Assembly: GCA_964057225.1 (NCBI GenBank)
Contig: OZ059894.1
Span: 13,268,001-13,332,000 of the forward strand
Direction: 5' to 3'
DNA from: Auanema rhodensis
Lineage: Eukaryota > Animalia > Nematoda
DNA: 64,000 nucleotides
In this document: positions 1 through 64,000 of the stretch, piece after piece
Numbering within the stretch: position 1 is the stretch's first letter
Layout: each line of letters starts with the position of its first letter
Notes under the pieces: model-generated
Databases searched by the model: none
Told to the model about the DNA's origin: nothing
Seen by the model: the letters and a program-made list of their open reading frames with translations, nothing else
Program-made: the position numbers and the translations under genes

Positions 1-3000
1 AACATGGAAATATTTTATAATTTTCCAATTCATTTTACTCCATTTTCTTCATTTAATCACGTATTTTGAAACAATCTCAAATTTTTACAATAGTTTTGAA
101 ACAATTCATTCGTTCATTAAGATTTTAAACAGTGAAAAAAAAAAGTTTGAATATTTTGAAACTCAAGAAATAAAACATGAAAATATTTTATAATTTTCCA
201 ATTCATTTTACTCCATTTTCTTCATTTAATCACGTATTTTGAAACAATCTCATATTTTCACAATAGTTTTGAAACAATTCATTCGTTCATTAAGATTTTA
301 AACAGTGAAAAAAAAAAGTTTGAATATTTTGATACTCAAGAAATAAAACATGAAAATATTTTATAATTTTCCAATTCATTTTACTCCATTTTCTTCATTT
401 AATCACGTATTTTGAAACAATCTCAAATTTTTACAATAGTTTTGAAACAATTCATTCGTTCATTAAGATTTTAAACAGTGAAAAAAAAAAGTTTGAATAT
501 TTTGATACTCAAGAAATAAAACATGAAAATATTTTATAATATTCCAATTCATTTTACTCTATTTTCTTCATTTAATCATGTTTCTTGGAACAATTTTAAA
601 TTTTTACAATAATTTCGAAACTAATCATCCAGTTAATAATGTTTTTAACAGTAAAGAAGTTATAATTTTAAATATTTTGGTACTCAAAAAATAAAACATG
701 AAAATATTTTAAAATTTTCCAATTCATTTTACTCTATTTTCTTCATTTAATCACGTATTTTGAAACAATCTCAAATTTTTACAATAGTTTTGAAACAATT
801 CATTCGTTCATTAAGATTTTAAACAGTGAAAAAAAAAAGTTTAAATATTTTGATACTCAAGAAATAAAACATGAAAATATTTTATAATTTTTCAATTCAT
901 TTTACTCCATTTTCTTCATTTAATCACGTATTTTGAAACAATCTCATATTTTTACAATAGTTTTGAAACAATTCATTGGTTCATTAAGATTTGAAACATT
1001 AAAAACGATCTTAATTTGAATTTTCTGATACTAAGAAAATAAAACATGGAAATATTTTATAATTTTCCAATTCATTTTATTCCATTTTCTTCATTTAATC
1101 ACGTATTTTGAAACAATCTCAAATTTTTACAATAGTTTTGAAACAATTCATTCGTTCTGTAAGATTTTAAACAGTGAAAAAAAAAAGTTTAAATATTTTG
1201 ATACTCAAGAAATAAAACATGAAAATATTTTATAATTTTCCAATTCATTTTACTCCATTTTCTTCATTTAATCACGTATTTTGAAACAATCTCATATTTT
1301 CACAATAGTTTTGAAACAATTCATTCGTTCATTGAGATTTGAAACATTAAAAACGATCTTAATTTGAATTTTCTGATACTAAAAAAATAAAACATGGAAA
1401 TATTTTATAATTTTCCAATTCATTTTACTCCATTTTCTTCATTTAATCACGTATTTTGAAACAATCTCAAATTTTTACAATAGTTTTGAAACAATTCATT
1501 CGTTCATTAAGATTTTAAACAGTGAAAAAAAAAAGTTTGAATATTTTGAAACTCAAGAAATAAAACATGAAAATATTTTATAATTTTCCAATTCATTTTA
1601 CTCCATTTTCTTCATTTAATCACGTATTTTGAAACAATCTCATATTTTCACAATAGTTTTGAAACAATTCATTCGTTCATTAAGATTTTAAACAGTGAAA
1701 AAAAAAAGTTTGAATATTTTGATACTCAAGAAATAAAACATGAAAATATTTTATAATTTTCCAATTCATTTTACTCCATTTTCTTCATTTAATCACGTAT
1801 TTTGAAACAATCTCAAATTTTTACAATAGTTTTGAAACAATTCATTCGTTCATTAAGATTTTAAACAGTGAAAAAAAAAAGTTTGAATATTTTGATACTC
1901 AAGAAATAAAACATGAAAATATTTTATAATATTCCAATTCATTTTACTCTATTTTCTTCATTTAATCATGTTTCTTGGAACAATTTTAAATTTTTACAAT
2001 AATTTCGAAACTAATCATCCAGTTAATAATGTTTTTAACAGTAAAGAAGTTATAATTTTAAATATTTTGGTACTCAAAAAATAAAACATGAAAATATTTT
2101 AAAATTTTCCAATTCATTTTACTCTATTTTCTTCATTTAATCACGTATTTTGAAACAATCTCAAATTTTTACAATAGTTTTGAAACAATTCATTCGTTCA
2201 TTAAGATTTTAAACAGTGAAAAAAAAAAGTTTAAATATTTTGATACTCAAGAAATAAAACATGAAAATATTTTAAAATTTTCCAATTCATTTTACTCTAT
2301 TTTTTTCATTCAATCACGTATTTTGAAACAATCTCATACTTTTACAATAATTTCGAAACAAATCATCCAGTTAATAATGTTTTTAACAGTAAAAAAGATA
2401 TAATTTTGAATATTTTGATACTCAAGAAATAAAACATGAAAATATTTTATAATTTTCCAATTCATTTTACTCCATTTTCTTCATTTAATCACGTATTTTG
2501 AAACAATCTCATATTTTTACAATAGTTTTGAAACAATTCATTCGTTCATTAAGATTTGAAACATTAAAAACGATCTTAATTTGAATTTTCTGATACTAAG
2601 AAAATAAAACATGGAAATATTTTATAATTTTCCAATTCATTTTACTCCATTTTCTTCATTTAATCACGTATTTTGAAACAATCTCAAATTTTTACAATAG
2701 TTTTGAAACAATTCATTCGTTCATTAAAATTTTAAACAGTGAAAAAAAAAAGTTTGAATATTTTGAAACTCAAGAAATAAAACAGGAAAATATTTTATAA
2801 TTTTCCAATTCATTTTACTCCATTTTCTTCATTTAATCACGTATTTTGAAACAATCTCATACTTTTACAATAATTTCGAAACAAATCATCCAGTTAATAA
2901 TGTTTTTAACAGTAAAAAAGATATAATTTTGAATATTTTGATACTCAAGAAATAAAACATGAAAATATTTTATAATTTTCCAATTCATTTTACTCCATTT

Positions 3001-6000
3001 TCTTCATTTAATCACGTATTTTGAAACAATCTCATATTTTTACAATAGTTTTGAAACAATTCATTCTTTCATTAAGATTTGAAACATTAAAAACGATCTT
3101 AATTTGAATTTTCTGATACTAAGAAAATAAAACATGGAAATATTTTATAATTTTCCAATTCATTTTATTCCATTTTCTTCATTTAATCACGTATTTTGAA
3201 ACAATCTCAAATTTTTACAATAGTTTTGAAACAATTCATTCGTTCTGTAAGATTTTAAACAGTGAAAAAAAAAAGTTTAAATATTTTGATACTCAAGAAA
3301 TAAAACATGAAAATATTTTATAATTTTCCAATTCATTTTACTCCATTTTCTTCATTTAATCACGTATTTTGAAACAATCTCATATTTTTACAATAGTCTT
3401 GAAACAATTCATTCGTTCATTAAGATTTTAAACAGTGAAAAAAAAAAGTTTAAATATTTTGATACTCAAGAAATAAAACATGAAAATATTTTAAAATTTT
3501 CCAATTCATTTTACTCTATTTTTTTCATTCAATCACGTATTTTGAAACAATCTCAAATTTTAACAATAGTTTTGAAACAATTCATTCGTTCTGTAAGATT
3601 TTAAACAGTGAAAAAAAAAGTTTAAATATTTTGATACTCAAGAAATAAAACATGAAAATATTTTATAATTTTCCAATTCATTTTACTCCATTTTCTTCAT
3701 TTAATCACGTATTTTGAAACAATCTCAAATTTTTACAATAGTTTTGAAACAATTCATTCGTTCATTAAGATTTGAAACATTAAAAACGATCTTAATTTGA
3801 ATTTTCTGATACTAAGAAAATAAAACATGGAAATATTTTATAATTTTCCAATTCATTTTACTCTATTTTCTTCATTTAATCACGTATTTTGAAACAATCT
3901 CATATTTTCACAATAGTTTTAAAACAATTCATTCGTTCATTGAGATTTGAAACATTAAAAACGATCTTAATTTGAATTTTCTGATACTAAGAAAATAAAA
4001 CATGGAAATATTTTATAATTTTCCAATTCATTTTATTCCATTTTCTTCATTTAATCACGTATTTTGAAACAATCTCAAATTTTTACAATAGTTTTGAAAC
4101 AATTCATTCGTTCTGTAAAATTTTAAACAGTGAAAAAAAAAAGTTTAAATATTTTGATACTCAAGAAATAAAACATGAAAATATTTTATAATTTTCCAAT
4201 TCATTTTACTCCATTTTCTTCATTTAATCACGTATTTTGAAACAATCTCATATTTTTACAATAGTTTTGAAATAATTCATTCGTTCTGTAAGATTTTAAA
4301 CAGTGAAAAAAAAAAGTTTGAATATTTTGATACTCAAGAAATAAAACATGAAAATATTTTATAATTTTCCAATTCATTTTACTCCATTTTCTTCATTTAA
4401 TCACGTATTTTGAAACAATCTCATATTTTTACAATAGTTTTGAAACAATTCATTCGTTCATTGAGATTTGAAACATTAAAAACGATCTTAATTTGAATTT
4501 TCTGATACTAAAAAAATAAAACATGGAAATATTTTATAATTTTCCAATTCATTTTACTTCATTTTCTTCATTTAATCACGTATTTTGAAACAATCTCATA
4601 TTTTTACAATAGTTTTGAAACAATTCATTCTTTCATTAAGATTTGAAACATTAAAAACGATCTTAATTTGAATTTTCTGATACTAAGAAAATAAAACATG
4701 GAAATATTTTATAATTTTCCAATTCATTTTATTCCATTTTCTTCATTTAATCACGTATTTTGAAACAATCTCAAATTTTTACAATAGTTTTGAAACAATT
4801 CATTCGTTCTGTAAGATTTTAAACAGTGAAAAAAAAAAGTTTAAATATTTTGATACTCAAGAAATAAAACATGAAAATATTTTATAATTTTCCAATTCAT
4901 TTTACTCCATTTTCTTCATTTAATCACGTATTTTGAAACAATCTCATATTTTTACAATAGTCTTGAAACAATTCATTCGTTCATTAAGATTTTAAACAGT
5001 GAAAAAAAAAGTTTAAATATTTTGATACTCAAGAAATAAAACATGAAAATATTTTAAAATTTTCCAATTCATTTTACTCTATTTTTTTCATTCAATCACG
5101 TATTTTGAAACAATCTCAAATTTTAACAATAGTTTTGAAACAATTCATTCGTTCTGTAAGATTTTAAACAGTGAAAAAAAAAGTTTAAATATTTTGATAC
5201 TCAAGAAATAAAACATGAAAATATTTTATAATTTTCCAATTCATTTTACTCCATTTTCTTCATTTAATCACGTATTTTGAAACAATCTCAAATTTTTACA
5301 ATAGTTTTGAAACAATTCATTCGTTCATTAAGATTTGAAACATTAAAAACGATCTTAATTTGAATTTTCTGATACTAAGAAAATAAAACATGGAAATATT
5401 TTATAATTTTCCAATTCATTTTACTCTATTTTCTTCATTTAATCACGTATTTTGAAACAATCTCAAATTTTTACAATAGTTTTGAAACAATTCATTCGTT
5501 CTGTAAAATTTTAAACAGTGAAAAAAAAAAGTTTAAATATTTTGATACTCAAGAAATAAAACATGAAAATATTTTATAATTTTCCAATTTATTTTACTCC
5601 ATTTTCTTCATTTAATCACGTATTTTGAAACAATCTCATATTTTTACAATAGTTTTGAAACAATTCATTCGTTCTGTAAGATTTTAAACAGTGAAAAAAA
5701 AAAGTTTGAATATTTTGATACTCAAGAAATAAAACATGAAAATATTTTATAATTTTCCAATTCATTTTACTCCATTTTCTTCATTTAATCACGTATTTTG
5801 AAACAATCTCATATTTTTACAATAGTTTTGAAACAATTCATTCGTTCATTGAGATTTGAAACATTAAAAACGATCTTAATTTGAATTTTCTGATACTAAA
5901 AAAATAAAACATGGAAATATTTTATAATTTTCCAATTCATTTTACTTCATTTTCTTCATTTAATCACGTATTTTGAAACAATCTCAAATTTTTACAATAG

Positions 6001-6055
6001 TTTTGAAACAATTCATTCGTTCATTAAGATTTTAAACAGTGAAAAAAAAAAGTTT
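1..6055. repeat. AT-rich tandem satellite, ~173-175 bp monomer, ~35 copies, with higher-order repeats; probably continues left of the window
   Basis: The motif AAACATG(A/G)AAATATTTTA recurs at spacings of 173,173,173,175 bp. Three monomer variants are visible. Block 1-~900 repeats at +1390 (8 monomers) and block ~3000-3890 repeats at +1564 (9 monomers). Confidence 0.97.
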
Positions 6056-6261
6056 ACTCACCAGATGTTCCTTCCTTATTGTCTCTTAAACACATCTGTC
6101 CATCTTAACCTTTTATGTTTAATTTTGTTGTCTTATTGCCTATAGTCTATTTATTCTTATAAATTTATTTAGCTCAATCAATAATCTTGTAAGTTGCAAT
6201 CGTGGTCTAAATGGCTCATGACTCATTCGCCCACTCGCGCATCCTGCAAAATCTGGGAGAT
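6053..6261 (+). mobile_element. Internal fragment of Bel/Pao family-1 LTR abutting the satellite
   Basis: Near-identical to 13625-13833 (TTACTCACCAGATGTTCC...ATCTGGGAGAT). Confidence 0.9.
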
Positions 6262-6343
6262 CAAATCTTAATGTTTCATTCACAACAAATCAATCTAAGA
6301 GTTAATAACACGGAACATTAATATCCAAACCAAGGATATTACA
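6260..6343 (+). mobile_element. 3' end fragment of Ty3/gypsy LTR (ends ...GATATTACA)
   Basis: Reverse complement of the LTR end at 25104-25187 and 33787-33870. Confidence 0.85.
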
Positions 6344-6441
6344 GATGAGTACAGAGTAAGAACGGTTTTGGATAATAGATCCAAGAAAATTAAGAAGAGA
6401 CCCGCGAATTCCAATAGATTTCAATTTTGCTAAGAGATGTA

Positions 6442-7028
6442 GGAATTCAAGTTAATGTGCAACGAATTTGAAATTGAACAAACCTTCTCTCTGCCATATC
6501 ACAAAAATACAAATGGTCAAGTGGAACGACTACATCGAACCATCCAGGAATGTTTATCCACTTGTGCTGAAAACCGTGTCTCCCAATGGGAATCACAATT
6601 ATCTAAAATCACATTTGCATTAAATACAATTCCGAGTACAACTACCGGAATCAACCCATACATTACTCTATTTGGAAGAGACGCACGGCTACCTATGGAT
6701 CGCCAACTACCAGGACAACCTATTCTTATTGGAAAGAAATGAAAATCGGAAAAATACCTGGAATTCTATTCAAGAGAAAATTAAACAAAAATCAATTGAA
6801 CAGCAACATCGACTGAATAATAGTAACCGAATAGCATCACGTACATTTGAATTAGGTGGAATGGTACTATTAAAGGATATGACGGTTCACGGCAAATTGC
6901 GACCTACTTATAAAGGACCGTTCAAAATTACAGGCGTATACAACTCATATGTGGAATTGGAAACAAGTCACGGGAAGATGAGAAAAGTACATGAGGATCT
7001 CATCAAAAAGCTTGCTGCAACATTATGA
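6442..7028 (+). pseudogene. Ty3/gypsy integrase C-terminal fragment, frameshifted
   Basis: NGQVERLHRT (catalytic E), TTGINPY..LFGR and GPF motif. Matches the end of the 34244-38125 ORF. Confidence 0.92.
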
Positions 7029-7082
7029 AAAATTTTACAAACATTATACCTGTGAGGACACAGGACTTCGAGAGCGGTAGCA

Positions 7083-7624
7083 TGTAATACTTTATAATTC
7101 TGTACTTTATTCTTTCTATAATTTTTATGTATTTCTTCATTCTGTATTTTATATTTCATAATTCTAATTTCTTGTCTTAGTGTATTATGTTATCAGTTAT
7201 ATTTTACAACCTCAGCATTTTCCAAGATAATTACAATTGTCATTGACAACTTAAAACCTTGCGTGGAAAATGCTGATAACATTCGCTATATAAGCTTGCC
7301 ATTCAACTGAATCTTCAGTTGGCGGACTTATCTTCATCTTTAAATTGTTTATTGTTTAAATGTTTTTTATTTATAATAAATCTTTCTTCCTTTCTCAAAT
7401 CTTAATGTTTCTTCCTCAAATCTTAATATTTTATGGAGATAATTACAATTGTCATTGACAACTGAAAACCTTGCGTGGAAAATGCTGATAACATTCGCTA
7501 TATAAGCTTGCCATTCAACTGATTCTTCAGTTGGCGGACTTATCTTCATCTCTTAATTGTTTATTGTTTAAATGTTTTTCATCCATAATAAATCTTTCTC
7601 TCTTCCTCAAATCCTTATATTACA
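7083..7624 (+). mobile_element. Ty3/gypsy LTR (TGTAAT...TTACA) with an internal ~200-bp duplication, shared between two tandem copies
   Basis: Homologous to 33787-34186. Preceded by pol end plus purine-rich tract and followed directly by a PBS. About 7225-7420 is repeated at about 7437-7612. Confidence 0.85.
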
Positions 7625-7637
7625 TGGAGGTTCCACC
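7625..7637 (+). promoter_or_regulatory. Primer-binding site complementary to the tRNA-Gln 3' end
   Basis: TGGAGGTTCCACC immediately after the LTR CA. Metazoan tRNA-Gln ends ...GGTGGAACCT-CCA. Confidence 0.85.
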
Positions 7638-8597
7638 CTAGAATCTTTTTACGATTTTCGAACTCGAATAAATTATGAATCATCATTCAGTTAAACAGAA
7701 TTTTTTTTTGAGCTTTTTCCCTGGGCTACCGCTTCTCTTTCCAATTCAGTACAAAGGGTCTCACTTATTTTTTAAAAACAGGGTATATTTTGCGCAAGGG
7801 TGAGATACTGAATTGGCCAACTTTTCGATTTTTTTTGTTTCTGCGCAGATGTATTTTGATTTTTCATTGTGGCGGAAAATATATATTATTTTTTGGAAAT
7901 GAAAAAGCTGTTTGATATAAGCAAAATTGGACCTTGAGAGAGTCAATTTGCGAAATTTTTGATAAAGATTACAAGTTTGTTCTAACAGAATGGCCACTGT
8001 AAGAAAATAACACCCGCTGTATCATTTGTCATATTTGAATTTAAACCTTTCTCTCCTAATTTTTGATTGTTGATTCAAGTTGAAACAAAGAATTTAGAAT
8101 TTGAAAGATGCCTTGTTTGGTAATTCATTGTTATTCAGTAACAATTGAGATTTTGATTTGTCCGCCATACTCACTTCTCTAATTTATGAATCACATTGTC
8201 ATATAATCATATCCTATTATCATCTTACTAATTAATTATTCACTATTGTTATTCACATTTTTTTTCCACTCTATAGTTTTTTTTTCTATAAATTCATTGA
8301 TTAATTTTCAACCCATATTATTATATATATACACATTTTTTTTTTATCACATTATTCACTACTAACTATTCTTATCTTGTTTATTAACTTATTCCACTAT
8401 TTTTTTTCACATTGTAGATTGTCCTAACTTTTCTCCTTTCCCAAAACGGCAACCTCTGAGAATAACCATACGGGTACGCCTTTCCGTACATCTCAAAAAC
8501 TAAGAGACAAGAGAAATCGTATTTCTCGATTTCCTTTTCCCGATAGTGACGACTCAACGATTTAAGTCCATCGGACGACGATAAAACGCCAACACAC

Positions 8598-11500
8598 TTG
8601 GCTGTAACACCGAAAAAAGAAAAAGCTCCTCAGCGCAAAAAAGTTCCTCTGAAACTCCTGCTCATAGGAATAATCGCAACAACTATCCAAGAGAATCTCG
8701 AGGAGACAATTACCCAAGAGAAAATAAACACAACTACCCAAAAGAAAATAGAGACAACTATCCAAGAGAAAATAGAGACAAGTATCCAAGAGAGAATCAA
8801 GAGAATCAAAGACGATGGAAACCTCGATTCAATATAAATACTATTGCATTACCATTCCTGCTCACAACAATAATCTGCACTTTTTTATGTTTCGCTCATA
8901 AAGGAGGAATTTTGATGACACCACCAGAGATATCAGGATGCCAACGAAAAGCAATTCAACAAGCTCATCAAGTTAACATTGAATTGTTTATACCTAAACA
9001 AACCGTCGTAACATGGGAAGCGTGGAAATGTTACACACGCATCTAGCGATTCTGTGTAACGGATCAATTTTGGTTCCGAGAAAGCAATGACACATTATTG
9101 CTAATGGATATGTATCTGTGAAAGAATGCCGTATAGCTGCTCGAGACAAGAAATGGAAAAATGAAAAACTGTTAAGCCCTAATCCACTAAGACCAAGTCT
9201 ATGCAATAAAATTAAAACTGTTGGATAACTGGACACTCAGAAGCCGAAAAACCATTTTTGGAATACCGATGCCTTCAAATAAAGAAGATCTCTATAGCCG
9301 TAACATCAACATTGAAGCAAAAGAATTAACTGACTTAATGTCCTGGTTTTCAAAGCCAGCACCTGAAGATACTTCAAAAAGAGTATTCAGTCGCTCTATC
9401 ACCACTAAGACTACGTCAACTGCACGATTTCTCAGTGCTACCTCAAAGCCTGTTGTAAATACATCATCTACTATAAAACAAGCAATTAGTACTACTTCAA
9501 GGATGACATCAAAGCAACCCATGATTGGAAGCATAGAGAAAGCTCAAGAATTATTTGGCGCTCATTTAACTGATCATCAGAATACTATACTTCGACATCG
9601 AGATGCATTAACTACTATCAACAAGCTCAATTATGGATTCGAACGAATGAGAACCATATTGGTCGAAAAATTTCATCATCAGCATCACAGCATATGTCAT
9701 GCTCAACTGGAACTTATTAAGACATAGCAAGCTATATTTAATATCAATCCTACAATTGCTATCAGATCTATTATGCAACGAGATGATATAGTTGCTCGAA
9801 TAATTGGACAAAATCTTATTCGGGTTTCAACCTGTCAACCAATAGTCAACCACATACAAAGATAAGTGTTATTTGGAAACACCCGTCATAACGGATGATG
9901 ACCGCCTCTACTTTGCACCTCAAGATTCAGCAGATCTAGAATCATATGGAACTGAAATTCCATGCGAAACAGTAGGAAACGATATATGGAAAGAAGATGG
10001 AGAATGGAAATCTCTCAATGGAATTACAAACGTGACTGAATTGAACATTGGTTCAGATCATTATCCCGATCTAGCAGCCATTCGATTTTCACAAAGAAAT
10101 CTTTACGAGAACATCACCGATGAAAACTTAGTTAGAACAATAAGCCTAACATATGGACATATTTTCGCTACCGATCCTCATAGAATTTTTCTACGAGTTA
10201 TCACGAATCGAGACAATTTGCCAGGCTTATCAGAATGGTTTACAAAAAGTAACGAACTTCTTAGTTCTACTCAAAATATTGCATCATCACTATGGGAACG
10301 AGGAGTTGATTTCTTTGCGGGATCCCTCAACAGAATGTTCATCTCTGCAGGTATCATGATAGTTATATCAATCTTTGGATCAGCATTATACATTATTGTT
10401 GTATCTTATATCAAAGAGAAAGTTCCTATCTTAAAAAAATGTGAATGCAGTTGAACAACACAAACTACTCAACGCTGACATTGACGCTCCAGCCGACGAC
10501 GAAACAATTCGAAGATATTTTCCTATTGTCATCACTTTTATTCCTATTATTATACCTTTTATTAGATGCTGTACAACAAACAAAAGAGAACTCCCATATA
10601 TAAGAATTGAAGCAGAAGGCAGAGGACTCGTAGCTTTAGGGGATAGCGGAGCATCTGTTTTATATTTAAAGGAATCATAAGTACGCTATTTAGGAAAAGA
10701 GAATTTCAACTCAACTAAAATCTCTGCCACCGCAGCAAATGGATCAATATTCAACTTTTTGGGTACAATAACGTTGGACATCGTTATTGCTGGATACCAT
10801 CTTTCACACACATTTTTTATCTCTGAGGATAAAAATTGTCCTACTGAAATGTTACTTGGTGTGGACATCATGAAAGCATTAGAAGAAAAAGGAATAACAA
10901 CTTCTCTACAAGCTTTACGCAAGCAATTACCAGTTGGAAACCATTTTCTACCATTATTATCCGCTAACCAAAAATGTTTTCGCATCAGTTCAGACACCGT
11001 GTCAATTATAATCTTTAGAGAATCAATTATTCCTTCCAAAACTAAAGCGATGATTCGTCTACAATTGGCAAAAGAACTACAACCAAAACAATACGCTCTT
11101 ATACGATGTGGAAATGGACCTATTCAATTCACACCTACTTCTATCAAGACTTCACCACTCACAATATTTGCCATCAACACTGTAAATTATGAGGTTAAGT
11201 TAACAGGAAACACCATTATTGGAAAAGGAAAAATAGCAGAAGAAATTGGAATCCCACACATACCGGACTACATTCCACCTGAAGCAGATTGGTCAGATAA
11301 ATTGCCTATTTTTGAGAAGAATCCTTTTGATAATTTAAAATTCGAATCAACGGATCTATCTCAAAATCAATGTCAAAATTTCAAAACTATTTTAAAAAAA
11401 TTCAAGAATGCTTTTTTCAACAAAGATCGGAACATTGGATTATTCGAAGGACCTATAGAACATTCAATCACTCTGAGAACCGATATGGATCTGCCCAAAT

Positions 11501-13289
11501 CTCGATCATATCGATTTCCTTTGGGTAAACAGGATGAAGTTGAACGTCAAGTAAAAGAAATGCTAGACCAAGGAGTAATAGAAACATCAACATCAAGTTT
11601 TACAAGTCCAGTCGTCTTAGTTAAGAAGAAAGACAACTCATTTCGCTTTGTAACGGACTTCCGTGCACTCAATAGTGTCACACAGAAACAGACTTATTCT
11701 ATTCCTCATATACCAGAAATAATCGACAGCACTGCAGGTGCTCGACACTTCACAAACATCGATCTCGTATCGGGATTTTTTCAAATTCCTTTACGTGAAG
11801 AAGACCGTCACCTCCCTGCATTTGTGACCTCATCAGGAGTTTATCAATATTGCAGAATGCCGATGGGTCTCTATGGAGATCCACATACATTTAAATCAGC
11901 TGTTCGCTATTTGCAAAATCAAGTGAAATGTCAACTTTTTGTTTATCTGAATGATCTACTCATCATATCAAACACAGCTGAACAACATCTTAAGGATATA
12001 GAAGAAGTGTTACAAGCTTTACAAGGATTAGGAATGAAAGCAAAACTAAGTAAATGCAAATTCGCAGCTACACAAGTTCAATTTCGTGGATTTATAATTG
12101 GTCGTAATGGAATACAACCTGATCCATCAAAAATTATGGCCGTTAAGAAATTTCCAACTCCAAAAACGGTCAACGCTATTCGTTCATTCCTTGGAATGAC
12201 AAATTATTTTTGGCGATTCATCAGAGACTATGCCAAAATAGCCGAACCATTGTATCAACTCACACACAAGGATCAAGATTTCGAATGGACGGAAGAACGT
12301 GAGAAAGCATTTGAGACTCTTAAGAAAGTTCTATGCACAGCACAAGTTCTGAAACCACCAACAAACACCTTTTGTTATTAAAAATGACGCTAGTACTATT
12401 GCAATTGGAGCAGTCTTACTACAGGATACAGGAAATGGATTACACCCTATTGCGTTCGCAAGTAGGAAACTGTCACCTACAGAAAGAAAATACCCACCCA
12501 TCGAATTAGAAGCGTTGGCACTCGTCTACGCATTACAACAATATCGCACATATGTTTTATGCAGTAGAACAGATCTCATAGGAAGATTAGCAAAATATCA
12601 GTTAATGATCCAGGAATATGATATTGTGATTATGTACCGACCAGGACGTATGAATAGTGTATGTGATGCACTATCCAGATACATAGACAACGAAGCTAAC
12701 GATGGCCCTAAACCAAAATTACAGAAGACAACGCCAACAAGAAGTTTTACGGATACCCAAGAAACCATCAACTATCTCACAAATGTGGAAACTCTGGATA
12801 CCGACAAACTAATTCAACTACAACAAGGAACACCATGGATTAAGGAAACTATTACTGATATGTTAACGGAACAACCGAAACAGATTAATATCGATAGATG
12901 TATTGTTATCGTCGGAGTTTTACATGCTAAACCTAATAAACAATGTCTTACTCCAATGATTATGATTCCAAAACAAAAGACATTGAATCAAATATTTGTG
13001 AAACTTTTTCATGAAGATGCAAGAATTGGAGCACATCAAGGGATCAAAAAAACACATGCAGCATTATTAAGAAGAGTTCACTGGACAAATATGATGGAAG
13101 ATGTGAAAGAGATCGTCAACCAATGCCTGACATGTGCAAAAAGGAAAATCAATCAACACGATACAACGAGAGAACCATATGGAAAGTTTGTTACCCCACA
13201 AAAACCATTTGATAGGATTCATATGGATGTGACGGGACCTTTTTCCCATAGCACTAATGGATTCAAATATATTCTCTCTATTCAAGATG
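8598..13289 (+). pseudogene. Decayed Ty3/gypsy gag-env-pro-RT-RNaseH-IN copy with deletions and stops; truncated in integrase
   Basis: Colinear with 34244-41582 (minus). Capsid and much of env are deleted, DSGA protease motif present, YLND replaces YLDD, HHCC zinc finger present. Ends at SIQD where Bel/Pao sequence begins. Confidence 0.93.
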
Positions 13290-14367
13290 AACCTCATCAT
13301 TGAGGAACTTCGCTGCATCAAAAACCTCTTCCAGAAGAGGTCTTTACCTGATATCTGCACACAAGGGACTCAAACTCCCTCCAAGCCAAAGCTGAAGAAG
13401 ACAGAAGCCACACCACCAAACAAGCCCTCGACGAGCAAGGAATCTCTGCCTTCCTACGTCGACCTTTTCTGAACAATGCTATTATAGCATATTCGGCGGC
13501 GGGAGTGTGCGAACGCACTCCATCTTTCCCATACTCTTTTTTGGACAACGATGCACTTTTAATCCCACTATTCTATTCACCTATGACTCATACGTGCCGC
13601 ACACACACATGCAAGTTTATCCGATTACTCACCAGATGTTCCTTCCTTATTGTCTCTTAAACACATCTGTCCATCTTAATCTTTTATGTTTAATCTTGTT
13701 GTCTTATTGCCTATAGTCTATTTTAATCTTATAAATTTATTTAGCTCAATCAATAATCTTGTAAGTTGCAATCGTGGTCTAAATGGCTCATGACTCATTC
13801 GCCCACTCGCGCATCCTGCAAAATCTGGCAGATGCCGCACAGTATAAGACATGACTCATCTACACTTTGCCTGCCCCCACAACTTACAGCAGAAGGCACA
13901 TTCAATCTGTGGCAAATGCTGTATTCTCTCTATATTCTATTCTATTCTAATATTCAGCCTACGTATCTATTATTCCTAGATTATTTTATATTTCATTTAT
14001 TATATATTATTTCGTATTCTTGTTGTAAATTATTTCTCTATTTCTTCATGCCATCATTAATATGTATTGTATATCGCCCGGTAGATTTCGTATATAAGCT
14101 CGCAGCTTTTCCCCATTCTTCACCTCTTGATCCAACGACCGCTCCAAGCGTCGTTCTGCTGTTGCTGCTGCTCCATATTTACTTTGTACTCTTGCTTCGT
14201 ATTGTGTTCATCTATATTTCTATTTTTGTCACTGTTGTCTTTACCAGTTCTCTCTTAATAAATCGTTGTCCAAGTAACCTAGCGTTCTCGTTCTCTACAC
14301 TTCAAATCCACTGAACCACCCATGCCTGTTTTACGCTCTCCTACTTCAAAGGACTCCAGTCAAAACA
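13289..14367 (+). mobile_element. Bel/Pao family-1 3' end: last codons of ORF, PPT (GGCGGCGGGAG) and full LTR 13506-14367 (TGTGCG...AAACA)
   Basis: Matches the reverse complement of 47584-48660 with a few percent divergence. TATA (GTATATAAG ~14091) and AATAAA (~14257) present. Confidence 0.92.
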
Positions 14368-15700
14368 GTTTTACCGTATTCTGCAGCACCTATTACAGTG
14401 GACTGACTAGGTAATTTTAAGCTGAAACCCATAATAAACCTCTTGTAAATGTACCTAAAATGCAAATAAATTCATTTGCAATGGTATACACGTATCACGT
14501 GGTCGTTTGTCATTTCTAACTGACATAATTTTTTCTTGTTCTATATTGAATATACACGAAGATTCATCTTATACACTTGGTTTTTCCCATAGAAAATTTA
14601 TTCTACACTTACCCAAGGGTAGCTATGCAAATTGTGATAAAACAATACGCGGAATCAATGATGGTAGAGAATCATTTATCACCAACAATACAAAGCCTCT
14701 TGGAGCTGAGAAAAAATTACGTATAAAGGGTTCAATAGATAAATTTGAAGATGTAAAAAAGGGGTATTATTATCGCCAGGCTGATGCTAAGCTTGTCAAG
14801 GAAATGCCGGCAGAAGCCACATTTCGGTTAAACGAAACACTACAACGCATAGAGTTTGTACCAAGTAAGCGACTATTATTGAATGCAACACTCGGTGATG
14901 CTCTCGCATATTTTCTTAACTTTGAGAATAAAATTATCAACAATACATTAATAGCCAGGCGCTCCATTGATTTTTCAAATAACATTAATACAATGTATAT
15001 ATATTGTGATATTGTAGAATATTTCATTCTCGATAATGTGAAAGCCAATTTACTTGCATGTTTACCTGTACCACCTCTAACTAAATTTGGTAAAATGATT
15101 GCCAAAACTTTTAATCCTATTCGTTATGTACCAATCACTAGACAAACACTCGATGCCATGCCTATTGAAGTTTTAGATGAATCGATTGTCCTATGCAATT
15201 TAGATGTGGTTCTACATTTGTTGCATTACATGTTAAAAATATGAAATAAACGTTTTATTCAACAGTTATACAATACCACATTTTCATTTTTGAAGATATA
15301 GAATGTAGTTCAGGACAGTTATGTTTGTCGCTCGGCTCGTGTTGTGAATGTTCTTGGTCACTATTGCTGAGGCATCTTCTTGATTGGGTTGAATGTACAA
15401 ACTCCTCAGCTTTTTCAAAAGAGTTGCTGGTATCTCCATCACCATCTTTACCAATCTTCCATTATTATTATAAATACGCCAAATATTACGCTCACAACTG
15501 AACTTTGTTTCAACAGTTTTACTACAACTAGGTCACAAACGTCTAAGAACACTATCCGAATCTCTATATTTTCAAATAAAGTCAGCATTGCTGACATAAT
15601 TGTCAAATACGGGTTGAATCCCTGCATGCCTTTTCAAAACGTGATCACTTAACAGCTGGATTGACAGAAATTTTTCTATGCATGTACCAAAATATTTGTT
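14368..15700. mobile_element. Degenerate Maverick/Polinton fragment: ATPase N-terminus (14368-14432, minus), minor capsid (14507-~15250, plus), C2H2 gene remnant (minus)
   Basis: Minus strand reads MGFSLKLPSQSTVIGAAEYGKT (Walker A-like). 14507-15690 is a diverged homolog of 30780-31970. Confidence 0.8.
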
Positions 15701-18700
15701 ACTCCAAACTTGGATCGAATTAGGCTGCTCTTCTCGAAACGTTTTCGTCATCTTCGAGCATTTTCAGTTAATATGAGTGAAATAAAGTGGCCATTTCAGC
15801 GACAAATACGGAATGAGCTCTCTGTTGCTGGCATAACATAAGCGTAGTTGCATCAAATATTCCGAAAATATACAGTATATGGAAAAAATGGTTTATTCAA
15901 TATATAAATGACAATGCAGTTAATAATAAATGCGACTACGCGCTATGAGTCAACAATGTGAACTGAAAGATAATTTTATTGTTCTAGTTACGTCAATTTC
16001 ACGCGCTCATCACGTGACGCGTATACGACCGGTTTTCTCAAACCAAATGAGAATAAATGATTATTCAATAGTTTCTTTTCAGGATGATTTTGTTATTTAA
16101 TGAATTTTCACTTTTTTAATAGTTTCTCCGTTACTTTCATTATATTTCGTATAGTATACGAAACATTCCAGCCCGAATCGGGTTGTTTAATATGTTTTAT
16201 AAAAGAATTCATTTTATTTCATTTGAAAAAGTTTATTTTCGTTCGGTACATAGGCAGATAATAAAATTATACTGCTTCAATTTACAAAATTTACAAATTT
16301 TTGTTTTTGTGCATTCTCCTTCATGTCTTCTAAGACATAGTAAACATAACTTCATAAAAACTGCTTTGATAAACTTAGAAAGTTTAGATGGATTTTGGGA
16401 ACATTTTTCCGTATTGTGTTCTTTTTTACAGATTTTACAGTATAACTTTGGTTTATATGTTGTATTTGATGGACCATCTTTCTTTTCTGGTTGTTTACTA
16501 CTTATCTCTCGTTTTTCAGAGTAAATATCATTCAATTTTTACACGTACTTTTTTGTTACTCCAATCAATCTTTCCTAAAATCCTTAGTGAATGTTTTTTC
16601 TCTCAAAATAATTGGATACTGTTTGTTACCATTTTCTGAGTTCTGAGCCCGTACCATTTTTTGAGTTCTGAGCACTCTTAATATCCCAGAATCATCTGTA
16701 ATTATATCCAATTTCTTGTGTTTTTCTTTTTCAAGCAAATCGCTGTTCTGCTTTTGATGACATTTTATCAGAAGTTGTTGAATCATTCTGTTTTTCAAAA
16801 ACAGTTACAGAAAAAAATATAATTATGCAAAACAAAGTTTGCTGGATTTGCTTTAATAAAAATCATTCCTCATTCAATTGTAAAGAAAAGTCATGCAAAT
16901 TATGCAATGGTCGGCATCATGAAAGCATTTGCATGAAAAACCAATATGCTAATGATCAGACTGCAGTAAGTAATAACAATAATTCGTATGCTAATGAAGC
17001 TAGAGAGCATAGAGAGGAACGAAATAATTATGTTGATCAGGGTATAAAACGAAAACCTCAATTGACAGGTGGAAACCTAGAACCTTTGAATCAAAATTTT
17101 CAGTTAAGGAAAAACATCCAGAAAAACAGATAGCAAGTATTAATCTTCTGTCCGAAAAAATATTTAACATAGAAAACAGTAAAATGAACACATTTTTTAT
17201 ATCATTTTCAAAACCAGACAAAAAAAATCTAATAATTTTATTTGATTCATGTTCTCATTAATTTATCAAAGAAAAAACTGCCTAAAAGTTAAATTTTGAA
17301 ATTGCAAATGAGAAATCTCTTTCAATTTCAAGCATTAGTAACAATATCAAAAAAAGTATCATCTTTAGAAGTAATTTGGGAGATCCCCGAAATAAAAAAA
17401 GCTTTCAAGTTATTGAGTATTGATTAAATCACGAATTACGTGAATATGCCAGACATAAATATACAAGATATGGAAGAGATCAAGAAATATGGACTTATAA
17501 ATTATGAAATAATATATGAAAAAGGCTTTGTAGAGCCAGACATTTTAATAGGAATGGATTATTTCTGGGATTTCGTTCCAAAATTGTTCAAGTCTATAAA
17601 GATACAAAATAATTTAGTCATAATACCAATACTAATTCATCCCATATTAGCTCAGTACAGTTGAGAAGATGAGGAAGATCACTAAATTGTTGAAAACACA
17701 AAAATACAGTGTTTTCTAACAGAAATCATTTCAAATAACGAAAGTAAAAAAGAACCAAAAAAGAAATACGAAAATATGGAAATAAAATGGCTTGGAAACA
17801 TTTTACGATAACGTACAATATGTAAATGATTGAATTAAAGTTAAATTTTCAATTAGACCGGATGTTCAGTCAATTAACGATAATTACGGCAAAAGTATCG
17901 GATGTTTGAATGGCATATTGAACACAATGAAAGATAAAACCAATATTTTGATGAAATATAACGAAACAATGAACAAATGAAAGCTGGAATTCTGAAAATT
18001 GCTCCAGAGCAAAATCATTGATAGGGGACATAGCGAAAGCGTTCCATCATAGAATAGAATTAGACGAAAGTCATAGAAATTTAACAAGATTTTTATGGGT
18101 GAAAGACATTCAAAAAGAAACGCAGAAAAATAACATTCTAAACTTACGATTTACAAGAATACCTTTTGGAGTGAACAGTTCACCGTTCCTATTAGCAGCA
18201 AGCATAATTTATTTTTTAAAAACGGAAAAAAGTGAAATCTCAGAAAATGTATTGAAGAACATTTATGTAGACGAAAATAAAAATCAAATTTTCAAATTTA
18301 CGTTACGTGAACGTCACGTAAAGTCACGCAGCCAAAAATCATATATAAAGAACAGAATCTAACAGAAAAAATAATTTCTCATGAAGGAACAAAACGATGA
18401 AGAACTACTTCTGGAGAAAGGAAATGAAGAAAACAAAACAGCCACCAATCTCATGGAAAGAATATCTTTTCTAGAAAACACGTGGTTACTATGTGTGAAA
18501 CACTAACGAAATTGAATGATATGTACTCTGAAAAGAGATAAGTAGTAAACAACCAGAAAAGAAAGATGGTCCATCAAATACAACATATAAACCAAAGTTA
18601 TACTGTAAAATCTGTAAAAAAGAACACAATACGGAAAAATGTTCCCAAAATCCATCTAAACTTTCTAAGTTTATCAAAGCAGTTTTTATGAAGTTATGTT

Positions 18701-20890
18701 TACTATGTCTTAGAAGACATGAAGGAGAATGCACAAAAACAAAAATTTGTAAATTTTGTAAATTGAAGCAGTATAATTTTATTATCTGCCTATGTACCAA
18801 ACGAAAATAAACTTTTTCAAATGAAATAAAATGAATTCTTTCATAAAACATATTAAACAACCTGATTTGGGCTGGAATGTTTCATATACTATACGAAATA
18901 TAATGAAAGTAACGGAGAAACTATTAAAAAAGTAAAAATTCATTAAATAACAAAATCATCCTGAAAAGAAACTATTGAATAATCATTTATTCTCATTTGG
19001 ATTGAGAAAACCGGTCGTATACGCGTCAAGTGATAAGCGCGTGAAATTGACGTAACGAGGACAATAAAATTATCTTTCAGTTCACATTGTTGACTCATAG
19101 CGCGTAGTCGCGTTTATTATTAACTGTATTGCCATTTATTTATTGAATAAACCATTTTCTCTATATTCTGTATATTTTCGGAATATTTGATGCAACTACG
19201 CTCATGTTATGCCAGCAACAGAAAGATCATTCCGTATTTGTCGCTAAAATGGCCACCTCATTCCACTCATATTATCAGAAAATGCTCGAAGATGACGAAA
19301 ACGTTTCGAGAAGAGCAGCCTTATTTGATCCAAGTTTGGAGTAACAAATATTGTGGTACATGCATGGAAAAATTTTTGTTTTTTACTGGAGCAATCATTG
19401 GCTAAATCTAATTATACTGCTCGTGTACACAGGCCAGTAATTAACATAATCCAAACCTTCTTGTCATAATTACTATTTGTTTTTACTAATAACGGACCGG
19501 CGTAATCAACACCTATATTTTCGAAAGGTTTATATTTTAGGACTCTTTCTTTTGGTAATTGAGGATAGTTTGGGTATTTATATGGCCTTTTACTTTTTTT
19601 TACACGTACTTTTTTGTTACTCCAATCAATCTTTCATAAAATCCTTAGCGAATGTTTTTGTTCCAAAAAAAAGAATTGGATACTGTTTGTTACCATTTTT
19701 TAAGTTGCCTAATCGGCCTCGAACTCTTAATATTTTAGAATCATCTGTAATTATATCCAATTTCTTGTATTTTTCTTATTTAAGCAAATCGCTGTTCTGC
19801 TTTTGATGACATTTTATCACAAGTTGTTGAATCATTCTGTTTTTTTGTCAAAGTATCTTTTTTATTGAAATTCTCAAGCAGATTTTGATTTGTTTTTCTG
19901 ATATTTGTTTGCATTTTAGTGATGAAAATTAAAACTGGGCGAATTATGTTAATGAACTTTGAATACGATGAAAACTATTGTGCCAAGAAATCTAAATCTT
20001 GATTCTCAGCTGGTTTTATTTCAGATTTTAGCAACAAAGTCACTATTTTCAGTTGAGGTTCATCACAATACTTTTCTATAACTTATTTCAATGTTTTCAT
20101 GTGCAAATTGCGTTCTTTTTCTGCTTTATACCATTGAGGACCTTCGATCCATTGCATGTATGTTTCATCGGGTTTTTCTAAACTTCTCGTAGGTAAATCG
20201 GCAGGATTAAACTTTGTATTCACATAAAAAAATTCAGTTTTTCGGTTTCCTTGTTCAATTTCGGTTATTAATTCTGTTATCTTGTTCAATCTGCTACGTA
20301 CATATATTTTTTACGTTGGATTCTTATGTAACCAACATAGAACAACCTGTGAATCAGTGAAAATTTTGATATTTTTGATTTTACGTTTATTTCTTTAATA
20401 TTTTCATTCAACATTTTCATCCCGAGAAGAATAGCAGTTAGTTCCTTCATTGGTATGGTTCCTTCAACCATTGTGGATGATTTAGAGCATAAAAAATCTA
20501 TTTTTTCAATTTTTTCATAAATATTTATACTCATCACATATGCGACGACCGCTATGACATCTTTAGACGCGTCAGTGAATAATAAAAATTCATATTTTTG
20601 AGGTGTATCGCTTGTTTCATCGATAATTGCTCTTTTGATTTCAACTTTTTCGTTTTCGATCTTTTCCATACTGATTGTTGTCTTTCTGGTATTTGTTTGT
20701 CCCATCCTATTTTGGAATCCCTAATTTCTCTCAAAAATAACCTTAGTTTTAATGTTAGAGGTTGTGTTTTACCGAGGGGGTCAAATATTGAGTTTATATA
20801 GCTGAAAATTCCTCTTTTGGTGATAGATTTGAAAAAATTTGAAAGCATTTTCTGATAATATGAGTGAAATGATTTGAATGGTTTTTATCA
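15700..20890. mobile_element. Scrambled fragments of a second, AT-rich Bel/Pao family in both orientations (gag zinc knuckles, protease, RT, RNase H, 3' CCHC domain, probable LTR from 18878)
   Basis: CWICFNKNHSSFNC..CKLCNGRHHESIC; EPDILIGMDYFWDF; DIAKAFH..RFTRIPFG..NIYVD; SIFDPLG; FTDASK; NPADLPTR; PPT-like GGGCTGGAA followed by TG at 18878. Confidence 0.85.
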
Positions 20891-23800
20891 AGTACTTTTT
20901 TGTTACTCCAATCAATCTTTCATTAAATCCTCCTTTCCATGGTGAATAAGAAGTTATTTTTCGCTAGTTTACATGCTTTTTTTCCATGAAAGTTTCGAAA
21001 CTTTTGTCAGTTTTTATAACTGACTGCCGTTGTCTTATATTATTATTGATGGTACTCGTTTTCGAGTCAAAACTATAGAGAGAGATGAATCGCCAAAAGT
21101 GAAATTAGTAATGTTGTGATAATTAGATGACTTGTGAGAAATAATCATTACTTTAGATTTTTCGGTGTTGACTTTCATACCGTTATCATGACACCATTTG
21201 TAAAGAAAATTAAGAGCATTTTGAAGGCTATCAGGGTTACAACTATGAAGTTTTAGATCATTTCTGGGATTTCGTTCCAAAATTGTTCAAGTCTATAAAG
21301 ATACAAAATAATTTAGTCATAATACCAATACTAATTCATCCCATATTAGCTCAGTACAGTTGAGAAGATGAGGAAGATCACTAAATTGTTGAAAACACAA
21401 AAATACAGTGTTTTCTAACAGAAATCATTTCAAATAACGAAAGTAAAAAAGAACCAAAAAAGAAATACGAAAATATGGAAATAAAATGGCTTGGAAACAT
21501 TTTACGATAACGTACAATATGTAAATGATTGAATTAAAGTTAAATTTTCAATTAGACCGGATGTTCAGTCAATTAACGATAATTACGGCAAAAGTATCGG
21601 ATGTTTGAATGGCATATTGAACACAATGAAAGATAAAACCAATATTTTGATGAAATATAACGAAACAATGAACAAATGAAAGCTGGAATTCTGAAAATTG
21701 CTCCAGAGCAAAATCATTGATAGGGGACATAGCGAAAGCGTTCCATCATAGAATAGAATTAGACGAAAGTCATAGAAATTTAACAAGATTTTTATGGGTG
21801 AAAGACATTCAAAAAGAAACGCAGAAAAATAACATTCTAAACTTACGATTTACAAGAATACCTTTTGGAGTGAACAGTTCATCGTTCCTATTAGCAGCAA
21901 GCATAATTTATTTTTTAAAAACGGAAAAAAGTGAAATCTCAGAAAATGTATTGAAGAACATTTATGTAGACGAAAATAAAAATCAAATTTTCAAATTTAC
22001 GTTACGTGAACGTCACGTAAAGTCACGCAGCCAAAAATCATATATAAAGAACAGAATCTAACAGAAAAAATAATTTCTCATGAAGGAACAAAACGATGAA
22101 GAACTACTTCTGGAGAAAGGAAATGAAGAAAACAAAACAGCCACCAATCTCATGGAAAGAATATCTTTTCTAGAAAACACGTGGTTACTATGTGTGAAAC
22201 ACTAACGAAATTGAATGATATGTACTCTGAAAAGAGATAAGTAGTAAACAACCAGAAAAGAAAGATGGTCCATCAAATACAACATATAAACCAAAGTTAT
22301 ACTGTAAAATCTGTAAAAAAGAACACAATACGGAAAAATGTTCCCAAAATCCATCTAAACTTTCTAAGTTTATCAAAGCAGTTTTTATGAAGTTATGTTT
22401 ACTATGTCTTAGAAGACATGAAGGAGAATGCACAAAAACAAAAATTTGTAAATTTTGTAAATTGAAGCAGTATAATTTTATTATCTGCCTATGTACCAAA
22501 CGAAAATAAACTTTTTCAAATGAAATAAAATGAATTCTTTCATAAAACATATTAAACAACCTGATTTGGGCTGGAATGTTTCATATACTATACGAAATAT
22601 AATGAAAGTAACGGAGAAACTATTAAAAAAGTAAAAATTCATTAAATAACAAAATCATCCTGAAAAGAAACTATTGAATAATCATTTATTCTCATTTGGA
22701 TTGAGAAAACCGGTCGTATACGCGTCAAGTGATAAGCGCGTGAAATTGACGTAACGAGGACAATAAAATTATCTTTCAGTTCACATTGTTGACTCATAGC
22801 GCGTAGTCGCGTTTATTATTAACTGTATTGCCATTTATTTATTGAATAAACCATTTTCTCTATATTCTGTATATTTTCGGAATATTTGATGCAACTACGC
22901 TCATGTTATGCCAGCAACAGAAAGATCATTCCGTATTTGTCGCTAAAATGGCCACCTCATTCCACTCATATTATCAGAAAATGCTCGAAGATGACGAAAA
23001 CGTTTCGAGAAGAGCAGCCTTATTTGATCCAAGTTTGGAGTAACAAATATTGTGGTACATGCATGGAAAAATTTTTGTTTTTTACTGGAGCAATCATTGG
23101 CTAAATCTAATTATACTGCTCGTGTACACAGGCCAGTAATTAACATAATCCAAACCTTCTTGTCATAATTACTATTTGTTTTTACTAATAACGGACCGGC
23201 GTAATCAACACCTATATTTTCGAAAGGTTTATATTTTAGGACTCTTTCTTTTGGTAATTGAGGATAGTTTGGGTATTTATATGGCCTTTTACTTTTTTTT
23301 ACACGTACTTTTTTGTTACTCCAATCAATCTTTCATAAAATCCTTAGCGAATGTTTTTGTTCCAAAAAAAAGAATTGGATACTGTTTGTTACCATTTTTT
23401 AAGTTGCCTAATCGGCCTCGAACTCTTAATATTTTAGAATCATCTGTAATTATATCCAATTTCTTGTATTTTTCTTATTTAAGCAAATCGCTGTTCTGCT
23501 TTTGATGACATTTTATCACAAGTTGTTGAATCATTCTGTTTTTTTGTCAAAGTATCTTTTTTATTGAAATTCTCAAGCAGATTTTGATTTGTTTTTCTGA
23601 TATTTGTTTGCATTTTAGTGATGAAAATTAAAACTGGGCGAATTATGTTAATGAACTTTGAATACGATGAAAACTATTGTGCCAAGAAATCTAAATCTTG
23701 ATTCTCAGCTGGTTTTATTTCAGATTTTAGCAACAAAGTCACTATTTTCAGTTGAGGTTCATCACAATACTTTTCTATAACTTATTTCAATGTTTTCATG

Positions 23801-24960
23801 TGCAAATTGCGTTCTTTTTCTGCTTTATACCATTGAGGACCTTCGATCCATTGCATGTATGTTTCATCGGGTTTTTCTAAACTTCTCGTAGGTAAATCGG
23901 CAGGATTAAACTTTGTATTCACATAAAAAAATTCAGTTTTTCGGTTTCCTTGTTCAATTTCGGTTATTAATTCTGTTATCTTGTTCAATCTGCTACGTAC
24001 ATATATTTTTTACGTTGGATTCTTATGTAACCAACATAGAACAACCTGTGAATCAGTGAAAATTTTGATATTTTTGATTTTACGTTTATTTCTTTAATAT
24101 TTTCATTCAACATTTTCATCCCGAGAAGAATAGCAGTTAGTTCCTTCATTGGTATGGTTCCTTCAACCATTGTGGATGATTTAGAGCATAAAAAATCTAT
24201 TTTTTCAATTTTTTCATAAATATTTATACTCATCACATATGCGACGACCGCTATGACATCTTTAGACGCGTCAGTGAATAATAAAAATTCATATTTTTGA
24301 GGTGTATCGCTTGTTTCATCGATAATTGCTCTTTTGATTTCAACTTTTTCGTTTTCGATCTTTTCCATACTGATTGTTGTCTTTCTGGTATTTGTTTGTC
24401 CCATCCTATTTTGGAATCCCTAATTTCTCTCAAAAATAACCTTAGTTTTAATGTTAGAGGTTGTGTTTTACCGAGGGGGTCAAATATTGAGTTTATATAG
24501 CTGAAAATTCCTCTTTTGGTGATAGATTTGAAAAAATTTGAAAGCATTTTCTGATAATATGAGTGAAATGATTTGAATGGTTTTTATCAAGTACTTTTTT
24601 GTTACTCCAATCAATCTTTCATTAAATCCTCCTTTCCATGGTGAATAAGAAGTTATTTTTCGCTAGTTTACATGCTTTTTTTCCATGAAAGTTTCGAAAC
24701 TTTTGTCAGTTTTTATAACTGACTGCCGTTGTCTTATATTATTATTGATGGTACTCGTTTTCGAGTCAAAACTATAGAGAGAGATGAATCGCCAAAAGTG
24801 AAATTAGTAATGTTGTGATAATTAGATGACTTGTGAGAAATAATCATTACTTTAGATTTTTCGGTGTTGACTTTCATACCGTTATCATGACACCATTTGT
24901 AAAGAAAATTAAGAGCATTTTGAAGGCTATCAGGGTTACAACTATGAAGTTTTAGATCAT
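17561..24960. repeat. Near-perfect 3699-bp tandem duplication (17561-21259 / 21260-24958)
   Basis: All ORFs recur at +3699. One substitution seen (SSPF versus SSSF). Confidence 0.96.
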
Positions 24961-25103
24961 CAGCATATAACATGGGATGAACATCGAATGTGAATACGGA
25001 AGTTATATTGTTTTTGTAAAACAGTAACAGTAGAGGGCTAAGAACTGTTCCTTGAGGAACCCCACATGTAAGCCTAACAGGGTCGGATAGACTTTTGTTG
25101 ATG
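24734..25103 (-). pseudogene. Non-LTR (LINE) reverse transcriptase fragment; partial duplicate at 21035-21261
   Basis: GVPQGTVLSPLL...MLYADDLKL...WCHDNGMKVNTEKSKVM. Confidence 0.9.
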
Positions 25104-25740
25104 TGTAATATCCTTGGTTTGGATATTAATGTTCCGTGTTATTGACCCTTAGACTGATTTGTTGTAAAAGAAACATTAAGATTTGATGAAGAGAGAAAGA
25201 TTTATTATAAATAAAAAACATTTAAACAATAAACAAATAAAGATAAAAATAAGTCCGCCAACTGAAGATTCAGTTGAATGGCAAGCTTATATAGCGAATG
25301 TTATCAGCATTTTCCACGCAAGGTTTTAAGTTGTCAATGACAATTGTAATTATCTTGGAAAATGCTGAGGTTGTAAAATATAACTGATAACATAATACAC
25401 TAAGACAAGAAATTAGAATTATAAAATATAAAATACAGAATAAAGAAATTCATAACAATTATAGAAAGAATAAAGAACAGAATTATAAAGTATTATATGC
25501 TACCGCTTTTGAAGTCCTGTGTCCGGGTATAAGGTTTGTAAAATTTTTCATAATGTTGCAGCAGGCTTTTTGATGTGATCCTTATGTACTTTTCTCATCT
25601 TCTCTTGACTTGTTTCCAATTCTTCATATGAGTTGTATACGCCTGTAATTTTGAACGGTCCTTTATAAGTAGGTCGCAATTTGCCGTGAACCGTCATATC
25701 CTTAAATAGTACCATTTCACCTATTTCAAATGTACGTGAT
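25104..25740 (-). mobile_element. Ty3/gypsy 3' end (integrase tail plus LTR 25104-25497), inserted in the LINE and itself cut by a Maverick
   Basis: Homologous to 33787-34436. The integrase stops exactly at the Maverick terminus AGTAGAGAG. Confidence 0.9.
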
Positions 25741-25900
25741 AGTAGAGAGCCGTGCAAAATTTACTAACCACGCCCCCAAACAGCTGTCAAAAACATACTT
25801 TTGGGGGCGTCAGCTGCTAAAAACATACTTTTGGGGCGCGTCAGCTGTCAAAAACATATTTTTGAGCGTCAGCTGTTAAAATCATATTTTGGGATCATGG
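25741..25900 (+). repeat. Maverick terminal inverted repeat with ~27-28-bp CAGCTG-containing subrepeats
   Basis: AG-start terminus; CAGCTG(T/C)(C/T)AAAA(A/T)CATA repeated 4 times. Same end at 45949 (plus) and a diverged end at 45341 (minus). Confidence 0.88.
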
Positions 25901-26346
25901 TTCATGGATTCTCCTTTTTTAAATTTAAAAATCATGATTTAAAGCATGATTTTTTTTTTAAATCAAATTTAAATATGCTTTTTTAAATGTATATATATAA
26001 TTATATATTTTGAATTAATTTTTAAATATATTAAGTGAAAAAAAAAATCTAAATTTTAAATATTTAAATTATATTTAAATTTTATATTTATAAATTATAT
26101 TTAAATTATATTTAACCTTTATATATTTAAATTATATTTAAATTTTAAATATATTAATTTGTTTTAAAATTTTATCACTTTATTCATTTATTATATTTAT
26201 TAATTATGTTTGTTTACTTATTTTGTTTACTTATTTTGTTTATTATGTTATAATATTGTGTTTTTTTTACTGTTTTTATTTTTAAAGATCAATAAAATTT
26301 TTGCATGTAGATAATTTTGTTCACCGTACTTGTTATGGGTAATTCA

Positions 26347-26491
26347 ATGGAACACATATCGAAAGTTAATTCGATAAGAACGATATGAAATACCAAAATT
26401 TAATGGAACACATATCGAAGGTTAATTCGATAAGAACGATATGAAATACCAAAATTTAATGGAACACATATCGAAGGTTAATTCGATAAGA
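26347..26491 (+). repeat. Subterminal ~56-bp tandem repeat (about 2.6 copies), also at ~58267-58410
   Basis: AATGGAACACATATCGAAGGTTAATTCGATAAGAA repeated three times. Related motifs at ~44695-44790 (minus) in copy B. Confidence 0.85.
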
Positions 26492-27149
26492 AATTATTAA
26501 TTTTTGAAATTACAAATTGTTATTAATTATATTTATTCTAACAAGTAAAGGTTTCAAATTATAATAAAAGATTAGTTTTAAACTTTATTTTACTAATATA
26601 ACAATACAATAACTAAATAGAGCACACATTGAAGGTAAATACAATAAGATTAACAAACAGTTGCGCTGACCTCAACGCCACGCATTTCGAGGGGTAATAA
26701 ACACTAATAACTGCACTGTGGGGGTTTAAATATAGTATAAACATTTTAACATTTCAAAAGTTTTAGTTTCGTAATATAATCATTATTAAATATTCAAGAA
26801 TGAAATATTTTTACATATAAAACGTTGGCAGACATATGTTTTGTGCTACAATATGGGTGTAAAAGTATACTATGAATAATATATGAGCTATTAAGCAAAG
26901 TTTAAAAAGCCTAAATGTTTTACAGAGATGGCTGTTGTTTATGGCACAAACGGTAAACAATAATGTTTAAAGAGATGTAAAAACTAATTAATATGCAGAT
27001 TGTTTACAGGTTCAGAGTGCGCCAACTGCTGGCAACTGTCGATGAGATGAGTATATCTGCATAAATATGCTGTAAAATCTAATTAATAAAAGAATTTCAT
27101 CAGCAAACTTGATTGTAACACAATGGGTTGTACTTTACAAAAATCTTCG

Positions 27150-27157
27150 TATAAAAG
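27150..27157 (+). promoter_or_regulatory. TATA box of the spliced Maverick gene
   Basis: TATAAAAG ~160 bp upstream of the ATG, conserved in the paralog (GTATAAAAGG near 43855-43864, minus). Confidence 0.6.
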
Positions 27158-27308
27158 GTTGGCAATTTTGCTACATTTACATTTCAGCTCTGCCAACTAT
27201 CCGAGGATCCGACGTTTCACCATCTCCTGCCACTCTTTGCCAATCGCCATAGACTGCTCCTCTCTGCAAGTTTGCCTTATATTTTAGAAAGTTGGATCTT
27301 TAGCGGAA

Positions 27309-27893
27309 ATGAAGCGTGCTGTACTTGCTGATGTGACAAATGTTGTGCGCAAATCGCCTGAACCTGAAGTACCACGACCACCCACACCAGCTCCAAATTT
27401 TACAAATTTTGGTATGAACCTTAACTTGTATTTTTTAAATCTTTAATTTAGATTCACCAATAAAGCAGATGGAGATTCTGAGAGAGAGCACTCCACCAAG
27501 GAGTGTATTAATGAGACCAATTTGTCTTTGCAAAACTTGTAGGGAATCATTGCAGGTTATAGACGAGTATCACTGTTTCAGCCTTTGTATAAAGTGTAGA
27601 GGAAGGAATGATGCGTTGGGTCTTTTGAAGGAATTTCGTCACTATAAGCCCGAAAACTTTTCTATTAATGTAAGCTTGCATATTTATTTATTTTCAATTT
27701 TATCATTTTTTAGATGCGCTCTTATAACACCATGACGTGCAAGCAATTGTTGAACAATATGGGCTATATTGTTATATATGCAGATGAGGCTACTGTAAAG
27801 ACTTTTGGTTATAAGCAGAATGTATTCTACTTTAAACTAAGTCCAGAAGCACTCAACCTGAACATGTTTATCCGCTTTGATCCTTCATTTTGA
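27309..27893 (+). CDS. Three-exon Maverick accessory gene, 166 aa: N-terminal D-box, S/T-P sites, Cys/His cluster (exons 27309-27411, 27452-27669, 27714-27893)
   Basis: GT-AG introns of 40 and 44 bp restore one open frame. Same exon structure and mostly synonymous divergence in the paralog at 43007-43600. Confidence 0.82.
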
Positions 27894-28187
27894 CTACAAC
27901 AAGCACAAATAGTACAATTGGCGTTTTATTCTTGTTTTGTTATGTGGCATTTTTATATTCTCAGCCGTAACATTTTTTTTTCCAGCTCTTGCGAATATCC
28001 ATCAATGGATCATCAATTGAGGACGAATGATCAACCAACTGGTAAGAATTTGAAAATTTGAATAGTCTACATTTTTTTTTTCCAGGTTGAATTGTTGTTT
28101 GTATTTTGCTGGTTTTTTATTGTTACATTATGCGATATATCAAATAAATCATTTATTATAATTACAATTGTTTATAACATTGAAAAA

Positions 28188-29255
28188 TTATACATTTAAA
28201 TTTTCTGCATCTATCCATTCATTAAAGTTGTCGGGATATCCACTCCATTTTACAAATACTTGACGTTTACCGCTTCGAGTACGCTCTTTTAAAACTTTTT
28301 CTATATAGTACTGGTTGCTTTTATTAGTAGCCAAGACAAGTTCAGGTTTGTAGAATATTCCCTTTATACGTTCACCATTATAATCTACAAGTTTATACAC
28401 GGTTGGGTTTCCGGTTACAACCTCATCAATTGTGAATAGCTCCATTGTATATCCAGACTCGTAGCTTTTTTCAAAAGTACGCCTATTTTTGCTTATGCGA
28501 ACAGTATCACCAATTTTAAAGCGGCTTTTAACAGCTGGTGCATATTCTTCAATGAATATATTTGCTTTAACATCAATGGGCCGCATTTTAATTGACCGAT
28601 TATAAGATTTGTTTATTCCTTCAACCAAATCATCTAGGATATCAATCCAACGATGATTATTCTTGTAATAGAGATATTTCATCATGCGTGTTTTTAAAGT
28701 TCTATTTGCTCGCTCCACCATTGCAGCCTTTTGTGGTGAACTTGTAGATCCGTGCAGTATGGCAAACTTTTTGAATAGTTTTTCACAATGACTATTATAA
28801 AACTCTGTGCCATTATCAGTAATCAACTGAATTGGTATAAAATTCTTGAATAAATTTTCAAATGCACTAGCAACCTCTATACCACCTTTAGTTTTCAAAG
28901 GCCTAACATATAACATGCGTGTATAAACATCAATCATCGTCAACATGTAAGCATAGCCGTCGTTCAATTTTTTATATTTTTGCATATCAACCAAATCTGC
29001 TTGCACTGTTAGAAATCGACCACATCCTCTAGTCTTTCTAGTCTGCATACGCATTCTGGTTGGTTTATGCCGTGTAAAAGTTTCAGAATCTTGCAAAAAA
29101 TCATCAACTTGTACCTTTGAAATGCCATGTTTTCGTGCTTGCGAAAATAAATTCTTGGCTGATGTATATGAAGCTGGATGTTTTATATCGTAATAAATGC
29201 TCGCCAAAATATCATTTCCATAATCTAATGTAGAACCTTTTACGACCTTGGCCAT
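28188..29255 (-). CDS. Maverick retroviral-like DDE integrase with C-terminal chromodomain (likely start MAKVV at 29255)
   Basis: IYYD..P.SY N-terminus; VQADL, ITDNGTEF, MVERANRT; YYIEKVL..VFVKWSGYPDNFNEW. The ATG is conserved in the paralog at ~45856. Confidence 0.93.
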   Translation of the reverse strand: MAKVVKGSTLDYGNDILASIYYDIKHPASYTSAKNLFSQARKHGISKVQVDDFLQDSETFTRHKPTRMRMQTRKTRGCGRFLTVQADLVDMQKYKKLNDGYAYMLTMIDVYTRMLYVRPLKTKGGIEVASAFENLFKNFIPIQLITDNGTEFYNSHCEKLFKKFAILHGSTSSPQKAAMVERANRTLKTRMMKYLYYKNNHRWIDILDDLVEGINKSYNRSIKMRPIDVKANIFIEEYAPAVKSRFKIGDTVRISKNRRTFEKSYESGYTMELFTIDEVVTGNPTVYKLVDYNGERIKGIFYKPELVLATNKSNQYYIEKVLKERTRSGKRQVFVKWSGYPDNFNEWIDAENLNV

Positions 29256-29928
29256 TCTGTGAGTCTCCTTCTTGTGGTGTGTAATATGATTCGGCGGCAG
29301 TATCAAAAGTCTTTGACCTTTTACTTTTCAGTGTACGAACCGGTGATGGTGAATATCGAATAACAGCTTTACGATGACGAGGCGTTCTAGGTAATATAGT
29401 AGAGTCCAAGTCTGTAACAGCCGGTTCAGCTCTAGTTACAACGTCAACTGAATCATTGTCAGCCGACTCTCTTCTAGTTTGTTTCTTGTTAGAACTAGAT
29501 ACGCCTTTACTGGCTAAAAACTTTGACAAGACTGAAAATCCATTGGGCTCCGTTTTTGTTTTATCCAATACAAAATCTAAAATTTTTGTAATATTCGTGT
29601 TTGGTACAGCCTCATTATTAATCACAAGTTGGTTATTCTTGTTTGTGCGCACCTCTGGAAATTTCTCCCACAAATTGTTATACTTTCTTGGCAACTTGTA
29701 TTCTGGCAATAGAGGTGGATCAGCATTTTCCACTTGTACTGATATGGGCGCATCTATACTTTCTCTATAGTTTTTGAGACGAGCAATCAAGTCTTCGTAT
29801 AGTTCAGCCTTTTTATAGTCGGGTATAGCTCTATTTTCTCGTAAAAGCTTCAATTCAGCATCAAACTTGTCTATATTAATTGTTTCCTCGTCGACAGGAA
29901 TTAGTCGATATTTATGGTTGAGCTTCAT
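29212..29928 (-). CDS. Maverick 238-aa protein (putative core protein) with basic C-terminus and xGxG-type motif
   Basis: Intact ORF in the Maverick gene cluster. The paralog at 45342-45899 keeps the frame. Ends SQNGQGRKRFYIRLWK. Confidence 0.75.
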   Translation of the reverse strand: MKLNHKYRLIPVDEETINIDKFDAELKLLRENRAIPDYKKAELYEDLIARLKNYRESIDAPISVQVENADPPLLPEYKLPRKYNNLWEKFPEVRTNKNNQLVINNEAVPNTNITKILDFVLDKTKTEPNGFSVLSKFLASKGVSSSNKKQTRRESADNDSVDVVTRAEPAVTDLDSTILPRTPRHRKAVIRYSPSPVRTLKSKRSKTFDTAAESYYTPQEGDSQNGQGRKRFYIRLWK

Positions 29929-30233
29929 GATTTAAAACCAAAATAGGCAATACCACATGTAACTATTGTTTTCAATTGTTTGTGTGAAAGCGTTGCCAAT
30001 AATGATTTAGCCTTTTCCGGTGTGCGTATCAAAGCTATTTGACGTAATAATGAAGATATGGGCAAGAGGGTTTTATATTCCTTGTTAGTTAAAAGAAAAT
30101 TATTATTTTTCACAATATTAAATACAATTTCAACAATAATTTCAATTTGTGCAAAAGAAAATGAGGAAACAGAACAAGGAGTTTTGGCGCAAGAAGACAA
30201 AAAGTTGAAATTTGACAAAATACGACCACTCAT
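29925..30233 (-). CDS. Small conserved Polinton protein (PW-like), 102 aa
   Basis: QIEIIVEIVFNIVKNN..L....K.L....LLRQIA pattern; lies between the ATPase and the integrase. Confidence 0.6.
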   Translation of the reverse strand: MSGRILSNFNFLSSCAKTPCSVSSFSFAQIEIIVEIVFNIVKNNNFLLTNKEYKTLLPISSLLRQIALIRTPEKAKSLLATLSHKQLKTIVTCGIAYFGFKS

Positions 30234-30245
30234 TGAACAAGCACT

Positions 30246-30688
30246 TTAAACACTAAACACATTTCTGGCAACATAAACAATAGGGTTCTCCGCTGTTATA
30301 TCAGATAGTATACGCTGCTTCTCACTTGTTAAAGGATGATTGTCAATCAGTAAATGACTATAGGGAGTAGACATTGCATCATCATACGCCTCTAGAGCAT
30401 TTTTGAAACGTGGCCCAAATAATTGCTGCAGACAATTACGTATTTGTAATATATCTGAATGACTTTTCATCAGTATTATATATGTACTATTGATTCGACT
30501 GGTCCTGTCCAGTTGAAATGCCGCTTGCACAAGATTAAACACTGCCAAATTCCAGTGATGAGCCCATACTGTAAAAATGTTGTTGAGTAATTCCTTTGCT
30601 GCTTTATTCGATGAAAAAAAGTTCATCAAATCATCCAGCACTAGTATAGTATTTACTCCCTTTTGTTCTTTTATCAAATCAGGATCAG
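30246..30688 (-). pseudogene. A32/FtsK-HerA packaging ATPase, C-terminal half (5' half deleted)
   Basis: Walker B ILVLDDLM, HHWNLAVFNLVQ, RINSTYIILMK, PYSHLLID. Confidence 0.9.
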
Positions 30689-30748
30689 AGACATTGCATC
30701 ATCATACGCCTCTAGAGCATTTTTGAAACGTGGCCCAAATAATTGCTG

Positions 30749-31511
30749 GCTACGCAATAATAGATATTGTATTGGGCTGACAGACATCATTTTTCCTTGT
30801 TCTATATTAAATGTTCAAAAAGATTTATCTTATACACTACGTTTTTCCAATAGAAAATTTATTCTACACTTGCCTAAAGGCAACTATGCAAATGGTGATG
30901 AAATAATACGCGGAATCAATGCTGGAAGAGAATCATTTATCGCCAACAATACAAAGCCTCTTGGAGCTGAGGAAGAAGCACGTATAAAAAGTTTAATAGA
31001 TAAAGATGAAGATGTAAAAAAATGGTATAATAATCGCCAGGCTGAGGCTAAGCTAGTGGAGGAAATGCTCGCAGACGCCACATTTCAGTTTAACAAAACA
31101 TTGCAGCGCATAGAGTTTGTAACAAGCAAGCGACTATTAATGAATGCAACGCTTGGTGATGATTTTGCATATTTCCTTGGTTTTGAAAATAAAAACATCA
31201 ACGATACAATAATAGCCAGACGTCCCATTGATTTTTCAAATAACATTAATACAATGTATATATATTGTGATATTGTAGAATATTCCATTCTTGGTAATGT
31301 GAAAGCTAATTTACTTGCATGTTTACCTGTTCCACCTCCTACTGAATTTGGTAAAATGATTGCCAAAACATTTAATCCTATTCGTTATGTACCAATCACT
31401 AGACAAACACTCGATACCATACGTATTGAAATTTTAGATGAATTTGGTCGTCCTATGCAATTTAATTATGGTTCTACAGTTGTTACATTACATGTTAAAA
31501 ATATGAAATAA
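30749..31511 (+). pseudogene. Maverick minor capsid (penton) gene, 5'-truncated
   Basis: YCIGLTDIIFP; MYIYCDIVE..LG....LL; F.PIRYVP; IRIEILDEFGRPMQF.YG..VVTLH. Confidence 0.85.
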
Positions 31512-31516
31512 ACGTT

Positions 31517-31981
31517 TTATTCAACAGTTATACAATACCACATTTTTATTTTCGAAGGTTTAAAAGATAGTTTAGGGCAGTTTTGTTTGTCGCTCGGCTC
31601 GTGTTGTGAATGTTCTCCGTCACTATTGCTGCGGCATCTTTCTGATTGGGTTGAATGTACAAACTCCTCAGCTTTTTCAAAGGGTTTGCTGGTATCATTT
31701 CCATCACCATCTTCACCATTCGTTCCATTACTATTATGAATACGCCGAATATGACGCTCACAATTGAATCTTGTTCCAAAAGTTTCACTACAATGAGGGC
31801 ACAAACGTCTACGAACACCATCCAAATGTCCATATTTTTGAATAAAGTCAGCATTGCTGATATAATTGTTACATATGGGTTGAATCCCTGCATGTCTTAT
31901 CAAAACGTGATCACTAAAATGCTTGGTTGAAGAAAATATTTCCTTGCATGTACCACAATATTTGTTACATAAAAGTTCCAT
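31517..31981 (-). CDS. Maverick-borne C2H2 zinc-finger protein (~154 aa)
   Basis: CGTCKEIFSSTKHFSDHVLIRH and CPHCSETFGTRFNCERHIRRIH; upstream TATATAAAAG near 32020-32030. Confidence 0.72.
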   Translation of the reverse strand: MELLCNKYCGTCKEIFSSTKHFSDHVLIRHAGIQPICNNYISNADFIQKYGHLDGVRRRLCPHCSETFGTRFNCERHIRRIHNSNGTNGEDGDGNDTSKPFEKAEEFVHSTQSERCRSNSDGEHSQHEPSDKQNCPKLSFKPSKIKMWYCITVE

Positions 31982-32234
31982 TAGAGGAAAATGAAAAACG
32001 ACCACACGCAATCAACCCACTTTTATATAATGAGCAATAATATGACTAGTGTTGTACAAAAGCCCAATCCCAATGCTATACCTTTAATAAATGGCACTGA
32101 AATACATTTCAACATTCTCCTGTATAAAGGCGCTGGTTAAGATTGCTCCAACGTGTATTTGACACATAATTCACAGTGACAAGGAATATTCATAACTGAC
32201 CACGTAATGTAGCAGGTTATTAATGACAAATTTC

Positions 32235-32690
32235 TTATATAGTAGCCAATTTATAGTCGAATACTTTATGCATAAACGCTTTAATAAAGACATCATCATT
32301 TTTCAATAGTTTAAAAAATGAACAAATGCTTTCAAATGAATTACCAGCCGACAACATTAGTATTACAAATACCACATAGCCACCACAAGTGTATTCAATT
32401 AAACGTTGTGGTTTGCAAGTATTAATTTTTACCTTTTTATATTTGGCCAGATAATTTTGAATGTACTTGTTCATTTTATATCCCAAGCTACAGAAAAAAT
32501 AGGCTTGCTTGTTACGGACAAAGATGACCTGCCAATGTGTGCCTGGCTTATCATGTGTGTCAGTATTTACGACAAGTGCAAAGTTTTTACGACGCGTTTT
32601 GGGTAGAGTATCAGCGCTATATACACCGAGGAATAGTTTCCGAGTGCTGGGGACAGATTGCAATAGTGATACTATTTCAGACGAATACAT
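32235..32690 (-). CDS. Adenain-like (clan CE) cysteine protease
   Basis: FLGVYSADTLP, VVNTD....PGTHW, PQ.....CGGY. Identical protein at 60587-61042. Confidence 0.9.
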   Translation of the reverse strand: MYSSEIVSLLQSVPSTRKLFLGVYSADTLPKTRRKNFALVVNTDTHDKPGTHWQVIFVRNKQAYFFCSLGYKMNKYIQNYLAKYKKVKINTCKPQRLIEYTCGGYVVFVILMLSAGNSFESICSFFKLLKNDDVFIKAFMHKVFDYKLATI

Positions 32691-32741
32691 TTTAGTAGAA
32701 TGATCTAGTGTAACTTTTGTATTGCGCGCGTGCGGTTCGAT

Positions 32742-33194
32742 ATGCCGCACCTCCTTTTGGATGTCAACTCTATTCAATGGACAACACTTTTAAATCAACA
32801 AATGGGTGGCGCCCCATTTAGCGGAATGATGTTTCAACGTGGAATGCAGAGGGGTCATGGTTTGGGTGGTATTTTGGCAACTTTGGCATCATTTCTACCA
32901 CGCATCATTCAATCACCTATAGCCCAAAATCTCATCAATGCCGGAAGAAACGCCTTATCCAGTGCTGTAAGCAATAGTCCAGTTGTAAATTCACCTCTTG
33001 GCGGACAGTTGCTGAAAACTGGTAATGAAATTGTCGATGGGGTGCTGAAAGGCGATAATATCAAGGAAACTCTTAAAACAGCCGGCCGACAAGCTATACG
33101 AGATCTTACCGGCTTGGGCAAACGGCGACGACGCAAAACCACAAAACCTCATAAGCGGTTGTGCATCACTCGTGAGCGGTCGTTTCACATTTAA
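32742..33194 (+). CDS. PZ-like Polinton virion protein (QxGG/QRGxG motifs, amphipathic helix, basic tail)
   Basis: QQMGG..F.G...QRG.QRGHGLGGILATLASFLP...TGLGKRRRRK, immediately upstream of MCP. Confidence 0.8.
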   Translation: MPHLLLDVNSIQWTTLLNQQMGGAPFSGMMFQRGMQRGHGLGGILATLASFLPRIIQSPIAQNLINAGRNALSSAVSNSPVVNSPLGGQLLKTGNEIVDGVLKGDNIKETLKTAGRQAIRDLTGLGKRRRRKTTKPHKRLCITRERSFHI

Positions 33195-33786
33195 ATGGCT
33201 AAATTGATAGATTCAAAATCAGCACAAGCCCTTTTACCTAATATCAACTATGGTGATATACCAGCGTCGGCATTAGGTGTTGAATCCACTCGTACTGTAC
33301 AAGTCCCTTTGAAAAATACGTTTCTTCCTCAAGGACCATGGGAATTTGTTATAGCTCAAAATTCCAAATCATTCCTCAATCTGAGAAGATGTTGGTTGAA
33401 TGTAAAATTTAAAATTGAAACCACAAACGGTGATCCAGTACCAGATAACCTTGTTTTTGCACCATGTCAACAATTTGCTGCCAGTTTAATACATTCGTTT
33501 CATTTGAAAATTGGTGATGTTAGCGTGTATGACTCTACCGTGAATCATGCCTATAAAACATATATCGAGAATATTTTAATGTATAGCAACGATGTTAAAG
33601 AGAGCAAACTTGCCATATCAGGATATTATGCTGATAGATATATAGATAATGCATCCAGTGCTGGATTTAGAACGCGTCAAGCGCTTGTAAAAAATGGCAT
33701 ATTGTGTGAGATGGCTGCTCCCGTCAGTATCGACCTATTTAATCAAGAGCGACTGTTTGTAAACTATTCAAAAATGGAGCTAACTG
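33195..33786 (+). pseudogene. Major capsid protein, 5' part, interrupted by the gypsy LTR
   Basis: Matches 61547-62139 up to GAGCTAACTG, where TGTAATATCC (LTR end) begins. Confidence 0.92.
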
Positions 33787-34243
33787 TGTAATATCCTTTA
33801 ATTTAGATATTAATGTTCCATGATTGACCCTTAGATTGATATGTTGTAAAAGAAACAATAAGATTTGAGGAAGAGAGAAAGATTTATTATAAATAAAAAA
33901 CATTTAAACAATAAATAAATAAAGATAAAGATAAGTCCGCCAACTGAAGATTCAGTTGAATGGCAAGCTTATATAGCGAATGTTATCAGCATTTTCCACG
34001 AAAGGTTATAAGTTGTCAATGACAATTATAACTATCTCAGAAAATGCTGAGGCTGCAAAATATAACTGATAACATAATACACTAAGACAAGAAACTAGAA
34101 TTATAAAATATAAAATATAAAACACAGAATAAAGAAATACATAAAAATTATAGAAAGAATAAAGTAAAGAATTATAAAGTATAACATGCTACCGCTCTTG
34201 AAGTCCTGTGTCCTCACAGGTATGCATAAGGTTTCCAAAATTT

Positions 34244-37200
34244 TCATAATGTTGCAGCAAGCTTTTTGATGAGATCCTTATGTACTTTTCTCATCTTTCC
34301 TTGACTCATTTCCAATTCCACATATGAGTTGTATACGCCTGTAATTTTGAACGGTCCATTATAAGTGGGTCGCAATTTGCCGTGAACCGTCATATCCTTC
34401 AATAGTACCATTTCACCTATTTCAAATATACGTGATGCTATTCGGTTACTATTATTCAGCCGATTTTGTTGTTCAATTGATTTTAATTGAATTTTTTCTT
34501 GAATAGAATCCCAGGTATTTTTCCGGTTCTCATTTCTTTCCAATAATTCGTCATCTTCAGGAGAATTTAGATGAGGTTGTCCTGGTAATTGACGGTCCAT
34601 AGGTAGGCGTGCGTCTCTTCCAAATAAAGCAATGTATGGGCTGATTCCGGTAGTTGTACTTGGGATTGTATTTAACGCGAATGTGATTTTAGGTAATTGT
34701 GAGGCCCATTGAGAGACACGGTTTTCAGCACAAGTGGATAAACATTCCTGGATGGTTCGATGTAGTCGTTCCACTTGACCGTTTGTATTTTTGTGATATG
34801 GCAGAGAGAAGGTTTGTACAATTCCAAATTCGTTGCACATTAACTTGAATTCTTTAGATATAAAATTTCCTCCATTGTCAGACACGATGCTCACTGGTGG
34901 TCCAAAAATGAAGACGAAATTCGTCAGGAACTTTCGGACTGTTTCTTCGGCATTCTGTGTGCGTAAAGGTATGCTCGTTATCCATTTCGAAAAAGCATCT
35001 TGAATAGAAAGAATATATTTAAATCCATTAGTGCTAGGGGAAAAAGGTCCTGTCACATCCATATGAATCCTATCAAATGGTTTTTGTGGGGTAACAAACT
35101 TTCCATATGGTTCTCTCGTTGTATCATGTTGATTTATTTTCCTTTTTGCGCATGTCAGGCATTGGCTGACGATCTCTTTCGCATCTTCCATCATATTTGT
35201 CCAATGGAATCTTCTTGATAATGCTGCATGTGTTCTTTTGATTCCTTGATGCGCTCCAATTCTTGCGTCTTCATGAAAAAGTTTCGCAAGTACTTGATTC
35301 AATGTCTTTTGTTTTGGAATCATAATCCTTGGAGAAAGATATTGTTTGTTAGGTCGAGCATGCAAAACTCCGTCGATAACAATATATCTATCGCTATTAA
35401 TCTGTTTAGGTTGTTCCGTTAACATATCAGCAATAGTTTCCTTAATCCATGGTGTTCCTTGTTGTAACTGAATTAGTTTGTCGGTATCCAGAGTTTCCAC
35501 ATTGGTTACATTTATGAGATAGTTGATGGTTTCTTGGATATCCGTTAAACTTGTTGTTGGCGTTGTCTTCTGTAGCTTCGGTTTAGGACCATCGTTAGCT
35601 TCGTTGCCTATGTATCTGGATAGTGCATCACATACACTATTCATACGTCCTGGACGGTACATAATCACAATATCATATTCCTGGATCATTAACTGATATT
35701 TCGCTAGTCTTCCAATAAGATCTCTTCTACTCATTAGACTGGTTAGTGGTCGATGATCCGTTATTAGCTTAGTTGACGTGCCTAAAACATATGTGCGAAA
35801 TTGTTGTAATGCGTAGACGAGTGCCAAAGCTTCTAATTCGATAGGTGGGTATTTTCTTTCTGTAGGTGAGAGCTTCCTACTTGCGAACGCAACAGGGTGT
35901 AATCCATTTCCTGTATCTTGTAGTAAGACTGCTCCAATTGCAATAGTACTAGCGTCACTTTCAATAACAAAAGGTGCTCCATTTGTTGGTGGCTTCAGAA
36001 CTGGTGCTGTGCATAGAGCTTTCTTGAGAGTCTCGAATGCTTTTTCACGTTCTTCCGTCCATTCGAAATCTTGATCCTTGTGTGTGAGTTGATACAACGG
36101 TTCGGCTATTTTGGCGTAGTCTCTGATGAATCGCCGAAAATAATTTGTCATTCCAAGGAATGAACGAATAGCGGTGACCGTTTTGGGAGTTGGAAATTTC
36201 TTAACGGCTGTAATTTTTGATGGATCAGGTTGTATTCCATCACGACCAATTATAAATCCAAGAAATTTAACTTGTGTAGCTGCAAATTTGCATTTACTTA
36301 GTTTTGCTTTCATTCCTAATCCTTGTAAAGCTTGTAACACTTCTTCTATATCCTCCAGATGTTGTTCAGCTGTGTTTGATATAATGAGTAGATCATCCAG
36401 ATAAACAAAAAGTCGACATTTTACTTGATTTTGCAAATAGCGAACAGCTGATTGAAATGTATGTGGAGCTCCACAGAGACCCATCGGCATTCTGCAATAT
36501 TGATAAACTCCTGATGAGGTCACAAATGCAGTGAGGTGACGGTCTTCTTCACGTAAAGGAATTTGAAAAAATCCCGATACGAGATCGATGTTTGTGAAGT
36601 ATCGAGCTCCTGCAGTGCTGTCGATTATTTCTGGTATATGAGGAATAGAATAAGTCTGTTTCTGTGTGACACTATTGAGTGCACGGAAGTCCGTTACAAA
36701 GCGGAATGAGTTGTCTTTCTTCTTGACTAAGACGACTGGACTTGTAAAACTTGATGTTGATGTTTCTATTACTCCTTGGTCCAGCATTTCTTTTACTTGA
36801 CGTTCAACTTCATCCTGTTTACCCAAAGGAACTCGATATGATCGAGATTTGGGCAGGTCCATATCGGTTCTCAAAGTGATTGAATGTTCTATTGGTCCTT
36901 TGAATAATCCAATGTTCCGATCTTCGTTAAAAAAAGCATTTTTGAATCTTCTCAACATAGTTTTGAGATTTTGACGTTGATTTTTAGATAAATCCGTTGA
37001 TTCGAATTTTAAGTTATCGAAAGGATTCTTCTCAAAAATAGGCAATTTATCTGACCAATCAGCTTCTGGTGGAATATAGTCCGGTATATGTGGGATTCCA
37101 ATTTCTTCTGCTATTTTTCCTTTTCCAATAATGGTGTTTCCTGTTAACTTCACCTCATAATTTGCTGTATTGATGGCGAATATTGTGAGTGGTGAAGTCT

Positions 37201-38353
37201 TGATAGCAGTAGGTGTGAATTGAATAGGTCCATTTCCACATCGTATAAGAGCGTATTGCTTTGGTTGTAGTTCTTTTGCCAATTGTAGACGAATCATAGC
37301 TTTAGTTCGGGGTGGAATAATAGATTCTCTAATGTTTATAATTGAAACGGTGTCTGAACTGATGCGAAAGCTCTTCTGGTTAGCGGATAATAATGGTAGA
37401 AAATGGTTTCCAACTATTAATTGCTTGCGTAGAGCTTGTAGAGAAGTTGTTATTCCTTTTTCTTCTAATGCTTTCATGATGTCCAAACCAAGTAACATTT
37501 CAGTAGGACAATGTTTATCCTCAGAGATTAAAAATGTGTGTGAAAGATGGTATCCAGCAATAACAATGTCCAACGTTATTGTACCCAGAAAGTTGAATAT
37601 TGATCCATTTGCTGCGGTGGCAGAGATTTTAGTTGAGTTGAAATTCTCTTTTCCTAAATAGCGTACTGATGATTCCTTCAAATATGAAACAGATGCTCCG
37701 CTATCCCATAAAGCTACGAGTCCTCTGCCTTCTGCTTCAATTCTTATATATGGGAGTTCTCTTTTGTTCGTTGCACAGCATCCAACAAAAGGTATAATAA
37801 TAGGAATAAAAGTGATGACAGTAGGAAAATATCTTCGAATAGTTTTGTCGTCGGCTGGAACATCGATGTCAGCGTTGAGTAGTTCGTGTTGTTCAACTGC
37901 ATTCACATTTAAGATAGGAACTTTCTCTTTGATATAAGATACAACAATAATGTATAATGCTGATCCAAAGATTAATATAACTATCATAACACCTGCAGAG
38001 ATAAACATTCTGTTGAGGGATCCAGCAAAGAAATCAACTCCTCGTTCCCATAGTGATGATGCAATATTTTGAGTCGAACTAAAAAGTTCGTTACTTTTTG
38101 TAAACCATTCTGATAAGCCTGGCAAATTCGCTTGATTCGTGATAACTCGTAGAAAATTTCTATGAGGATTGGTAGCGAAAATGTGTCCATATGTTAGGCT
38201 TATTGTTCTAACTAAGTTTTCATCGGTGATATTTTCATAAAGATTTCTTTGTGAAAATCGAATGGCTGCTAGATCGGGATACTGATCTGAACCAATGTTT
38301 AAAGAAGTTACGTTTGTAACTCCGTTGAGGGATTTCCATTCTCCATCCTCTTT
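34244..38353 (-). CDS. pol: Env C-terminus (TM) fused in frame to Pol: aspartic protease, RT, RNase H, integrase
   Basis: LWDSGASVS; IDLVSGFFQI, MPMGL, VYLDDLL; ESDAS, ELEALA, TDH; HHCC; IHMD, SDNG, VER. Open and in frame with the env ORF across one TGA at 38354-38356. Confidence 0.95.
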   Translation of the reverse strand, partial: KEDGEWKSLNGVTNVTSLNIGSDQYPDLAAIRFSQRNLYENITDENLVRTISLTYGHIFATNPHRNFLRVITNQANLPGLSEWFTKSNELFSSTQNIASSLWERGVDFFAGSLNRMFISAGVMIVILIFGSALYIIVVSYIKEKVPILNVNAVEQHELLNADIDVPADDKTIRRYFPTVITFIPIIIPFVGCCATNKRELPYIRIEAEGRGLVALWDSGASVSYLKESSVRYLGKENFNSTKISATAANGSIFNFLGTITLDIVIAGYHLSHTFLISEDKHCPTEMLLGLDIMKALEEKGITTSLQALRKQLIVGNHFLPLLSANQKSFRISSDTVSIINIRESIIPPRTKAMIRLQLAKELQPKQYALIRCGNGPIQFTPTAIKTSPLTIFAINTANYEVKLTGNTIIGKGKIAEEIGIPHIPDYIPPEADWSDKLPIFEKNPFDNLKFESTDLSKNQRQNLKTMLRRFKNAFFNEDRNIGLFKGPIEHSITLRTDMDLPKSRSYRVPLGKQDEVERQVKEMLDQGVIETSTSSFTSPVVLVKKKDNSFRFVTDFRALNSVTQKQTYSIPHIPEIIDSTAGARYFTNIDLVSGFFQIPLREEDRHLTAFVTSSGVYQYCRMPMGLCGAPHTFQSAVRYLQNQVKCRLFVYLDDLLIISNTAEQHLEDIEEVLQALQGLGMKAKLSKCKFAATQVKFLGFIIGRDGIQPDPSKITAVKKFPTPKTVTAIRSFLGMTNYFRRFIRDYAKIAEPLYQLTHKDQDFEWTEEREKAFETLKKALCTAPVLKPPTNGAPFVIESDASTIAIGAVLLQDTGNGLHPVAFASRKLSPTERKYPPIELEALALVYALQQFRTYVLGTSTKLITDHRPLTSLMSRRDLIGRLAKYQLMIQEYDIVIMYRPGRMNSVCDALSRYIGNEANDGPKPKLQKTTPTTSLTDIQETINYLINVTNVETLDTDKLIQLQQGTPWIKETIADMLTEQPKQINSDRYIVIDGVLHARPNKQYLSPRIMIPKQKTLNQVLAKLFHEDARIGAHQGIKRTHAALSRRFHWTNMMEDAKEIVSQCLTCAKRKINQHDTTREPYGKFVTPQKPFDRIHMDVTGPFSPSTNGFKYILSIQDAFSKWITSIPLRTQNAEETVRKFLTNFVFIFGPPVSIVSDNGGNFISKEFKLMCNEFGIVQTFSLPYHKNTNGQVERLHRTIQECLSTCAENRVSQWASQLPKITFALNTIPSTTTGISPYIALFGRDARLPMDRQLPGQPHLNSPEDDELLERNENRKNTWDSIQEKIQLKSIEQQNRLNNSNRIASRIFEIGEMVLLKDMTVHGKLRPTYNGPFKITGVYNSYVELEMSQGKMRKVHKDLIKKLAATL

Positions 38354-40557
38354 TCATATATCATTTTCTACTGTTTCACATGGAATTTCAGTTCCATATG
38401 CTTCCAAATCTGCTGAATCTTGAGGTGCAAAGTAGAGGCGGTCATCATCCGTGATGACGGGTGTTTCTAAATAACACTTATCTTTGTATGTGTGGTTGCG
38501 ATAAATGTGAATTGGTTCTATTGGCTGACAGGTTGAAACCCGAATAAGATTCCGTCCAATTATTCGAGCCACTATATCATCTCGTTGCATAATAGATCTG
38601 ATAGCAATCGTAGGATTGATATTAAATATAGCTTGCCATGTCTTAATAAGTTCAAGTTGAGCATGACATATGCTGTGATGTTGATGATGAAATTCTTCGA
38701 CCAGTATGGTTCTCATTCGTTCAAATCCATAGTTGAGTTTGTTGATGGTAGTTAATGCATCTCGATGTCGAAGTATAGTATTCTGGTGATCAGTTAAGTG
38801 AGTGCCGAATAATTCTTGAGCTTTCTCTATGCTTCCAATCATGGGTTGCATTGATGTCATCCCTTGAATAGTACTAATTGTTTGTTTTGTTGTAGATGAT
38901 GTATTTACAACAGGTTTTGAGGTAGCACTAAGAAATCGTGCAGTTGGCGTAGTTTTAGTGGTGATAGAGCGACTGAATACTCTTTTTGTAATCTCTTCAG
39001 GTGCTGGTTTTGAAAACCACGACATTAAATCAGTTAATTGTTCAGCGTCAATATTGATGTTACGGCTGTAGAGATCTTCTTTATTCGAAGGCATCGGTAT
39101 TCCAAAAATGGTTTCTCGGTTTCTGAGTGTCCAGTTATCCAACAGCTTTAATTTCATTTCATATACTTGATCTTTCACTTGTCGTTGCATGAAATGACTA
39201 TGAAAGAACAGTTTCATTCGATAATATTCTATCAGTTGAGGTTGAGAATACTGATAGCGTAGTTCACGAAGTAATTCTTTTGCTTTATATACCACAGAAC
39301 GTGGATCTCCAAATGTGAAGTTGAGATGGTTTTGATATACTGTGAATATCAAAAATTCGAGTGGTGGCACATATTCTGTTTCGGATAAGATTGCGAGTAT
39401 TTGTATAAATTCCCATAATTTATCTCTTGCAACCGAAATTGTAGAATTGCCTGGTTTAACTATTCTTTTTATATAATTGATAGGAAGTCGGTGTGCTAGT
39501 TGACCGATGACAAAACTAGGCTCCATTTGTTCGATCCACATTTTTGTAATCATCTTGCTTTCTTCTCCTCCTAGAGCATGTAGTAAGAGAATATTCGGAT
39601 CGCGGAAGTCTTTTAAATTTGCCCAGTAATCTATAGTATGATCAGTAATGTTCAAAATATGGACAGCTGACAGCAAAAATTGATGATATCGAGCAATAAC
39701 AGTCAGGTTTTGATATTCGTTGCTAACTGATTGATAGTGATACCAGTTATGAATATATCGTATGGTATTTCCGCCAGACGTGACAGTATATCTAGCAAAC
39801 GGTAGATCCAATATTTGAATAGGAGTTAACTTATATTCCATTTCTGAGCGAAATGACGCAATTAGGGATGAATTTGTTGAACGTTTATAGCGTTGGCGTG
39901 AAGGATCCATTTGATTATCCAAATAACTTGTTAGATCCGATGTATTGGCATGGTGCTCGGGGTGTGGGTGGTTTCCAAACTACTGAACCATCTCCAAATG
40001 TACAGCTTCCCATTTGAGCTTTACAGCCTTCTGCGTTGACAATTAAGTCAGATACAATAGTATTGTCCTTTAAATTTGTAATAACTCCTCGCTCCATCAC
40101 AAATTGAGTTAAGTTGGCGCATTGAGTAAAACTGAAGAAACGTTCCGGTTCATATACTGGCTTAGGAGCTTCATATGTAAGTGGATTAGCGCTCAACAGT
40201 TTTTCATTTTTCCATTTCTTGTCTCGAGCAGCTATACGGCATTCTTCTACAGATACATATCCATTACCAATGATGGTGTTGTTGCTTTCTCGGAACCAAA
40301 ATTGATCCGTTACACATAATCGATAGATGCGTGTATAACACTTCCACGCTTCCCATGTTACGACGGTTTGTTCAGGAATGAACAATTCAACGTTAACTTG
40401 ATGAGCTTGTTGAATTGCTTTCCGTTGGCATCCTGTTATCTCTGGTGGTGTCATCAGAATTCCTCCTTTATGAGCTAAACATAGTTGATATGAAGCATTC
40501 ACAGTGGGAAGCAGAAATGTGCAGATTATTGTTGTGAGCAGGAATGGTAATGCAATA
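38354..40557 (-). pseudogene. env: gB-like/class III fusion glycoprotein ectodomain (frameshift ~39920, nonsense codon at 38354)
   Basis: Internal signal peptide then YQLC, Cys-rich region, furin-like RYKR|S, SICHAQ..INPTIAIRSIMQRDDIVARIIG..C..CY..TPV..IPC. The TGA is TGG (W) in the 9873-10454 copy. Confidence 0.8.
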
Positions 40558-41582
40558 GTATTTATATTGAATCGAGGTTTCCATCGTCTTTGATTGCCTT
40601 GATTCTCTCTTGGATAATTGTCGCGATTATTCCTAGAAAAGTTGTCTCGATTTTCTCTTTGATAATTGTTGCGAGGTTCTCTCGAATGATGATTACTCTC
40701 CATTGAGTAGTTGTTTCCATAATTTTGTCGAGGGCCAGAGTTCCTGCTGAATTTATTTTTGAAATTCTTCCAAGGGTTTCTTGAATTGTTGCCATTGTTC
40801 CGCTCGAAATCTCGTGGCTGCTGATGGTTCCTTTGGTTCCTATTTTCCTTCATGGTGATCTTCTGAACTGCAGAGATCAACTCTTGCATAGTTGAGTTTT
40901 CTTCATGCTGTTTTTTATAGTTAGCACGAATTGCTTCTTCAAAACGTGCTGTCCTTTTTGCTTCCTCATAAGTCTTCGGATCTTTTCCTTGAACAATTAT
41001 GCCTAAATCAGCGTTCAATCCATTTAAGAAAGCTGATCTTAATATGAGCTCTCTTTCTCGATCAGTTGGGCTCATAATACTGGAAGCCATTTCTTCCAAG
41101 TATGAGGCAAACTGAGTAACAGTTTTCTCTCCTTGCGTCGAGCGTAGCAACTTCGCGATCGTGAAATTCCTTTCCGTGGCAGGGCAAAGTAACTCTGCCA
41201 ATTGTGAAACAAGGTCTTTCCAAGGCCCTCGTTCACGAATTTTGAAAGGAATCGAGTTATATGCAGAGATCGCAGAATCATTCTGCTGAAGCAGCAGAGG
41301 AAGAAGAAAAATTCTTTCAATTACCGAAAGTCCCGCAGCATTCGCGAATCGGTTAAATATATCGATGTACGATCGAAAGCTTCGGCTACCATCGTATTTG
41401 GGGCAGTGTGGACTGCCTAGAACTTTTGTTAAGTTTTTGGTCAACTCTGGAGATGCCATTAAATTAGGCGTTTCTAGAGTTGAATCTCTGTTTGATTGCT
41501 CATGTGGTCTCATGTTGAGTAGGAGCTTCAGAGGTAGTTTTTCGCGCTGGGGAGTTTTTTCTTTTTTCGGTGTTACAGCCAA
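40558..41582 (-). CDS. gag: Gag (capsid domain plus N/R/Q-rich C-terminus); start codon uncertain
   Basis: PKYDGS..F..YI..F; QGEKTVTQFA.YL; FLNGL...L......PKTYEEA. No CCHC knuckle. Confidence 0.85.
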
Positions 41583-43006
41583 GTGTGTTGGCGTTTTTTC
41601 GTCGTCCGATGGACTTAAATCGTTGTCAAACGAGTCGTCACTATCGGGAAAAGGAAATCGAGAAATACGATTTCTCTTGTCTCTTAATCTTTGAGAGGTA
41701 CGGAAAGGCGTATCCGTATAATTATTCTTGGAGGTTGCCGTTTTGGAAAAGGAGGAAAGTCAGAACAATCTACAATGTAAAATAGTGGAATAAGTTAGTA
41801 AACAAGATAAGAATATGAATAGTTAATAGTGAATAAATTAGTGAATAACATGAAAAAAAAATCGAAGAAAAAAAAAAGATATATAATAATATGGGTTGAA
41901 GATTAATTAATTAATGAATTCATAGAAAAACAAACTATAGAGAGGAAAAAAAAAGTGTGAATATAATTAATTGTTAAGATGATGATAGGATATGATTATG
42001 TGACAATGTGATTCATAAATTAGAAAAGTGAGTATGGCGGACAAATCAAAATCTCAATGGTTACTGAATAACAATGAATTACCAAACAAGGCATCTTTCA
42101 AATTCCAAAGTCTTTGTTTCAACTTGAATCAACAATCAAAAAATTATGAGAAGAAGGTTTAAATTCAAATATAACACAGAATAAAGAAATACATAAAAAT
42201 TATAGAAAGAATAATGTACAGAATTATAAAGTATAACATAATCATCGATGGATTGATATCCTAGATGATTTTGTTGAAAGAATAAACAAATCTTATAATC
42301 GGTCAATTAAAATGCGGCCCATTGATGTTAAAGCAAATATATTCATTGAAGAATATGCATCAGCTGTTAAAAGCCGCTTTAAAATTGGTGAAACTGTTCG
42401 CATAAGCAAAAATAGGCGTACTTTTGAAAAAAGCTACGAGTCTGGATATACAATGGAGCTATTCACAATTGATGAGGTTGTAACCGGAAACCCAACCGTG
42501 TATAAACTTGTAGATTATAATGGTGAACGTATAAAGGGAATATTCTATGAGCCTGAACTTGTCTTGGCTACTAATAAAAGCAACCAGTACTATATAGAAA
42601 AAGTTTTGAAAGAGCGTACACGAAATGGTAAACGCCAAGTATTTGTGAAATGGAGTGACTATCCCGACAACTTTAATGAATGGATAGATGCAGAAAATTT
42701 AAATGTATAATTTTCCACTGTTGTTGTAAACAATTGTATTAATAATAAATGATTTATTTGATCAATCGTTCATATTGTAACAATAAAAAACCAGCAAAAC
42801 ATAAAAGGCAAGACAATGATATAACCTATAATTATAAACTGATTAATATTTAAATTTTTAATGCTTACCAGTTGGTTAGAGAGTCGGCTGTTGATGGATA
42901 ATTTCAAACTTCGAAAGCTGGAAAAAAAATGTTACGGCTAAGAAAATTTAAATATAACATAACAAAATCAACCAACTGTCCATTAAACAGTTTGTGCTTG
43001 TTGTAG

Positions 43007-43600
43007 TCAAAACGATGGATCAAAACGGATAAGCATATTCAAGTTGAGCGCCTGTTGACTTAATTTAAAGTAGAACACATTCTGCTTATAACCAAAAGAC
43101 TTGACAGTTGACTCATCAGTATAAATGGCAATGTAACCCATATTATTCAACAATTGTTTTGATGACATGCTAGAATAAGAACGCATCTGTAAAAGAAAAA
43201 ATAATAATTAGAATTAATAATTTTATAATCTTACATTGATTGTTGAATTTTCAGGTTTATAATGACGGAAAACTTTTAAAAGCCCTAAGGCATCATTCCT
43301 CGCTCTACACTTGACACAGAGGCTGAAACAGTGGTACTCGTCTACGACTTGCAATGTATCCCTACAAGTTTTGCAGAGACATATTGGTCTCATAACTACA
43401 GGCTGTTGTGGAGAGCTATCCTTTGAGATTTGTACCTGCTTTTTTGGTGTGTCTAAACAAAAAATAATTGATAACAAAAATTAAACCTTACCAAAGAATG
43501 TGGCAGCAAAGTTGGGTCCTGGTGTGGGTGGTCGTGGAACATCCGGTTCCGGTGTCGAAAGTACAATATTCTCTACATCAACAAGAGCGGAACGCTTCAT
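43007..43600 (-). CDS. Paralog of the three-exon D-box/Cys-cluster Maverick gene
   Basis: MKRSALVDVENIVLSTPEPDVPRPPTP.. / TPKK..MRPICLCKTC..HCFSLCVKC.. / MRSY..LNMLIRFDPSF*, with introns at the same positions. Confidence 0.8.
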
Positions 43601-43710
43601 GTTTGTAGCCCAATTGGAGGCTTTTCCTGAACAACAACGAACTTTTACGTCTAGGGTCCAAGTAGAGTAGAGGAAAGTCCTAGCAGCAGCCTGTTGATGT
43701 TGGATCAGAT

Positions 43711-43822
43711 CGTCGGCTTGTTGGCAGAGGTGGATCGGCGAGAAGACTTGGTGGCGGAGCTGGATCGAAGAGTAGACTTGTTGACAGAGCTGGATCGTAG
43801 AGTCGACTTGTTGGCGGAGCTG
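43711..43822. repeat. 30-bp tandem repeat (about 3.7 copies) in the 5' leader of the paralog
   Basis: Units of the form AGTCGACTTGTTGGCGGAGCTGGATCGAAG. Confidence 0.8.
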
Positions 43823-45341
43823 AAATGCAAATTTCGGTCTAAAAAATTTTGCCACCTTTTATACAAACTTTGTTGTAAAGCTCTACCCACTCCGCCTCTT
43901 TCACAAAACAGTTGACTGCTGGATGCGGCTTTTCTATTTGTTATATATTACAACAAATATATGCATTTATACATTAATTAGCAGTTTGTTGCGCAAACAG
44001 CTGCCAAATGCGCTAAAATACACCGATTGCGCCAACAGTTGCCGGATTAACAACCTGTAAACTATCCGCTTATTAATTACTTGTTACAGCATTCGATTTC
44101 GTAAATACAAATATTTAACAATAATTCAACTCATTTGTGACAAGTCCCTATACAATAACAACTGTCATCCAAAATTGTGGAAGATTACAATAGGATCGTT
44201 TAATATTGTATTCATATTCTTATTATAACAGCTGTGGTACACTCTTACTTTTATAGTTTAGGAAACACTAATTCAAAATGTTGGATCCTACTGAGGAAAC
44301 GCAGGATTGTTGTGAAAAACAGACTTGTACACATCCGATTACAAGTACAACATTTCCAGACACTTTGTAAAAAAGAAACTCTTACAAAATGTTAACACAT
44401 GTTCTAATTTTAAATGAAAATTTATTGTTCAATAAATATATTACGAAACATTTATTCTTTTCTTGAACATAGTTATGAAATACATTAGCTATCAGAACAT
44501 TTATAAACTATTAGGGCTACAACAACAATTACTTTAAAGTAACATTTTTGATGTTAAAAAGTTTGAAAATATTCGTATATACTCATGACCCCTTGGCATA
44601 GTAAGTATTCTTTAGCGTTATGGGTACATATGGTGTACAGCTATTTATCATATTTTTATGAACAAACCATGTGTAGTGCACCTGTTTTAACGATCTTATC
44701 GAATTAACCTTCGATATGTGTTTCATTAAATTTAGTTTAAATATTTAGTACTTCTTATCGAATTGACCTTCGATATGAGTTCCATTGATTAACCCATAAG
44801 AGGTACGGTGAACATATTGATTACCTTTTAAAAATATTTAAATAAATAAAAAACAATATATATGAAAAATAATTTATTCAGTTTTAAAGATACAATTAAA
44901 AAATATATAAATATTAAAATACATTTAAAAAGAAATATTATTAAAAATATATTTAAAAAGAAATATTATTAAAAATATATTTAAAAAGAAATAATTAAAT
45001 AATAAAATTTAAAACATATATAAATATTAAAAATACATTTAAAAAGAAATAATTTTAAAAATATTTACAAATACAATTAACAAATATATAAATTCATTTA
45101 AAATAATACATCAAAAACTAATTAAAAAAAAGATTTTTTAAAAAATCATGCACTTTGATCCATGCGCAGGCTCAAGAGCCTGCCTCGGGAGGAAAATTAT
45201 ATTTTTGACAGCTGACGCCGAAAATATGATTTTGACAGCTGACGCCCCCAAAAATATGTTTTTAGCAGCTGACGCCCTCAAAAGTATGTTTTTAGCAACT
45301 GTTTGGGGGCGTGGTTATTAAATTTGGCATGGCTCTCTACT

Positions 45342-45948
45342 CCTATATCAGTACAAGTGGAAAATGCTGATCCACCATTATTGCCAGAATACAAGCTGCC
45401 ACGCAAGTATAACGATCTGTGGGAAAGATTTCCAGAGGTGCGTACAAACAAAAATAACCAACTTGTGATTAATAATGAGCCCGTACCAAACACAAATATT
45501 ACAAAAATTTTGGATTTTGTACTGGATAAAACAAAGACGGAACCCAATGGATTCTCAGTATTAGCCAAATTCTTAGCCAGTAATGGGGTCTCTAGCCCTA
45601 ACAAGAAGGCAAAAAATGAAGAGCCTGCCGTCAGTAACAAGGATTCAGTTGATCCCGTGCCTACATCCACATCGGCTGTCACAGACTTGGATGCTACTAT
45701 TAATATATTACCTAGAACACCACGTCATCGTAAGGCTGTTATTCGATATTCACCCTCTCCGCGTCGTACATTCAAATCCAAAGCTATAAATAAAAAGGCA
45801 AAACCCGCTGACACTGGTGAATCTTATTACACACCTCAGGCGGGAGAAACACAGAATGGCAAAGGCCGTAAACGATTCTACATTAGATTATGGAAGTAAT
45901 GTTTTGGAGAACATTTATTATAATATTAAGCATTCAGCTTCTTATACG
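45342..45948 (+). mobile_element. 607-bp internal piece of another Maverick (238-aa gene paralog plus integrase start) between two Maverick termini
   Basis: PISVQVENADPPLLPEYKLP...GRKRFYIRLWK, then MAKAVNDSTLDYGSNVLENIYY. Confidence 0.88.
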
Positions 45949-46286
45949 AGTAGAGAGCCGTGCAAAATTTACTAACCACGCCCCCAAACAGCTGTCAAAA
46001 ACATACTTTTGGGGGGCGTCAGCTGCTAAAAACATACTTTTGGGGCGCGTCAGCTGTCAAAAACATATTTTTGTTTCGACTGGAGTCCTTTGAAGCAGGA
46101 GAGCGTAAAACAGGCATGGGTGGTTCAGTGGATTTGAAGTGTAGAGAACGAGAACGCTAGGTTACTTGGACAACGATTTATTCAGAGAGAACTGGTAAAG
46201 ACAACAGTGACAAAAAATAGAAAAGTAGATGAACACAATACGAAGTAAGAATACAAAGTAATATGGAGCAGCAGCAACAGCAGAAC

Positions 46287-47629
46287 GACTTGCGTAGACA
46301 GTTGTGGCACCGTTTTTCTTGAGTCAGAATGGTCTGACGTTCTTTCTTTGTCTTCGGAGTGTCGCAGTCCCAGGGAGCGTGGGGTTTCTGACAGAAGATG
46401 CAGCTTGTTGTTTTTGCTGCTGTTTTTCTCATCTCAGGTCGTGGGCGCTGAGGTGTCGACACGTTGTTGGGCCTTGGGCCTGTGAAGCTGTTTGGACGTT
46501 GGATGGGTTTCTCAAATCGATCAGCAGCAAAGATTTTTACCTTGTTTTGTTGGCGAAGGTATCTTTGAAGTGTCGATACTAGTGTTCCAATACTGGGCCT
46601 TGTGTCGAGCGTTTTGTAGAGCTCTTGAATAATGCTGCCTGGTAGCTTGCTGTGCAGAAGTACAATAGCAAGAGCGTTTAGCGCTTCGTGTGAATTGGTT
46701 TCTGTTTGGCGAAAGATACCGGATATCTTGTCGGCCATGAACAGAAGGTCTCTGTTGCTCGTGGAGCGTGGTTGGATTTGTACGAAATCCAACATTAGGT
46801 GTTGGAGGATGTTGTCGTTGTCATCGTACAAATCATGGAGGAAGCAGACGGCAGCGTCATAGGAGTCTTCGTTCGTTGGGAACGAAGAGAGCTGAGCGGC
46901 TGCTTCACCGACAAGAGATTGACGTAGGTAGTTAAATTTCTCGATTGTCGGTATGTTAGCCGAGTGGATGAGTCGGTTGAACAAACTCCAGAAGTTGCGC
47001 CAGTTCTTCACATTTCCGTCAAACTTAGGGATGTCTACAGGTTTGACCGTGGGTCTCAGTCTGTAGGACTCCCTGTACGCTATTGGTAGCGGTTCGTTTC
47101 CCAACTGAGCTTGAGTCGGTTGGGTGAGGTCTGGCCTCTGAACTTCAGTTGTGAGCGGAATGTTGGCAATGGGCTGGGCAGACGGCGCAGAAGAAGTTTG
47201 TTCTTCTTCCGGGTCTTGAGCTCGCATTGCAGAGACTTGGTCTATTAGCGCGGAGGTATATCCACGTAGGGTGGATATGTGTCTCCGGAGAGTATCCTAG
47301 TTAGCGAGGATTCTCTCTTGATCTTCAGAGTTAAGATCTTCGGTAATATTGTTCAACTCCTCAATGAGGGAGTTGATCATGTTGATGTCAAGGTCAATAG
47401 CCAGCATCTCTTTTTCACGAAGTTCAATCATCCAGGTCATTTTGTTTGACTGGAGATTGATTTGACGAGTCATGAAAGATTTTCGTCGTCCGTCCTGTTT
47501 TTGAAGCTTAGTCAAAAACGAAGTACACCTAGCGATCCAAGCGTTGGCCCGAGAGGTATCGGAAGCCTCGGCCTCATGCACCATGTTTTGACTGGAGTCC
47601 TTTGAAGCAGGAGAGCGTAAAACAGGCAT
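46287..47629 (-). pseudogene. gag: Duplicate gag of the second tandem unit (premature TAG at 47297; truncated by fusion to LTR)
   Basis: Near-identical to 55640-56982; joins LTR sequence through GAC microhomology. Confidence 0.92.
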
Positions 47630-48475
47630 GGGTGGTTCAGTGGATTTGAAGTGTAGAGAACGAGAACGCTAGGTTACTTGGACAACGATTTATTCAGAGA
47701 GAACTGGTAAAGACAACAGTGACAAAAAATAGAAAAGTAGATGAACACAATACGAAGTAAGAATACAAAGTAATATGGAGCAGCAGCAACAGCAGAACGA
47801 CGCCTGGAGCGGTCGTTGGATCAAGAGGTCAAGAATGGGAAAAGCTGCGAGCTTATATACGAATTCTACCGGGCGATATACAATACATATTAATGATGGC
47901 ATGAAGAAATAAAGAAATAATTTACAACAAGAATACGAATTAATATATAATAAATGAAATATAAAATAATCTAGGAATAATAGAAACGTGGGCTGAATAT
48001 TAGAATAGAATAGAATATAGAGAGAATACAGCATTTTGCCACAGATTGAATGTGCCTTCTGCTGTAAGTTGTGGGGGCAGGCTAAGTGTAGATGAGTCAT
48101 GTCTTATCCTGTGCGGCATCTCCCAGATTTTGCAGGATGCGCGAGTGGGCGAATGAGTCATGAGCCATTTAGACCTCGATTGCAACTTACAAGATTATTG
48201 ATTAAGCTAAACGAATTCTTATGATTAAAATAGACTATAGGCAATAAGAGAACAAGATTAACATAAAAGGTTAAGATGGATAGATGTGTTTAAGAGACAA
48301 TAAGGAAGGAACATCTGGTGAGTAATCGGATAAACTTGCATGTGTGTGTGCGGCACGTATGAGTCATAGGTGAATAAAATAGTGGGAATAAAGTGCATCG
48401 TTGTCCAAAAAGAGTATGGGAAAGATGGAGTGCGTTCGCACACTCCCGCCGCCGAATATGCTATAATAGCATTGT

Positions 48476-51400
48476 TCAGAAAAGGTCGACGTAGGAAGGC
48501 AGAGATTCCTTGCTCGTCGATGGCTTGTTTGGTGGTGTGGCTTCTGTCTTCTTCAGCTTTGGCTTTGAGGGAGTTTGAGTCCCTTGTGTGCAGATATCAG
48601 GTAAAGACCTCTTCTGGAAGAGGTTTTTGATGCAGCGAAGTTCCTCAATGATGAGGTTCAATGGTGCTGTGAGTTGTTGGATGTCCTTGCGGAGATCCTT
48701 CATCTCATTTACCAGAAGCTTGAGTTCTGGTTGCGCTTCCACTACAATGATGTTGGATTTGCGTGGAGGCGATGTTTCACAGCTTCTCTTTCTTGATGGG
48801 GCCCTCAAAGGATCGTAGGGCATGTCCAATTTTACGTCGTCCAAGTGGTCCTTATGAATTCTTTCCACCAATTCGGTGAGTCGTTTCTCGTTGCCAAATA
48901 GTTGTAGATCAGTAAGCTCCTTTTCGAATACATTATAGGTCCTGGCTGTGTTGATAAAGTCCTTTATTTTGATGAAATAACAGAGAATATCAGTAGCGGC
49001 AAGTTGGATGTCTCTAGCAGGAGTATTCGTAATCGCTTCAAGTTGGAATAAAGTTTTCAGAGATAGATCCATGGATTGCAATAGGCCCTTGTAGTAATCA
49101 TTTCTTTTGTCTAAGGACAGACGTAAGTATGATGAGAAAGACTTATTATAAATAAAAAAACATTTAAACAATAAACAAATAAAGATAAAGATAAGTCCGC
49201 CAACTGAAGATTCAGTTGAATGGCAAGCTTATATAGCGAATGTTATCAGCATTTTCCACGAAAAGTTATAAGTTGTCAATGACAATTATAACTATCTCAG
49301 AAAATGCTGAGGCTGCAAAATATAACTGATAACATAATACACTAAAATAGTAATCATTTCTTTTGTCTAAGGACAGACGTAAGTATGATTGTTTTCTCTC
49401 GGCTGAGGAAGCAAGAGTATCGCGAATAGTGGTGGCGTGAGTTGACATGATTAGGAATAAGAGTATGATAGCGACGTGGGTCTTCCGTTGAGTGATGAGG
49501 AAGAGGAGGCGCTTGAGGAAACGAAGCGTAATGATGGGCAGGCGGAGCGTGGTTTTAATAATTCTGATAGCGAAGAAAAGTGTGTTGCTCGCGATGGCGA
49601 TGGAGTATGTCGTCATGATGTAATACGAAAGGGCCAATGCGGATAATATCAGTATGAGACAAAATAGAAGTTCTCGGTACCAGTTAAGGTAAATGTCGTA
49701 GAAATGAGTGATATCAGGCCATGGGAAAGATATAACTGACTCATGAATGGAGGAGTGATTGCCATCGACGTAGTGTTTGTTGAGATCTTCCATATTATTC
49801 ACGTAATATAATATTCCGGTGAGCAAAAATGACTTCGTTTGTTTTCCGCAAGTGTATGAACACTGTGTTCGAGGTGAAGCTGTTGTCATTGGAAGTCGAA
49901 TAGTGTTCATTGTTCCTTCCGGGCTGCAGTGTAGCATGAATGCTGTACCTTCGCAAGTTGTTGCCGCGAGAGTATTTGTTGATGAGGAACATATAATTTT
50001 AGCCTGTGCTCCGTTTTGACAGTTGTAACAGCCTGTTAACATGGAGTCTGTTATGTCGCAAAATTCCGAGCTGTAATTGAATGAGCTTTGGAATTTGCCA
50101 TCAATTGTGATGTGTAGTTCGGCCATAATGTTACGGTTGACAGTTATGTGAACTTTGCGATTTGAAGATTCGATGGAGTAGGCAGGTGTGATGAGTGGTA
50201 AGGCACTTTTCACATTTTCAAATGATGTATTCAAAGAGTAGTCTTTGCATCGACAATTCACGGTATCTTCGGCTGGTGAACAATCGCAATGTGGAGTAGC
50301 TTGGCATTCCATTTTTATTGCTTTCTCTCTAGATGAGCAAGATAGAGTTGCTGGTTGGTTCCAGACTGCTGTTTTCGTCAGATTTCGAATGAATTTGTAT
50401 TGCATTGCTGGTATGACGGGTGAAGTAATGCTGGTAAGTGCTATCTTGAATGGAGACAAAGAAGTTATCAAATCGCCGTGTAAGGTGATGTTTCTGGTGA
50501 TTATATTCGTTCCATTTTGATAGGTAAGTAGCATCTGAGTAGATTGTGACCATTCTGTGCAAGTGAAGACTTCGTAAATGGATTTGTCCGTGGGTTTCAT
50601 ATACGTTCTGTAGAAGAGGCAACCGGATGATGGATAGAAGCATCCGCAGCCAATGCCTCCACAAGATTCTGTGCAGAATGTTTGTCCTGGGTATTGGTTG
50701 GCCATAGTTAGTTCATTGATCTTGGTGTCTTCTCTGATCATGGCGCATTTTGTCTCTTGGCAGGATCCAGTTCGTGGGCAGCGTTTGCTGTCTTGGACTT
50801 GAGTGATGCTTTCTCTAGTGAAGTATAGTGAATTTACTTCGCAAGAATAAGTGCTTTTGATCCACTGGATGCGTAGGAAAGTGATTTTTTCCTCGTTGTT
50901 GGTAAATGAGAGGCATGCTTCCTGAGTGTATGGGCTGATGGTAAGTCGTTCTGATGTTCGGATTCGACATTCGTTTTGAGTGCATGACGATTCTTTTGTT
51001 GAAATCATGTTCAATTCTTGACATGCAGAGGTGTTTCCTATTTTTAACAGTATTATTGCAAGAAGAGGAATGACGGATTGCCTTCTTTTTGAGAAGAGTT
51101 TCTTCAATTTTCGTCCAATTGTCAGTGTGAGTGAGAAGATTATATAGCACCACAGACGAATTGGTTTGCCGATAACCCATGGTGTGTATAGTAATCCGTA
51201 GCATAAGGCTGTGATCATATATACTATGAGTGTCAGTAGCAAGATTGAAGTCCAAGGCCAGCACGATGGATTGAGCAGGGTTGCTGTACAAAATGTGCAG
51301 GTAACTGTAGAGCAGAAGTGGACTCCTGGGCATGTTAAGAACATGTGTTGAAGTCTGGAGTTGTGAAAAAATGTCCAACTGACTTGGTAGTCTGTCAATA

Positions 51401-51590
51401 TTTCTGCTGTGGGAAGAGTGACGTCTCCGTTGTTACTACTGTTGAAGCATGTGTTTTGGATGCACACTTGTTGGTTTGCCGTACTGATTCCTTGGATATG
51501 AACTCCGTGGGAGTTGCATGAAATTGTTGGGTTTGCTGAGGCCATTGGTCCGAAAATCGCAAATATTGTGAAGAAAGTGAGGAGTGTATT
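48476..51590 (-). pseudogene. env: Phlebovirus-like Gn/Gc class II envelope plus ~230-aa C-terminal extension, disrupted by a 214-bp insertion
   Basis: Signal peptides, Gn TM, Gc starting CQEL at 51023, KRCPRTGSC, fusion loop CTESCGGIGCGCFYPSSGCLFYR, GCYNCQNGA, TM. Confidence 0.9.
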
Positions 51591-54500
51591 GGTTGTATCT
51601 CCGTACCATACTCGTGGTAAGTTACGTAAGTTGGTTCTTCTTTCTTCATGAACAGGTTCTTCTGGTGTTGCGTTGTCCTTGAGTTTTTCTGGGATCTCGT
51701 TGTCTGAGATTTCCAATGGGTGTAGTAAGTTGACTGGTCTTTTTATTTCTCGACCTGTTTCCGAAATCAGCGTTGCTTCTCTGATGTTTCCTGAACTGTC
51801 GGGGTGAACTTGAGTTATTTTTCCTGTACTCCATTTGTGACGGGGAATAGGAAGCTCGTTGATTAGGACGATTTGACCAATGGATGGAGTTCCCGCTTTC
51901 TTAACTGAAATGTTGTGATGGTGTGTAGCGCGGATCTCTTTCAGGTATAGGTCTGTCCAGAGTTCCCAGAACTTGTTTGTGCGTTTCCTTGATGAGTGAA
52001 TGGCTCGTTCTGTATCAGCTTGAGTTTGTAGCGCTGGGCTGTCAATGTAATCCTCATCCATTTCTTCTTCTGATTCGACAGAGATGTTCAAGTCGATGTC
52101 TTTATAGATGAAATCGCATGGTCGTATGATCTCATCTTTGTTGGTATCTGTACCGATGTATGTGAGTGGACGTGTGTTTATTGTAGCTTCACACTCTGCA
52201 AGGGTTATTGTGAGCTCTTCAGTAGTTGGAGTACTGTGGAGTGTTTTGTAGAGAGCTTCCTTCACGGACCTAATAAGTCTTTCGTAAAAACCGCCTTGCC
52301 ATGGGGCATAGGGGGTGATGTTGTGCCAGCGAATTTTGTATTAATTTCCGCTGTCTGTTGTAGTGAAGAGTTTGTTTGCAACCTTTTGACCAAGCTCAAA
52401 GGTGCTTGCGTTGTCGCAGGTTATGCTTGAGGGACATCCACGTCGTGCCCAGATTTTTCGTAGACAGTTGAGAAATGCGGTAGTTGTGAGGTTGTGAATC
52501 ACCTCGAGATGGATGAGTCTTGTCACCGTGCAGGTGTAGATGCAGCTCCAGACTTTCGTATTTCCGTTCTTGACTGTGATGGGTCCGAAGTAGTCGAGAC
52601 CTACATGTTTGAAGGGTTGGCTTCGTTGGAGTCGTCTGGATGGTACGTTTTCCGATGGAGGGTACGTAAATGGCCGATTGTTGAGCTTTTGACAGTTTGC
52701 GCATTTCCTTATGACTGCTTGTGTCTGGGAACGTAGTTGAGGGATCCAGTATTTTTGTCGTACTTCCGCCATGGTATGAGCAGTACTTTTGTGAAATTTT
52801 TCATGGAAGTGCTCTATGAGGAGTCGTGCGGTTGGTGTTTTGGGAAGGATGATGATAGGAAGCTTAGCTGATTGCTCTAGCTCAGCGTTTTCCATTCGTC
52901 CTCTACTGTGCCAGAGGTGATCTCTGAGGAGTGGACGGAGATCGTTTCTTTGGGCTGCTGTCAGACGAACCATCAAGTTTCTTTGATGAAGGTGTAGTAG
53001 ATTTAGTTCTGCTTCTTCATAATGTTGAGGTGTACGAGCTTCAGTGAGTGGATAATGAGTTGCTATCCATTTTTCTTGTGCCTGTGTCCATGAGGAACAG
53101 TCTGATATCCATGGTTCTTCGTTTGGGTCGTCATCCGTAGTTGTCATGTGAACGTTCACTTCATTCTGTGGAAGAGTGAATAATGGACCATTGATTGCTC
53201 GTTCGAGTTGAGCTTGTGGATTCCACCAGTAATGGTCACTAAGCTCTGCTGTGGTACAACCTCTTGTGGCGATGTCGGCTGGATTATCCTTCGTGTTGAT
53301 ATAACCAAAGAAGGTCTTTATTTCCATATCTTCCAGTTGTTCTGCGCATTCGTTGATTTCTTTGATGCGGTTTTGTACCAAGACCCCCGTTGTTTTCTGG
53401 TCTGGTTTCTGTCGGATCCAAGCAAGTGCTATCTCAGAGTCGGATAGAAAGGTAGCAGTTTCTATCTTGATGTTGTCTCTGATTTCTTTGGCGATTTTCA
53501 GAGTGTTTGATACTCCTATTGTAAGAGCAGAGATTTCTGCTTTTGGGATTGTGATGGATGAACTCTTGGAGTGCAACTTTGATTTTGCAAACATGAGTCT
53601 GGGTTTGCGAGTTGATGCTGATAAGATGTAGACGCAGAATCCTAACGCTGATCCGCTGGAATCTGTGCAGGTGACCAGATGATATGAGTTTGTTGGGTCT
53701 GATGGTAGTGAGCGAGGAATCGCTTTTACCATGTGAAAATTGTCTGACAATTCTTTCCATTTTTGTTGTAGCTCATGGGGAAGTGTTGTGTCCCAGTCGA
53801 AGTTTTCTGTCCACAGTGATTGTAAAAACAGCCGGAGTGGATGAAGGCTGGGGCAGATCATTCCCATAGGATCGAAGATTGAGGCTATAGCTTGAGTTAT
53901 GCCTCTTTTGGTTGGTTTTGTTTCTGTTATCTTCGTCTCGATAATCCATTGATCAGTCTTGGTGTCCCAAGGTAGTCCCAATACTTTGGGTGTTGTTGAA
54001 CTGTTTTTCTCTTCCATACTGAGGTTGTTGTTGAAGGTAGCGTCGTTAGATATGAACTCTTGGAGTGTCATATTCATTTCTGCGAATATGTCTTTGATGT
54101 CTTGATACCAGAGACATATCTTTTCGCTCGAATCACATGCTAAGAGTAAGTTGTCGACGTAGAGGTTTTCCTTTATTTGATGGGCAAGAAAGTTTTCGTG
54201 ACTTCTTTGCATCAGATGATAGCGTATAGTTGCGCTGAGTAGGAATGGAGAAGCGTTGATGCCAAACGGAACTCGGCAAAAACGAAGTGTCCTTATGTTT
54301 TCTGGTGTGATTGGTTGATTGATGTCATTTAACCAGAAGAATCGTGTCGCGTCTCTTTCGGATTCGTGTAGTCGGATTTGAAGAAAGGCTTTTTTAACGT
54401 CAGCAATCATTGCTATTGGTCCGCATCTGAATCGTAGTATCATCCCTATGAGAGAAGGAAGGATTAATGGGCCTTGGTGAATGACGTCGTTCAAGCTTGG

Positions 54501-55520
54501 CTTGTTTTGGTAATGTCCGGAGGCATCGTAGACTATTCTAAGCTTAGTCGTTTCCTTTTGAGGCGTTATCACTGCCTGATGGGCGATGTAGTGAATCCTA
54601 TGAGCGTTTGGGTATGGATCCGTAGCCTCCTCAATGATGCCGCTGTTTAACTGTTCTTCAATAATGTTGTTGTATTGTTGAAGTAGTTGTGGTTGATTTG
54701 ATAGTTTAAGGGCTAAACTTGTCAATCTTTTGAGAGCAAGTGCTCTGTTGTCCGGAAGTAAGTGTGCGTTTTCTTTCCATGGGAACGAAAACATAATAGC
54801 CATCTTCTTTCTTTTGGATGGAAGCGTTGAATTGATCTAGGATCAATTTGTCTCTCGCTTCTCTCTCCTCTTGTTCTGTGCCGGTAAATTCCATGTGTTC
54901 TTCAATGAAACTTTTGTTCCATTTTTGAATTGGTATTGAAGATTCTCCTGTGATGACGGAGTAGGCACTAATTGACTTTTTGTCAGTTGTTTGACCGGTG
55001 ATGAAATTTCCAAATTGTGTGTGGATGATTATGTTGTCTGGATTTAATTGCTCTACGGAAGTCAGTGCTTGCCACATAAGGTCCGATCCTATGAGGAGTA
55101 GGAGTAATCTTGGAAGTTTGTCCAAGGCTTGGCTTGGCCTTTGTAGCTTTTTGGAAGCTGACTGTGTTGATAGGTCCTGTGAGGATCTTCTTCGTCCATA
55201 AGTTGGCAATGATTTCGGACTTGGTTCCGATGATTTTTGCTTCCACTTTATTGAGTTTCTCAATAGAGGTTGTGTTTCCGAAGGTTTTTATCTTCACTCG
55301 CTTCGTTTGGATTACGGTAAGCTGAAGCTCCTTAGCGAGGTCTTCTTCGATGAAGGATGTGTCTGATCCGCTATCAAGTATAGCGGGCACAGCAATGGTC
55401 TTATCCCCTTTGAAGATGTTGATTGTCCCTACCGGGAGTAGAGCGTTGTAAAACTGTTGGTCCTGTTGTTGAGTAGCGAACTGAATGATGTGTTCTTCCT
55501 CGTTGTAATCATCTCCATGG
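51590..55520 (-). pseudogene. pol: Bel/Pao pol: protease, RT, RNase H, integrase (several frameshifts, one in-frame stop)
   Basis: ILDSGSDTS; RIVYDAS, ADVKKAFLQI, RVPFG, YVDN; SIFDPMG, TDSS, NPADIATRG; GLDYFGP, CDNA, PWQGGFYER. Confidence 0.95.
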
Positions 55521-56982
55521 GAGTGCTGCTCAACATATTTACTTTGGAAGTCTTCTTTCTTCCGTAGCAGAGGACTTCCAAATGTTTTTCGCCACACTTG
55601 GAGCATGTGCGTTTGCTGGGGCAGTTCTCTGTGTTGTGAGACTTGCGTAGACAGTTGTGGCACCGTTTTTCTTGAGTCAGAATGGTCTGACGTTCTTTCT
55701 TTGTCTTCGGAGTGTCGCAGTCCCAGGGAGCGTGGGGTTTCTGACAGAAGATGCAGCTTGTTGTTTTTGCTGCTGTTTTTCTCATCTCAGGTCGTGGGCG
55801 CTGAGGTGTCGACACGTTGTTGGGCCTTGGGCCTGTGAAGCTGTTTGGACGTTGGATGGGTTTCTCAAATCGATCAGCAGCAAAGATTTTTACCTTGTTT
55901 TGTTGGCGAAGGTATCTTTGAAGTGTCGATACTAGTGTTCCAATGCTGGGCCTTGTGTCGAGCGTTTTGTAGAGCTCTTGAATAATGCTGCCTGGTAGCT
56001 TGCTGTGCAGAAGTACAATAGCAAGAGCGTTTAGCGCTTCGTGTGAATTGGTTTCTGTTTGGCGAAAGATACCGGATATCTTGTCGGCCATGAACAGAAG
56101 GTCTCTGTTGCTCGTGGAGCGTGGTTGGATTTGTACGAAATCCAACATTAGGTGTTGGAGGATGTTGTCGTTGTCATCGTACAAATCATGGAGGAAGCAG
56201 ACGGCAGCGTCATAGGAGTCTTCGTTCGTTGGGAACGAAGAGAGCTGAGCGGCTGCTTCACCGACAAGAGATTGACGTAGGTAGTTAAATTTCTCGATTG
56301 TCGGTATGTTAGCCGAGTGGATGAGTCGGTTGAACAAACTCCAGAAGTTGCGCCAGTTCTTCACATTTCCGTCAAACTTAGGGATGTCTACAGGTTTGAC
56401 CGTGGGTCTCAGTCTGTAGGACTCCCTGTACGCTATTGGTAGCGGTTCGTTTCCCAACTGAGCTTGAGTCGGTTGGGTGAGGTCTGGCCTCTGAACTTCA
56501 GTTGTGAGCGGAATGTTGGCAATGGGCTGGGCAGACGGCGCAGAAGAAGTTTGTTCTTCTTCCGGGTCTTGAGCTCGCATTGCAGAGACTTGGTCTCTTA
56601 GCGCGGAGGTATATCCACGTAGGGTGGATATGTGTCTCCGGAGAGTATCCTCGTTAGCGAGGATTCTCTCTTGATCTTCAGAGTTAAGATCTTCGGTAAT
56701 ATTGTTCAACTCCTCAATGAGGGAGTTGATCATGTTGATGTCAAGGTCAATAGCCAGCATCTCTTTTTCACGAAGTTCAATCATCCAGGTCATTTTGTTT
56801 GACTGGAGATTGATTTGACGAGTCATGAAAGATTTTCGTCGTCCGTCCTGTTTTTGAAGCTTAGTCAAAAACGAAGTACACCTAGCGATCCAAGCGTTGG
56901 CCCGAGAGGTATCGGAAGCCTCGGCCTCATGCACCATGTTTTGACTGGAGTCCTTTGAAGCAGGAGAGCGTAAAACAGGCAT
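55520..56982 (-). CDS. gag: Bel/Pao Gag with three zinc knuckles; ORF begins inside the LTR
   Basis: IPKFDGN...W..FW..F, EKFNYLRQSL; CIFCQKPHAPWDC, CHNCLRKSHNTENC, CSKCGEKHLEVLC. Confidence 0.93.
56922..56936 (-). promoter_or_regulatory. Primer-binding site for tRNA-Gly(GCC); also at 47569-47583
   Basis: TGGTGCATGAGGCCG directly after the LTR CA; complements the tRNA-Gly 3' end CGGCCCATGCA-CCA with one bulged base. Confidence 0.85.
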
Positions 56983-56996
56983 GGGTGGTTCAGTGG
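56979..56996 (-). promoter_or_regulatory. 18-nt site complementary to tRNA-Gly(GCC) nt 1-18 in U5, overlapping the gag ATG (also 14308-14325, 46114-46131, 47626-47643)
   Basis: Plus strand GCATGGGTGGTTCAGTGG equals the 5' end of a metazoan tRNA-Gly(GCC) isodecoder; invariant in all four LTR copies. Confidence 0.75.
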
Positions 56997-59236
56997 ATTT
57001 GAAGTGTAGAGAACGAGAACGCTAGGTTACTTGGACAACGATTTATTCAGAGAGAACTGGTAAAGACAACAGTGACAAAAAATAGAAAAGTAGATGAACA
57101 CAATACGAAGTAAGAATACAAAGTAATATGGAGCAGCAGCAACAGCAGAACGACGCCTGGAGCGGTCGTTGGATCAAGAGGTCAAGAATGGGAAAAGCTG
57201 CGAGCTTATATACGAATTCTACCGGGCGATATACAATACATATTAATGATGGCATGAAGAAATAAAGAAATAATTTACAACAAGAATACGAATTAATATA
57301 TAATAAATGAAATATAAAATAATCTAGGAATAATAGAAACGTGGGCTGAATATTAGAATAGAATAGAATATAGAGAGAATACAGCATTTTGCCACAGATT
57401 GAATGTGCCTTCTGCTGTAAGTTGTGGGGGCAGGCTAAGTGTAGATGAGTCATGTCTCATCCTGTGCGGCATCTCCCAGATTTTGCAGGATGCGCGAGTG
57501 GGCGAATGAGTCATGAGCCATTTAGACCTCGATTGCAACTTACAAGATTATTGATTAAGCTAAACGAATTCTTATGATTAAAATAGACTATAGGCAATAA
57601 GAGAACAAGATTAACATAAAAGGTTAAGATGGATAGATGTGTTTAAGAGACAATAAGGAAGGAACATCTGGTGAGTAATCGGATAAACTTGCATGTGTGT
57701 GTGCGGCACGTATGAGTCATAGGTGAATAAAATAGTGGGAATAAAGTGCATCGTTGTCCAAAAAGAGTATGGGAAAGATGGAGTGCGTTCGCACAATTTT
57801 TGAGCGTCAGCTGTTAAAATCATATTTTGGGATCATGGTTCATGGATTCTCCTTTTTTAAATTTAAAAATCATGATTTAAAGCATGATTTAAATTTTTTT
57901 TTTTAAATCAAATTTAAATATGCTTTTGTAAATGTATATATATAATTATATATTTTGAATTAATTTTTAAATATATTAAGTGAAAAAAAAATCTAAATTT
58001 TAAATATTTAAATTATATTTAAATTTTATATTTATAAATTATATTTAACCTTTATATATATAAATTATATTTAAATTTTAAATATATTAATTTGTTTTAA
58101 AATTTTATTACTTTATTCATTTATTATATTTATTAATTATGTTTGTTTACTTATTTTGTTTATTATGTTATAATATTGTGTTTTTTTACTGTTTTTATTT
58201 TTAAAGATCAATAAAATTTTTGCATGTAGATAATTTTGTTCACCGTACTTGTTATGGGTAATTCATTGGAACACATATCGAAAGTTAATTCGATAAGAAC
58301 GATATGAAATACCAAAATTTAATGAAACACATATCGAAGGTTAATTCGATAAGAACGATATGAAATACCAAAATTTAATGGAACACATATCGAAGGTTAA
58401 TTCGATAAGAATGACATTAAATTAATAATTTTTGAAATTACAAATTGTTATTAATTTTATTTATTCTAACAAGTAAAGGTTTCAAATTATAATAAAAGAT
58501 TAGTTTTAAACTTTATTTTACTAATATAACAATACAATAACTAAATAGAGCACACATTGAAGGTAAATACAATAATTTTAACAAACAGTTGCGCTGACCT
58601 CAACGCCACGCATATCGAGGGTTAATAAACACTAATAACTGCACTGTGGGGGTTTAAATATAGTATAAACATTTTAACATTTCAAAAGTTTTAGTTTCGT
58701 AATATAATCATTATTAAATATTCAAGAATGAAATATTTTTACATATAAAACGTTGGCAGTCATATGTTTTGTGCTACAATATGGGTGTAAAAGTATACTA
58801 TGAATAATATATGAGCTATTAAGCAAAGTTTAAAAAGCCTAAATGTTTTACAGAGATGGCTGTTGTTTATGGCACAAACGGTAAACAATAATGTTTAAAG
58901 AGATGTAAAAACTAATTAATATGCAGATTGTTTACAGGTTCAGAGTGCACCAACTGCTGGCAACTGTCGATGAGATGAGTATATCTGCATAAATATGCTG
59001 TAAAATCTAATTAATAAAAGAATTTCATCAGCAAACTTGATTGTAACACAATGGGTTGTACTTTACAAAAATCTTCGTATAAAAGGTTGGCAATTTTGCT
59101 ACATTTACATTTCAGCTCTGCCAACTATCCGAGGATCCGACGTTTCACCATCTCCTGCCACTCTTTGCCAATCGCCATAGACTGCTCCTCTCTGCAAGTT
59201 TGCCTTATATTTTAGAAAGTTGGATCTTTAGCGGAA

Positions 59237-59821
59237 ATGAAGCGTGCTGTACTTGCTGATGTGACAAATGTTGTGCGCAAATCGCCTGAACCTGAAGTAC
59301 CACGACCACCCACACCAGCTCCAAATTTTACAAATTTTGGTATGAACCTTAACTTGTATTTTTTAAATCTTTAATTTAGATTCACCAATAAAGCAGATGG
59401 AGATTCTGAGAGAGAGCACTCCACCAAGGAGTGTATTGATGAGACCAATTTGTCTCTGCAAAACTTGTAGGGAATCATTGCAGGTTATAGACGAGTATCA
59501 CTGATTCAGCCTCTGTATAAAGTGTAGAGGAAGGAATGATGCGTTGGGTCTTTTGAAGGAGTTTCGTCACTATAAGCCCGAAAACTTTTCTATTAATGTA
59601 AGCTTGCATATTTATTTATTTTCAATTTTATCATTTTTTAGATGCGCTCTTATAACACCATGACGTGCAAGCAATTGTTGAACAATATGGGCTATATTGT
59701 TATATGTGCAGATGAGGCTACTGTAAAGACTTTTGGTTATAAGCAGAATGTATTCTACTTTAAACTAAGTCCAGAAGCACTCAACCTGAACATGTTTATC
59801 CGATTTGATCCTTCATTTTGA
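59237..59821 (+). pseudogene. Third copy of the spliced D-box gene with a premature stop (TGT to TGA in HCF)
   Basis: Offset +31928 from 27309; CACTGATTC near 59499-59507. Confidence 0.8.
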
Positions 59822-60115
59822 CTACAACAAGCACAAATAGTACAATTGGCGTTTTATTCTTGTTTTGTTATGTGGCATTTTTATATTCTCAGCCGTAACA
59901 TTTGTTTTTTCCAGCTCTTGCGAATATCCATCAATGGCTCATCAATTGAGGACGAATGATCAACCAACTGGTAAGAATTTGAAAATTTGAATAGTCTACA
60001 TTTTTTTTTGCAGGTTGAATTGTTGTTTGTATTTTGCTGGTTTTTTATTGTTACATTATGCGATATATCAAATAAATCATTTATTATAATTACAATTGTT
60101 TATAACATTGAAAAA

Positions 60116-60480
60116 TTATACATTTAAATTTTCTGCATCTATCCATTCATTAAAGTTGTCGGGATATCCACTCCATTTTACAAATACTTGACGTTTACCG
60201 CTTCGAGTACGCTCTTTTAAAACTTTTTCTATATAGTACTGGTTGCTTTTATTAGTAGCCAAGACAAGTTCAGGTTCGTAGAATATTCCCTTTATACGTT
60301 CACCATTATAATCTACAAGTTTATACACGGTTGGGTTTCCGGTTACAACCTCATCAATTGTGAATAGCTCCATTGTATATCCAGACTCGTAGCTTTTTTC
60401 AAAAGTACGCCTATTTTTGCTTATGCGAACAGTATCACCAATTTTAAAGCGGCTTTTAACAGCTGATGCATATTTTTCAA
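60116..60480 (-). pseudogene. Integrase 3' remnant (chromodomain) at a deletion junction
   Basis: Matches 28188-28552, then jumps to the equivalent of ~32130. Confidence 0.9.
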
Positions 60481-60586
60481 TGCGCTGGTTTAGATTGCTC
60501 CAACGTGTATTTGACACATAATTCACAGTGACAAGGAATATTCATAACTGATCACGTAATGTAGCAGGTTATTAATGACAAATTTC

Positions 60587-61042
60587 TTATATAGTAGCCA
60601 ATTTATAGTCGAATACTTTATGCATAAACGCTTTAATAAAGACATCATCATTTTTCAATAGTTTAAAAAATGAACAAATGCTTTCAAATGAATTACCAGC
60701 CGACAACATTAGTATTACAAATACCACATAGCCACCGCAAGTGTATTCAATTAAACGTTGTGGTTTGCAAGTATTAATTTTTACCTTTTTATATTTGGCC
60801 AGATAATTTTGAATGTACTTGTTCATTTTATATCCCAAGCTACAGAAAAAATAGGCTTGCTTGTTACGGACAAAGATGACCTGCCAATGTGTGCCTGGCT
60901 TATCATGTGTGTCAGTATTTACGACAAGTGCAAAGTTTTTACGACGCGTTTTGGGTAGAGTATCAGCGCTGTATACACCGAGGAATAGTTTCCGAGTGCT
61001 GGGGACAGATTGCAATAGTGATACTATTTCAGACGAATACAT
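60587..61042 (-). CDS. Adenain-like cysteine protease (copy A')
   Basis: Same protein as 32235-32690. Confidence 0.9.
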   Translation of the reverse strand: MYSSEIVSLLQSVPSTRKLFLGVYSADTLPKTRRKNFALVVNTDTHDKPGTHWQVIFVRNKQAYFFCSLGYKMNKYIQNYLAKYKKVKINTCKPQRLIEYTCGGYVVFVILMLSAGNSFESICSFFKLLKNDDVFIKAFMHKVFDYKLATI

Positions 61043-61093
61043 TTTAGTAGAATGATCTAGTGTAACTTTTGTATTGCGCGCGTGCGGTTCGAT

Positions 61094-61546
61094 ATGCCGC
61101 ACCTCCTTTTGAATGTCAACTCTATTCAATGGACAACACTTTTAAATCAACAAATGGGTGGCGCCCCATTTAGCGGAATGATGTTTCAACGTGGAATGCA
61201 GAGGGGTCATGGTTTGGGTGGTATTTTGGTAACTTTGGCATCATTTCTACCACGCATCATTCAATCACCTATAGCCCAAAATCTCATCAATGCCGGAAGA
61301 AACGCCTTATCCAGTGCTGTAAGCAATAGTCCAGTTGTAAATTCACCTCTTGGCGGACAGTTGCTGAAAACTGGTAATGAAATTGTCGATGGGGTGCTGA
61401 AAGGCGATAATATCAAGGAAACTCTTAAAACAGCCGGCCGGCCAGCTATACGAGATCTTACCGGCTTGGGCAAACGGCGACGACGCAAAACCACAAAACC
61501 TCATAAGCGGTTGTGCATCACTCGTGAGCGGTCGTTTCACATTTAA
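61094..61546 (+). CDS. PZ-like Polinton virion protein (copy A')
   Basis: Three amino-acid differences from 32742-33194. Confidence 0.8.
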   Translation: MPHLLLNVNSIQWTTLLNQQMGGAPFSGMMFQRGMQRGHGLGGILVTLASFLPRIIQSPIAQNLINAGRNALSSAVSNSPVVNSPLGGQLLKTGNEIVDGVLKGDNIKETLKTAGRPAIRDLTGLGKRRRRKTTKPHKRLCITRERSFHI

Positions 61547-62880
61547 ATGGCTAAATTGATAGATTCAAAATCAGCACAAGCCCTTTTACCTAATATAAAC
61601 TATGGTGATATACCAGCGTCGGCATTAGGTGTAGAGTCTACTCGTACTGTACAAGTCCCTTTGAAAAATACTTTTCTTCCTCAAGGACCATGGGAATTTG
61701 TTATAGCTCAAAATTCCAAATCATTCCTCAATTTGAGAAGATGTTGGTTGAATGTAAAATTTAAAATTGTAACCACAAACGGTGATCCAGTACCAGACAA
61801 CCTTGTTTTTGCACCATGTCAACAATTTGCTGCCAGTTTAATACATTCGTATCATTTGAAAATTGGCGATGTTAGCGTGTATGACTCTACCGTGAATCAT
61901 GCCTATAAAACATATATCGAGAATATTTTAATGTATAGCAACGATGTTAAAGAGAGCAAACTTGCCATATCAGGCTATTACGCTGATAGATATATAGATA
62001 ATGCATCCAGTGCTGGATTTAGAACGCGTCAAGCGCTTGTAAAAAATGGCATATTGTGTGAGATGGCTGCTCCCGTCAGTATCGACCTATTTAATCAAGA
62101 GCGACTGTTTGTAAACTATTCAAAAATGGAGCTAACTGCATATCCAAACCGTGATAACTTTTTAATTGACACTCTAGGCTGGAATAATAAAAACAAGGAT
62201 ACTACATTAAGGAGGAGTTTCCAAATTTGAAAGTAGATATCAGCGATGTACATTTGCTCATTCAAGAGTTTGATCTAAACGCTGGATTAGCTATGGCTAT
62301 AGAAGATAAACTCGCAAAGGATCGAATACACTACCCCATGACATCAGTGAAAATGCGCTCTTATTTCATAGAAGGAGGCCGCTTGGATTCACCTAATAAT
62401 ATATTATTCACGTCTCACACACCAAAACGTGTTGTAGTAGGTCTTGTTGGCGCACACGCCTATAATGGTACTTTTAAACATTCGCCATTCAACTTTAAAC
62501 CGTTTGATTTGAAAAATATATACTTGACGCTCAACAATAGGGTAATACCTACCCGTCCTTATAATTTAGAATGGCGATCTTCCTATGCCACAGCATATAT
62601 TGACATGCTGGAAGGTTTGGGACTTGGTCGTACAGATTCATCCAATGGTATTACACCAGCAATGTATAAAGCTGGTTTCACATTTTTTGTATTTGATATT
62701 AGTCCTACTGTGCATTCGTCAGAGTTATTTGATGTTATACGACAAGGTAATGTAGCCTTGAAATTGGAATTTAGTCAACAAACGCCGCAAGAGGGCTTAT
62801 ATGCAATTGTTTATGCAGAGTATGACTCTATTCTTTCAATTGACAACAATCGTGCTCCATATATTGATACCAGTTTGTAA
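61547..62880 (+). pseudogene. Polinton double-jelly-roll major capsid protein, full length with one frameshift at ~62205
   Basis: PWEFVI, HAYKTYIENIL.YS, DLFNQER, PKRVVVGLV..AYNG...SPFNF.PF, GFTFFVFDISP, IVYAEYDS.L.ID.NR. Confidence 0.9.
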
Positions 62881-63017
62881 TGTATGTAATAAATTCTTTA
62901 AAAGATTTAAGAATAAAATTTATCAATACAACTATTTTTAAAAATAAATACATGTACAATAATAAAATTTTATAAATACAAATATATACAAGATAAAAAT
63001 TTATAAATTCAAATATA

Positions 63018-64000
63018 TTATTCACAATAACCGTAGGGTAAAGTACTATAATCTTGTAGATAACAAAGTTTATCCATTACGACTTTAGTACTTTTTGTCA
63101 TATCCATTGTGGATATGGCACCGAGTTGCCTCTTTAACAAGGTTGTATTGGTTTTTAAAACCAATTTCTCTCCATCCATAACGAGTCCGCGAACCAGTCG
63201 CTCCATACTTTCAAAGTTTACCACTGATGCTGCCGTGTGGTCCAACGTCTGAAAATTATAAAATTATTTGAAAAGTCAAAGCTCGTACTTACCACTCCCT
63301 TTGCCTTTGTTACATACTTTACATCACCAGCTGCATTTACAAGTTTATAACTATAAACTTTTGCTGCTGGTGATACAAACTTGGTCATTGACCAACCATC
63401 GGGTATTTCAGAGGTTAGTTTACCTAACCATTCACCCTTCATATCCTCAATTGGATCTGGCTCATCCAGGCACCTTTGATAAATTAGTGAATCCGTGTCT
63501 AAATAATGTACGTTTAAATTGTATACAAAGTATGAAATTACCTGTATACACCAAGTTCTTTCCAATTTTCTCCATTGCCTTATACAATAGTAGCCTTGCA
63601 TGAGCGGTTGTATAGGCCGCAATAGCTACATTTGTAAAAGGCGGTGGTGCCAAATGTGAATCCTCTGGTACTGTTGTGCAGTACGCAACATTATCCACAA
63701 TTTTGAACCCAGTGAGTTCCCTTGCAGGATCAGTAATGATCCTACCAATTTCTTGGTCTTCAACACCAATAATCTTGGTTTGGGCTTTATCAGGTCTTTG
63801 ACTCTTGTTTAATTCTTATGTACTTTTGTACAAACTCTTTAAACAGGCCGCCTTGTTGCCATTCTTCCCAGTGCCACACCTCATGCACATGAAGCACTTT
63901 ATAGCCACGTTGTATGGCACACTCGAGCTCAACATGTGTCACAGTTAGATGCAGCTTTCTAGCATTTACATCATTCTGGTGCTCACATGTTACATTTTTA
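63018..64000 (-). pseudogene. Protein-primed family B DNA polymerase, 3' part, two introns (63249-63292, 63499-63541), motif B region deleted at ~63805
   Basis: ELECAIQRGYKVLHVHEVWH; NVAIAAYTTAHARLLLY; spliced YTDTDS; K.YSY, KAKGVTL; TLPYGY end; acceptor TTTTCAG. Confidence 0.9.

Follow-up and report, generated by a model that had tools for sequence, protein, structure and literature searches.

In the nematode Auanema rhodensis, the genomic RNA of a clade of Bel/Pao LTR retroelements carries, besides its primer-binding site (PBS), a second leader site that is complementary to the primer tRNA-Gly and overlaps the gag start codon. A preliminary description had proposed such a site in one element, and this part of it stands: the perfect runs of complementarity are 13 to 15 nt long, whereas those in shuffled leaders stay below 11 nt. 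The second site (here called the box) probably serves as the other half of a bipartite primer-binding site, offsetting a PBS that is short and constrained by coding; this reading, drawn from comparison of leader sequences, is the one that we favor over the alternatives considered below. All coordinates refer to the window, that is, the whole stretch of 64,000 nucleotides that was analyzed.

The element lies on the minus strand. Its 5' LTR (TGTG...ACA, 859 bp), delimited by LTR alignment and flanks and assigned to family fam1, occupies 56937..57795 and contains TATATAAG at 57205-57212 and AATAAA at 57042-57047. The ORF list and domain searches place a gag ORF of 517 aa with a DUF1759 domain at 55429..56982 and a region with pol and pol-end/env-like ORFs at 49266..54803, made up of a pol ORF (820 aa, 52341-54803) and a pol-end/env-like ORF (999 aa, 49266-52265), likewise on the minus strand. 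Peptidase_A17 (the Pao peptidase), RVT_1, Integrase_H2C2, DUF5641, and Phlebovirus_G2 domains were recognized in this region, and rve scored below Pfam's cut-off. From gag to env (49266-56982), the coding sequence is not continuous in this copy but consists of three or more ORFs (517, 820, and 999 aa). The element is part of a tandem composite, both halves of which share a middle full LTR (47584-48442, minus strand, from LTR alignment) that has a polypurine tract-like GGCGGCGGGAG directly before it (48443-48453) and exact matches to the 18-mer box (47626-47643) and the 15-mer PBS (47569-47583), all on the minus strand. The composite ends in a truncated third minus-strand LTR consisting of the last 218 nt (46072..46289), with its own exact 18-mer box at 46114-46131. 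The 5-bp sequence AAAAT is found on both outer flanks, after the third LTR and before the LTR at 57795. With its LTR ends, target site duplication, domains, PBS, and purine tract, the element at 56922 is a Bel/Pao LTR retroelement with an env-like gene. The LTR of another copy, about 4 to 5% diverged, lies on the plus strand at 13506..14367, and its box (14308-14325, exact 18-mer match) has no PBS behind it.

The leader sequence quoted in the preliminary description was confirmed on the minus strand of 56922-56996. By comparison with the host tRNA, the box at 56979..56996 is an 18-nt complement of tRNA-Gly(GCC) nt 1-18 with 17 of 18 positions matching. Within it, a perfect run at 56984-56996 pairs with tRNA nt 6-18, and a core that is kept across families, CCACTGAACCA at 56986-56996, complements nt 8-18 of the D arm. 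The first gag start codon (AUG1, 56980..56982) lies within the box opposite tRNA nt 2-4; its use is indicated by the ORF list and by an encoded peptide that is kept across families. Then follow a 42-nt spacer with which U5 ends and which codes for Gag residues 2-15 (56937..56978), a second AUG in frame with gag (AUG2, 56935..56937) made of the last LTR base and the TG of the PBS, and, directly after the LTR end ...ACA at 56937, the PBS for the 3' end of tRNA-Gly(GCC) at 56922..56936, again all on the minus strand. The PBS begins with TGG, and its perfect part is the 8-nt TGGTGCAT at 56929-56936, the remainder consisting of gag codons. The ORF list and the sequence thus agree with the earlier statement that gag starts at an ATG within the box and has a second in-frame ATG spanning the LTR/PBS junction. 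The window contains four occurrences of the 18-mer box, each inside an LTR copy, where 0.02 would be expected, and two of the 15-mer PBS. The U5 of the fam1 LTR comprises roughly the last 90 nt, a border placed by analogy with a sister-family copy (L076) in which poly(A) begins 14 nt past AATAAA; because the box starts 45 nt after AATAAA, and so past this border, it was assigned to U5.

The host genome (181 Mb) contains approximately 600 genes for one tRNA-Gly(GCC), and all those seen begin with GCATCGG and end with CCGATGCA. This tRNA is 71 nt long and is numbered linearly here; standard position 17 is absent, so that the standard pair G5-C68 corresponds to linear positions 5 and 66. The host tRNA is of the C5-G68 form. 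Against it, the fam1 box pairs at nt 1-4 and 6-18 with a C.C clash at nt 5; of the 18-nt complement claimed previously, 17 of 18 positions hold, the first nucleotides included, and position 5 is mismatched. The claimed 15-nt PBS fares less well, since only 8 contiguous nucleotides pair, followed by a mismatch with a 1-nt bulge and then five pairs, and beyond 8 to 9 nt the sequence follows codons rather than the tRNA. Exact matches to the 18-mer number 24 in the genome, all in LTR copies and none in tRNA genes.

Sister families were found by searching with the Gag N terminus, and their 5' junctions were fetched and compared. The clade compared comprises fam1, fam2, fam3, fam5 (a and b), and the single copy L082, with gag identities of approximately 45 to 54%. 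At least four sister families have LTRs that cannot be aligned with that of fam1, and a DNA search with fam1 reached one sister family only from the box onward. The core CCACTGAACCA is kept in all of them at -14 to -4 of AUG1 and is followed by three variable bases (CCC, ACT, CAA, or ACA, where a perfect match to the tRNA would be CCG) and then by ATGCC. By comparison, the 60 nt of U5 upstream of the box have only about 50 to 60% identity among families after optimal alignment. Perfect runs cover tRNA nt 6-18 in fam1, 8-22 in two families, and 7-21 in a fourth, and in whichever direction they extend beyond the core, the extension matches the tRNA. Among 300 shuffled leaders there was no run of at least 11 nt, and runs of at least 9 nt occurred at 0.04 per leader, against 13 to 15 nt in the real leaders; judged by these sequences, the complementarity between box and tRNA is beyond chance. 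The partner that is conserved is the D arm (nt 8-22), which does not bear out the earlier idea of pairing with both ends of the tRNA. The box is indeed identical in four LTR copies, as had been pointed out, but this invariance is uninformative because the copies are 91 to 100% identical throughout the region. The sister families share ancestry, and their boxes count as one origin with subsequent maintenance, not as independent inventions.

Scans of metagenomes for the leader layout gave no match to a strict pattern and 29 to a loose pattern, none of which had the layout of the element, a result consistent with chance. Homologues of the Gag protein outside this genome were limited to three distant matches of 24 to 26% identity that leave the N terminus uncovered. 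A search of sequencing runs recovered the element from DNA runs only. Two sister families have, 29 nt past the PBS, a match of 7 to 8 nt to the anticodon stem; it falls within codons and does not exceed chance level.

The sequence between the two sites is coding. From AUG1 to AUG2 the spacer encodes MPV(L/I)RSP... in all families, with at least 10 synonymous and 2 replacement differences in seven codons; its length varies from 36 to 45 nt across families with the frame always kept, and third-position changes are frequent. Because this spacer codes in frame for a conserved Gag N terminus, gag starts in U5. The ATGC part of the box is also explained by Met-Pro coding. Reading continues through the PBS, where the sequence beyond 8 to 9 nt follows the codons CAT CAG/CAA/GAG GCC/ACC GAG, the CAG/CAA variation being synonymous. 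In the sisters, the PBS TGGTGCATC matches the host GATGCACCA perfectly over 9 nt, after which come A and then GGCCG, AGCCG, or GACCG, corresponding to codons CAG/CAA GCC/ACC. In the old copy L082, the PBS is perfect over 13 nt and comes with a 9-nt in-frame insertion, a combination that looks as if it had been recopied from, or templated by, the tRNA and that points to the host's tRNA-Gly(GCC) as the primer actually used.

More distant Bel/Pao lineages of the same genome, with gag identities of 26 to 36%, were also checked. L092/L095, with a Gly primer and a PBS run of 10 nt, carry a 16-nt box to the D arm (nt 12-27) that abuts AATAAA. L093/L094, with a probable Gly primer and a PBS run of 7 nt, carry a 15-nt box to the D arm (nt 10-24), which was placed in R because it lies just after the TATA box. 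In L088/L089/L097 the primer is Gly and the PBS run is 12 nt; the box, 26 nt downstream of the PBS, is 13 nt long and complements the anticodon arm (nt 30-42). A Gly primer and a PBS run of 12 nt are also present, but without a box, in L085, L086, and L090. Among non-Gly primers, only tRNA-Arg was recovered, in L091 (PBS run of 18 nt; no box, one 9-nt match at chance level) and L096 (PBS run of 11 nt, no box), and no significant box was found in these Arg families. Where the PBS is at most 10 nt, all lineages thus have a D-arm box of 13 nt or more, and the lineages with longer PBSs are mostly without one, but L096, with its boxless 11-nt PBS, makes the association of boxes with short PBSs no more than a trend.

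We propose that the genomic RNA of the fam1 clade would grip its primer tRNA-Gly(GCC) at two places. A PBS of 8 to 9 nt right behind the LTR would pair with the tRNA 3' end, and the box, 36 to 45 nt upstream, would pair with the D arm through 13 to 15 contiguous nucleotides within tRNA nt 6-22; past the 3-nt variable gap, the AUGC of the gag start may pair in register with tRNA nt 1-4. The background is that gag has been extended 5' through the PBS into U5 in this clade, as a consequence of which PBS positions beyond 9 are fixed by codons and unable to follow the tRNA. Opening of the acceptor stem on the short PBS would free the 5' acceptor strand and the D arm for capture by the U5 box, which may in this way supply the binding energy and specificity that the primer complex would otherwise miss. 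Rough nearest-neighbor estimates are consistent with this division of labor: the box duplex amounts to -26 to -34 kcal/mol, and, in sums that assume unmodified tRNA (ignoring D-loop modifications) and include no penalty for a knot, the PBS alone nets approximately 0 (-3.5 to +6) kcal/mol after unfolding of tRNA and leader and the two contacts together net -15 to -27 kcal/mol. Cofolding of leader and tRNA, suggested in the preliminary description, yields either contact but never both together, because the two helices cross topologically in a knot and standard cofolding displays one contact at a time. We infer that both contacts are made at once, that this would aid primer selection and initiation, and that the bound tRNA would hide both gag AUGs.

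From occlusion of the AUGs by a docked tRNA, a putative switch between translation and priming, as proposed earlier, would follow logically. In its full form, tRNA-Gly docking would hide both start codons (the box reaching from -14 to +4 of AUG1, and AUG2 lying in the PBS) and the 5' tRNA-derived fragment tDR-Gly-GCC, abundant in the germ line, would hide AUG1, which would make the leader a tRNA-operated switch between translation and replication as well as the first natural site for a 5' tRNA fragment (tRF) on a retroelement. We offer this larger scheme tentatively, as a rather unlikely extension of the docking model that the overlap of box and start codon suggests.

A related reading sees in the box a binding site for 5' fragments or halves of tRNA-Gly(GCC) that cover the gag AUG, serving either host repression or, on the side of the element, as a germ line sensor. 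The D-arm boxes are all complementary to sequence within tRNA nt 1-28, a part contained in 5' halves; the fam1 box is complementary to fragment nt 1-4 and 6-18 and, as in the rest of its clade, overlaps AUG1; and 5' tDR-Gly-GCC accumulates in Caenorhabditis elegans sperm (PMC13136342). A pure host-defense target would, however, be expected to be lost, whereas the box is invariant while the rest of U5 diverges, and conservation over such a time suggests that the element benefits from the site. Box presence, moreover, tracks shortness of the PBS, and the target in a related lineage is nt 30-42, a stretch that spans the cleavage site of the anticodon loop and is available only in intact tRNA. As the principal function of the box, binding of fragments therefore appears unlikely. 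The fragment and primer-docking readings are not mutually exclusive.

More doubtful still is the model of the preliminary description in its entirety, in which a G5-C68 isodecoder would have both of its acceptor strands exchanged at the base of a U5 hairpin, with self-pairing of CAUGC and GCAUG acting as the switch. Both fam1 sites would fit a G5-C68 stem, and the predicted fold of the 75-nt leader does pair CAUGC with GCAUG and close the spacer hairpin. The assembly yielded no such tRNA gene in searches with the 5' pattern, the 3' pattern, and the PBS complement of a GCATGGG..CCCATGC Gly isodecoder: the 5' pattern has no exact match and no tRNA-Gly gene has G at position 5; the 3' pattern gives chance-level matches only, and no tRNA-like 3' end CYCATGCA is present in the genome; and all 11 copies of the PBS complement are copies of the element. 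The sites do not fit one G5-C68 acceptor stem when the family comparison is taken into account, because the host form is C5-G68 and the sisters, with C opposite G68, are variable opposite nt 5-7. Covariation was rejected on the same comparison: replacement of CAG by GAG in fam1 alone creates the apparent fit to C68, and the sisters break the pattern with T, A, or A opposite nt 5 yet C opposite nt 68, so that the "covariation" is a coincidence specific to fam1.

The hairpin proposed between the two sites is the predicted minimum-energy fold of the fam1 spacer, but it is no better than shuffles (z of -1.3, with 25 of 200 shuffles as good), shows no covariation, and lies in a coding region. Single-family spacers gave z-scores of -1.2 to -1.6, and a six-family consensus fold reached -1.4 kcal/mol with no compensatory pair; among fam1 copies, a U-to-C change in the stem has no compensating partner. 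The CAUGC/GCAUG self-pairing present in the predicted 75-nt fold is likewise no better than shuffles (z of -0.6 for the whole leader) and is not conserved. The isodecoder and hairpin parts of this model are largely refuted.

It is very improbable that the box is a functionless remnant, either a fossil of tRNA origin in the LTR (left by cDNA read-through or comparable to the tRNA-derived segment of Helenus) or a Pol III A-box in antisense orientation. Such an origin draws on the tRNA-like LTR segments known in Helenus (PMC10886601), on the A-box-like TGGTTCAGTGG contained in the complement of the box, and on the location of elements, often beside tRNA arrays. The box is, however, antisense to the tRNA and upstream of the PBS, where read-through copying would have put it downstream; the flanking U5 scores at shuffle level against the remaining tRNA, there is no B box, and across families the box stands out as conserved amid diverged sequence. 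On grounds of orientation, upstream position, and absence of further tRNA similarity, a fossil or Helenus-like origin was rejected. Equally remote is the idea that the core is kept for another cis role upstream of the start codon (initiation context, packaging, or dimerization) and matches the tRNA by coincidence, for although its constant position relative to AUG1 throughout the clade would suit such a role, chance is a very unlikely source of an exact match of 11 to 15 nt to the very tRNA that primes the element, and the D-arm boxes of other lineages lie in different registers and far from the gag AUG.

To our knowledge, extended contacts between primer and template are well studied only in Ty1, Ty3, gypsy, HIV, and avian retroviruses. 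In HIV-1 (primer activation signal and A-rich loop) and in avian retroviruses (U5-TpsiC), U5 contacts a second part of the primer, and the fam1 leader resembles them in having U5 sequence upstream of the PBS that would pair with a second primer region. The retroviral sites measure 7 to 8 nt, pair with the T arm or the anticodon loop, and occur in untranslated leaders that have a full 18-nt PBS; unlike them, fam1 combines a long D-arm box and a short PBS with a leader that is coding. The closest parallel to the proposed primer docking is Ty1, whose PBS lies inside GAG and whose packaging of the primer and initiation require template segments that complement the T and D arms (PMC4974528). Like fam1, Ty1 has a short PBS inside the gag ORF (10 nt, for tRNAiMet) and extra sequence complementary to the D arm of the primer, and the architecture as such is therefore not novel, as had been supposed, since Ty1 already uses D-arm contacts. 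The Ty1 boxes lie downstream of the PBS in GAG and measure 6 to 7 nt each, in contrast to the single upstream U5 box of 13 to 15 nt plus 4 nt in fam1; here, too, the box overlaps the gag AUG, the primer is tRNA-Gly, and the superfamily is Bel/Pao. In gypsy and Ty3, a second primer site is located at the 3' end of the genome (PMC1635307; PMC4974528). They share with fam1 a second site to an internal part of the primer and a PBS of 8 to 11 nt, but their second site bridges the RNA ends and targets the T arm and anticodon stem, whereas in fam1 the PBS and the second site share one leader and are about 40 nt apart. By analogy, the upstream box in a Bel/Pao U5 would be a new version of the Ty1/Ty3/gypsy type of bipartite site; no account of a U5 D-arm box in Bel/Pao was found in the literature, of which our search covered a part.

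Two further systems involve tRNA sequence in LTR elements. Fragments from the 3' CCA end of tRNAs target the PBS of LTR elements (Schorn et al. 2017, as cited in PMC13136342). Both this case and the putative fragment binding in fam1 pair a tRNA small RNA with a retroelement leader, the known case using a 3' fragment on the PBS; the literature searched yielded no retroelement leader with a site for a 5' fragment. Helenus LTRs carry tRNA-derived sequence as well (PMC10886601), but there it is a whole sense-strand tRNA-like Pol III promoter in a nonautonomous element, as opposed to an antisense stretch of 13 to 18 nt in an autonomous one.

The A. rhodensis genome offers a comparative series within one superfamily and for one primer tRNA, in which PBSs of 7 to 10 nt go with a D-arm box in U5 or R, a PBS of 12 nt goes with an anticodon-arm box, and PBSs of 12 to 18 nt are boxless. 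The series is suggestive of a trade-off between auxiliary contacts and PBS length and of an origin of such contacts when gag coding invades the PBS. For annotation, it means that PBS finders demanding 12 nt will miss such elements. The box overlaps the gag start, and 5' fragments of tRNA-Gly are abundant in nematode germ cells; both facts make this leader a concrete candidate site for control by tRNA fragments.

The last long open reading frame of the Bel/Pao element in the window (49266-52265, minus strand) fuses the end of pol, a DUF5641 domain, to a class II fusion glycoprotein similar to Phlebovirus G2 (domain match for the glycoprotein, E = 1e-83), which identifies the element as an env-carrying Bel/Pao endogenous retrovirus. 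The coding region of this copy is broken into at least three open reading frames. The element belongs to a tandem composite insertion, delimited from the LTR layout and the flanks (46072-57795, minus strand), that consists of a full LTR, an 8.5-kb interior, a full LTR with its own primer-binding site (PBS), approximately 1.3 kb of interior, and a truncated LTR of which only the last 218 nt are present. This layout, with one 5-bp sequence, AAAAT, flanking both outer ends, suggests that the element integrated once and then underwent unequal recombination and an internal deletion. Elsewhere in the window, positions 1 to approximately 6000 are occupied by a satellite with about 35 copies of 173- to 175-bp units in two alternating subtypes.

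Two related copies depart from the usual U5 arrangement, in which a box complementary to the D arm of the primer tRNA-Gly(GCC) contains the gag start codon AUG1. In L076 (C5:15167094-15167520), a copy from a sister family, a tract of about 50 A residues stands in place of the entire U5, box and AUG1 included; it begins 14 nt after AATAAA and ends at CAACA before the PBS. The tract looks as though first-strand transfer had occurred prematurely, onto the poly(A) tail, and its start marks the poly(A) site. In L082 (C1:6879359-6879759), a 9-nt in-frame insertion comes after a perfect 13-nt Gly PBS. Of the D-arm boxes, that of L082 is the most degraded, at 10 nt with one base deleted; either the box is less needed in this copy, or the copy is old and has simply decayed. 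Among more distant copies, the motif TGGCGA(Y)(Y)NT(W)AGTCCA lies approximately 100 nt downstream of the PBS in L088, L089, and L092 and is common to two different Bel/Pao lineages.

By a rough count, the host genome contains 28,000 tRNA candidates. Identical tRNA genes form very large tandem arrays (C6:9.61-9.73 Mb, C6:10.57 Mb, and C4:17.55-17.59 Mb; C3:17.68-17.72 Mb and C7:9.0-9.17 Mb; C4:18.57-18.62 Mb), which include approximately 600 tRNA-Gly(GCC) genes and 840 tRNA-Arg 3' ends. The amplified tRNAs include the primers of these Bel/Pao families. Many Bel/Pao copies are no more than a few hundred bases away from arrays of Ile, Asp, Gly, and Arg-like tRNA genes; copies close to arrays are the loci L019 to L024, L089, L092, and L094 and members of the window element's own family at C6:9.597-9.608 Mb. 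This proximity could reflect an integration preference or co-accumulation.
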